42,138 bases of DNA from a virus (taxonomy: Duplodnaviria > Caudoviricetes): positions 1-42,138 of IMG/VR virus record IMGVR_UViG_3300014818_000015; one strand, given 5' to 3'. Made by a program: the position numbers and the translations under genes. The notes beneath the pieces were generated by a model. The model did not search any database and had not been told where the DNA came from. It was given only the letters and a program-made list of their open reading frames with translations. Positions 1-42,138 of this stretch are shown here, in pieces (the first letter of the stretch is position 1; each line of letters opens with the position of its first letter).

Positions 1-3000
1 TTCTGTTGCAGAAGATATGCCAGTGATATGACCGTACGTATCAAGAGTGATATCTTGAATATAGGTTCTTCCTGAGTTATTCACAGAAGCTTGTGTGGAT
101 GTATCAGAATGAGCAATGGCTATGGTATCACCAGCTGTACCAGTAACTGTAATTCCTCCGCCGCCGTTTAGGTACAACGTATCATTGTTAATATCTGCAA
201 CGGCAGTATCACCTGTTGATGGATTTATATTCTTAAAGATGTTCTGGCTTGAACCTTTATCGGTATTTGCGTATGTTACCGTAGTATTTCCTGCCTGATC
301 CGCTGTAAATGTTCCGCTTCCGCTCATACCGCTTCCGGAACTTAATGTCAAAGTACCGTTATTAGGTGCAGTTGTATTAGTAGCTCCATTTGCAACGTTT
401 AGAGCTGTTCTTACTTGAGCCGGGGTCGAAGGACGCATATAATTATCGGTCCCAGTATCAACCTGGGTCATCATATAACCAATACTTGCGTTGGTTGTAT
501 CATATTCTGATCTAAACAACCTAGCGCTAATATCACCACTTGTATCTCTATAAGCAATAGTACTAGCGGTAGAAGCTGTTGTTGCATTAGACGTTACAGT
601 AAATGTCGTATTAGATGATTGATTAGCCGTTGCATCCATTGAACCACTTAAACCAAAGCCTGATGTACGACCATAAATTTGTCCATTACCTATTGATACT
701 GTAGCTGAGTTTATCGATGTGATATGTCCGTATGTATCAAGTGTGATGTCTTGAATAAAATCATTACTTGAGTTATCCACTGAAGCTTGAGTAGATGTAT
801 CAGCGTGAGATATTGTTAAAACATCATCTGCCGTAAAGTTAGATGTTATTCCGCCACCAGATGCAATCGTAAGGGTATCGCCTGAAGTAATACTATATTG
901 TGTGGTATCGCCATCTTTAATATTCCAGGATACGTAATTATCTAGTGTTGGTAGCGTAGCAGTAGATGCTGTTGCTCCTGTGACATGGCCATAGGTATCA
1001 AAGGTTAACGCCATATCCTGAATAAAGGTGTGCCCTGAATTATTCTGGCTTAAGTTAGCAACACTAGAAGTATTAGCATGAGATATAGTAATAATATCAT
1101 CCGCTGTGCCGACTGTATTAATTCCTCCCCCAGCTGTAAGGTATAGGCTATCACTGTTATTATCAGCAGAAGCAGTGATCCCGGTTGATGGAATCACATT
1201 CTTAAAGATATTCTGGCTTGAACCTTTATCGGTGTTAGTAACTGCAAAGGTCAAATCAAACGGATCAGCATCAGAACCAGGTGTTACGTCAGACCAATTA
1301 ATATCGATTGACGCACCACTTCCTGCTCCTTCTACGAATTTCCATTCTTTACCTTGATTAATCGTAACTTCTGTACCATCACCATCTTCTACCTGGAATG
1401 ATCTCGTGTATATATTATCTAAATCGTAAGAAGTGCCTGATGTAACATGACCTTGAGGATTAACTGTGATGTTTGCAACTACGATACCGTCGGAACCAGC
1501 GCCGCCTATAACACCAGCCGTTCCTACATTATCATGGTTAAACGTAATGGTATCACTAGATCTAACTGATGTTATTGCTGTACCACCTGATAGATTAAGT
1601 GTGTCATTATTGATATTAGCGGTTGCTGTACCACCTGAGTTAGCAGTAACGTTCTTAAAGATTGCTTGACTTGAACCTTTATCGCCGTTAGTTATTGTAA
1701 CATCAATATCATTACCGCTTGTTGATGTTACAATACCAATGCCACTTCCGTTAACGAAATCTAGGTTATTGCTCGATGCGAACGTGTTACCTTCGATAGT
1801 CGGTGAAACCAACGTATCTTCTGATAATATTAATGATCCATCTGCTTCCCATCGATCAGTAGCAAAGTTATATACTATCGAATGAGCTCCGGTTATTCCT
1901 GAAGCTGGATTAGAATGAACTCCTGCGAATGGTAATGTTTCAAAACCAAATCCGCCTGTTGTAGGTTCTGTTGATCCTAGATTGCTACCTGTAAGTATTA
2001 AGGTGTCCTCAACTTCTAATGTTTCTACGTTTAGCGTAGTTTGCGTTCCGTTAACTATTAGGTTGCCGCCGATAGTAAGATCACCCGTTGTTACAACGGT
2101 ATCCCCTGATCCATTACCTAGAGTAGTGTTTCCGTTAACACCAAGGTTACCAGCAAGAGTTATAGAATCATTTAAGTTAACCGTCTTAACTGCGCCTTCA
2201 GTGTCCGCTCCAGTAACTGTAATATTTGTTCCAGAGTTAACGTCTGCTACATAGTTGCCTGTAGTGTCAGTACCAAGAGCAACCGAGTTAGGCTGTATTG
2301 TTAATGCAAAAGACTTATCAGCTAAGTTAGTAATTGTTCCTGATCCTGTAACGTCACCTGTGAAGGTAAGCGTTGGATCGTTAACATTGAAGTCAAAGTT
2401 TTCGTTAGTAGAATCCCATGAAACGTTAATCCCTGATTCTGCGTTACTAGATATTAGGTCTTTAGCATTATAGAAAGTTACTATATCAGTTGTGTGACTA
2501 ATACCTGAATCATTTAAACCCTGTAATTGCCAAGCCCTTGCTGGATTAGTTGCTGAAGTTCCATCCGCGTGGTTTTCGTCCCATTGTAATCTAACGTCAG
2601 AGGTATCATCTATTTCTGTTACGTGTTGTCTATCTACACTAAATCCTTGTAGCGGTACGTTGCCGTCTACCTCTAAAAACGATACAGAGAAGATGTTAAT
2701 ATTGGATGTGCTACCAGGTAACAAAAGACTTGAGTTAGAAAGATCTAACGTAGTACCCGTTCCGAAAGTCATGGTATCAGCATTTGTTCCAGCATCAACA
2801 AATTGTACGTTACCTTTAAGCTGAAGCTGACTTGTTATAACCTGTTGTGTTGTGCTTGTAAGATCTACTTTTTCTGTTTCAAGTTCTACTATAGCTGACG
2901 AGATGTTCGTAGCGCTAAGACCCGTGAAATTCATGTCACCAATCTGGGTTTCGTGTTCCGCGATTGCGCCGCTTACTGTACTCGCTGTAGTACCCATTGT

Positions 3001-5124
3001 AGCGGAGGTAACATCGCCAAGCTCATCATGTAATTGAACCAAAGCACCTGTTATAGTATCGGTATCTCCATCAATGCCCGTGATATCAACATCGCCAATC
3101 TGATCTTCATGTTCTCTGATAGCTGTAACAACAGTAGTAGCACTGGTACCCATATTGGTATCGGTAACATCACCAAGCTCATCGTGCAATTGAACCAAAG
3201 CCCCCGTTATAGTATCGGTATCTCCATCAATGCCCGTGATATCAACATCACCGATTTGATCTTCATGTTCTTTGATAGCTGTAACAACAGTAGTAGCACT
3301 GGTACCCATTGTAGCGGAGGTAACATCACCAAGCTCATCTGTGATTTCTTTGATAGCTGTAACGACGGTGCTAGCATCGGTACCCATTGTAGCGGAGGTA
3401 ACATCACCAAGCTCATCGTGCAATTGAACCAAAGCCCCCGTTATAGTATCGGTATCTCCATCAATGCCCGTGATATCAACATCACCGATTTGATCCTCAT
3501 GCTCTCTGATAGCTGTAACGACGGTGCTAGCATCGGTACCCATATTGGTATCGGTAACATCGCCTATATCTACAGTGATCTCATCAACCGCAGATTTAAA
3601 ATCCTCAGCATCTAAGACAGGGAAATCGACACCAGATACGAATAATTCTGTGTGTAACTCATTAATAGAATCTACAATAGATGTCTTATCTGCGGTTAGT
3701 AAAGATGTCCTGGATCTTTTTGTTCCGCCTGGAGCATTGAATAAATCTGCTTCTAATTCATTAACTGCTTGAGTTAAATCCGTTCCTGAAGTGTGTAGAG
3801 TTAATGAACCAACTTCACTGTGCAACTGATTAAGAGCACCTGTGATCGTATCTGATTCTGAATCGATATCATCAATGCTTTCATTACCGATCTGATCCTC
3901 ATGTTCTCTTACAGCAGAGGTTAAGTTAGATGCTGTTGTGCCTAAGTTACCTGCAGTAACATTACCAACTTCTGTGTGTAATTGATCAAGCGCGCCCGTG
4001 ATGTTATTAGTACCTGAAGAAATTCCAGTAATATTAACATTACCAATCTGGGTTTCGTGTTCCGCGATTGCGCCGCTTACTGTACTCGCTGTAGTACCCA
4101 TTGCAGCTGATGTTATAGTACCTAATTCAGCATCATGCTCATTGATAGCAGTAACTAGGCTAATAGCAGCAGTTGTTAAGTTTTCAGTAATACCGACATC
4201 ATCTTGTAATTCGTTAAGAGCTGCAACAATATCCATAGAGAATATCTGAATATCCTCTGATCCGCTTGCTGGTGAATTTAGTTCAATAGTATGACCGAAG
4301 GTGTTATCTAATAGAGTAATTGCTCCATGATTAGCAGCTGGTATTGTATCTGTACTTCCCAAAAGTCTAACAATAGATCCTGCTGAAAACGTTCCACTAA
4401 CTGTTTTTAATTTTAAAGAGGTTGGTGTACATTCTAAAACCGTACCCCAGAAAGCGCTATTGGCTTCAACGCCGGACTGTGTAGATTGGGATGTACCGTG
4501 ATATACAGTAGAACCCTCGGTGAATTTACCGACTGAAGGAGAACCTGTTAAAGTAACAGAAGCTCCATGGTTAGCAATATGGAAGCCATTAACGTCTGTA
4601 ATACTTTGGGAAACTTCAACTGAATCCCTGTATACTCTAACTACACCTATCGGATAAGATTCAGCTATAATTCTAACTACGTTACTAGAAGATATGGTAT
4701 CAGCTGCAACGTTAATATCAATTGAAGAAGAAAAACTACCAGTACCGTTTTTCATTAAGATCTTTTCAGAACTTACAGAAATGATTGTAGCTGAATAAGA
4801 TGGTGCGCCAGAAGCACCCTGAAACAATGTAACACCAGGTACGAAAGATGCTGGAATAGAGGGTGAGTCTACCAGTATGATATACCCGCCGGTGTTATCA
4901 ATGGTGTTTTCAGGACTTAGCTCAAAACGAATAGTTTTTGAGTCATTATCTAATCCTGTTAATATGTTTATGCCAGAAGCAGGATTAGCAAAGTTGTATG
5001 TTTTATCCGACAAACTATTATTTAATTGATTATTATCCCCGAGGTGTAGAGATACTTCGTTTGAAAGCTTTCTCCATTGTTCTAGGGTATTTGACTTTAT
5101 TACTCTCGTTTCTTTGTTCGCCAT
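1..5124 (-). CDS. Long tail fibre / fibre-like protein, 3'-truncated by window edge (>1700 aa)
   Basis: Absent from the ORF track because it has no stop in the window. ATG at 5124 overlaps the upstream stop (TAATG). Starts MANKETRVIKSNTLEQWRKLSNE; the segments I translated are in frame, down to base 1 (IQDITLDTYGHITGISSATE). Contains 26-aa repeats and DITLDTYGHIT / DKGSSQNIFKN fibre repeats; lies downstream of baseplate genes. Confidence 0.85.
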   Translation of the reverse strand, partial: MANKETRVIKSNTLEQWRKLSNEVSLHLGDNNQLNNSLSDKTYNFANPASGINILTGLDNDSKTIRFELSPENTIDNTGGYIILVDSPSIPASFVPGVTLFQGASGAPSYSATIISVSSEKILMKNGTGSFSSSIDINVAADTISSSNVVRIIAESYPIGVVRVYRDSVEVSQSITDVNGFHIANHGASVTLTGSPSVGKFTEGSTVYHGTSQSTQSGVEANSAFWGTVLECTPTSLKLKTVSGTFSAGSIVRLLGSTDTIPAANHGAITLLDNTFGHTIELNSPASGSEDIQIFSMDIVAALNELQDDVGITENLTTAAISLVTAINEHDAELGTITSAAMGTTASTVSGAIAEHETQIGNVNITGISSGTNNITGALDQLHTEVGNVTAGNLGTTASNLTSAVREHEDQIGNESIDDIDSESDTITGALNQLHSEVGSLTLHTSGTDLTQAVNELEADLFNAPGGTKRSRTSLLTADKTSIVDSINELHTELFVSGVDFPVLDAEDFKSAVDEITVDIGDVTDTNMGTDASTVVTAIREHEDQIGDVDITGIDGDTDTITGALVQLHDELGDVTSATMGTDASTVVTAIKEITDELGDVTSATMGTSATTVVTAIKEHEDQIGDVDITGIDGDTDTITGALVQLHDELGDVTDTNMGTSATTVVTAIREHEDQIGDVDITGIDGDTDTITGALVQLHDELGDVTSATMGTTASTVSGAIAEHETQIGDMNFTGLSATNISSAIVELETEKVDLTSTTQQVITSQLQLKGNVQFVDAGTNADTMTFGTGTTLDLSNSSLLLPGSTSNINIFSVSFLEVDGNVPLQGFSVDRQHVTEIDDTSDVRLQWDENHADGTSATNPARAWQLQGLNDSGISHTTDIVTFYNAKDLISSNAESGINVSWDSTNENFDFNVNDPTLTFTGDVTGSGTITNLADKSFALTIQPNSVALGTDTTGNYVADVNSGTNITVTGADTEGAVKTVNLNDSITLAGNLGVNGNTTLGNGSGDTVVTTGDLTIGGNLIVNGTQTTLNVETLEVEDTLILTGSNLGSTEPTTGGFGFETLPFAGVHSNPASGITGAHSIVYNFATDRWEADGSLILSEDTLVSPTIEGNTFASSNNLDFVNGSGIGIVTSTSGNDIDVTITNGDKGSSQAIFKNVTANSGGTATANINNDTLNLSGGTAITSVRSSDTITFNHDNVGTAGVIGGAGSDGIVVANITVNPQGHVTSGTSYDLDNIYTRSFQVEDGDGTEVTINQGKEWKFVEGAGSGASIDINWSDVTPGSDADPFDLTFAVTNTDKGSSQNIFKNVIPSTGITASADNNSDSLYLTAGGGINTVGTADDIITISHANTSSVANLSQNNSGHTFIQDMALTFDTYGHVTGATASTATLPTLDNYVSWNIKDGDTTQYSITSGDTLTIASGGGITSNFTADDVLTISHADTSTQASVDNSSNDFIQDITLDTYGHITSINSATVSIGNGQIYGRTSGFGLSGSMDATANQSSNTTFTVTSNATTASTASTIAYRDTSGDISARLFRSEYDTTNASIGYMMTQVDTGTDNYMRPSTPAQVRTALNVANGATNTTAPNNGTLTLSSGSGMSGSGTFTADQAGNTTVTYANTDKGSSQNIFKNINPSTGDTAVADINNDTLYLNGGGGITVTGTAGDTIAIAHSDTSTQASVNNSGRTYIQDITLDTYGHITGISSATE
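2938..3570 (-). repeat. In-frame tandem array of 78-bp (26-aa) modules in the fibre gene
   Basis: AATTGAACCAAAGC recurs at 3032, 3188 and 3422 (spacings 156 and 234 = 2x78 and 3x78). Modules GDVT(SAT/DTN)MGT..TVVTAI.EHEDQI and GDVDITGIDGDTDTITGALVQLHDEL are near-identical at DNA level. Confidence 0.9.
4042..4103. repeat. 62-bp exact direct repeat of 2938-2999
   Basis: ACCAATCTGGGTTTCGTGTTCCGCG...GTAGTACCCATTG is present at both sites, 1104 bp (368 codons) apart. Confidence 0.9.
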
Positions 5125-5360
5125 TATTTACTCGCTAATTCTTTTAGAAGGTTTTTGATATCCTGCATATCCTTTTTGAGAAGCTTAATATCCAGACTTT
5201 GCTGAATATCGAGTTCCTCCTTTAACTTCAGTGTCGCGATCTGAGAACGTCTCTGCAGGAATGCATTGTTATTAGTATTTATGATAGCATTAGAAGCGTT
5301 ATCCCTAATTAGCCCTGGATTATCCTCCACGGCTATGATTTCTTTTTTCTTTCTGGCCAA
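5124..5360 (-). CDS. Small hypothetical protein of the T4-like tail module
   Basis: 78 aa, GLIRD..SNAIINT motif and C-terminal coiled coil; AGGAG upstream; translationally coupled to the fibre gene. Confidence 0.75.
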   Translation of the reverse strand: MARKKKEIIAVEDNPGLIRDNASNAIINTNNNAFLQRRSQIATLKLKEELDIQQSLDIKLLKKDMQDIKNLLKELASK

Positions 5361-5377
5361 AGTAACATTCTCCTATA

Positions 5378-8300
5378 TTAAGTAGCTGCGATAGCTCTAA
5401 AGTCTTTAACTACAGGAACTGATGAGCTATTAGCGGATCTAAGAACTATCTTAAATGCCATAGAACCAAAACTTCCTGTAGGATCTATACTATATTTAGC
5501 CTCTTCTAAACTACCAGAATCGCTAACCGGTATTTCTTCTGTTGAAGTAGCTAAGATCCAATCAATAGAATCGAAATCATTATCTTCACCAGCTCCTACT
5601 GTTTTATAGTATAAATCAATTGAAGAACCTGAAGGCCTTGCTGCAGATAGATATACATCTATAACATCGGCTTCTTCTGATAGATCGATCTTTCTTGTGA
5701 TGTACTTAGCAAGCTCAGATCCACCTGTTGCCGATGTTTCAGCAATATAGTTAGAATAAGCAGACTGATTATTTTGAGCATCCCCGATTATATTTTGGAT
5801 CGTAACTACTGAGCATCGATCCATATCAATAACAGGTGATAACAAACTAGATGTACTGGTAAGAACCGCTCTGATTTTAAGGGACTTAACGTTACCCATA
5901 TTATTAAGTTCTACAGATGAAGAACCAATAACCTTAGGACCCGAGAAATTAGTAGTTGAGTTAGATAGTATTTCAAATTCATCCTGAACCTGATAAGCTG
6001 CTTCTGAACCATCAATAGATTGCTGACTGAATGGTGTAGCAAAGAATCTTATTTCTGTACCAGGTACTTGGATATTGCTAATGATGTTATGTAAAGAATC
6101 AAAATGCATGTTCTGTGTAGCTGTTATATCAGATGAAGCGTTATATCCCGTTGATCCCGTTGATGAAGCATTTTGTGCTACTGTGATAATATATGAATCA
6201 TGCTCAACCGATGATACGGTATAAGACCCGTTAAACGTAGTTACACCGTTACCCGTAGCACTTCCTGCAATAGTAACTGAGCTTCCGTTAGCGTGCATAC
6301 CGTGGTTTTTATGTGATACCCTTACCTCAGCAGAACCATTAGTAGTATAGAAAGGATTTCCTTTTAATACTTTAGCCGGTATAACATCGTTAACCAAAGT
6401 TATTTCAGATGAAGTACCAACGCTAAACTCTGCTCTTTTTAATCTAAACTTAAGATCTTTAGATTGCTCAGGAGTCCAAGTTGAGGCATTTTGAGATGTA
6501 AAGAATGATCCACCAAATGGTTGTTTAGTGATTCTATAACTAGCATCAGTTAGATCGAATCCGCCCATTTCCGCAACGTATACCTCATACTCTTCGCAGT
6601 TGGATTTAATAACAATCGCGTATTCCTGATCCTGCTGTAAGTATACAGGGTATTCAAAACCGAATGATGTTGAAACACTAGCATCTGCAGAGATACTAAC
6701 CGAAGCTGGTTTTAAATTAACTTCTGTTCCCGGTACTACCTTCTGTGTTGGCGTACCATTTTCAACAGTTCTTATAGAAACGCTAACAGGTACTGCTGTT
6801 TTAACAGCTTTAGTTTTAAAGAATAAATCAATTCCGGTAGCGAATATTCCACCCTTAGTTGTAATCAGCATTGTTTCTGCTAATGGATCTTCCCATACAG
6901 TAGATTCTGATACGCTAGTTTGCGATATATTTCTGCTTTCTCCCACCTCCGATGTAACAAATCTTGGCACCTTCGTTGAGATGATCGTAGACTGTACAGA
7001 CTCTATTAAACCTTGTGCGAAGAATTGGGTATCTGCTGAAGTAGATTCTAATGAATCCGAAGCATTATTCGTTGGAGAATCCGATAACTTAAATTCTTTA
7101 ACGCCACACTTGAATCTCATAGAGTTGTTTCTGGGTATAACGAACGTTCCTGAACATTCTCCCGAAGCATCAGTTACGAGCGAGCCACTGCCAGATCCTG
7201 GGTGGGATGTAACCCCTGAGTATTCCAAAACGTTGGTGAGCTCTGACCAAATTGCAAAAGCTTCTTGCTTACAGAACGTTGTAACCTCTGTGTTATTAAA
7301 GAAAGCATAAACCTTAGTGTTAGGCTTAAGTAACTCGGCTTTGAAGTAAATCTTTCTTGATCTCATGAATGGTACAAAGTTAACTTCAAGAACTCTTGAA
7401 CCTAGATTTTTAGTTACGACGTCCGTAACCATGTCGGTTCTTAAACCTGATCTGGATTGATTTCCTGTTGTTGTTGTTGTTGTCCTAACGTTTCGTCCTC
7501 TTCCTCCCCCGCCTCCCGCGAACTCCCAACCGTTCCAAGTCCAATCACCTGTACTCGTAGAAACGTCTCTTCCTGTCCAATTGGTTTCCCATTCGTTCCA
7601 AATTGTTCCTAGTATTCCAGATTCTTCTGCTTGAGCAACTAATTGATCGTACATCCCGTCATCATCGATAATAAGAGAAGGACGAACATCAACTTCCTTC
7701 CATTCATCAGAATCTGGAGATAGTTTAACCGTTCCTTTCCATGAAAATACATTGTATGGGTTAACGTTAATATTAAAGCTTGAGTATGGCTGATCTATAT
7801 GGTTAACTGACGTGAATGGCATAGTGACTACAGAGTCATTCTTAACAGCCGTACCTGTATCGCCAGCTTTTCTGATTAAGTTAGTATTTCTTTCGTCGAA
7901 TTTAGGTCTAAGTAAACCGTTTTCTTTATCGATAGAACATTTATAGTCGGGGTTAGAAACGTCACCAACGTTATGTCCTTTGAAAGAATCTACCAAGAAA
8001 CCATTCTTAAATCTGCTAAATCCTGATGCATCAACCATATGTGAATCTGAAGCTGTTTGCTCAAGAAGAGATAGTGACGTATAATATTCCAGCGTCTTAA
8101 CTCGTTTATCGATAGCACCTATATCTCTCATTGTGTATCTTTTGTTATCTATAATAACGGGTCTAACATCAGCAACAGAGAATATGTAAGGGCTAAGCTC
8201 GAGATTATATAACGTCATTGCATCATCCCGATCTTCAGGAGCCTTAGGATTATTTGCAGGTACGCCTTGCGTGATACCGAATAACCCTTCTCTCGTTACA

Positions 8301-10630
8301 TATAATTTATCAATTCTAGGAAGATAGTAAGTAATGTCAGATAGTAATGCATGACCCGGTTTTGGCGGAGCTGATAATGAAGCGCCAACACCTGTACTGA
8401 ATTCGGATCCAACAGTAATAGATCCTGATGAAGCTTTAACCGGTCTAAAATCTATACAATCTCTTAATTGTACTACTCCCTGGATACTATTAAAAGACCC
8501 AATAGTATCGTAATCCTCTGTTGGGTATGAATCAACAGTAAAGTAATCGCCTGAGCCGTGCGAGTAGTAATCCATTGTAACTACCATTGTTCCAGTATTA
8601 ACCGCTGATGTACCACCAACTTTTACTATTTTACCTTCATCATAGAAGTTATCACGCTGTCCGTTATCAAGGGTGAAACTAGAGGTAACGTTGTTACCGC
8701 CGGCATCTACAATTGAAACGATCTTAATAATATCACTCTTATCTAAATTATACGATACCGCATTTCCATCAGTAACCGTGATGTTTTTTGTTTGTGCAGC
8801 TTGTCTTGTTTTAGCTTTTTGTGCTAATGTTTTTTGAACACTCGATATGATCTTAATAGAAACCCCATCGCTAATGCCAAGAGCTGCAGCATTAAATACT
8901 AGTGTTGTTGACCCGTTTGTTCCGCTCGTGATGTTTCCTGTGATACCTGTTGTAATAGCATCTGATGTTCCTGGAGAGATAATGATGTCTGTAATGTCTG
9001 TAAATGTGCCCTGACCTGAACCAACAGAGATCGAGAATGAGCCCGAAGCTGAGGTTGCAGTAAATACTTGTCTGACTTTATAAACGTTGTCGATCGAAGG
9101 ACTTGTTAAAGTTTTAATGGCATCATAAGGAAGTTTAAACACAACGCCATTTTGTCCCGTATCAAATCTGGTGCCAGGCGTAAATAGATTCGCGGAGAAT
9201 CCACCTGTCTGCCATACCTTGGCTACACTTGCGAATGACTGTGATGCGTTCATTGTAACGTCGAAGATGTAAAGCCTAACCGAATCCGAGAATGTTTCAA
9301 TACCTCTGGCACGAGCTGAACCTATAACGGTGTTGCCTGAGTTTCTTAATTGTATTGTGGTGAATGCCGATAAATCCGGTGCACCTTTCAGAGCTGCTTT
9401 TGCAAGCTTGACGTAGTTACCCACTCTAATAGGAGTAGCAGCTGTATTAGCATAAGCGGTAGAATCAGCGCCTCTTGGCTTAACTAGATCTACATACTTA
9501 GTTGCAATATTTTGATTTCTAAATCCCTGCACGTAAGCAACAGCAGGTTCAACCCCTATTGAAATCTTATCCGCTGATCCTCCCTGCGCCGCAGAATATT
9601 GACCAAAGTTTGTATTATCATCTAAATGTTCCTTAACCTCAATCTCAAATGGATTGACAGAGTAATCTCCAGACTCCTCTTTTGTTCTTCTAGCTAATCT
9701 AGCTGTTAACTCGGTATCATTATTTTCGTCTGTTTTATCAGTTTGTACCAATCCGTCCGTGATTGTCACTAGAGGTATATAGTTAGCAATACTTCTAGAT
9801 GCTAGATCCGTGCTTTCTTTAATAAGAGTAGTTGAGATCTGGTATCTGTTAGCGCCGGGTGCCGCCGTATTTGGTACACCCTGAGCATTATCAACTAACG
9901 TTATATCCGTTCCTGAATCTACGATGGACTCCGTTACCTGAAATCCTACTATGTAGGTTGGGGTATTCGAATACTTATCAAGTATAAGCGTTTCTTGAGG
10001 AACATAAGAGAAACATCCTGATATGAAGTATACACCTTCTTTAACGTGTACTGCAGAACCTACACCGATAGGATCAATAATAACAGATGGGGTGTTAGCA
10101 CCATCTATATTAGATCCTGCGCCGGTCATAGCGTATCTAACAGGTCCTCCGTCTGACACGAAGGTTTCCCCTTCTGCGAATGTCTCTACAGTTTTATTAG
10201 GTCCACCCTTGCTGAGGTACTTAACAAATAATGTGTTAGCATCGCCACCAGCAGTAGGAGCAAAACCAATAACTAGCGCTGTAACCTGATTTCCAGAATT
10301 GCCAGTACCTGTTATAGTAGTTCCCTTGAATTCAGAAAGATAGTTGTCCGTATTATAAGAAGTTGCACCGTAAACGAAAGATGATTCAACCTTGATGTAT
10401 TGATAATCAATATCTACTGAGACCTCTCCATTAACTACACGGGATCCATCTTTAAATGAGTATTGTCCATGTCTGTCAATTTGTGCTTGCAGAGCTGTTT
10501 GCATCTGCGTAAGCTCCCTCGCTTGAACAGCATGCCCCGGCCGATAGAGGATACGATGATAGTTTTTGGTTTCATCAAAATCATCATAATACGGTTTTAC
10601 GCTATAACTCTTAATTCTTGTTGTGCTCAT
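5378..10630 (-). CDS. Large virion structural/baseplate protein (DUF4815 / VrlC-like)
   Basis: 1750 aa; N-terminal PYYDDFD..KNYHRILYRPGHAVQARELTQMQ, plus APGANRY, LEYYTSLSLLE and RFKNGFLVDSF motifs typical of this family. Confidence 0.85.
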   Translation of the reverse strand: MSTTRIKSYSVKPYYDDFDETKNYHRILYRPGHAVQARELTQMQTALQAQIDRHGQYSFKDGSRVVNGEVSVDIDYQYIKVESSFVYGATSYNTDNYLSEFKGTTITGTGNSGNQVTALVIGFAPTAGGDANTLFVKYLSKGGPNKTVETFAEGETFVSDGGPVRYAMTGAGSNIDGANTPSVIIDPIGVGSAVHVKEGVYFISGCFSYVPQETLILDKYSNTPTYIVGFQVTESIVDSGTDITLVDNAQGVPNTAAPGANRYQISTTLIKESTDLASRSIANYIPLVTITDGLVQTDKTDENNDTELTARLARRTKEESGDYSVNPFEIEVKEHLDDNTNFGQYSAAQGGSADKISIGVEPAVAYVQGFRNQNIATKYVDLVKPRGADSTAYANTAATPIRVGNYVKLAKAALKGAPDLSAFTTIQLRNSGNTVIGSARARGIETFSDSVRLYIFDVTMNASQSFASVAKVWQTGGFSANLFTPGTRFDTGQNGVVFKLPYDAIKTLTSPSIDNVYKVRQVFTATSASGSFSISVGSGQGTFTDITDIIISPGTSDAITTGITGNITSGTNGSTTLVFNAAALGISDGVSIKIISSVQKTLAQKAKTRQAAQTKNITVTDGNAVSYNLDKSDIIKIVSIVDAGGNNVTSSFTLDNGQRDNFYDEGKIVKVGGTSAVNTGTMVVTMDYYSHGSGDYFTVDSYPTEDYDTIGSFNSIQGVVQLRDCIDFRPVKASSGSITVGSEFSTGVGASLSAPPKPGHALLSDITYYLPRIDKLYVTREGLFGITQGVPANNPKAPEDRDDAMTLYNLELSPYIFSVADVRPVIIDNKRYTMRDIGAIDKRVKTLEYYTSLSLLEQTASDSHMVDASGFSRFKNGFLVDSFKGHNVGDVSNPDYKCSIDKENGLLRPKFDERNTNLIRKAGDTGTAVKNDSVVTMPFTSVNHIDQPYSSFNINVNPYNVFSWKGTVKLSPDSDEWKEVDVRPSLIIDDDGMYDQLVAQAEESGILGTIWNEWETNWTGRDVSTSTGDWTWNGWEFAGGGGGRGRNVRTTTTTTGNQSRSGLRTDMVTDVVTKNLGSRVLEVNFVPFMRSRKIYFKAELLKPNTKVYAFFNNTEVTTFCKQEAFAIWSELTNVLEYSGVTSHPGSGSGSLVTDASGECSGTFVIPRNNSMRFKCGVKEFKLSDSPTNNASDSLESTSADTQFFAQGLIESVQSTIISTKVPRFVTSEVGESRNISQTSVSESTVWEDPLAETMLITTKGGIFATGIDLFFKTKAVKTAVPVSVSIRTVENGTPTQKVVPGTEVNLKPASVSISADASVSTSFGFEYPVYLQQDQEYAIVIKSNCEEYEVYVAEMGGFDLTDASYRITKQPFGGSFFTSQNASTWTPEQSKDLKFRLKRAEFSVGTSSEITLVNDVIPAKVLKGNPFYTTNGSAEVRVSHKNHGMHANGSSVTIAGSATGNGVTTFNGSYTVSSVEHDSYIITVAQNASSTGSTGYNASSDITATQNMHFDSLHNIISNIQVPGTEIRFFATPFSQQSIDGSEAAYQVQDEFEILSNSTTNFSGPKVIGSSSVELNNMGNVKSLKIRAVLTSTSSLLSPVIDMDRCSVVTIQNIIGDAQNNQSAYSNYIAETSATGGSELAKYITRKIDLSEEADVIDVYLSAARPSGSSIDLYYKTVGAGEDNDFDSIDWILATSTEEIPVSDSGSLEEAKYSIDPTGSFGSMAFKIVLRSANSSSVPVVKDFRAIAAT

Positions 10631-10644
10631 GGGTTCTCTCTTTT

Positions 10645-12057
10645 TTAGAATTCAATGATGATTTTGATATCTTCAATCTGTGTAGTGCTACGGTTAATAG
10701 GATCCCTATTTTCCAGGAATAACATAGAGCCACTACCTTTTTGTATTTCAGGATCACCGATGAAGTTACTAGCTTCTATCGATCCGGATGTACTACTAGT
10801 TTGACCTGTTATAGTTTCGCTTGCAGTAAATTGGGTGTATCCTGTTTTACTATTTTGATGGAAGTATATGTATCCTGTACCGCTGTTTATCTCTGTGACA
10901 TAAGCCTGTGCTCCAGAACTTCCGCCTACAATTAACTCGTCAACTTGGTAATCAGTAACAGTAACGCCTGATGTAAAGTCTAAATATCTTAAAGCCTTTA
11001 GCGTTGTTGCAGTAGAAATAGTATTTGTTCCGTGATTAAACGGATTTTTAATTAAAGTAACTTGTCTAAAGTCGTTTCCTACAGTGATATCACCCGATTC
11101 GTTTCCGTCCAATTGAGTGTTTAATCCGATAAAGAATGCTCCTAGCTCTTTTACCGGATCTACGCCATGGCCTGAAATAGGGCTGATAACACATCTAGCA
11201 GCTGCATCTGATCCGCCGCCGCCAGATAAAGTTATATCTGCAATTGTGTAATTAGTACCTTTAGTGTTCAGTAAAATAGATGTAACCGCACCACCCGATA
11301 TTGTAACCCCTGCAGGAACAACGTCTGCACCTGTTCCGTCACCAGATATAGTTACTGTTGGCTTGGATGTATATCCAGTCCCACCAGCGGTAACTTCGAT
11401 TCTTTCTATACCTGATGCTGATGCATCATCTCTTGAAGCCTTTTGGTTTAGATATTGCGCATAATCTGCTTCTGATAAGTCGGCTTCAGCTGCCGCGTTA
11501 TTGACATATTCTACACCGGTATCGCTATCAATAAATGATATGGTTTTAACCGGAAGGTATGAAGTTGTTAGAAATTTCTCAGCATCTGCTACTGAAAGCG
11601 TATACATATACTTCCACGAATAACCGTCTGATTCAGTTTGTGGCGGAGTTAGAGTCTGTGTTGGTTGAATAGTAGATACACTACCACCAGCTTTAATACA
11701 TTTATACGTCTTAAACTCTGATGTTATAACATAGAAAGCTTTATCGAATATAGACTCATCATCAGAATCCCAAGCATAATAACTGGTATTAGATGTCCAT
11801 GTGTATCTAGGAATAACATGAGAAATATCGCTCGAGGCTAATAACTTAAGTCCTATTAGATTTTGGTGTGCTTCGCCTATGCTGTCTAAAGAATCGTATG
11901 GAACGAATGCTGTAGTGTCTGTTGTGTCTGAAGTAGTCAAAGACCAAACGTCGGATTTACCAATCCCAACATATACGCTCGTTGCTGCCTCTGCTACGTC
12001 TTCTTTAAAATTCTCTGCGTTGAGAATTCGAAATTGATTTGTTACGATGGCTGTCAT
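10645..12057 (-). CDS. gp8: Baseplate wedge subunit gp8-like
   Basis: MTAIVTNQFRILNAENF, SDGYSWKYMYT, C-terminal ENRDPINRS..QIEDIKIIIEF. Confidence 0.85.
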   Translation of the reverse strand: MTAIVTNQFRILNAENFKEDVAEAATSVYVGIGKSDVWSLTTSDTTDTTAFVPYDSLDSIGEAHQNLIGLKLLASSDISHVIPRYTWTSNTSYYAWDSDDESIFDKAFYVITSEFKTYKCIKAGGSVSTIQPTQTLTPPQTESDGYSWKYMYTLSVADAEKFLTTSYLPVKTISFIDSDTGVEYVNNAAAEADLSEADYAQYLNQKASRDDASASGIERIEVTAGGTGYTSKPTVTISGDGTGADVVPAGVTISGGAVTSILLNTKGTNYTIADITLSGGGGSDAAARCVISPISGHGVDPVKELGAFFIGLNTQLDGNESGDITVGNDFRQVTLIKNPFNHGTNTISTATTLKALRYLDFTSGVTVTDYQVDELIVGGSSGAQAYVTEINSGTGYIYFHQNSKTGYTQFTASETITGQTSSTSGSIEASNFIGDPEIQKGSGSMLFLENRDPINRSTTQIEDIKIIIEF

Positions 12058-12073
12058 TTTATGGTTTCCTAAT

Positions 12074-13984
12074 TTAATCTAGATGAATAAAACTATTCAC
12101 GTTATATTTATTTATGTCACCTAAATCGGTGCTTTGTATTTCTCTATCCCCAAAATACTCAATGGTTTCATTAAAATCATATAGTTTTGAGGACTCGTAG
12201 AAGTTGGAGGTCTTGTTATTATAATAGTTATTAGAGACTATGGTTCTAGCCATATGCTCTATATGGTTACAGTATACTATAACCTTAGGCTCGATATTCT
12301 TAGCCCTAATTTCGTTGTTAGCTGAACTCGCGATCCTGATTCTAGGATCTCCTGTATAACCACTTCCAGGATTAGTTATATTTACCCCAATGATTTCGCC
12401 ATCTACGTTAAGCGCATAACTAGCAACTGCTATTTCGTTAGTACCTAATGGATTACCATCGCCATCAGTTGCCGTTGGCTGCGGAAATACCAAGCTTGGA
12501 GCAGTCTTATAATTTTTATCTGCGGTTCCGACTACGCTAATACCTTGGACTTGTCCATTGTTTGGATTAGCTGCGGGAGAAGCAAAAGAGAATAAGTAGT
12601 TTAATCCGCCGCTAACGATGGTAACAGAATCAATAGAACCATTAGAATCCAGTACTGCTGTTAGATTTGCATCCTGTATTGTTAACCCATCCTTAGGTTG
12701 ACCTGTAATCGTAATAGCAGGGGCACTTGTATAACCCCAGCCGCCATCAGCCACCTCAACAGATGTGATGGTACCAAAGGAGTCGAGCACAACAGATAGA
12801 CTTGCTGATCTGTGTATTTTAGCATAAGTAGTTGGCAAAAATGTTGAAGCAAATGCCTCTACCAGAAGCCTGAAATCCTCAATACCAACAACGCCTGGTT
12901 GGATATCTGCCATAGCAGAATATACTTTGCTTCTTTGATCTATATCAAACGTAGTGATATTGCTCTTGGTTAATTCCAGTAAGAGAAGAATTTCCCCGAA
13001 GTATATGAATCCGGCTGGGTGAACCAATCGATCGAATACGTTTTCCCATGCGCTTAGGTTTTTACCCGTACGAATTAAGTAAGAGAACTTCTGATATCTT
13101 AAAGAATCCTGGATCTTAATGTTATATGATAAGAAGCCTTTGTTGTCTAAATATTGTCCGCCCTTCGGCAGAGCTGCGTTAACTTCCCAGTTCCCTGAAG
13201 ATGGTATTAAGGTTGATTCGTAAGGATATTCTACTTCAACTTTATCATTAAATAAAAGTCTGAAAAAGATCTCTATAGAATCTGTTGATCCCCTTACCTT
13301 GTAGAAGTCTACTATGTTTTTATATAGGTTTCTCTTGTCTACTGTTAAGCTTCTTGGTATAACCGCTGCGATTTCTTTCTGCATTAGCTCTAAGTAATTC
13401 TCAGAGTTATTATCAATATCCATAGCTTCTTCTATGGTATTCATTACATAAGAAGGACCGGGACCAACCCAATGTTTTATGATTGTGGTTAGCGTTGCTG
13501 TATTTGTGTTATATGAGGATAGCCCGTTTACAGTAAAGGTCTTACCTATTTCTGATGTGCTTAATGCAAGACTTCCAGGAAGATCGTTACCGTTAGTTAC
13601 TGAAACATTGATTGGTGTTAATGGTATGCTCGAGATAATACCCGCTGCATCAGTAACCGTTAACGTTGAACTTGCGCCTGATTCATCTGTAAAGAATTTA
13701 TCGTTTTCTGATCTCGGGTCAGCAATACGGAATGTTGCCTTATTATCAAGGATCACATCAGTAAAGGTCGCCGTCTCTTGATATATAAACTCCTCTAGAT
13801 TCATCATAGTGTAATAAGCTTTCAAAAGATCTTCCATGCCCTTAGAATTTTCTAGGATCTCGGAAGGAATCAAAGAATCAATTCTAAGGTCTTCCTTGGT
13901 TTTTCTTTTAGAAGAAGCTACAGATTGGATATATCCTGGCGAGGACATATCCGAAGAAAATAAAGCGTTCTCTGCATTTGACAT
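12074..13984 (-). CDS. gp7: Baseplate wedge initiator gp7-like
   Basis: KNIVDFYKVRGS..SIEIFFRLLFND, IQDS..YQKFSY and LVHPAGF motifs; located between gp6 and gp8. Confidence 0.7.
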   Translation of the reverse strand: MSNAENALFSSDMSSPGYIQSVASSKRKTKEDLRIDSLIPSEILENSKGMEDLLKAYYTMMNLEEFIYQETATFTDVILDNKATFRIADPRSENDKFFTDESGASSTLTVTDAAGIISSIPLTPINVSVTNGNDLPGSLALSTSEIGKTFTVNGLSSYNTNTATLTTIIKHWVGPGPSYVMNTIEEAMDIDNNSENYLELMQKEIAAVIPRSLTVDKRNLYKNIVDFYKVRGSTDSIEIFFRLLFNDKVEVEYPYESTLIPSSGNWEVNAALPKGGQYLDNKGFLSYNIKIQDSLRYQKFSYLIRTGKNLSAWENVFDRLVHPAGFIYFGEILLLLELTKSNITTFDIDQRSKVYSAMADIQPGVVGIEDFRLLVEAFASTFLPTTYAKIHRSASLSVVLDSFGTITSVEVADGGWGYTSAPAITITGQPKDGLTIQDANLTAVLDSNGSIDSVTIVSGGLNYLFSFASPAANPNNGQVQGISVVGTADKNYKTAPSLVFPQPTATDGDGNPLGTNEIAVASYALNVDGEIIGVNITNPGSGYTGDPRIRIASSANNEIRAKNIEPKVIVYCNHIEHMARTIVSNNYYNNKTSNFYESSKLYDFNETIEYFGDREIQSTDLGDINKYNVNSFIHLD

Positions 13985-13988
13985 TAAA

Positions 13989-15845
13989 TTATCTCAGTCT
14001 ACTAGTAGTAGTGTATTTAACAGTACCCGAAGAACCAGATAGCGATATAGTATCAACGTCAGGGGTAATATTAACTCTTAATGGATCAATAGATATTAGT
14101 TGGTTTCTTTTCGGTGCAAGATCCAGAGAATCCGGTATTACTGTAATACGAATCGTGGATGTGTCGTCTGGTCTAAAGTTATTTAAGGTAATCTTACCAG
14201 CATCAACTTCTACTAACCCCGCATCATTTATTACGGTGACCTTTTCACCTGCGATAATCTTGTAGACTATCACCTTTCGGTTTATTGATCCTGTAATAGG
14301 AACATCGCCAAAGTAATGTTCTACTGAACTGATTAAGAACGACGTACTTGAAATTAAGCTACTGGTTGATTGTCCGGTCTGATAGAACGGGGACGTAAAA
14401 CTTAGATCGAAATTATTGGATTGACTGTTAGACGGATCAATAGTCATGAACATATAAGGTCTAATGGTTGAGTTCTGTATAGATGGATCCGCGTTATCAA
14501 CTGCTCTTAGTAACTGGGAGTGCCTGAATACACCGTCAAACTTATTTAGTTCGTTAAAGTTATAATCGCTAATGGTATCACGAACAACTGATGTTAACTC
14601 AACAGAGCTTCTATCAGTAAGGTTGGGATTATATTTAAAGAATACATCTAATTCTAGATACGTATAATTAGGCCTAACTAATTCTGGCGTAATCGATACT
14701 ACGTTTTTACCCTTCAAGATATTAGCAGTAATCTCTGTTTCCTGAGCTGAGGTTAATACCTCTGCCGTGAGTGGTTTAATCGAGATAAACACTTTACCGT
14801 AATTTGGCGGATCATTATCTTCCCCACCCCAGCATGAGATTGAATCTATATCAGAGAACGATTTCTGTATAATAGCTCTGTAATCGTCTGATGTAACCGC
14901 TCTGTTCTGAGACGTGAATGTTAGCGGAGCATTAAATCTAATTGACTCCATAGTCTCCTTATCTGTACCACCAGCTGCTTTTGATAAGGTTGTAAGAGCA
15001 ATCGTTGAAAAACCACCAATTGAATCTACCATCGAAAATTCAACAGCGCCGTTTGAATCCTTACCCTCAGTAAATACATAATCAACTGTAACAATGTTAT
15101 TATTAGTAGGCTTATATCCGCTTACACCATCACCGAAGTATATCTCGTAATAGCCGTTGGCATTTTCTTGCAGATAGTAAACCTTCGAATCATTATCTAC
15201 GCTAAGCAAACTTTCGAATGGCGTGTAGATATCATAAGAAGAAGACTCTTCGTTCTCTCTAACCCTGATTCTCAAAGTAGAGGTATCAGCATCTTGATCC
15301 CCGATCTGAAACTTTTGATTTTCTATATCATTATCTACCCGATATAAAAGACTCTTATAAGTTCCTTCAACTATCGTAACATTAGAGAATGTGAATGTTA
15401 AGCTAACACCGTTATCCGCTATTTGAGCATCTTGATTAGAAATTACAACATATTGATACTCTTCGCCGTCAACTAATGTATTTAATTTAGTACCTCTGGG
15501 AAGCGTTAGAGTTGATGGTAGTGTTCCAACCTCTGCGGTAACATCTACAACAATATCAATAACCGCTTTAGGCGAAAGAGTTGATCTTGGTGTATATCCA
15601 AGTAGCTTAGCCCTCGTTACAACGTTTCCCCTGATCTGTGCTGAATCCAGGAATGCCTCATTTAAAGCAAAGTGAGCTGTCATGGCATTATAATGGGTGT
15701 TATATGCCAACACATCAAGGAGAACACTTAAACCCGATCCCTCGAAGTCGTGATCACTAAATGTGGATTGTGTCTTTAGATAGTTTTTCAGATTATTCTT
15801 TATCTGATCAAAATCTAATTCTGTGACGTTCAGATTTGTTGCCAT
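13989..15845 (-). CDS. gp6: Baseplate wedge subunit gp6
   Basis: ELDFDQIKNNLK, DFEGSGLSVLLDVLAYNTHYN, QNRAVTSDDY, WGGEDNDPP.YGKVFISIKP. Confidence 0.95.
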   Translation of the reverse strand: MATNLNVTELDFDQIKNNLKNYLKTQSTFSDHDFEGSGLSVLLDVLAYNTHYNAMTAHFALNEAFLDSAQIRGNVVTRAKLLGYTPRSTLSPKAVIDIVVDVTAEVGTLPSTLTLPRGTKLNTLVDGEEYQYVVISNQDAQIADNGVSLTFTFSNVTIVEGTYKSLLYRVDNDIENQKFQIGDQDADTSTLRIRVRENEESSSYDIYTPFESLLSVDNDSKVYYLQENANGYYEIYFGDGVSGYKPTNNNIVTVDYVFTEGKDSNGAVEFSMVDSIGGFSTIALTTLSKAAGGTDKETMESIRFNAPLTFTSQNRAVTSDDYRAIIQKSFSDIDSISCWGGEDNDPPNYGKVFISIKPLTAEVLTSAQETEITANILKGKNVVSITPELVRPNYTYLELDVFFKYNPNLTDRSSVELTSVVRDTISDYNFNELNKFDGVFRHSQLLRAVDNADPSIQNSTIRPYMFMTIDPSNSQSNNFDLSFTSPFYQTGQSTSSLISSTSFLISSVEHYFGDVPITGSINRKVIVYKIIAGEKVTVINDAGLVEVDAGKITLNNFRPDDTSTIRITVIPDSLDLAPKRNQLISIDPLRVNITPDVDTISLSGSSGTVKYTTTSRLR

Positions 15846-15851
15846 ATTAGT

Positions 15852-16325
15852 TTACCTTAACCTTCTTAGTACGATCTCGACTTCTTCTTCTAAATCGGAT
15901 TCTTTAATTCTGAATTGAAGCAAAATGTTATAAGCATTTTGGTCCTGTAAATCTACAACTGATATTGATAATATTACCACGCGAGGCTCATGCTGACCTA
16001 TCACCCTTCGAATATTATCCTTAATAGCCATTCTAGTAATTGCATCTGCAGGCTCGAATAACAGACCCCGTAGATTAGCTCCTTTCGAAGAACCAAAAGG
16101 TCTTTCGAAGGAGTTGGTAATTAACAAGTTCTTTACCGCGTTTTTAATAGCTCTGTCATCTTTCAGAGGTATGATATCCTTACGAATAGGATGAAGCTTT
16201 AGACTAAGGTCTAAATCCCTCCATCCCTTTTTACCTGATACTATTACGGATTTCTCATATCCGTTACTAACCTGCTTATCAGATAATAGTATGGGTGAAC
16301 TTGTTGTGTCTAATAAATGTGCCAT
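15852..16325 (-). CDS. gp25: Baseplate wedge subunit gp25
   Basis: DLDLS...HP, AIKNAVKNL...ERPF, LLFEP and HEPRV motifs. Confidence 0.92.
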   Translation of the reverse strand: MAHLLDTTSSPILLSDKQVSNGYEKSVIVSGKKGWRDLDLSLKLHPIRKDIIPLKDDRAIKNAVKNLLITNSFERPFGSSKGANLRGLLFEPADAITRMAIKDNIRRVIGQHEPRVVILSISVVDLQDQNAYNILLQFRIKESDLEEEVEIVLRRLR

Positions 16326-16330
16326 ATATC

Positions 16331-16338
16331 TATTTATA
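16331..16338 (-). promoter_or_regulatory. T4-type late promoter TATAAATA for the gp25-gp6-gp7-gp8 operon
   Basis: Exact consensus 5 nt before the gp25 ATG. Confidence 0.8.
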
Positions 16339-16363
16339 TCCTTTAATGCTTACTTTCTTAATC

Positions 16364-17131
16364 TTAGTCAGGCTTCTTGGTTTTACCAGCAGAAGAACCA
16401 CTAGGTATTGTATGCGTATGCGTCGCGAGCGTTGCTCCACTATCGGTAATTGTACCGCTTGCTGTTATGCTAGAAGCATTAGTCTGAGCACCCGTAACAT
16501 CTAACAGAGATTGCAACGTAGTATTATCAGATACAGTAAGAGTGCCTGTTATAGTTGTGTTGCCATCAATATTTACTATATCGTTAACAGCATCTATGAG
16601 AACGGTACCTTCTTCATTGATATTAATAATGGTTCCGCTCTTATGCCTTATCTGTATTTCAGCGCCGGTCATCGTAAATGTATGATCATCTTTATGCTTT
16701 ATATTAATACGTTCACTACCCGCGGTGTTATCGACTTCTATTAAATGTCCGCTTACGGTTTTGGTAACAGCGTTGTGCGGATAGTTAGCTACGGCTTCCG
16801 CTGGTATATCCAATACACTGTTTTCCTGGGTAGCAACGCTTCCCATAATCATAGGATCTTGAGCACTTGGTCCATCTCTGAAGAATCCAATCACCCATGA
16901 TCCTACCAATAGCTGATGATTCATTCCGACCCCGCCCATGGAAGGTGAAGTGTTAGGCATCATAACCGTTGCCCATGGAAGGTCTTTAGTTTTAACTAAT
17001 GCCTTATCATCTGAATGAAATCCGAAGCATCTAACCCTTACCCGATTTAGTTTAACCGGATCCATAACGTCTTCAACAACGCCAGTGAACCATGCAAACT
17101 GTCCGTCAATAAACATATCATCATTACGCAT
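16364..17131 (-). CDS. gp5: Baseplate central spike gp5 (OB fold + beta-helix, no lysozyme domain)
   Basis: WFTGVVEDVMDP..LNRVRVRCFGFH, LPWA, GSWVIGFFRDG; SGHLIEVDNT.G.ERI; ends with a THTH motif. Confidence 0.9.
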   Translation of the reverse strand: MRNDDMFIDGQFAWFTGVVEDVMDPVKLNRVRVRCFGFHSDDKALVKTKDLPWATVMMPNTSPSMGGVGMNHQLLVGSWVIGFFRDGPSAQDPMIMGSVATQENSVLDIPAEAVANYPHNAVTKTVSGHLIEVDNTAGSERINIKHKDDHTFTMTGAEIQIRHKSGTIININEEGTVLIDAVNDIVNIDGNTTITGTLTVSDNTTLQSLLDVTGAQTNASSITASGTITDSGATLATHTHTIPSGSSAGKTKKPD

Positions 17132-18431
17132 TTAGATCAACCTCGCTTGAGTCTTTTTTAAGTGTTAACTTTTGAATAAATAAATCATCAAATGAATGAG
17201 ATATAGCTGTTACGAGATATCTGCCAGAAGCATATTTGTCTATAAATACATTTGGATCTTCAAGATGCTCGAACGTAGAAGACTTGGTCAATTTAAGCTC
17301 AACCACTTGTCCGACACTAATATTAAAATCACCGTTGATCGTTACGTTATGAGTCATAAACTCCATGTTAGCATTATATGATTCTGCCTTTAACATCGAA
17401 ACTGGTAAAGTCCCGTGATAGTTTTTATGAGAAGGGAATGCTCCAGAGTTAGTAGAAACAAAATGACTCTTAGACCCTTTCATATTGCTCAAAGTTTGAT
17501 CGAAAAACTTAATATTATCTGAGAAAGACTTCTTACTATTTAATGTTTTAAATGTTACCCTATCGTGATTAAAGTAATCTTTTTTATATTCCTTAGTGGA
17601 TATATCAATGGTATGTAGGGTACTTCCGTAAGCACCGTTTCCTGCAGCTACTAGTTTTGATATACCTAATGGAGATGATAACTTACGTATTCTTTTTCTC
17701 TCTTCTTCATAACCCTCAGGTGATCCAGGCTCTTGATCAAAAGTGGAGATGTTATTGTATTCTGAAAATATCTCTTTTTTAATACAGTTTAAATGTGAGT
17801 CGAATACTAATCCATCTTTTAATGTCTCATAGAAGTAAAAAGGCGAACCACTATCGAATGCATTTCTCATTAACCAGTTAATAGCATGTACAGGTCTTAT
17901 ATTAGGATATATCCCTTTAATAAGTCCTGTCGTTTCTGTGTTAATAAAGGACGGTTTAGCTTTTAAATCCTTCAGGCATATGTCTTTTACTAGCTTGCCT
18001 ATGGATCCTTCGAAACTTCTTCTTAGTGTTTTAAGCTGATTGTGGTATATATGTTGCGAAACACATCTAAACTGGTATACCTGCATACCCTGTGTTTGTT
18101 TAATATACCCAAAGATTTCTGCAATATGAACTTCAAACTCGAGGCTTTCACTAACATTGGATCCCGATTTTAACGGGGACCTTTTGATCTTAACCTCTAT
18201 CTTCTCGTTACCGCCAAGCTGGTTACTTTCAAGAAAGTTAGTAGCATCTGCAATAACCATAGTGACTTCCATTGCAGGACTATAGAGACTTTCTGATACG
18301 TCTACTCTTTGCACCAAGTCCTTTATGTCTATCTGATTACCAATATTAGTTGTTAATCTGACATACTCAATGATGTACGAGTTTGGTGTAGATGAAGATC
18401 CCCCGCCTGGCTGCAGTCTAGAGCTACTCAT
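17124..18431 (-). CDS. Baseplate hub / tail protein (gp27-like position)
   Basis: 435 aa between gp53 and gp5; FYFYET, GDFNISVGQVV and SGRYLVTAISHSF motifs of hub proteins. Confidence 0.7.
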   Translation of the reverse strand: MSSSRLQPGGGSSSTPNSYIIEYVRLTTNIGNQIDIKDLVQRVDVSESLYSPAMEVTMVIADATNFLESNQLGGNEKIEVKIKRSPLKSGSNVSESLEFEVHIAEIFGYIKQTQGMQVYQFRCVSQHIYHNQLKTLRRSFEGSIGKLVKDICLKDLKAKPSFINTETTGLIKGIYPNIRPVHAINWLMRNAFDSGSPFYFYETLKDGLVFDSHLNCIKKEIFSEYNNISTFDQEPGSPEGYEEERKRIRKLSSPLGISKLVAAGNGAYGSTLHTIDISTKEYKKDYFNHDRVTFKTLNSKKSFSDNIKFFDQTLSNMKGSKSHFVSTNSGAFPSHKNYHGTLPVSMLKAESYNANMEFMTHNVTINGDFNISVGQVVELKLTKSSTFEHLEDPNVFIDKYASGRYLVTAISHSFDDLFIQKLTLKKDSSEVDLNA

Positions 18432-19236
18432 TTATCATCTTCTCGTAAGCTTCAGCGAACTGATCTATAAATTGGGGATCAATGATTCTTATCTTCGATC
18501 TAGATTCATTTGTCTGGAATAAATATTCTCTATTAGTAACATAGCTTATATCGCTAGTGGGTATACCGCCGTTTATAAATATGCCGTTTGTCACCGGCCT
18601 TTGATGGTGATCCCCAGTGAGGTAATAGTAATTAGGGGCATCGATATATTTGTATGCATTGTATGTTGCTACCGAATCTTCTGAGTCGCTTCCTGTGATA
18701 GATTCTGTTGAGTTGTTAATGGATGTAGGATCTCCCTGAAAGGAACCTGTAACATCCTGTATGACCAACTGGTTCATATCAGTGAACTTAGCCGTTAAAG
18801 TACCTGTTGCTCCAGTAGTACCACCGGTCAACGTTTCTCCCAACTTGAATCTTCCTGCGAGCGAGTCCCTGAATTCAGTAATGATGTGATCTGTATTTCT
18901 TACGATCGTCGGATTAGTTGTAATAACCCATCCATTATAATTTGTTTCCATGTAAGAATATAGATCTTCCTGACTCATTGGCCATGATGATAAACCGTCA
19001 TGAAGAAATTCGTTTATGACAAAGAAGGTCCAGTAGTATTCTGATGTTCCGTATAATCTCTGAGAAACAACATCCGGTCTTTCCCCGTTCTTAATTTCGT
19101 AGAATTTATAAGAAGACGGGGAGTCGATGCTAGAGGGTAATACCCTAACACTTCGATAGATATCAACCATGTTCTGTGTAATGCCGTTTCTGTTGATGTC
19201 GTATTTGACCCTTGGAAATTGACTAAAGTATGACAT
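18424..19236 (-). CDS. gp53: Baseplate wedge subunit gp53 (LysM-like)
   Basis: YFSQFP.V.Y, GERPDVVSQRLYG..EYYW...IN, WPMS, NESRSKIRII. Confidence 0.92.
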   Translation of the reverse strand: MSYFSQFPRVKYDINRNGITQNMVDIYRSVRVLPSSIDSPSSYKFYEIKNGERPDVVSQRLYGTSEYYWTFFVINEFLHDGLSSWPMSQEDLYSYMETNYNGWVITTNPTIVRNTDHIITEFRDSLAGRFKLGETLTGGTTGATGTLTAKFTDMNQLVIQDVTGSFQGDPTSINNSTESITGSDSEDSVATYNAYKYIDAPNYYYLTGDHHQRPVTNGIFINGGIPTSDISYVTNREYLFQTNESRSKIRIIDPQFIDQFAEAYEKMINE

Positions 19237-19239
19237 TGC

Positions 19240-20013
19240 TTATGATTCTCCTGCTGGTGATGGGTTAGAATACTCCGCACGACCGTACGTGTAATCTGTA
19301 CCAACCTCGGGGTATAGATCTTCGCGAGTGAGCAATTTGGTTTCTACAAAGCTTAGCTTAATGCTAACCGATGTAGGTGCACCGTTCTTAAAGAAAGAAT
19401 TTCCATCTCCATTATGAACAGCATCAAACCCCGATAGGTAACAGTCGTGCATGAACGGAAGATATTTGTTTTCTTCTTCACCTACATTAAACTTGATTCT
19501 CCATTTCGGAGGATACTTAAGAGTGAATGATCCTCCCTTTGAAGCATACATATACTTTCTAAATATGTTTTCTATTTCCCTGATTTTGTCTGAATCCTGC
19601 GAAGATTCGGGAACCATCTTAAATTCGAAATCGAAATTTCTCATAGTATTGCTTTCGAAAGCAAGGGCAGTTTGCGGGTTGAACGCTATGCCTTTTTCTA
19701 TGCCGACTTTATTCGTCATTTCCGAAGATGCACCAAACTTCTCCGCAGCTTTTAAACCAATCAGTAGTGCGTCGTTTGTATCTGAGCCTAATGAAGCGGC
19801 ATCTTCTTTTTTGGATATATCCTTTAGAGCATTAATTGTTCCTAGATTTACACCGCCGAAGCTTGCTCCATCAGAGGTATTAATTCCATCTGGGATATAC
19901 AAATGAATCTTAGTAAAGTCAGAAACCCCTGCATCGACTAGTTCAAAAGAGATGTGCGGAAAGCCTTTCTCTACCTTTTCGCCTAGATCCCTAGGATATG
20001 TCAATATTGCCAT
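19240..20013 (-). CDS. gp48: Baseplate tail tube cap gp48
   Basis: NPQTALAFE...RNFDFEFKMVPES, YPP, F..GAPTSV.IKLSFVET..LTREDL. Confidence 0.85.
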   Translation of the reverse strand: MAILTYPRDLGEKVEKGFPHISFELVDAGVSDFTKIHLYIPDGINTSDGASFGGVNLGTINALKDISKKEDAASLGSDTNDALLIGLKAAEKFGASSEMTNKVGIEKGIAFNPQTALAFESNTMRNFDFEFKMVPESSQDSDKIREIENIFRKYMYASKGGSFTLKYPPKWRIKFNVGEEENKYLPFMHDCYLSGFDAVHNGDGNSFFKNGAPTSVSIKLSFVETKLLTREDLYPEVGTDYTYGRAEYSNPSPAGES

Positions 20014-20025
20014 GAAGATAACCTT

Positions 20026-20033
20026 TATAAATA
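20026..20033 (+). promoter_or_regulatory. Late promoter TATAAATA for gp4
   Basis: Exact consensus in the gp48/gp4 intergenic region. Confidence 0.75.
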
Positions 20034-20049
20034 TTATGAATTACATGGT

Positions 20050-20057
20050 TATTTATA
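20050..20057 (-). promoter_or_regulatory. Late promoter TATAAATA for gp48-gp53-hub-gp5
   Basis: TATTTATA on the plus strand, 36 nt before the gp48 ATG. Confidence 0.75.
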
Positions 20058-20076
20058 ATACTTTCAAAGAGGATTT

Positions 20077-20532
20077 ATGGCTTATAAGACCTATAAAGGC
20101 AAGTTTAAGGTGAAGAACATAGACAAGTATATCGGGGATCATACCAAAGTGGTGTATAGATCATTATGGGAGAGACAAGTTTTTAGGTGGTGCGAAGGCA
20201 ATCCTGATATTGCAGGCTGGAACTCTGAAGAAATAGTTATACCATATAAGTGTAACACAGATCTTCGTATGCACAAATATTATATGGACGTCTTAATAGT
20301 AATGAAAACAGGTAAGACCTATCTGGTAGAAATTAAGCCTAAGAAACAAACTCAGTCACCTGCTAAACCTAAAAGAAAAACTAAAAGATATATTAACGAG
20401 GTTACTACCTATATAAAGAATACTTCTAAATGGACTGCAGCCCAGCAATATGCTGAACATAAAGGTTGGCATTTCCAGATTTGGACAGAAGATACTTTAA
20501 AGAATTTAGGCATCAAACTCATTAAAGGATGA
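20077..20532 (+). CDS. gp4: Head completion protein gp4 (TnsA-like nuclease fold)
   Basis: YKGKF...N..KY.GD, YRSLWER, W.SEE..IPY, LVEIKP, N..KW.AA, TEDTL. Confidence 0.93.
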   Translation: MAYKTYKGKFKVKNIDKYIGDHTKVVYRSLWERQVFRWCEGNPDIAGWNSEEIVIPYKCNTDLRMHKYYMDVLIVMKTGKTYLVEIKPKKQTQSPAKPKRKTKRYINEVTTYIKNTSKWTAAQQYAEHKGWHFQIWTEDTLKNLGIKLIKG

Positions 20533-20540
20533 TATAAATA
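20533..20540 (+). promoter_or_regulatory. Late promoter TATAAATA for the gp2 operon
   Basis: Exact consensus 5 nt before the gp2 ATG. Confidence 0.8.
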
Positions 20541-20545
20541 GTTAT

Positions 20546-21145
20546 ATGGCAAATTCAATATTCGACACAGTATCAGCGCAAGCGTTCCGAGCGGGGATCA
20601 AATCCCGTACACCGGAGTCAGAGGAGTGGTTTGGCAAGAAGATCAAAGAACTTGCTATTCCCTCTAGGACCCAAGTTTTGAAAGATAGCGCTTTAACCAG
20701 ACAGACCAAAATTCTGCCTGGCGATATGTGCATGTATTTTTATGATCCGAAGCACAAAGAAACCCTTCCCTACTATGACAGATTCCCATTAACGATAATG
20801 GTAGAACCTGCTCCAGGCGGTTTTTATGGATTAAATCTGCATTATCTAAATCCCGTTGCTCGAGCAAGATTAGTTAACGAACTATTCAAATTAGCACCCA
20901 AGGATTTAAAAGATGATTCAAGATTAAGAAAAATGAGATATGATCTTCTCAAGGGAGTACAAAAGTATAAGGAATTTCAACCTTGCTTTAAACACTACCT
21001 AATGGATCACGTTAAATCCCAGTTCTCGAGAGTTCCGATGACTGATTGGGAAATAGCTATTTATCTTCCATTGCAACAGTTTAAGAAGAAATCTTCTAGA
21101 ACGGTTTGGAAAGATTCTACTAAACAATATAGGCAGAAGAAATAA
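20546..21145 (+). CDS. gp2: DNA end protector protein gp2
   Basis: YDPKHKETLPYYDRFPL, GFYGLNLHYL, PCFKHYL..HVKS. Confidence 0.95.
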   Translation: MANSIFDTVSAQAFRAGIKSRTPESEEWFGKKIKELAIPSRTQVLKDSALTRQTKILPGDMCMYFYDPKHKETLPYYDRFPLTIMVEPAPGGFYGLNLHYLNPVARARLVNELFKLAPKDLKDDSRLRKMRYDLLKGVQKYKEFQPCFKHYLMDHVKSQFSRVPMTDWEIAIYLPLQQFKKKSSRTVWKDSTKQYRQKK

Positions 21146-21813
21146 TGTCGAGCATCGATAACTTAAAAGCTACCATTAGTAAGAAAGGCGGATTAGCTCC
21201 TGCCAACAGGTTCAATGTTATATTCAGCCCGCCGACCGGAGCAATATCAGCGCTTATGAGCGGGGATATGAATTCACTAGTAGGAGCATTAAATCCTGAA
21301 GGAGCAATCGCAAGTTTAGCTTCAGGCAACTTTGATCCGAGAAACGCTCTTCCGGATCCAAGAGATATTACGTACCTTTGTGAAAGTGTTAACCTTCCTG
21401 GAAGAAGTGTTTCTACATTCGATCATGGAGATACCAAGCAAACGAATAAGTACCCATATACGTTTATCGATGAAGATGTTACAATGACATTCATATTAAC
21501 CAATGACTATTATATGAAGAATATGATGGACCGATGGATGTCTAGTATATTTGATACAGTTAATTACCAAGCTGGATATAAGTCTGACTATAGTACAGAT
21601 ATTATCATTCAGCAGTTAGATCAGAATATGATTCCAGTATATGGGGTTAAGTTACAAAAAGCGTATCCCGTTTCCGTTGCTCCGATCTCTTTAGATAACA
21701 ATGGTTCTGGATATCAGAAATTGACAGTGACGTTCTCTTATGACACCTTTGTAGCCGAAGGTCCATTGAGCAGCACGGTCTCAGCTGCGAAGGCCGTAAT
21801 ACCGGGTTTATAA
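21145..21813 (+). CDS. Tail tube-like protein (gp54 tube initiator / gp19 fold)
   Basis: GGLAPANRFNV, LCESVNLPGR, I.QLD, KL.KAYPVSV, LTVTFSY. Confidence 0.8.
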   Translation: MSSIDNLKATISKKGGLAPANRFNVIFSPPTGAISALMSGDMNSLVGALNPEGAIASLASGNFDPRNALPDPRDITYLCESVNLPGRSVSTFDHGDTKQTNKYPYTFIDEDVTMTFILTNDYYMKNMMDRWMSSIFDTVNYQAGYKSDYSTDIIIQQLDQNMIPVYGVKLQKAYPVSVAPISLDNNGSGYQKLTVTFSYDTFVAEGPLSSTVSAAKAVIPGL

Positions 21814-21862
21814 TAGTAGATACATACTATAACATTTTAAATTATTAAAGGAAAATTAGATA

Positions 21863-22570
21863 ATGGCTTTACCTATTGTAAGTAGTTCTAGATATAGTAC
21901 TCAGGTACCTAGTTTAGGAACTACCGTTGAATACAGACCGTATGTTGTGAAAGAAGAAAAGATTCTAATGATTGCTATGGAGTCTAAGAACCAAAAGCAA
22001 ATCATTCGAGCAATCAAGGATGTCATCACTGCATGCGTATTTGATAATATTGATGCGAGTAAATTAACTTCATTGGATATTGAAGTATTGTTTCTAAAGC
22101 TTAGAGGCAAATCTGTAGGCGAAAGAGCAGACCTTAGATTCAAATGTGGTACATGCGAAGCTATGACTGACGTGTCGATCAATCTAGAAGACGTAGCAGT
22201 TCCAGAGTTAGACGTAAAATCAAGAACCATCATGATTGATAATAAAGTCGGTGTTGTTGTTAGATACCCTTCCATTACAGATATGGAAAAATACACAGAC
22301 AAACAGTTATCATCAGTTGATGGCGTTATGAGCTTAATCACTGATTGTATTGAATCAATCTTTGATGATGAAAATATACATAGCACAAAAGATGAAAAAA
22401 GATCCGAGATAGTTGCTTTTATTGATAGTCTTAGTAGCACACAGTTTAAAAATGTTGCAGCATTCTTCCAAGATATGCCTGCACTAGTACATGATGTTAA
22501 GTACAACTGTATATCATGCGATGCTCCTAATGAGATTCAGCTGAAAGGTATTACTAGTTTTTTTACGTAG
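21863..22570 (+). CDS. gp26: Baseplate hub assembly protein gp26
   Basis: MALP, YRPYVVKEEKILMIAMES, DIEVLFLKLRGKSVGE, two CxxC pairs, C-terminal G..SFF. Confidence 0.93.
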   Translation: MALPIVSSSRYSTQVPSLGTTVEYRPYVVKEEKILMIAMESKNQKQIIRAIKDVITACVFDNIDASKLTSLDIEVLFLKLRGKSVGERADLRFKCGTCEAMTDVSINLEDVAVPELDVKSRTIMIDNKVGVVVRYPSITDMEKYTDKQLSSVDGVMSLITDCIESIFDDENIHSTKDEKRSEIVAFIDSLSSTQFKNVAAFFQDMPALVHDVKYNCISCDAPNEIQLKGITSFFT

Positions 22571-22755
22571 GCCTCTCTCACGATAATCTTATTAACCATT
22601 ATAAGACTAACTTTGCGATGATGCAGCACCATGGATATAGCTTAGATGAGCTAGATCATATGCTGCCATTCGAGAGAGAAATATACATTGCTCTATTGCA
22701 GGATCACATTAAGAAAGAAAACGAACGAATTCAGGAACAACAGAGGAAGAAATAA
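22558..22755 (+). CDS. gp51: Baseplate hub assembly catalyst gp51 (first ATG at 22618; frame open from 22558, possibly reached by -1 frameshift)
   Basis: Absent from the ORF track. Manual translation of the -1 frame relative to gp26: FFYVGLSHDNLINHYKTNFAMMQHHGYSLDELDHMLPFEREIYIALLQDHIKKENERIQEQQRKK*, matching the gp51 pattern. Confidence 0.85.
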   Translation, partial: FFYVGLSHDNLINHYKTNFAMMQHHGYSLDELDHMLPFEREIYIALLQDHIKKENERIQEQQRKK

Positions 22756-23084
22756 TGAGCGATGAAGATAAAAAAACTGTGCACCATCCAGCAGATACCA
22801 ACGGTGACGGCAGAGTCTCTAAAGAAGAAGAAGCAATGTACCTAGAGTTTAAACGCAAGGAGCTAGAAGACGCTGACGCCATGCGAGATGCTCAACGTAA
22901 TATGACCTGGTTTGCGTTGTTCGGTTTATTGCTATATCCCTTTGCTGTTATATTAGCGTCACTCGCTGGAATGGCAGAAGCTATGAAGACCTTAGGTAGT
23001 ATGGCACCAACCTATTTTGTAGCCGTTGCTGGTATAGTTGCTGCGTTCTTTGGCGCTCAAGCATTAGGTAAAGGTAAAAAATAA
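22755..23084 (+). CDS. EF-hand-loop, two-TM membrane protein (holin-like topology)
   Basis: DTNGDGRVSKEE loop, two hydrophobic helices, basic C-terminus; TAATG coupling on both sides. Confidence 0.7.
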   Translation: MSDEDKKTVHHPADTNGDGRVSKEEEAMYLEFKRKELEDADAMRDAQRNMTWFALFGLLLYPFAVILASLAGMAEAMKTLGSMAPTYFVAVAGIVAAFFGAQALGKGKK

Positions 23085-24796
23085 TGGCAAATGATCGTAA
23101 AGACAAAACCATAGGTAAAGGTAAAGGCGGGCAAACCCCTAGCATGTCTGATCTGATTAAGGAATTTCGGAAGTCATCTAATGGCGAAAAAACTGCTGAT
23201 ACGAAAAAGGCTTTATCTAAACAAACAATAGCTATTGAAGGATGGGTTAGTAAAGCAGAGAAGAATGGATCATTCAATGCAACTACTAGTAAAAAGATAT
23301 CTGAGGAGCTACGTAAATCAACCGAAGCTATTAATACCGGTAACCTGAGCGGTGCTGAACTCAATAATGAATTTGCTAAGCTTCAAGCTCTGCAAAAAGA
23401 ATCATTAGAATTCTCTAAAAATCCGAGTAAGAAATACGAAAAGATCTCAGCAGCTATGCTTGGTGATCTATCTAAACAACTGGAAAAACAAACTAAGATC
23501 ATAAAAGCTGATACCGCTAGTGTTGAACTAGGCAAGAAGGTCCAAGAGCTTCAAAAGACCTCACTGTATCAGAATAAAGAAACGTCAACGATGTTGGCTG
23601 ATACCTATGCTGAATACACTAAACAACTAGAAGATGCTATTGGCAGTAACAATATTAAGAACATTGATATTGCGCAAAAGCAATTGGAAGCATTAGAAGC
23701 TTCTGTCGGTGACGAAGAAAAAAGAAGAGAAGCTGCTAAAGCAAACGATGTACAAACATCCGCTCTTTTGGGAATGCAATCATCTCTAGAAGGTGTATCT
23801 AAAGGACTGACTGATATAGGTCAAGGCGCTGTAAAAGGCGGTGGATTTATAGGAGGTCTTTTAGGAATGTTTTTACTATTCACCGATCCTGAAAAGTTCG
23901 GTGAAATAATGAAAGATGTTATGAGCACAGTTACGAGTATCTTCAAGGGTATCATTAAAGTATTTCAGGGCGATATGACTGGAGCGCTAGAAGAGTTTAA
24001 AGGTCACGGCATGGCTATCGGAGGTATACTTCTTGCGCTCGGTGCTTATATGGCGGGACCTATTGTTGGTGCACTTGCAAGTGTCATGGGTATACTATCC
24101 AAGCTTAAAGTAGCTATTGGCATAGCTAAAGTATTCATGATGGGTACATTAGTTCCAGGAATTATATCTACCTTTACAGGAATCTTTGGAGCTATGGCAC
24201 CATTCGTAGCTATAGGATTACTAGTATCAAGTATCGTAGGCTTACTAATGTTTGCAGTTAAAGAACTTGGTGGATTCGATTCTTACGGAGATATGTTCGC
24301 AGTTGCTTTTGCTGGAATGAAGGATGCCTTTGGTTACCTAGTGAATTTCATTGGAGATATTGTCAACGGCATAATTGATCTTGTTCAGACCTATGGTGGT
24401 AAACTTGCGGACTTCCTCGGATTTAAGCTACCTGACCTTAGCGGCTATAAGATGGAAAGGTCTGCTACCAATAACTTGGAAATGGTTAATAAGAGTCAAG
24501 CTGAAGAGAAGAAGATTAGGGATGATAGAGAAGCAGCAGGTTTACCGCCATTAGGCGAAGAATCAGTAGCAGCTCCTGCTATGCCTAGCTTTAGCTTACC
24601 TCCTATGACAGGCGGTGATGATTTGATTAATGGCTCTAGAACAAATGATGCATCGAATAAAGCATCTATGTCTAATGTGTCACAGGTTATATCACAGACG
24701 ACTAATGCTCCTAAGAGTACGTCTAGCATAACCAATATTATGAGTTCTCCATCATCTATGGCATCCATGGCTTTAGCTGGGGTTTCTTCCAGATAA
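23084..24796 (+). CDS. Probable tape measure protein (gp29-like)
   Basis: 570 aa; N-terminal coiled coil and Gly/Ala-rich hydrophobic middle; follows gp26/gp51. Confidence 0.7.
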   Translation: MANDRKDKTIGKGKGGQTPSMSDLIKEFRKSSNGEKTADTKKALSKQTIAIEGWVSKAEKNGSFNATTSKKISEELRKSTEAINTGNLSGAELNNEFAKLQALQKESLEFSKNPSKKYEKISAAMLGDLSKQLEKQTKIIKADTASVELGKKVQELQKTSLYQNKETSTMLADTYAEYTKQLEDAIGSNNIKNIDIAQKQLEALEASVGDEEKRREAAKANDVQTSALLGMQSSLEGVSKGLTDIGQGAVKGGGFIGGLLGMFLLFTDPEKFGEIMKDVMSTVTSIFKGIIKVFQGDMTGALEEFKGHGMAIGGILLALGAYMAGPIVGALASVMGILSKLKVAIGIAKVFMMGTLVPGIISTFTGIFGAMAPFVAIGLLVSSIVGLLMFAVKELGGFDSYGDMFAVAFAGMKDAFGYLVNFIGDIVNGIIDLVQTYGGKLADFLGFKLPDLSGYKMERSATNNLEMVNKSQAEEKKIRDDREAAGLPPLGEESVAAPAMPSFSLPPMTGGDDLINGSRTNDASNKASMSNVSQVISQTTNAPKSTSSITNIMSSPSSMASMALAGVSSR

Positions 24797-24821
24797 AAAA
24801 AAAGGACTCCGAAGAGTCCTT
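24795..24821 (-). terminator. Rho-independent terminator with UUCG tetraloop after gp32
   Basis: Minus strand AAGGACTC-TTCG-GAGTCCTT followed by a T-run; lies between convergent genes. Confidence 0.9.
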
Positions 24822-24852
24822 ATAATAATAACATCATGTTTTTATTGTTATT

Positions 24853-25761
24853 CTATCCGTGTTCTTTAGCTAACTTAGCAAAGTAGCTAAGGGTATCATC
24901 ATCAGTACTCTCCGCGGCTTCAGCTACTGGAGCCGCTTCCACTGAGGCTGAGAATGGTGATTGTTCAACAACCGGCATTGCCGCTGTTGGCATTTCAATA
25001 GATGCTCCAGCGTCCGCACCAGTAACTCGGTTAAACTTAGCTTTTAACTCATCATATGATTTGTAGTTCTTAGGATCTACAAAGTCTTTTAAAGAATATA
25101 ACTTATTATAGACTTCTTCCAATCGATCTTCTTCGCCGTTATGTAACGGACCTTGTGAAGCAAACTCTGACTTATCATAGTTTACCCAACCTTCTACTTT
25201 ACGAATCTTAATCTTAAAGTCTGCACCTTCCCAAAAATCATATGGATTAACTGGTTGCTCATCAGCAAACTCAGGTTGCATGGAATCCATAATCTTATCA
25301 AAGATCTTTTTACCGAACTTATATAACATAACCTTGCCATCATTTTCAGGATGAGCTGGATCTGATACAACCAAGATGTTACTAACGTGATGTAGTCTAC
25401 GCTTACGTTCACGAGCTAAAGCTTTATCTTCGTCACGTCCCGTATTCCATAATATAGAGTTATCTTCCGATACTGGATCTTGAGCACCTATAGAAGTCAA
25501 TGAGTTCTCGATATACCAAAGACCAGTTGGACCTTTAAATCCGTGATCCCAATAACGTACCCATGGTAGATCTTCACCTTCTTTAGCAGGAAGGAAGCGA
25601 ATTACCGCATAACCGTTTCCTGCTTTATCTCGTGTTGGTGCCCAGAATCGATCGTCGCCGTAACCCTTAGAACCTTTTTCAGGAGATGATACTGCTTCCG
25701 CAGCCTTTACTAGTGCGTCCATTGAAGAGGCGCGATTGGTTTTTAAATTTGCAAATGACAT
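24853..25761 (-). CDS. gp32: Single-stranded DNA-binding protein gp32
   Basis: DDRFW.P..DKAGNGYAVIRFLP, HGFKGPTG.WYIENSLTS, KFGKKIFDKI, acidic tail DDDTLSYFAKLA. Confidence 0.97.
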   Translation of the reverse strand: MSFANLKTNRASSMDALVKAAEAVSSPEKGSKGYGDDRFWAPTRDKAGNGYAVIRFLPAKEGEDLPWVRYWDHGFKGPTGLWYIENSLTSIGAQDPVSEDNSILWNTGRDEDKALARERKRRLHHVSNILVVSDPAHPENDGKVMLYKFGKKIFDKIMDSMQPEFADEQPVNPYDFWEGADFKIKIRKVEGWVNYDKSEFASQGPLHNGEEDRLEEVYNKLYSLKDFVDPKNYKSYDELKAKFNRVTGADAGASIEMPTAAMPVVEQSPFSASVEAAPVAEAAESTDDDTLSYFAKLAKEHG

Positions 25762-25823
25762 TATTTTATTTCCTATTGTATGCAGTTTATTAACAGTATT
25801 AACATTGTTTGTTTGTACGGAGT

Positions 25824-25852
25824 ATTATACCATACTTTTAATCGTTTGTAAA
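25824..25852 (-). promoter_or_regulatory. Sigma70-like early promoter for gp32
   Basis: TTTACA-17 bp-TATAAT with extended TG; overlaps the 3' end of gp59. Confidence 0.85.
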
Positions 25853-26443
25853 CCTTTTTTTCAATAAAGTTAAACATTTATTTTTATCAAACCTTACAAA
25901 CGGGGTGTACTTATCGATTAGCTTTTTAATACCAGGCCAACTAATTGTCTCTGATATGCTCTTGCCTTCTCTATCCATAAACCCTAACATGGAGTTAAGA
26001 ATTATAACAGTCTCTAAACTAATCTCTTCTTGTCTCCATAGCTTCACCACTAGAGGGTGGTTATTATCTTTAGCAGTGAATGCACTATCAAAGGTTAAAC
26101 CGTCCGACTCTATTGTGTCAGCTATTGTATTTATATCAACCGAAAACACTCTATGGAGTGATTCGATTATTTTCTTATGATCCCTAAAGTTCCTTTCACC
26201 TTCTTCATCAAGCATATCGCCAACATAACTTAAACCTGCTTTAAAGTTGGCAACATAATACATCATTAAGTCATCGGGATGCTTCTTCGCTATTTTAGCA
26301 AAGAAGTACTTATCCTTTCTCTTGTAGAAAGAGGTAGGATTGACTGAAGTCTTAAAGTTATATTTGATAGCATCATAGCTTGCTGTTTCAAAATGTAGCT
26401 TAAGAGCATTATATAATTTATAGGAAGCGTAGGGATCACTCAT
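25838..26443 (-). CDS. gp59: Helicase loader gp59
   Basis: Y.LYNALKLHF...YD..KY, F.KRKDKYFF.K, ISLET, KY.PF. Confidence 0.92.
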   Translation of the reverse strand: MSDPYASYKLYNALKLHFETASYDAIKYNFKTSVNPTSFYKRKDKYFFAKIAKKHPDDLMMYYVANFKAGLSYVGDMLDEEGERNFRDHKKIIESLHRVFSVDINTIADTIESDGLTFDSAFTAKDNNHPLVVKLWRQEEISLETVIILNSMLGFMDREGKSISETISWPGIKKLIDKYTPFVRFDKNKCLTLLKKRFTND

Positions 26444-26673
26444 ACTGGTAGCGTATTCCCACCAGCGTCTCTAAGCAGGTTATATCTATTTGCTTCAGCT
26501 TCGATTTTATCCTTAAGCGAATCCGTAAGTAATCGAGGAACGTTACCATAATCTAACCCTCTCTCCTCAACAAGCTCGGTCATAGCTTCAATATAGGTCA
26601 TTCCTTTTTTAAGCACCATCATCTCAACCGCTGTCGAGAACCTCTTCTTAGTCATTATCTTTTCTTCAATCAT
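26440..26673 (-). CDS. gp33: Late transcription coactivator gp33
   Basis: FS..VE, TYIEA, LKDKIEAEA..YNLL, TLPV; upstream of gp59. Confidence 0.88.
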   Translation of the reverse strand: MIEEKIMTKKRFSTAVEMMVLKKGMTYIEAMTELVEERGLDYGNVPRLLTDSLKDKIEAEANRYNLLRDAGGNTLPV

Positions 26674-27850
26674 TGCTTACCCTCAGGAGAATACAATGTT
26701 TATTGATTCTGCCGGTTGGAACGTTTATTTTAGTAGTAAGTCCTGACCACACCTTTCCAATTTGCTTAATGGTCTTTTTCTGTATGAGAGGTATGACTTC
26801 TTCAGGTTTTCTTAACTTAGTTACCCTGCTTAGTTCTGTGTCAATATTTTTAAGGGTGGAACCACTAACCTCAAATCCCTTAGTAGAGTTACTGACAAAC
26901 TCCGTTAGTTTCTTTTCTTCGACATTGTATATGAATAATCTATGTTGACCTGGTATAAGAACCGGGGAGATCGAAACTAATTTAGCTCCCACATCCTCTT
27001 TCTTATATACGAGTTTCTCTATCTGCTTATCTGAGGCTTTTGCTTTTTTAGCCTTAGGTATTCTCGTCGCCTTAACAGAAGCTTTAAACTGTTCCAGATC
27101 AGCATAAACTTTATCAAAAGTAGCTAGCATCTTCTTTAAGTTTGACTTCTTGATATGCGAGTAAGCCTCTACAGCTTGTTCACACTTATCATTATAAGCA
27201 TCCGATATGATATCATAATCCGGCTGGAGTATATCTTTAAATACCTGTACAGCGTTGCTTTTTAAATCATGCTTTTTAAATAAGGCGTAAGCTTCGAAAT
27301 TTACTTTAAACTTATTATCACACCATTGGTCTACCACTATTTGATCCCAATCAGCATATATCGTCTTTATAACTTTACTTTTTGTTCTTTCTTGAATAGT
27401 GATAACCCGCGCTTTAGGCTTATCGAGCTTCTCAACTTCATCTTTCTTTATCGCGTTTCCTGAAACCACGAAAGCTCTTAGCATATCCTCGATGTAGACT
27501 TTATCCTGCGGACGAGGTTCCAATCCTTTATTTGCTACTGCACATAACTTACCTAATGGAGTAGCAAGAACCCAATCAGGATGTTTCTTGAGAGCCGAAA
27601 TTTCACTCTTGTCAAAACCTAAAGTCTTCTGCGCGTAAATCATAATACAGTTGATATAGTCTTTAGGCTGAAAATAATAGTTATACCAATTCGCGGCTTT
27701 GGACCAAGTCATTTGATATTCTTTATCCGTTGTCGGTGGCTTATCAGGATCAAACATGTGTTCTTGTCCGACATGCGTGCTATCTATTGATTTCCTATTT
27801 TTACGTAAACTGTTTCTGAAGCGGTCGTTTTCTGCTTTGCTGCCGGCCAT
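26666..27850 (-). CDS. Hypothetical protein (394 aa)
   Basis: Long ORF with its own promoter and RBS; NWYNYY, GFEVSGSTL, LRKP and TGRIN motifs recalled from T4-like phages upstream of gp33. Confidence 0.75.
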   Translation of the reverse strand: MAGSKAENDRFRNSLRKNRKSIDSTHVGQEHMFDPDKPPTTDKEYQMTWSKAANWYNYYFQPKDYINCIMIYAQKTLGFDKSEISALKKHPDWVLATPLGKLCAVANKGLEPRPQDKVYIEDMLRAFVVSGNAIKKDEVEKLDKPKARVITIQERTKSKVIKTIYADWDQIVVDQWCDNKFKVNFEAYALFKKHDLKSNAVQVFKDILQPDYDIISDAYNDKCEQAVEAYSHIKKSNLKKMLATFDKVYADLEQFKASVKATRIPKAKKAKASDKQIEKLVYKKEDVGAKLVSISPVLIPGQHRLFIYNVEEKKLTEFVSNSTKGFEVSGSTLKNIDTELSRVTKLRKPEEVIPLIQKKTIKQIGKVWSGLTTKINVPTGRINKHCILLRVSND

Positions 27851-27880
27851 GTGTTTGTATCCTTATTTGTTTATGGGATC

Positions 27881-27909
27881 ATTATATCATAGTTAAATGA
27901 GAATGTAAA
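27881..27909 (-). promoter_or_regulatory. Early promoter
   Basis: GGGGTTTACA-17 bp-TATAAT with TG. Confidence 0.85.
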
Positions 27910-27933
27910 CCCCTTAGGCGAAAATAGTTTAAA

Positions 27934-28260
27934 CTAATTCCATTCATTATCATTTTTCATAGAGTTATATGTTTCCATGTAACTGCTACCTTCAAGGTAA
28001 GATGCAGTATTTCTTTCAGAGTAATACATATTCTCTTCTTTGAAACAATCAAGTGAACTACCTTTCTGACCTAGGTTTTCATTTACTTTAGCAACCTTAA
28101 TTGGCGTTGCTTTACGTTGAGACTTCTTAATCTCGATCTTCTTAGCGTCCATAGCACGGCAAAGCTTTCTCATTTCTAAAGCAGAAGCTTTCTTTTGTGC
28201 TTTAGCCTTTTGCCCTTTTAGAACTGCGTTTTTAATCATTTGTAATCTATCGATAGTCAT
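27934..28260 (-). CDS. Hypothetical basic protein
   Basis: Likely start is ATG 28260 (MTIDRLQ), just after the upstream stop, with GAGG upstream. Confidence 0.65.
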   Translation of the reverse strand: MTIDRLQMIKNAVLKGQKAKAQKKASALEMRKLCRAMDAKKIEIKKSQRKATPIKVAKVNENLGQKGSSLDCFKEENMYYSERNTASYLEGSSYMETYNSMKNDNEWN

Positions 28261-28264
28261 ATTG

Positions 28265-28465
28265 TTATGCCTCTTCTGTAAATAATAAGTCCCAACATTG
28301 TTGGGTGCAACCGGATATAAGAAACTCTCTCTGGTCACGGCTTAAGTTTGGAAACGCGTCTTGAGCTAAGGCCCCGTTCTCGAATTGTAATAACTGATCT
28401 TCATTAATGGGTAGATCCATTGAGTTATTTTCTCGAGTAACAGGACTTGTTTTAGTTATTCTCAT
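28265..28465 (-). CDS. Small phage hypothetical protein
   Basis: 66 aa, QDAFPNLS.DQREFLISG.T...WD motif; has promoter and RBS. Confidence 0.75.
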   Translation of the reverse strand: MRITKTSPVTRENNSMDLPINEDQLLQFENGALAQDAFPNLSRDQREFLISGCTQQCWDLLFTEEA

Positions 28466-28495
28466 CGGTGTTCTTCCTTATTTGTTTATGGGAGT

Positions 28496-28524
28496 ATTAT
28501 ATCATTAATATGATGTCTTGTAAA
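28496..28524 (-). promoter_or_regulatory. Early promoter
   Basis: GGGGTTTACA-17 bp-TATAAT with TG. Confidence 0.85.
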
Positions 28525-28570
28525 CCCCTTAGTGTAAATTAACCTATGACAAATAGTTATAAGCTTATGC

Positions 28571-28993
28571 CTATACGTCATATAGTTCGAATGGAAAACA
28601 AGACATGAATAATACTTTCTCTAATTTATACGCCTCCCTTTCCCATGGTTGGTTGGCGTAAGCATAGTTGTTGGCGTTACGCCCCTTCCATTTCCATGAT
28701 CCTTCCGCGGATAATTCTTCTCTGAGAAACTGTTTAGCGTGCACCATCTCGTGAGCGAGCGCCTGCATCTGAAGTAGAAATGGAACGTTTTTGGTACCGA
28801 TCGAGATGTCCACCAGATCTTTCTCCCCAACGCATAACCCCTGATGGTGATTATCCAAATGAGACATAAAGGTAATAAATATTATCCTTTCAAGACGATG
28901 CATCGATAGTTCTTCGCATAGGCGAGAGACGTACTCAGCGACTATGTCTTTATGTCTATGTCGTCCTTCGATGGCGATAATTATGGGATGCAT
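28571..28993 (-). CDS. Zincin-like metallopeptidase (HEXXH)
   Basis: LAHEMVHAKQ and QPWEREAY motifs. Confidence 0.8.
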   Translation of the reverse strand: MHPIIIAIEGRHRHKDIVAEYVSRLCEELSMHRLERIIFITFMSHLDNHHQGLCVGEKDLVDISIGTKNVPFLLQMQALAHEMVHAKQFLREELSAEGSWKWKGRNANNYAYANQPWEREAYKLEKVLFMSCFPFELYDV

Positions 28994-29017
28994 CCGATTT
29001 GTTTATTTGATGCAGCT

Positions 29018-29046
29018 ATTATACCGTACCTACGAGGTAATGTAAA
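29018..29046 (-). promoter_or_regulatory. Early promoter
   Basis: GGGGTTTACA-17 bp-TATAAT. Confidence 0.85.
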
Positions 29047-29114
29047 CCCCTCGGACACAATTAACCTATGACTATTTGTCCTATAGTATAACTTTTATAT
29101 GCTGGAATTAGAGT

Positions 29115-29170
29115 GAACAGTTTTATGACATGCTCAGGTCGATCCCAGGTAGCGGGAAATAGGGAAGCTA
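29115..29170 (-). ncRNA. Candidate structured RNA (hairpin plus compact H-type pseudoknot) at the 3' end of the late operon
   Basis: Minus strand GAC-CT-GAGCA-T-GTC-ATAAAAC-TGTTC (GAC/GTC and GAGCA/TGTTC), preceded by a GTAGC...GCTAC stem. Confidence 0.4.
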
Positions 29171-29674
29171 CTGATCAGCTAATGGGTTATCCAATGCTCT
29201 TTGTAGAGTGGCATTCAGACGATCTTCAAGCTCTTTGATTTTTGTATCGGAGTTGTTTCTTAATGATGATGCCTTTGATTCATAATCCGATTGTAGTGTA
29301 TCTCTTTTAGCATCGAATCTAGTACTTGCTTTGTCTATCATCTGACGGACTTTCTCTTCCGACTCACGAACCATATCTTCTATCCGATCCGCTTGTTTTT
29401 CAATACCCATAATATCATCACGCAATCCCGATTTAATATCACGAGTATATTCGATTGCATCATTGAGCTTAGATTCAATAACATCGTTACGAGCATCAAT
29501 AGATCCTACATCGATATTCTCTACGATTTCTTTCATACTTCTATAGTCAGCATAAAACTCAAAACCAGCCCACGCAGTTCCGCCTAGAGTAGATAGTGCA
29601 GTAAGTAATGCAAACATCTTACCACCCTTAAATGTCATACCGCCGAATTCTAATTCTGTCTTTTCATCGCTCAT
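29168..29674 (-). CDS. Membrane-anchored coiled-coil protein
   Basis: N-terminal hydrophobic helix followed by long heptad-like helices. Confidence 0.75.
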   Translation of the reverse strand: MSDEKTELEFGGMTFKGGKMFALLTALSTLGGTAWAGFEFYADYRSMKEIVENIDVGSIDARNDVIESKLNDAIEYTRDIKSGLRDDIMGIEKQADRIEDMVRESEEKVRQMIDKASTRFDAKRDTLQSDYESKASSLRNNSDTKIKELEDRLNATLQRALDNPLADQ

Positions 29675-29681
29675 ATATTAA

Positions 29682-29829
29682 TTCTCAAACTGCATCATCC
29701 TAAGTTTAGCAACCTCTGCTTGTAACTTCTGAACTTCCAGTCTTTTCTTTGTTAGTTCTCAAACTGCATCATCCTAAGTTTAGCAACCTCTGCTTGTAAC
29801 TTCTGAACTTCCAGTCTTTTCTTTGTTAG
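29682..29829. repeat. Exact 74-bp tandem duplication
   Basis: 29682-29755 equals 29756-29829; TTA(A/G)TTCT microhomology at the junctions. Confidence 0.92.
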
Positions 29830-30162
29830 TTCTAGTTGATATAACGTATTGCAATTAAGTCGTTCTTTTGGTGCACCTATAGGAATAGTTATCTTTGCGT
29901 ACACGCCAATGTCTTTCATGAAATCCTTATTTGAGACATTAGTATCGTTAATATTAGCGTAAGGATCCGATTGGTTAATGACACCCATCACACCAAATTC
30001 TACGTTAGTCGAAGAACCTATTGCCATCCTGCAATCCAATTGACCTGCTCGAATACTATCCGAAGCATAACTTTGAGGACTTGATGGCATCGATAAGTTA
30101 AGGGAGTTGGATTCCCCATACGCCGAAGAACTCATTAACAATAACAACATGATATATCTCAT
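29752..30162 (-). CDS. Exported protein with two Cys and C-terminal coiled coil
   Basis: Signal peptide MRYIMLLLLMSSSAYG. Confidence 0.75.
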   Translation of the reverse strand: MRYIMLLLLMSSSAYGESNSLNLSMPSSPQSYASDSIRAGQLDCRMAIGSSTNVEFGVMGVINQSDPYANINDTNVSNKDFMKDIGVYAKITIPIGAPKERLNCNTLYQLELTKKRLEVQKLQAEVAKLRMMQFEN

Positions 30163-30165
30163 ACA

Positions 30166-30546
30166 TTACTCTTTTATTCTAGAACAAATTCGTGAAGATG
30201 GTATTGCAAGTTTGTTACGCGCAGTCGATATTATTTTAGATTTACTACAGATATACCTTGCACGTGACGCATCCTTTTCTCTTACAAAAATCTCTACTCG
30301 TTTTCGGTCAAGATATTCTAAGTTAGTAACTCTATCGTTAGTGACAAATGGTACACGTTTCCAATTCGTATCATAAACTGACATTTCATAAAAACGTATA
30401 TCCTTTCGTTTATTTAATAACACCATGACTGTTGATACTACGCCATTAACATAAGACGGAGTTAGTTTAGGATACGTTGGTGTCCATTGATGGGCAAAAG
30501 AAGACCCACTAATAGACACCAATAATAATAAAATAACAAACCGCAT
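30166..30546 (-). CDS. Exported protein, possible pilus-chaperone-like Ig fold
   Basis: Signal peptide ending SFA; alternating beta pattern; C-terminal Cys pair (YICSKS...RICSRI). The fold is inferred. Confidence 0.6.
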   Translation of the reverse strand: MRFVILLLLVSISGSSFAHQWTPTYPKLTPSYVNGVVSTVMVLLNKRKDIRFYEMSVYDTNWKRVPFVTNDRVTNLEYLDRKRVEIFVREKDASRARYICSKSKIISTARNKLAIPSSRICSRIKE

Positions 30547-31049
30547 TACTTAGCAATACACTCAGTTTCTATCGTAGCACGATATGTACCACCAGGAAAA
30601 GATTTACCGTAACCGTATGTTGCGGTAGAACCAACCTTGAACCATGCGCTGCCAGATAGAGTCAAATCAAACTCAGTAACATTTTCATACTGAACCTTAC
30701 TTGTTTCAAAAACTGACATTGTGGTGTCTGACATTTCTACTAACTCAGCAGAACCAGTCCAGTTAACTACATCATTCAGTGCTGGCGATGTAGTAAAATC
30801 TATAGGGTATGATATCACACCTTTATAAGTAGACCCTTCGAGTATATCAAAACGGATCAGTGGCATAACACCACCATCGGCAGGTAATGTACTTAACACG
30901 TCTGTTGTTGGGTTACCGTAGACACCTTGGGAGTCAGTTGTAATGACACATTTAGATTCTATGTTACCCGTGATTTGAGTACCAGCTGAAGCGGTCATTG
31001 CTGAATTTGCAAGTAACATTGCACTTAGTACGACTAGTTTTTTGAACAT
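30546..31049 (-). CDS. Exported protein, possible fimbrial/pilin-like subunit
   Basis: Signal peptide ending ASA; ITGNIESKC near the N-terminus and PGGTYRATIETEC at the C-terminus, reminiscent of chaperone-usher pilins. Confidence 0.6.
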   Translation of the reverse strand: MFKKLVVLSAMLLANSAMTASAGTQITGNIESKCVITTDSQGVYGNPTTDVLSTLPADGGVMPLIRFDILEGSTYKGVISYPIDFTTSPALNDVVNWTGSAELVEMSDTTMSVFETSKVQYENVTEFDLTLSGSAWFKVGSTATYGYGKSFPGGTYRATIETECIAK

Positions 31050-31073
31050 ATTATGTTCCTCTTATTATGGTTA

Positions 31074-31955
31074 TTACGGGTTATCATACTGTAATTCAAC
31101 TAATTGATTATGTAATAATTGTTGTGCAAGACCCACTCGTTTTGCTTTCTTACTACTTGGTAGTTTCCCATCATCCAACGTAATGGTTTCGTTATAGTGT
31201 CCCCCATCTATCGAACCTGTGTATGACGTTGGTATAATACTTAACGCCATTAATTCTGCGTGTGTTTGTTCAGCATTCGAATCCATTGATAATGCGTTAC
31301 CATTAACACTTAATGCGAGTTCAAGTCTTAATTGTCGCACTTTTCGCACTTTATTACGGATAGATTTTTTACGATCTATCTCATTTTGTTCTTCGTCTTC
31401 CAATTCATCATATTCATTGCTAGTCGATGAATCAACTAAAGCCGATTCAGCATCAAGGAAACTCAAATCAACTTCATATATGTCTGGCATTGGTTGTACA
31501 TATCCAACACAGCTAGGACTTGTCTGCGGATCGAAACATGGATCGAACTTATAGTTGTAAACGACTCGTGCATTTTCTACAGCACCAGTACCTTCGACAA
31601 CAATAGAACCATCACCCCATCTATCAATAAGTACATTAGGTACCGGAACAATTTTATTTATGGTATTACTTGGTTTACCACTCCAATCATCCTTTTCACG
31701 AAAGATGTAACCAGTACCAGCTGCATCTTCGTTCTGCACATAAACAACCATATCATCTTCTGTCTTCTTTACAGTAGAATAACGGTATACCACACTAGAC
31801 ACCTCTAACCCTAATTGTTGAGGTAGTATGTTCTGCATGACCCAGTTATAACCTACATCCGACTTGTTTGTCGTATTTCCGTAGATTGTATCAGAGTAAG
31901 AGTAGAAGGAGTAAGACGCTAGCAACACCAGCCAAACTCCAAGTAGTTTTCTCAT
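31074..31955 (-). CDS. Exported hypothetical protein
   Basis: Probable start ATG 31955 gives signal peptide MRKLLGVWLVLLASYSFYSYS; beta-rich N-domain, DPCFDPQTSPSC motif, acidic linker. Confidence 0.75.
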   Translation of the reverse strand: MRKLLGVWLVLLASYSFYSYSDTIYGNTTNKSDVGYNWVMQNILPQQLGLEVSSVVYRYSTVKKTEDDMVVYVQNEDAAGTGYIFREKDDWSGKPSNTINKIVPVPNVLIDRWGDGSIVVEGTGAVENARVVYNYKFDPCFDPQTSPSCVGYVQPMPDIYEVDLSFLDAESALVDSSTSNEYDELEDEEQNEIDRKKSIRNKVRKVRQLRLELALSVNGNALSMDSNAEQTHAELMALSIIPTSYTGSIDGGHYNETITLDDGKLPSSKKAKRVGLAQQLLHNQLVELQYDNP

Positions 31956-32460
31956 CTTTAGTAGCCTCTTTATCTTTTTCAGTCTCAGGGAGTTTATTGC
32001 CACTTGCTATATGATTCTGCCATCCAAGTTTTGCTGCTTCACCAATCAGTCCATCATATGGACAAGGGGTACCAGCATTCATCATAGCATCAAATACACG
32101 TTGATCTTGACACATAACTGACACAGCAGCAACCTTCATACCCATATCATATAGGGTCTTAGCGTTCTTTAGTTTTTCACAGTTGTAGTCAGTAAATTGT
32201 GTACCCATAGACATACCGAGGATTTGTGTCTGTACAGCACCGGAGATACCGAACGTACACAGATCAGAATTCGATGTGTTTATTGTAGGTGATATAGCTG
32301 ACGGTGGCGGAGACTTCAATGTCGTCGTAGTACTTGATTGTGTGGTGACTTTACTATCGGTGACTGAATCTGTGCGGATCGTATCATCAACAACGGTTTC
32401 AGCAAAACCCAATGAACATGTCACTAACGTAATAAATAAAAGTATGGCTCTCAAAAACAT
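31891..32460 (-). CDS. Exported Cys-rich protein with C-terminal membrane anchor
   Basis: Signal peptide, Thr-rich linker, PPPSAISP, four Cys in the mature part, C-terminal hydrophobic tail; GAGG RBS. Confidence 0.8.
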   Translation of the reverse strand: MFLRAILLFITLVTCSLGFAETVVDDTIRTDSVTDSKVTTQSSTTTTLKSPPPSAISPTINTSNSDLCTFGISGAVQTQILGMSMGTQFTDYNCEKLKNAKTLYDMGMKVAAVSVMCQDQRVFDAMMNAGTPCPYDGLIGEAAKLGWQNHIASGNKLPETEKDKEATKDEKTTWSLAGVASVLLLLLLL

Positions 32461-32502
32461 TATATTATCCTCTCAATTAAAATTATACATGGATGTGTCT
32501 AT

Positions 32503-32510
32503 TATTTATA
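32503..32510 (-). promoter_or_regulatory. Late promoter TATAAATA heading the six-gene exported-protein operon
   Basis: Exact consensus immediately after the phaZ stop. Confidence 0.75.
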
Positions 32511-33710
32511 CTAATCGTTATGCTTATTAATAAACTCAGTAATACTAGGTGCGATCTTTTCACTGAAAGCAGAGCCACTAAAAGTACCAAAGTGACCCAC
32601 ACCATCAAAAACTTCATGCAACTTATCTTGCTTTGGAATATTAGAACATAAAGATTGTGCTGCTTCGGTTTGCCCTAATGCACAAATATCATCATTTTTT
32701 CCTTCAATGGTATGTAACGGAGTATTCTTTATTGCCGATAAATCCACTAGTTCGCCTTTGTAAGTCATCTTATCATTGGCTAAATCTTGATTAAGAAAAA
32801 CACGGTCAATAGTTTCTATATAGAAGTCAGCATCAAGATCTAACACTGCTAAGTATTCGTCATAGAACTTACGATGTTTAATACAGTCATCCTCTTTTCC
32901 ATGATAAACATGGCCAATATAATCATTATGTTTCTTTATATGGCTTTCTATATTCATTGATAAGAACGATGATAACTGAACGAATCCCGGATATACTTTT
33001 CTTCCTGCACCAGGATAGCGATCAGGCACTGTCATAATTACGTTGTTTTCAAACCAGCTTAAATCTTTATCACTGGCATATCTATTGAGATCATTGGGGT
33101 TAATACTTGTATCAATAGGACCTGCGATTAGAGTAAGAGATTTAGGTGCACATTTATCTTTAGCTTTAGCCATTACAGCGGTTGCTATTAGAGCTTGTAC
33201 AGTTGGTTGACATACAGCAAGTATATGGGTATCTTCACCAATGACATGCATAAAATCTATAATATAACTTACGTAATCATCAAAACCGAACGTGCCTTCA
33301 GATAATGGAACATGCTTAGCATCTAACCAATCAGTAAGGTAAACGTCATGGTCTGTAACTAAACGTTCTATCGTAGCTTTTAACAATGTTGCATGATGAC
33401 CAGAAAGTGGTGCAATTATTAATAATTTAGGACGTTGAATATCATCATCTTGTTTGAAGTGTATTAGGTTACAGAAAGGCTTTGTCGCAATAATCTGTTC
33501 ATCAACTAATACACTTGTAATGTCAAACGGTTGTTTGTCGTAAACTTTAGTGTGATGGAATGCTGTGTCAAGCGCAGCACCGATGCCTTTACCGAGTGGA
33601 GTCTTCTCGTATGGATTATATGGATTACTCAATACTGTTTGACTTAATCCAATAACCCCATTAATTAGTTCTGCTGAACGGCTATAAAGATCGTAAGTTT
33701 TGTATATCAT
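32511..33710 (-). CDS. phaZ: Intracellular polyhydroxyalkanoate (PHB) depolymerase
   Basis: APLSGHHATLL, DVYLTDW.DA, AVCQP (catalytic Cys box), GRKVYPGFVQL, FYDEYLAVLDL, EGKNDDI, GVGHFGTFSG: the full motif set of the PhaZa/PHB_depo_C family. Confidence 0.93.
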   Translation of the reverse strand: MIYKTYDLYSRSAELINGVIGLSQTVLSNPYNPYEKTPLGKGIGAALDTAFHHTKVYDKQPFDITSVLVDEQIIATKPFCNLIHFKQDDDIQRPKLLIIAPLSGHHATLLKATIERLVTDHDVYLTDWLDAKHVPLSEGTFGFDDYVSYIIDFMHVIGEDTHILAVCQPTVQALIATAVMAKAKDKCAPKSLTLIAGPIDTSINPNDLNRYASDKDLSWFENNVIMTVPDRYPGAGRKVYPGFVQLSSFLSMNIESHIKKHNDYIGHVYHGKEDDCIKHRKFYDEYLAVLDLDADFYIETIDRVFLNQDLANDKMTYKGELVDLSAIKNTPLHTIEGKNDDICALGQTEAAQSLCSNIPKQDKLHEVFDGVGHFGTFSGSAFSEKIAPSITEFINKHND

Positions 33711-33736
33711 ATGTTTCTTATGCCATGTTATTGAGA

Positions 33737-34180
33737 TTAAAGATTTTCAAGTCTTTCCATAAGTCTTTCGGCTCTATTGCCAACTTGGCGGAACCAAATG
33801 CTATCTCTACCTTCAGGTGCAGCACCAGACCAATTTCCTTCTAGGATATTTTTATTAAAATTCTTGAACTTAGTTAAGCGCGGACGACCAAGATTGAATA
33901 ACATGTTAACAAGTACTTCTTGAACAGCACCAGGGAAACCTTCCCATGCTTCACCATATAGTACCACACATTCTGAGATTGCAGTATCAAGGTCTTTTTC
34001 GAAACACTCTCTGACTCTTTCTTCAGATACTTCGGTGCCAACATCTTGACCAAACTCTGCATCTTTTTCAAGAACTAAATGGCCTACACCAAATGTGGCG
34101 TATCCAAGATGGTCTTCGTAGATGGCATATACAACGCCTTCGTCAATTTTTAACTGTTCGTAAATACTTTCGCGATTCAT
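33737..34180 (-). CDS. Lysozyme / endolysin (T4 e-like, GH24)
   Basis: LKIDEG...IYEDHLGYATFGVGHL, NMLFNLG, DS.WFRQVGNRAERL. Confidence 0.92.
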   Translation of the reverse strand: MNRESIYEQLKIDEGVVYAIYEDHLGYATFGVGHLVLEKDAEFGQDVGTEVSEERVRECFEKDLDTAISECVVLYGEAWEGFPGAVQEVLVNMLFNLGRPRLTKFKNFNKNILEGNWSGAAPEGRDSIWFRQVGNRAERLMERLENL

Positions 34181-34446
34181 TACTTTATAATTCCTGTTAT
34201 TAGATTTTCAAATTGTTCTATCTTAGCAACTCTGTTAGGCCAGAGAATATATTCTTTCTCCGGATTCTTTTTTAAATTACTGAGCAACGGTAGTATGGAG
34301 TTATATAGCTTATTCAACTTATCCTCCAATTCCGCTGATCTGGACTGCTCTGTGATAATGGATTCTGTTGAATTCTGAACAGCTTCGAGCTCGTTCTCGT
34401 CGACCGCGGTGAATCCAAAATCAAAGTCTAGTAGATCTTCTGCCAT
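34180..34446 (-). CDS. Conserved hypothetical protein upstream of lysozyme
   Basis: DFDFGFTAVDE..L and PLL.NLKKNPEKEYILWPNR motifs. Confidence 0.8.
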   Translation of the reverse strand: MAEDLLDFDFGFTAVDENELEAVQNSTESIITEQSRSAELEDKLNKLYNSILPLLSNLKKNPEKEYILWPNRVAKIEQFENLITGIIK

Positions 34447-34468
34447 ACCTATATTCCTCTTATGATCT

Positions 34469-34476
34469 TATTTATA
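34469..34476 (-). promoter_or_regulatory. Late promoter TATAAATA for hypothetical-lysozyme-phaZ
   Basis: Exact consensus 22 nt before the ATG. Confidence 0.78.
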
Positions 34477-34510
34477 CTTATTAGAACTGGCATATGAGTA
34501 TATTTTACTC

Positions 34511-34738
34511 CTATAGCACCATTGCGATTATGTTGATAGCCTGAATGAAATCAGACTTAAGCTGGATGTCATCACCTTGATCTGCAATAGCATCTGTACG
34601 AACTATATCTTCTAACAGTTCTTTATACTCTGACTGGGTCAATTCATTTGCAGTGTACATGGATTCCAGCTGCACCGCGAGCAGAGCTTTTTCACTTACC
34701 CAGGAATCCGTCGATTGATCTATATATTTGTTTAACAT
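34511..34738 (-). CDS. Small hypothetical protein
   Basis: 75-aa ORF directly following the lipoprotein gene. Confidence 0.7.
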   Translation of the reverse strand: MLNKYIDQSTDSWVSEKALLAVQLESMYTANELTQSEYKELLEDIVRTDAIADQGDDIQLKSDFIQAINIIAMVL

Positions 34739-34740
34739 GT

Positions 34741-35100
34741 TTAGAACCTTCCCATAATAGCAGCAGTAACATCACTGCTTTGTTTAATTAATAACTTCTT
34801 CTTTATGATACAATAACCGTTTGATACTGTCGTCTTAGAGTAGAACCCATCAACCGTCTTGCTCATAAGACTAACCATAAGACTGATGTCTTCAGATCCT
34901 TTACCCTTCGCATATAGTTTTAACCAATCTACTTTCTGTTTAACCATACGTATATCGTTCATGTAATCCTGCGCACAGTTTAAACTTCCAACATAGTATT
35001 GCACGTCGATAGTTGCTTTGGATTCATTGTCATCGTAGAATGATGGTACGGTCATAGAGCAACCGGTTAACATGATTGATAGTAGGAGGATTTTGTACAT
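34741..35100 (-). CDS. Lipoprotein
   Basis: Signal peptide with LTGC lipobox. Confidence 0.8.
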   Translation of the reverse strand: MYKILLLSIMLTGCSMTVPSFYDDNESKATIDVQYYVGSLNCAQDYMNDIRMVKQKVDWLKLYAKGKGSEDISLMVSLMSKTVDGFYSKTTVSNGYCIIKKKLLIKQSSDVTAAIMGRF

Positions 35101-35144
35101 AAAAAAATACCTTTAAAGTTATATAAGACTTAAAGGTATTTATG
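35101..35144 (-). promoter_or_regulatory. 12-bp hairpin covering the RBS (or terminator) with embedded late-like promoter CATAAATA
   Basis: AAATACCTTTAA / TTAAAGGTATTT perfect stem, 13-nt loop, T-run, then ATG. Confidence 0.65.
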
Positions 35145-35153
35145 CTCGTAAGG

Positions 35154-35228
35154 TGGAGCGAGTTGAGAGGATCGAACTCTCATCAAAAGGTTGGAAACCT
35201 CTTATAATAGCCATTATACGAAACTCGC
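35154..35228 (-). tRNA. tRNA-Gly(TCC)
   Basis: GCGAGTT acceptor stem, anticodon loop TTTCCAA, GTTCGAT T-loop, encoded CCA. Confidence 0.93.
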
Positions 35229-35234
35229 TAAATG

Positions 35235-35311
35235 TGGCGGAGTGGACGGGACTCGAACCCGCGACCTCTTGCGTGACAGGCAAGCATTCTAACCAACTGA
35301 ACTACCACTCC
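35235..35311 (-). tRNA. tRNA-Asp(GTC)
   Basis: GGAGTGG acceptor stem, CTGTCAC loop, GTTCGAG, encoded CCA. Confidence 0.95.
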
Positions 35312-35339
35312 GTAAAACTTTTTCTTATTGTATATATGT

Positions 35340-35412
35340 CTCCTCAACCTGGACTTGAACCAGGGACAAACGGATTAACAGTCCGTTGCTCTACCAACTG
35401 AGCTATTGAGGA
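35340..35412 (-). tRNA. tRNA-Asn(GTT), CCA not encoded (ACA instead)
   Basis: TCCTCAA acceptor stem, CTGTTAA loop, GTTCAAG T-loop. Confidence 0.93.
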
Positions 35413-35436
35413 ATAAACTTTTTCTTATTGTATATA

Positions 35437-35513
35437 TGGCACATCCTGCAGGACTCGAACCTGCTACCTACGGGTTAGAAACCCGTTGCTCTATCCAGAT
35501 GAGCTAAGGATGC
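35437..35513 (-). tRNA. tRNA-Arg(TCT)
   Basis: GCATCCT acceptor stem, ACGGG-TTTCTAA-CCCGT anticodon arm, encoded CCA. Confidence 0.93.
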
Positions 35514-35518
35514 ATGTT

Positions 35519-35707
35519 TTATTTATATCTTATTTTCTCTATCAATTCGTTGTAATCACCTTCGCCATTCTTGATAATTACATTAAGTCTACTAATAAAC
35601 GAGTTTGCATATTCACAACCGCATTCACTACACTCTAACCAGAATAACTCAGGTAACTCAAATTTGATTGTGGTAACACATTCTTCGTCACATAGTGGAC
35701 ATGTCAT
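35519..35707 (-). CDS. Small zinc-ribbon protein
   Basis: CPLC and CSEC motifs. Confidence 0.65.
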   Translation of the reverse strand: MTCPLCDEECVTTIKFELPELFWLECSECGCEYANSFISRLNVIIKNGEGDYNELIEKIRYK

Positions 35708-35708
35708 T

Positions 35709-36287
35709 TTATTCCCCTACTATGTGTTTATATATTTCTTTCCATTTCCAATAACGTGGAATATCACCTTCGTAATATGCGTTATGATCATGTGCAAGTA
35801 TTATAGAATTAAGTCCGAATGATGCTCCAATTTCAGCATTCTCAGGTTTATCTTCTATCCAGTAACATTCGGTATCTTCGTATTTAGCTAAGACTTCGGT
35901 TTTATCTGCACCACATCCTAGGTAAACATACTCATCAAATATACCTTCACCAAATAACAATTCAAGGTTTTGTGTTCTAAGCCGTTGAGCGTATTTGTTA
36001 ACACTTAACGATGTTATACAATGGAATCTATAACCGTGTAACATATTGAGGCGTTTCATGTAATAGACAGCATCACGTAAAGGTGGTAAGAAACCGATAG
36101 CTGCTGAGTTATTAAACTCTTCGACTAAGTCTTTACCATACTCTCTAGAGATACCGAATCGAACATCAACGTTATATTGTTGATCATCTATTGTTGGAAA
36201 GCCTTTATGATTCATCCATTGTGTAAATGAGTATTCCCAATCACATAGTACACCATCACAGTCTACTAATATTATATTATCTTTCAA
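35709..36287 (-). CDS. HAD-family phosphatase / 5'(3')-deoxyribonucleotidase-like
   Basis: LVDCDGVL motif I, CITS, K, WIEDKPEN; TTG start with AGGAG. Confidence 0.85.
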   Translation of the reverse strand: MKDNIILVDCDGVLCDWEYSFTQWMNHKGFPTIDDQQYNVDVRFGISREYGKDLVEEFNNSAAIGFLPPLRDAVYYMKRLNMLHGYRFHCITSLSVNKYAQRLRTQNLELLFGEGIFDEYVYLGCGADKTEVLAKYEDTECYWIEDKPENAEIGASFGLNSIILAHDHNAYYEGDIPRYWKWKEIYKHIVGE

Positions 36288-36319
36288 TTGATCTTTACTC
36301 CTTATTTATTTATGAGACC

Positions 36320-36348
36320 ATTATACCATACTAATTATCTTTTGTATA
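36320..36348 (-). promoter_or_regulatory. Early promoter (HAD gene and tRNA cluster)
   Basis: GTATACA-17 bp-TATAAT with TG. Confidence 0.75.
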
Positions 36349-36378
36349 CCTTTATTTTACTTTTATTTAGATCGATCG

Positions 36379-36394
36379 GTTATAAGCTTATAAC
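36379..36394. promoter_or_regulatory. Perfect 16-bp palindrome GTTATAAGCTTATAAC upstream of an early promoter
   Basis: Seen directly; a related copy lies at 28556-28568. Confidence 0.55.
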
Positions 36395-36397
36395 ATT

Positions 36398-37513
36398 TTA
36401 ATCATTTCTCTCGCCAACACCCCAGTCTATAACAACAGGGAATCGTGGTATACCATCAGGGGTTAATGCAAAGTAACGTAGTGTACACCAAGTAGGTACT
36501 ACACCGCTATTCAATAGATCTCCAAGTACCTTTAATGTACCACGTACACCGGAACCAAATTTAACACCATCTTCAGTAGCTAAGATGAATCGTTTAACAG
36601 TTCCTGACCAGTTACCTAAACCTTCTTCTACTCCGATAACCTTATACTCTTCAGTGATAAACTCCTTACGTTTAATAAGAAACTTAGACCTTTTGTTCTG
36701 TTGGTAAACATCATTAGCACGTATCATCTGACCTTCAAATCCATCTTGAAGATAGCTTCCGTATAGATCATCCATAGTCTTTAGATCCGGAACATCTGAT
36801 GTCTCAACGACCTTTACATAGTCACACTTAACGTTTGAGTTGATCCATTCGTATCGTTCCGTAAAGACCATAGGCTCATTAGTAATCATATCGTATACGT
36901 GATACTCTACTAACTCTTTAGACTCTTCAAGGTCTTCAGCAGTAGGTTTAGTCTTACGCACCAATGATGTGATCTTATTGAAGTTGTCTCTCAAGTCATG
37001 GTTATATAGTTCACCGTCGAGGATAACATCAGGGTTGTTTTCGAAGAAGACTTTAAGGTCATCATTAACATGTGGAACACTCACGAGTTCTTTACCGGCT
37101 CTTGTCCATAGACCATTTGCTCTAGCAATACATCTGATGCCGTCTAACTTGGGCTGAGACGAATACTGTACTTTTAAAAAATTATACTTTGCATCTTCAT
37201 GTTTAGAAGCAAGCATTGGTTTAATTTTATCATATGCATCTATGTTGGTAAGAGAGTTAAAATATCCGGACTCAGTCTTCTTTTTAAAGTCTGCGTTCAT
37301 CTCTAATATAGCTTGTTGCTCTAAAGATGTTTCATTTATTTTACCGATGTTCTTTTGAGTAACAGTCTTCCAACCTGATTGTACCTGTTTGCCTTCTTGA
37401 AGACCCGTAATGGTTCTCCATTGGAATTGACTATTGACTTCGCCTTTCCATATACGTACACGACCGTTTGAATCTCGTTTATATAGTACTGATGTTTCTT
37501 CAAGTATATTCAT
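36398..37513 (-). CDS. ATP-dependent DNA ligase
   Basis: PMLA, QPKLDGIRC (KxDG), LDGELY, YHVYD, GFEGQMIR, KRS..LIK.K, G.PRFP. Confidence 0.95.
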   Translation of the reverse strand: MNILEETSVLYKRDSNGRVRIWKGEVNSQFQWRTITGLQEGKQVQSGWKTVTQKNIGKINETSLEQQAILEMNADFKKKTESGYFNSLTNIDAYDKIKPMLASKHEDAKYNFLKVQYSSQPKLDGIRCIARANGLWTRAGKELVSVPHVNDDLKVFFENNPDVILDGELYNHDLRDNFNKITSLVRKTKPTAEDLEESKELVEYHVYDMITNEPMVFTERYEWINSNVKCDYVKVVETSDVPDLKTMDDLYGSYLQDGFEGQMIRANDVYQQNKRSKFLIKRKEFITEEYKVIGVEEGLGNWSGTVKRFILATEDGVKFGSGVRGTLKVLGDLLNSGVVPTWCTLRYFALTPDGIPRFPVVIDWGVGERND

Positions 37514-37568
37514 TATATGTTTCTTCTCATGTTATTAATAGCACTATGTAGTACAATACTGTAGAGTA

Positions 37569-37769
37569 CTATACTTCTCGTGTGATGATTTCACCATCTG
37601 TCATAGAAACAAAGTTACTGTAACCAGCAGGTTCGCGTGATTGGTATTCTATAGTGCCTTTCGGATATGCAGGAACAGTACGAAGGTATGGAACTTCTTG
37701 ACCGATCATATTTGCATACCATTTCATTGGATCATTACATCGTTTAATTAGAATTGTTTTACTCATCAT
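37569..37769 (-). CDS. Hypothetical protein
   Basis: ORF-track gene; likely start MMSKT with GGAG upstream. Confidence 0.65.
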   Translation of the reverse strand: MMSKTILIKRCNDPMKWYANMIGQEVPYLRTVPAYPKGTIEYQSREPAGYSNFVSMTDGEIITREV

Positions 37770-37890
37770 AGTATTCTCCATTGATCTTAGATTCTTTCTT
37801 TTTGTCTTTGTGTGTGGCAGGGCGATTAAATTTCTCCATATTCTTTGCCACAGGATTCGCTTTCTTCTTTGGTACTTTACGCTTTTTCAC
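37759..37890 (-). CDS. Small basic protein (43 aa)
   Basis: Manual translation from GTG with AGGAG RBS: MKKRKVPKKKANPVAKNMEKFNRPATHKDKKKESKINGEYYDE. Confidence 0.7.
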   Translation of the reverse strand: MKKRKVPKKKANPVAKNMEKFNRPATHKDKKKESKINGEYYDE

Positions 37891-37939
37891 GCGTATAACT
37901 CCTATATAAGATGAGACGTCCATGTCTCGATACTAGACA

Positions 37940-39577
<1,638 letters not shown>

Positions 39578-39594
39578 TCATTGATTGAGTAGCT

Positions 39595-39635
39595 ATTATA
39601 CCATACTTTCAATCGTTTGTAAACCTTTATTTATA
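39595..39635 (-). promoter_or_regulatory. Tandem late (TATAAATA, 39628-39635) and early (TTTACA-17-TATAAT) promoters for groEL
   Basis: Both consensus elements are seen directly. Confidence 0.8.
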
Positions 39636-39642
39636 ATTAATT

Positions 39643-39777
39643 TCAAGAGAAGATCATGATAACAAAACCAACTAGACATAATGCTATCGCACATTCTTTA
39701 AACGCGTCGGTTCTGCCTTTATCGTAACCATCTCTATAATCAGCATTAATGCCACGGGTATAGTTATGATCAATCAT
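39643..39777 (-). CDS. Small membrane peptide (44 aa)
   Basis: ATGA overlap with the upstream gene; MIDHNYTRGINADYRDGYDKGRTDAFKECAIALCLVGFVIMIFS. Confidence 0.6.
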   Translation of the reverse strand: MIDHNYTRGINADYRDGYDKGRTDAFKECAIALCLVGFVIMIFS

Positions 39778-40115
39778 AATTTAGTTAACTCCGACCATGT
39801 TTTAAGTTTAATACGTTTAGCAATGGCGTGTTCTTTAACAACATTAAAATCAACAATACCATAATCAGCCAATAGACTAATCATGCACATAACATCACCA
39901 GCTTCAACTTCCATCTTATGTACTTTGCCAAAGTCAACATCAGAACCAAATCGGATTAGCTTAGATGCTTCAACAGTAAGTTCGGCACATTCTTCCATTA
40001 AGATAGTTAACAATTCACATCTTTCACTACGTTGTTTCGTATTAATGTCTTTCATGTCAGTTTTCCCTTTAGTTATATTTCGATCATACATTTCATATTG
40101 TTCTTGATTACTCAT
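39774..40115 (-). CDS. MazG-like NTP pyrophosphohydrolase domain protein
   Basis: EECAEL and EVEAGDV acidic motifs; an alternative start at MKDINT is plausible. Confidence 0.65.
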   Translation of the reverse strand: MSNQEQYEMYDRNITKGKTDMKDINTKQRSERCELLTILMEECAELTVEASKLIRFGSDVDFGKVHKMEVEAGDVMCMISLLADYGIVDFNVVKEHAIAKRIKLKTWSELTKL

Positions 40116-40396
40116 AGTTCCTCAACCTTATTATGGTAGTCCTGGATATCTTCGCCTGTCAATTTAAAGTACTGTAGTATTAATCGTTCAGCGTCATCTA
40201 ATACGTAACCTTTATCAGATACAGCGTATGCTATGTTATAAACCATAGTTGCTATGTCACCATCGGTGCTATCGCTCTCCCATGTCACTATAGCAGCGTG
40301 TCCATACGCTTCGTTCTTACTTGCCTTTAACTCAGCTCTGGTATAGAGATCTGGGTTAGCTATCGATTTCATTGCCATCAGTATATGTTTATTCAT
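40112..40396 (-). CDS. Hypothetical protein, MNKHIL paralogue
   Basis: Aligns with the N-terminal ~90 aa of 40424-41074. Confidence 0.7.
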   Translation of the reverse strand: MNKHILMAMKSIANPDLYTRAELKASKNEAYGHAAIVTWESDSTDGDIATMVYNIAYAVSDKGYVLDDAERLILQYFKLTGEDIQDYHNKVEEL

Positions 40397-40423
40397 TGTT
40401 TAATCTCTTCCCCTCATTAATGT

Positions 40424-41074
40424 TTATTCTCGTTCTAACAATAACTCATCATTCATAATAATCAACCTTTTGATCTTGATACGTTGTTGTGCAACTAGTT
40501 CATTTGATTTTGCCAACGCAATAGTTAATTCATCTACTCGTGTATCGACATCTTCGCTCTCAGTGCTTTCACTGTATGTAACTTCTAGCTCATCATAGAC
40601 TCTATGTAAGTTTTCAAACTTCGCTTCGTTAACAGATATCAAACCAGATAATAGATTATCTATCTTGCTGAAGAAAGTCTGAGTCTGCATGCCGATAAAA
40701 TTATTGTCTTCAGCAATGTATTCTCGCACAGCTTCAATATCACCGATGACATCCCAACAGGTCATGATGTGGGTATCTAAGTTATCTAATTCATCATAAT
40801 GCATATTATTATTTCCTTTTAGTCTTTCTACTTCGTTAATATAAGTTTGTTTGTCTTCACCAGTTTTATTAAAGAATTCACCAACCCAATGTTCAGCAGC
40901 ATAAGCATCATAAGCAGCATAAGCAGCATCAGCAGCAGCATCAACAGCATCATAAGCATCAACAGCATCATAAGCAGCATAAGCAGCGGATTTCCAATTC
41001 GCTTCTTTTTCTGCTTGTGTGAATAGCTCAGGATTATCTAAACTTCTCATAATGAATAATATATGTTTATTCAT
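40424..41074 (-). CDS. Hypothetical protein: MNKHIL/Ala-rich domain joined to a second domain with an internal start at 40804
   Basis: AAYAAYDA repeats; internal AGGAAATAATAATATG. Confidence 0.7.
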   Translation of the reverse strand: MNKHILFIMRSLDNPELFTQAEKEANWKSAAYAAYDAVDAYDAVDAAADAAYAAYDAYAAEHWVGEFFNKTGEDKQTYINEVERLKGNNNMHYDELDNLDTHIMTCWDVIGDIEAVREYIAEDNNFIGMQTQTFFSKIDNLLSGLISVNEAKFENLHRVYDELEVTYSESTESEDVDTRVDELTIALAKSNELVAQQRIKIKRLIIMNDELLLERE

Positions 41075-41077
41075 GAT

Positions 41078-41332
41078 TTAATACTCCATCATTTCATTAA
41101 TTTGTTTGATATAAAGCTCAGTTATAGCGTGCTTGTTATCTGTTAAGGATTCTTCCGCAGCCAATCTTAGTTCATGCCCTATTAACATATCCGTGACCTC
41201 ATCCAGTGAGTAATACTCATCATTGATTAGCACTTCTGTACCTTTAGCCATTATACTCAGCAACTCACTAGCTGATAAGCTTTCAGGCTCATCACAGTGG
41301 ATTGCTATTTGTTCTGAAATTGGATCGATCAT
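41078..41332 (-). CDS. Hypothetical acidic protein
   Basis: Likely start MIDPIS, overlapping the upstream stop (ATGA). Confidence 0.65.
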   Translation of the reverse strand: MIDPISEQIAIHCDEPESLSASELLSIMAKGTEVLINDEYYSLDEVTDMLIGHELRLAAEESLTDNKHAITELYIKQINEMMEY

Positions 41333-41979
41333 TGTGTTTTTTCCCATTTTAATAGCAAGTCCATTAACATTTTAGTATTCAGCACATGTGCTGCCACTCT
41401 TGCTGCTTCACTTGCTGTTGCCCTCGCTGCTTCCCATGCTGCTGCCCTTGCTGACCTTGCTGCTGCCCTTGCTGCACTTGCTGCTGACCATACTTCTCCA
41501 GTTGCTGCTGCCCTCGCTGCTTCCCATGCTGCTGCCCTTGCTGCTTCACTTGCTGCTGCACTTGCTGCACTTGCTGCACTTGCTGCTGACCATACTTCTC
41601 CAGTTGCTGCTGCCCATGCTGCTGCCCATGCTGCTTCCCTTGCTTTATCAAGTTCTTCTGCTGTTATTTCACTTCTAGCAAACGCTTGTGAAGCTTCAAT
41701 TGCTAGTCTTGGTCTTTTATCCTTAGGTTGATCCTTTTCAAAAATATCAATAACAGTTAAGGCATAGTCACAACCTAATAAACGTAAATCTATTCTCTGC
41801 TGCTTACTAAACTGGTCATATATTTCCGCTATCAACCACCAAACATCAGCCCAACCGTTAGAAGTTAAACACTGTGAGAGTGTAACTTCCTTATCACCAT
41901 GCGCTTTAATAAATGTTTCGTAACCGCTTGAACAAGCTTTTAACGCTTTAAGCTCTATTTTATTTGTTGATATTTTCAT
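41329..41979 (-). CDS. Ala-rich repeat phage protein (Imm5-like DxRPRxAI motif)
   Basis: LKACSSGY, DKRPRLAIEA...GAGGT RBS; AAWAAAWAA repeats. Confidence 0.75.
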   Translation of the reverse strand: MKISTNKIELKALKACSSGYETFIKAHGDKEVTLSQCLTSNGWADVWWLIAEIYDQFSKQQRIDLRLLGCDYALTVIDIFEKDQPKDKRPRLAIEASQAFARSEITAEELDKAREAAWAAAWAAATGEVWSAASAASAASAAASEAARAAAWEAARAAATGEVWSAASAARAAARSARAAAWEAARATASEAARVAAHVLNTKMLMDLLLKWEKTQ

Positions 41980-41995
41980 TTTGTTTTACTCACCT

Positions 41996-42138
41996 CTACT
42001 TCTTATTAGATAAACTCATAATGTTCTCAGTCATCTTAGCGAATCCCGTAAACATCGAATCAAATGAACTGCTCACGACTTTGGCTTTAAAGTCAGAGTC
42101 AGTCATTAGTTTTTCACGTAACTCCTTTGATTCTTCTG
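41996..42138 (-). CDS. 3' end of a hypothetical gene (truncated by window edge)
   Basis: Open frame EESKELREKLMTDSDFKAKVVSSSFDSMFTGFAKMTENIMSLSNKK*. Confidence 0.55.
   Translation of the reverse strand, partial: EESKELREKLMTDSDFKAKVVSSSFDSMFTGFAKMTENIMSLSNKK

What the first reader, a model, noticed from the sequence alone, without database searches (positions are those of the whole stretch)
29168..32510. Late six-gene operon of exported proteins resembling a phage-encoded fimbrial/surface-assembly system
Seen: six tightly packed co-oriented genes behind an exact TATAAATA. Five have N-terminal signal peptides and paired Cys; the sixth is a TM-anchored coiled coil; the first also has a C-terminal anchor. 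One 167-aa product has the ITGxIxxxC...GxYxAxI pattern of chaperone-usher pilins, and its coupled neighbour (TAATG) looks like a small Ig-fold chaperone. Established: canonical T4 virion proteins assemble in the cytoplasm without signal peptides, so these should act in the host envelope. Inference: a lytic phage building an envelope or surface structure late in infection (adhesion or aggregation to new hosts, superinfection exclusion, lysis control). No usher-sized gene is present, so any assembly route would be non-canonical.
Basis: partly seen in the sequence, partly recalled or inferred. Interest (0 to 1): 0.85.

Follow-up and report, generated by a model that had tools for sequence, protein, structure and literature searches.

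The report
Phage usher-less pilin-chaperone export operon
An uncultured marine T4-like phage carries six tightly linked genes for proteins predicted to be exported, two of which are predicted to dock like a pilus subunit and half of its chaperone; the same three-gene core sits in cultured phages and in rhizobial chromosomes without the usual usher pore, so it is likely an undescribed small fibre-building system that phages have borrowed.

Summary
The six genes (A-F) are real. Their order is unbroken in 128 of 128 viral loci (103 complete, 25 cut by locus ends). The operon joins two modules. In C-D-E, C is predicted to be an Ig-like subunit with a conserved, unpaired, FimA-like N-terminus, and D folds like domain 1 of PapD/FimC/SafB only. 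A C:D model passed (0.82, best control 0.00), with D's last strand lying in C's groove. E is a Cys-clamped amphipathic beta-hairpin plus coiled coil, fused to an OmpA cell-wall domain in Vibrio. The triad also occurs in cultured Vibrio, Klebsiella and Erwinia phages. E is in 38 of 251 genomes of Nitratireductor's family, 36 of which have no usher hit; all 21 bacterial loci read are C-D-E, often with extra pilin copies. A, F and a B-like gene occur without C-D-E in cultured pelagiphages. Best reading: an usher-less fibre assembled by donor-strand exchange and anchored in the outer membrane by E. Polymerisation, surface exposure and purpose are inferred. A 74-bp repeat between E and F is likely an assembly artefact. 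Nine paper searches found no description. The scan reported this module before on other DNA.

The parts
32503..32510 (-). T4-type late promoter motif TATAAATA, 43 nt before gene A
   Evidence: present before A in 23 of 49 related clusters
31891..32460 (-). Gene A: predicted exported protein with a Gly-rich amphipathic segment between Cys68 and Cys94, helices, and a C-terminal hydrophobic tail; occurs with F in cultured pelagiphages
   Evidence: (phrog_20531, unknown function)
31074..31955 (-). Gene B: predicted exported protein with a beta-rich N-terminal part, a CxxPxxxPxC motif, an acidic stalk and a conserved C-terminal part; putative cargo or tip
   Evidence: C-terminal part matches the gene after A in HTVC115P (E 1.6e-6 in a 4-sequence search); no fold lead
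30546..31049 (-). Gene C: pilin-like Ig-fold subunit with a conserved N-terminal extension and a Cys pair linking the first and last strands
30166..30546 (-). Gene D: single-domain chaperone-like protein (PapD domain-1 fold), coupled to C by TAATG
29752..30162 (-). Gene E: predicted exported protein, Cys-clamped amphipathic beta-hairpin plus coiled coil; putative outer-membrane anchor or pore subunit
29678..29833 (.). 74-bp tandem duplication at the E/F junction; likely an assembly artefact of this contig
29168..29674 (-). Gene F: predicted inner-membrane-anchored coiled coil ending in a conserved NPL motif

Best explanation
The operon likely encodes a minimal, usher-less fimbria-like assembly system in which the one-domain chaperone D is predicted to complete the Ig fold of subunit C, C likely polymerises through its N-terminal extension, and oligomers of E likely anchor or pass the fibre at the outer membrane of the infected cell. 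Shown: gene order, wide conservation, the C-D-E triad as an independent unit in bacteria, plasmids and unrelated phages, and its lack of association with ushers. Predicted: the folds of C and D and their donor-strand complex. Inferred: Sec export, donor-strand exchange, outer-membrane location and ring formation of E, and the roles of A (second hairpin protein), B (cargo or tip) and F (inner-membrane tether) as an older phage envelope module into which the triad was inserted. The likeliest benefit is remodelling of the infected cell's surface (blocking competing phages, or attaching to neighbouring cells or particles); this was not tested.
For: D model pLDDT 89.5; the top 8 Foldseek hits are PapD, DraB, FimC and Caf1M; VIA Z 10.7 (rmsd 2.6, 98 aligned) to FimC 2-115 and 10.5 to SafB 14-130. 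C model pLDDT 94.9 with residues 1-11 unpaired although I4 and G6 are conserved. The wide C profile hits a 179-aa, 14-chain PDB entry with a FimA-like N-terminus (10ss_a, E 0.008; deposited under an unrelated name, the FimA likeness is my reading), and C hits NCBIfam FimF at E 0.002. C:D complex 0.82 against best control 0.00; runs agree in at least 86% of contacts; partner pLDDT at least 87; the mark was reached by 116 of 157 solved and 2 of 215 mismatched pairs. D 93-105 lies between C 10-24 and C 132-145 with residue numbers rising together along C's last strand, the geometry of donor-strand complementation. Bacterial loci: C-D-E in order in 21 of 21, with more than one C copy in 18 of 21; a triplicated cassette among metabolic genes in Nitratireductor soli. 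Only 2 of 38 E-positive genomes have a PF00577 usher hit, against 22 of 251 overall. E shows alternating hydrophobic columns over two 10-11-residue strands between invariant Cys and is fused to an OmpA peptidoglycan-binding domain in 2 of 65 distant homologues scanned, one from Vibrio pectenicida.
Against: C's structural matches are middling and not pilin-specific: Foldseek TM 0.44-0.47 to CfaB, a type 1 tip subunit and the PapG pilin domain, with MSCRAMM domains ranking higher; best VIA Z 7.6, no chain at Z 8, and no chaperone-usher pilin among the top 48 rows of the wide search. D's fold is also shared with MSP/ASH domains (Z 9.9). The C:D pass may reflect likeness to solved chaperone-subunit complexes. 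D lacks domain 2, and phage D has Tyr where rhizobial D has Arg near the N-terminus (equivalence to PapD Arg8 is recalled). No structure or oligomer of E was modelled; a two-strand subunit would need about twelve copies to match an usher-sized barrel (usher size recalled). One rhizobial and some minor C copies have a short or missing extension motif. Lysis-type genes are frequent neighbours. No data on expression or location.
Confidence: 0.48

Rival explanations
1. The proteins form a complex that stays inside the envelope: a stable C:D unit or short periplasmic polymer tied to peptidoglycan and both membranes by E, A and F, stiffening the envelope or masking phage receptors from within, with nothing exposed outside.
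For: No usher and no shown pore; E-OmpA fusions point to a cell-wall tether; F spans from the inner membrane; the second chaperone domain is missing.
Against: Bacterial operons carry several divergent C copies, as pilus operons do; the N-terminal extension is conserved from phages to rhizobia.
Confidence: 0.27
2. The block is an accessory lysis module, with F as an inner spanin-like rod and A or E as outer-membrane partners.
For: An annotated endolysin, spanin or hemolysin/holin family lies within 3 kb in 14 of 59 clusters, and a small membrane-type gene of no named family in 26 of 59; a lysozyme lies 1.3 kb upstream in the window; in Vibrio phage Bennett a holin and endolysin follow.
Against: No lipobox in A-E and no spanin profile hit for F; the triad sits among metabolic genes in bacteria; 15 of 49 clusters use a sigma-70 consensus; separate Rz-like spanins occur beside some copies; no background rate was measured for lysis neighbours. 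The reading fits A-B-F better than C-D-E.
Confidence: 0.13
3. The products end up on the virion: C is matured in the periplasm and attached at lysis as a head or tail appendage.
For: Late motif; in four Vibrio phages the triad directly follows two long fibre-like genes, and in pVco-14 it lies between the capsid and tail genes.
Against: Signal peptides on all members; the triad lies among tRNA or accessory genes in the Erwinia, Klebsiella and T4-like Vibrio phages; chromosomal copies have no phage genes in view.
Confidence: 0.1

Closest known systems
Chaperone-usher pathway (PapD-PapK, FimC-FimA, SafB-SafA, Caf1M-Caf1, DraB, CfaA-CfaB, CsuC-CsuA/B)
   Same: Exported incomplete Ig subunit with an N-terminal extension; PapD domain-1 fold; predicted donor-strand complementation; several subunit paralogues per bacterial operon; a Cys pair in the chaperone's last strands as in FGL chaperones (that feature is recalled).
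   Different: Chaperone has one domain; no usher in the locus or in 36 of 38 carrier genomes; the subunit Cys pair joins the first and last strands; obligatory small partner E; no Pfam match for any member; carried by lytic phages.
Usher-free donor-strand polymers (Bacillus TasA; seen only as search listings)
   Same: Donor-strand polymerisation without an usher.
   Different: Gram-positive, no PapD-type chaperone; no sequence link was tested.
Prophage FimU-like proteins of Pseudomonas phages (PMC12952977, abstract and outline read)
   Same: A phage-encoded pilus-type protein that alters the cell surface; shown there to block competing phages.
   Different: A single type IV minor pilin joining a host pilus in lysogens; here a subunit comes with its own chaperone and partner in lytic phages.
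Two-component spanins (Rz/Rz1)
   Same: F has the outline of an inner spanin (membrane anchor plus periplasmic coiled coil).
   Different: No lipoprotein among A-E, no profile hit, and four or five extra exported proteins.

Membership tests
Chaperone-usher pili | Subunit is an Ig-like sandwich whose missing strand is supplied by the chaperone | tested here: met
   In prediction only:
Chaperone-usher pili | Subunit belongs to a known pilin family by sequence or structure | tested here: inconclusive
   FimF E 0.002, far below cut-off; TM 0.44-0.47; VIA Z under 8
Chaperone-usher pili | N-terminal extension with alternating hydrophobic residues and Gly before the first Cys | tested here: met
   Loose pattern matched in 31 of 33 rows, 2 of them in the signal peptide rather than the extension; unpaired in the model
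Chaperone-usher pili | Two-domain PapD-type chaperone | tested here: not met
   D is 108 residues mature and aligns to domain 1 only; all aligned homologues are of similar length; longer fused forms were not searched
Chaperone-usher pili | Cleft residues (PapD Arg8, Lys112) that hold the subunit C-terminus | tested here: inconclusive
   Arg in rhizobial D, Tyr in phage D; Lys/Arg two after the last Cys in both; equivalence recalled, not aligned
Chaperone-usher pili | Outer-membrane usher | tested here: not met
   None in the window; 36 of 38 E-positive genomes without a PF00577 hit (genomes may be incomplete)
Chaperone-usher pili | Surface fibre built by donor-strand exchange | not testable with these tools
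   Needs microscopy and biochemistry
Two-component spanin / lysis cassette | Outer-membrane lipoprotein partner | tested here: not met
   No lipobox in A-F
Two-component spanin / lysis cassette | Inner-membrane anchor plus periplasmic coiled coil of spanin family | tested here: inconclusive
   Architecture fits F; no spanin PHROG hit
Two-component spanin / lysis cassette | Fixed linkage to holin and endolysin | tested here: inconclusive
   14 of 59 clusters with annotated lysis families within 3 kb; only 31 of 59 have 3 kb on both sides; no background
T4-type late operon | TATAAATA upstream of the first gene | tested here: met
   transcription itself not tested

The most novel reading that the evidence does not exclude
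C-D-E is a distinct class of Gram-negative pilus system in which a ring of small beta-hairpin subunits (E) replaces the 800-residue usher and a one-domain chaperone suffices. Rhizobial bacteria use it as an ordinary fimbria, and lytic phages of several unrelated lineages have captured it so that infected cells grow phage-encoded fibres before they lyse.
Probability: 0.3. Interest if true: 0.92.

Novelty: new variant of a known kind. Interest (0 to 1): 0.76.

Why it matters
An usher is held to be essential for chaperone-assisted pilus assembly in Gram-negative bacteria. A three-gene version without one would be a new route across, or into, the outer membrane and a model for how the pathway arose. 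The module is very common in marine viral contigs (about 1000 IMG/VR stretches estimated for E; 1970 protein clusters for D) and is annotated only as hypothetical. It would show lytic phages investing in host-surface construction. It is testable now, because it occurs in about 180 records of cultured Vibrio phages and in cultured rhizobial bacteria.

Tried and rejected
Pfam gave no hit for A-E and only coiled-coil noise for F. PHROGs gave only unknown-function families. None of 128 D homologues matched a PapD Pfam family. Profile searches of PDB sequences with phage C, D, B and wide D gave nothing meaningful. No direct tblastn hit of window C in cultured phages; the link came only through distant E homologues. 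A-E paralogy, suggested by their shared Cys-hairpin-Cys-helix outline, was not supported (hhalign probability 4.8). ESM Atlas: only unnamed viral clusters for E and scores of 0.77 for B's N-terminal part. The 'OmpA family' label on the Roseobacter phage CRP-810 A homologue has no Pfam support. B similarity to the gene after A was not detected in 3 of 4 annotated phages. Class-wide samples found the E family in only 2 of 301 and 2 of 351 genomes around N. soli and 1 of 400 around a gammaproteobacterial bin (the seed itself; one more genome unscored), so the bacterial range is patchy or below that search's reach. Ten of 11 genome-collection hits were metagenome bins carrying phage-type genes of the operon, taken as binned phage contigs (inference). 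No RNA holder was listed. A wide-profile viral scan could not be run. Papers: nine searches, seen as listings, none describing this module; only PMC12952977 was opened (abstract and outline). No supplements were read, so virion proteomics tables of the cultured carrier phages could bear on the virion reading. Subscription journals are not covered.
Full report
Setting. The window is a whole 42-kb viral record of a T4-like phage, with baseplate, gp32, ligase and GroEL genes. It is held by marine metagenome runs. I name the six genes A to F in transcription order.

Observation. The six minus-strand ORFs, their tight packing, the TAATG coupling of C and D, the paired cysteines and the TATAAATA at 32503-32510 are all present. 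Signal peptides were judged from hydrophobicity and conservation only. Two corrections: B starts at the ATG at 31955, and the 74-bp duplication between E and F is skipped by contigs of 4 of 4 runs from 3 studies, so it is likely an assembly artefact.

Conservation. Among 128 IMG/VR loci fetched with C or E, 103 hold all six genes in order and 25 lack genes only at a locus end; none breaks the order. The loci are redundant and biased to close relatives; they collapse to 59 clusters at 90% identity of E. Of 49 clusters with upstream sequence, 23 have TATAAATA and 15 others a TTGACA-TATAAT consensus, each against about 0.02 expected, and none has both. The block is therefore late in T4-like carriers but probably not in all.

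Folds. D (pLDDT 89.5) matches domain 1 of pilus chaperones: PapD, DraB, FimC and Caf1M fill the top 8 Foldseek rows, and VIA gives Z 10.7 to FimC and 10.5 to SafB, with MSP domains close behind at 9.9. C (pLDDT 94.9) is an Ig-like sandwich whose first 11 residues are unpaired yet conserved. Its matches are weaker: TM 0.44-0.47 to CfaB, a type 1 tip subunit and PapG, below MSCRAMM domains, and VIA Z at most 7.6. Sequence leads point to the extension: FimF at E 0.002 and a FimA-like PDB chain at E 0.008. The C:D complex scored 0.82 against a best control of 0.00, with at least 86% contact agreement and partner pLDDT at least 87; the mark was reached by 116 of 157 solved and 2 of 215 mismatched pairs. 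D's last strand (93-105) runs along C's last strand between C's first and last strands, as in donor-strand complementation. The pass may reflect likeness to solved complexes.

C-D-E is an independent unit. A scan of species genomes with E found a triplicated C-D-E cassette among metabolic genes of Nitratireductor soli; profile comparison links its C and D to the phage ones (probability 93.6 and 93.3). E occurs in 38 of 251 sampled genomes of that family. In 21 of 21 bacterial loci examined (19 of those genomes, one from the wider class, one Mesorhizobium plasmid) the order is C-D-E, with extra C copies in 18. Only 2 of the 38 genomes have an usher hit, against 22 of 251 overall (Fisher p 0.54). 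Distant E homologues led to 181 records of cultured Vibrio phages, many near-identical. Bennett, pVco-14, D60 and K449 carry C-D-E with profile support. Vibrio phage 1.081.O, Klebsiella phage YC1 and Erwinia phage pEp_SNUABM_01 carry E between two exported genes in D-E-C order; there D and C are recognised mainly by size, signal peptide and terminal Cys, with a weak D profile hit in one of three. A Vibrio nigripulchritudo plasmid has D and E behind two C-like genes.

E. Across 76 diverse homologues the invariant residues are two Cys and a Gly. Between the Cys lie two 10-11-residue segments with alternating hydrophobic columns, and a coiled coil follows. Two of 65 distant homologues end in an OmpA peptidoglycan-binding domain, one from Vibrio pectenicida. 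This places E's C-terminus at the cell wall and is consistent with the hairpin sitting in the outer membrane. Oligomerisation and pore formation are inference; E was not modelled.

A-B-F. A has homologues in 15 phage records, including six pelagiphages. In the four regions opened, A is followed by an F-like gene ending in NPL, with no C, D or E. The gene after A shares B's C-terminal part in HTVC115P; similarity was not detected in the other three. I read A-B-F as an older phage envelope module into which the triad was inserted. Its job is the least clear, and a lysis-related role is plausible for it.

Lysis test. There is no background, no lipobox and no spanin hit for F, so this is suggestive only.

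Mechanism. Most likely: Sec export; D stabilises C; C's extension displaces D and links subunits; an E oligomer holds or passes the polymer at the outer membrane; F and A tie the phage version across the envelope and B is a cargo or tip. I put this at 0.48, an envelope-internal complex at 0.27, lysis accessory at 0.13 and virion appendage at 0.10.

Relation to what is known. It works like the chaperone-subunit step of the chaperone-usher pathway but is not a member: the two-domain chaperone and the usher tests fail. Nine paper searches found no description; the nearest functional precedent is prophage FimU-like proteins (PMC12952977, abstract and outline only). The scan has reported this operon and the triad several times on other DNA; those notes are not independent support. 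The rhizobial operons, their extra pilin copies and the usher non-association did not appear in the notes I saw, and the rhizobial E had no look-alike among earlier findings.

Noticed in passing
window 32511-33710 (-): Intracellular PHB depolymerase gene (PF06850, E 6e-80) directly upstream; its stop codon abuts the late motif. A possible auxiliary metabolic gene and a hint that the host stores PHB.
   Followed up: no
window 37940-39547 (-): Phage-borne GroEL chaperonin.
   Followed up: no
window 33737-34180 (-): Stand-alone T4-type lysozyme 1.3 kb upstream of the operon.
   Followed up: partly
window 31891-31955: A's hydrophobic tail and B's signal peptide are written on the same 65 nt in different frames; a similar overlap recurs in homologues.
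   Followed up: partly
window 35154-35513 (-): Four tRNA genes: Gly, Asp, Asn, Arg.
   Followed up: no
window 1-5130: No closed long ORF; 78/156/234-nt tandem repeats at 2990-3543. Probably a long fibre gene running off the contig end; not translated.
   Followed up: no
window 40424-41979 (-): Two related 216-aa ORFs with Ala-rich repeats; one has a weak Imm5-like match.
   Followed up: no
window 31335: A 9-nt in-frame stretch in B is absent from 3 of 4 runs laid.
   Followed up: no
L172, L173, L177, L180: In four Vibrio phages the triad follows two long genes without signal peptides (345-836 aa and about 800 aa) and precedes a small lipoprotein-like gene.
   Followed up: partly
L175:8392-9114; L149:1586-4012: EAL-domain genes lie beside the triad on the Vibrio and Mesorhizobium plasmids, a possible link to c-di-GMP control of adhesion.
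   Followed up: no
L174:7938-8651: An E-OmpA-type fusion in Vibrio aquimaris stands without C or D in view and appears broken near its start.
   Followed up: no
L092:3465-3782; L079:5983-6447; L036:5841-6173: Recurrent neighbours: a 105-aa membrane-type protein with an EF-hand-like start (24 of 59 clusters), a 154-aa gene often inserted between E and F (11 clusters), and a cyanophage-type outer-membrane barrel gene (5 clusters).
   Followed up: partly
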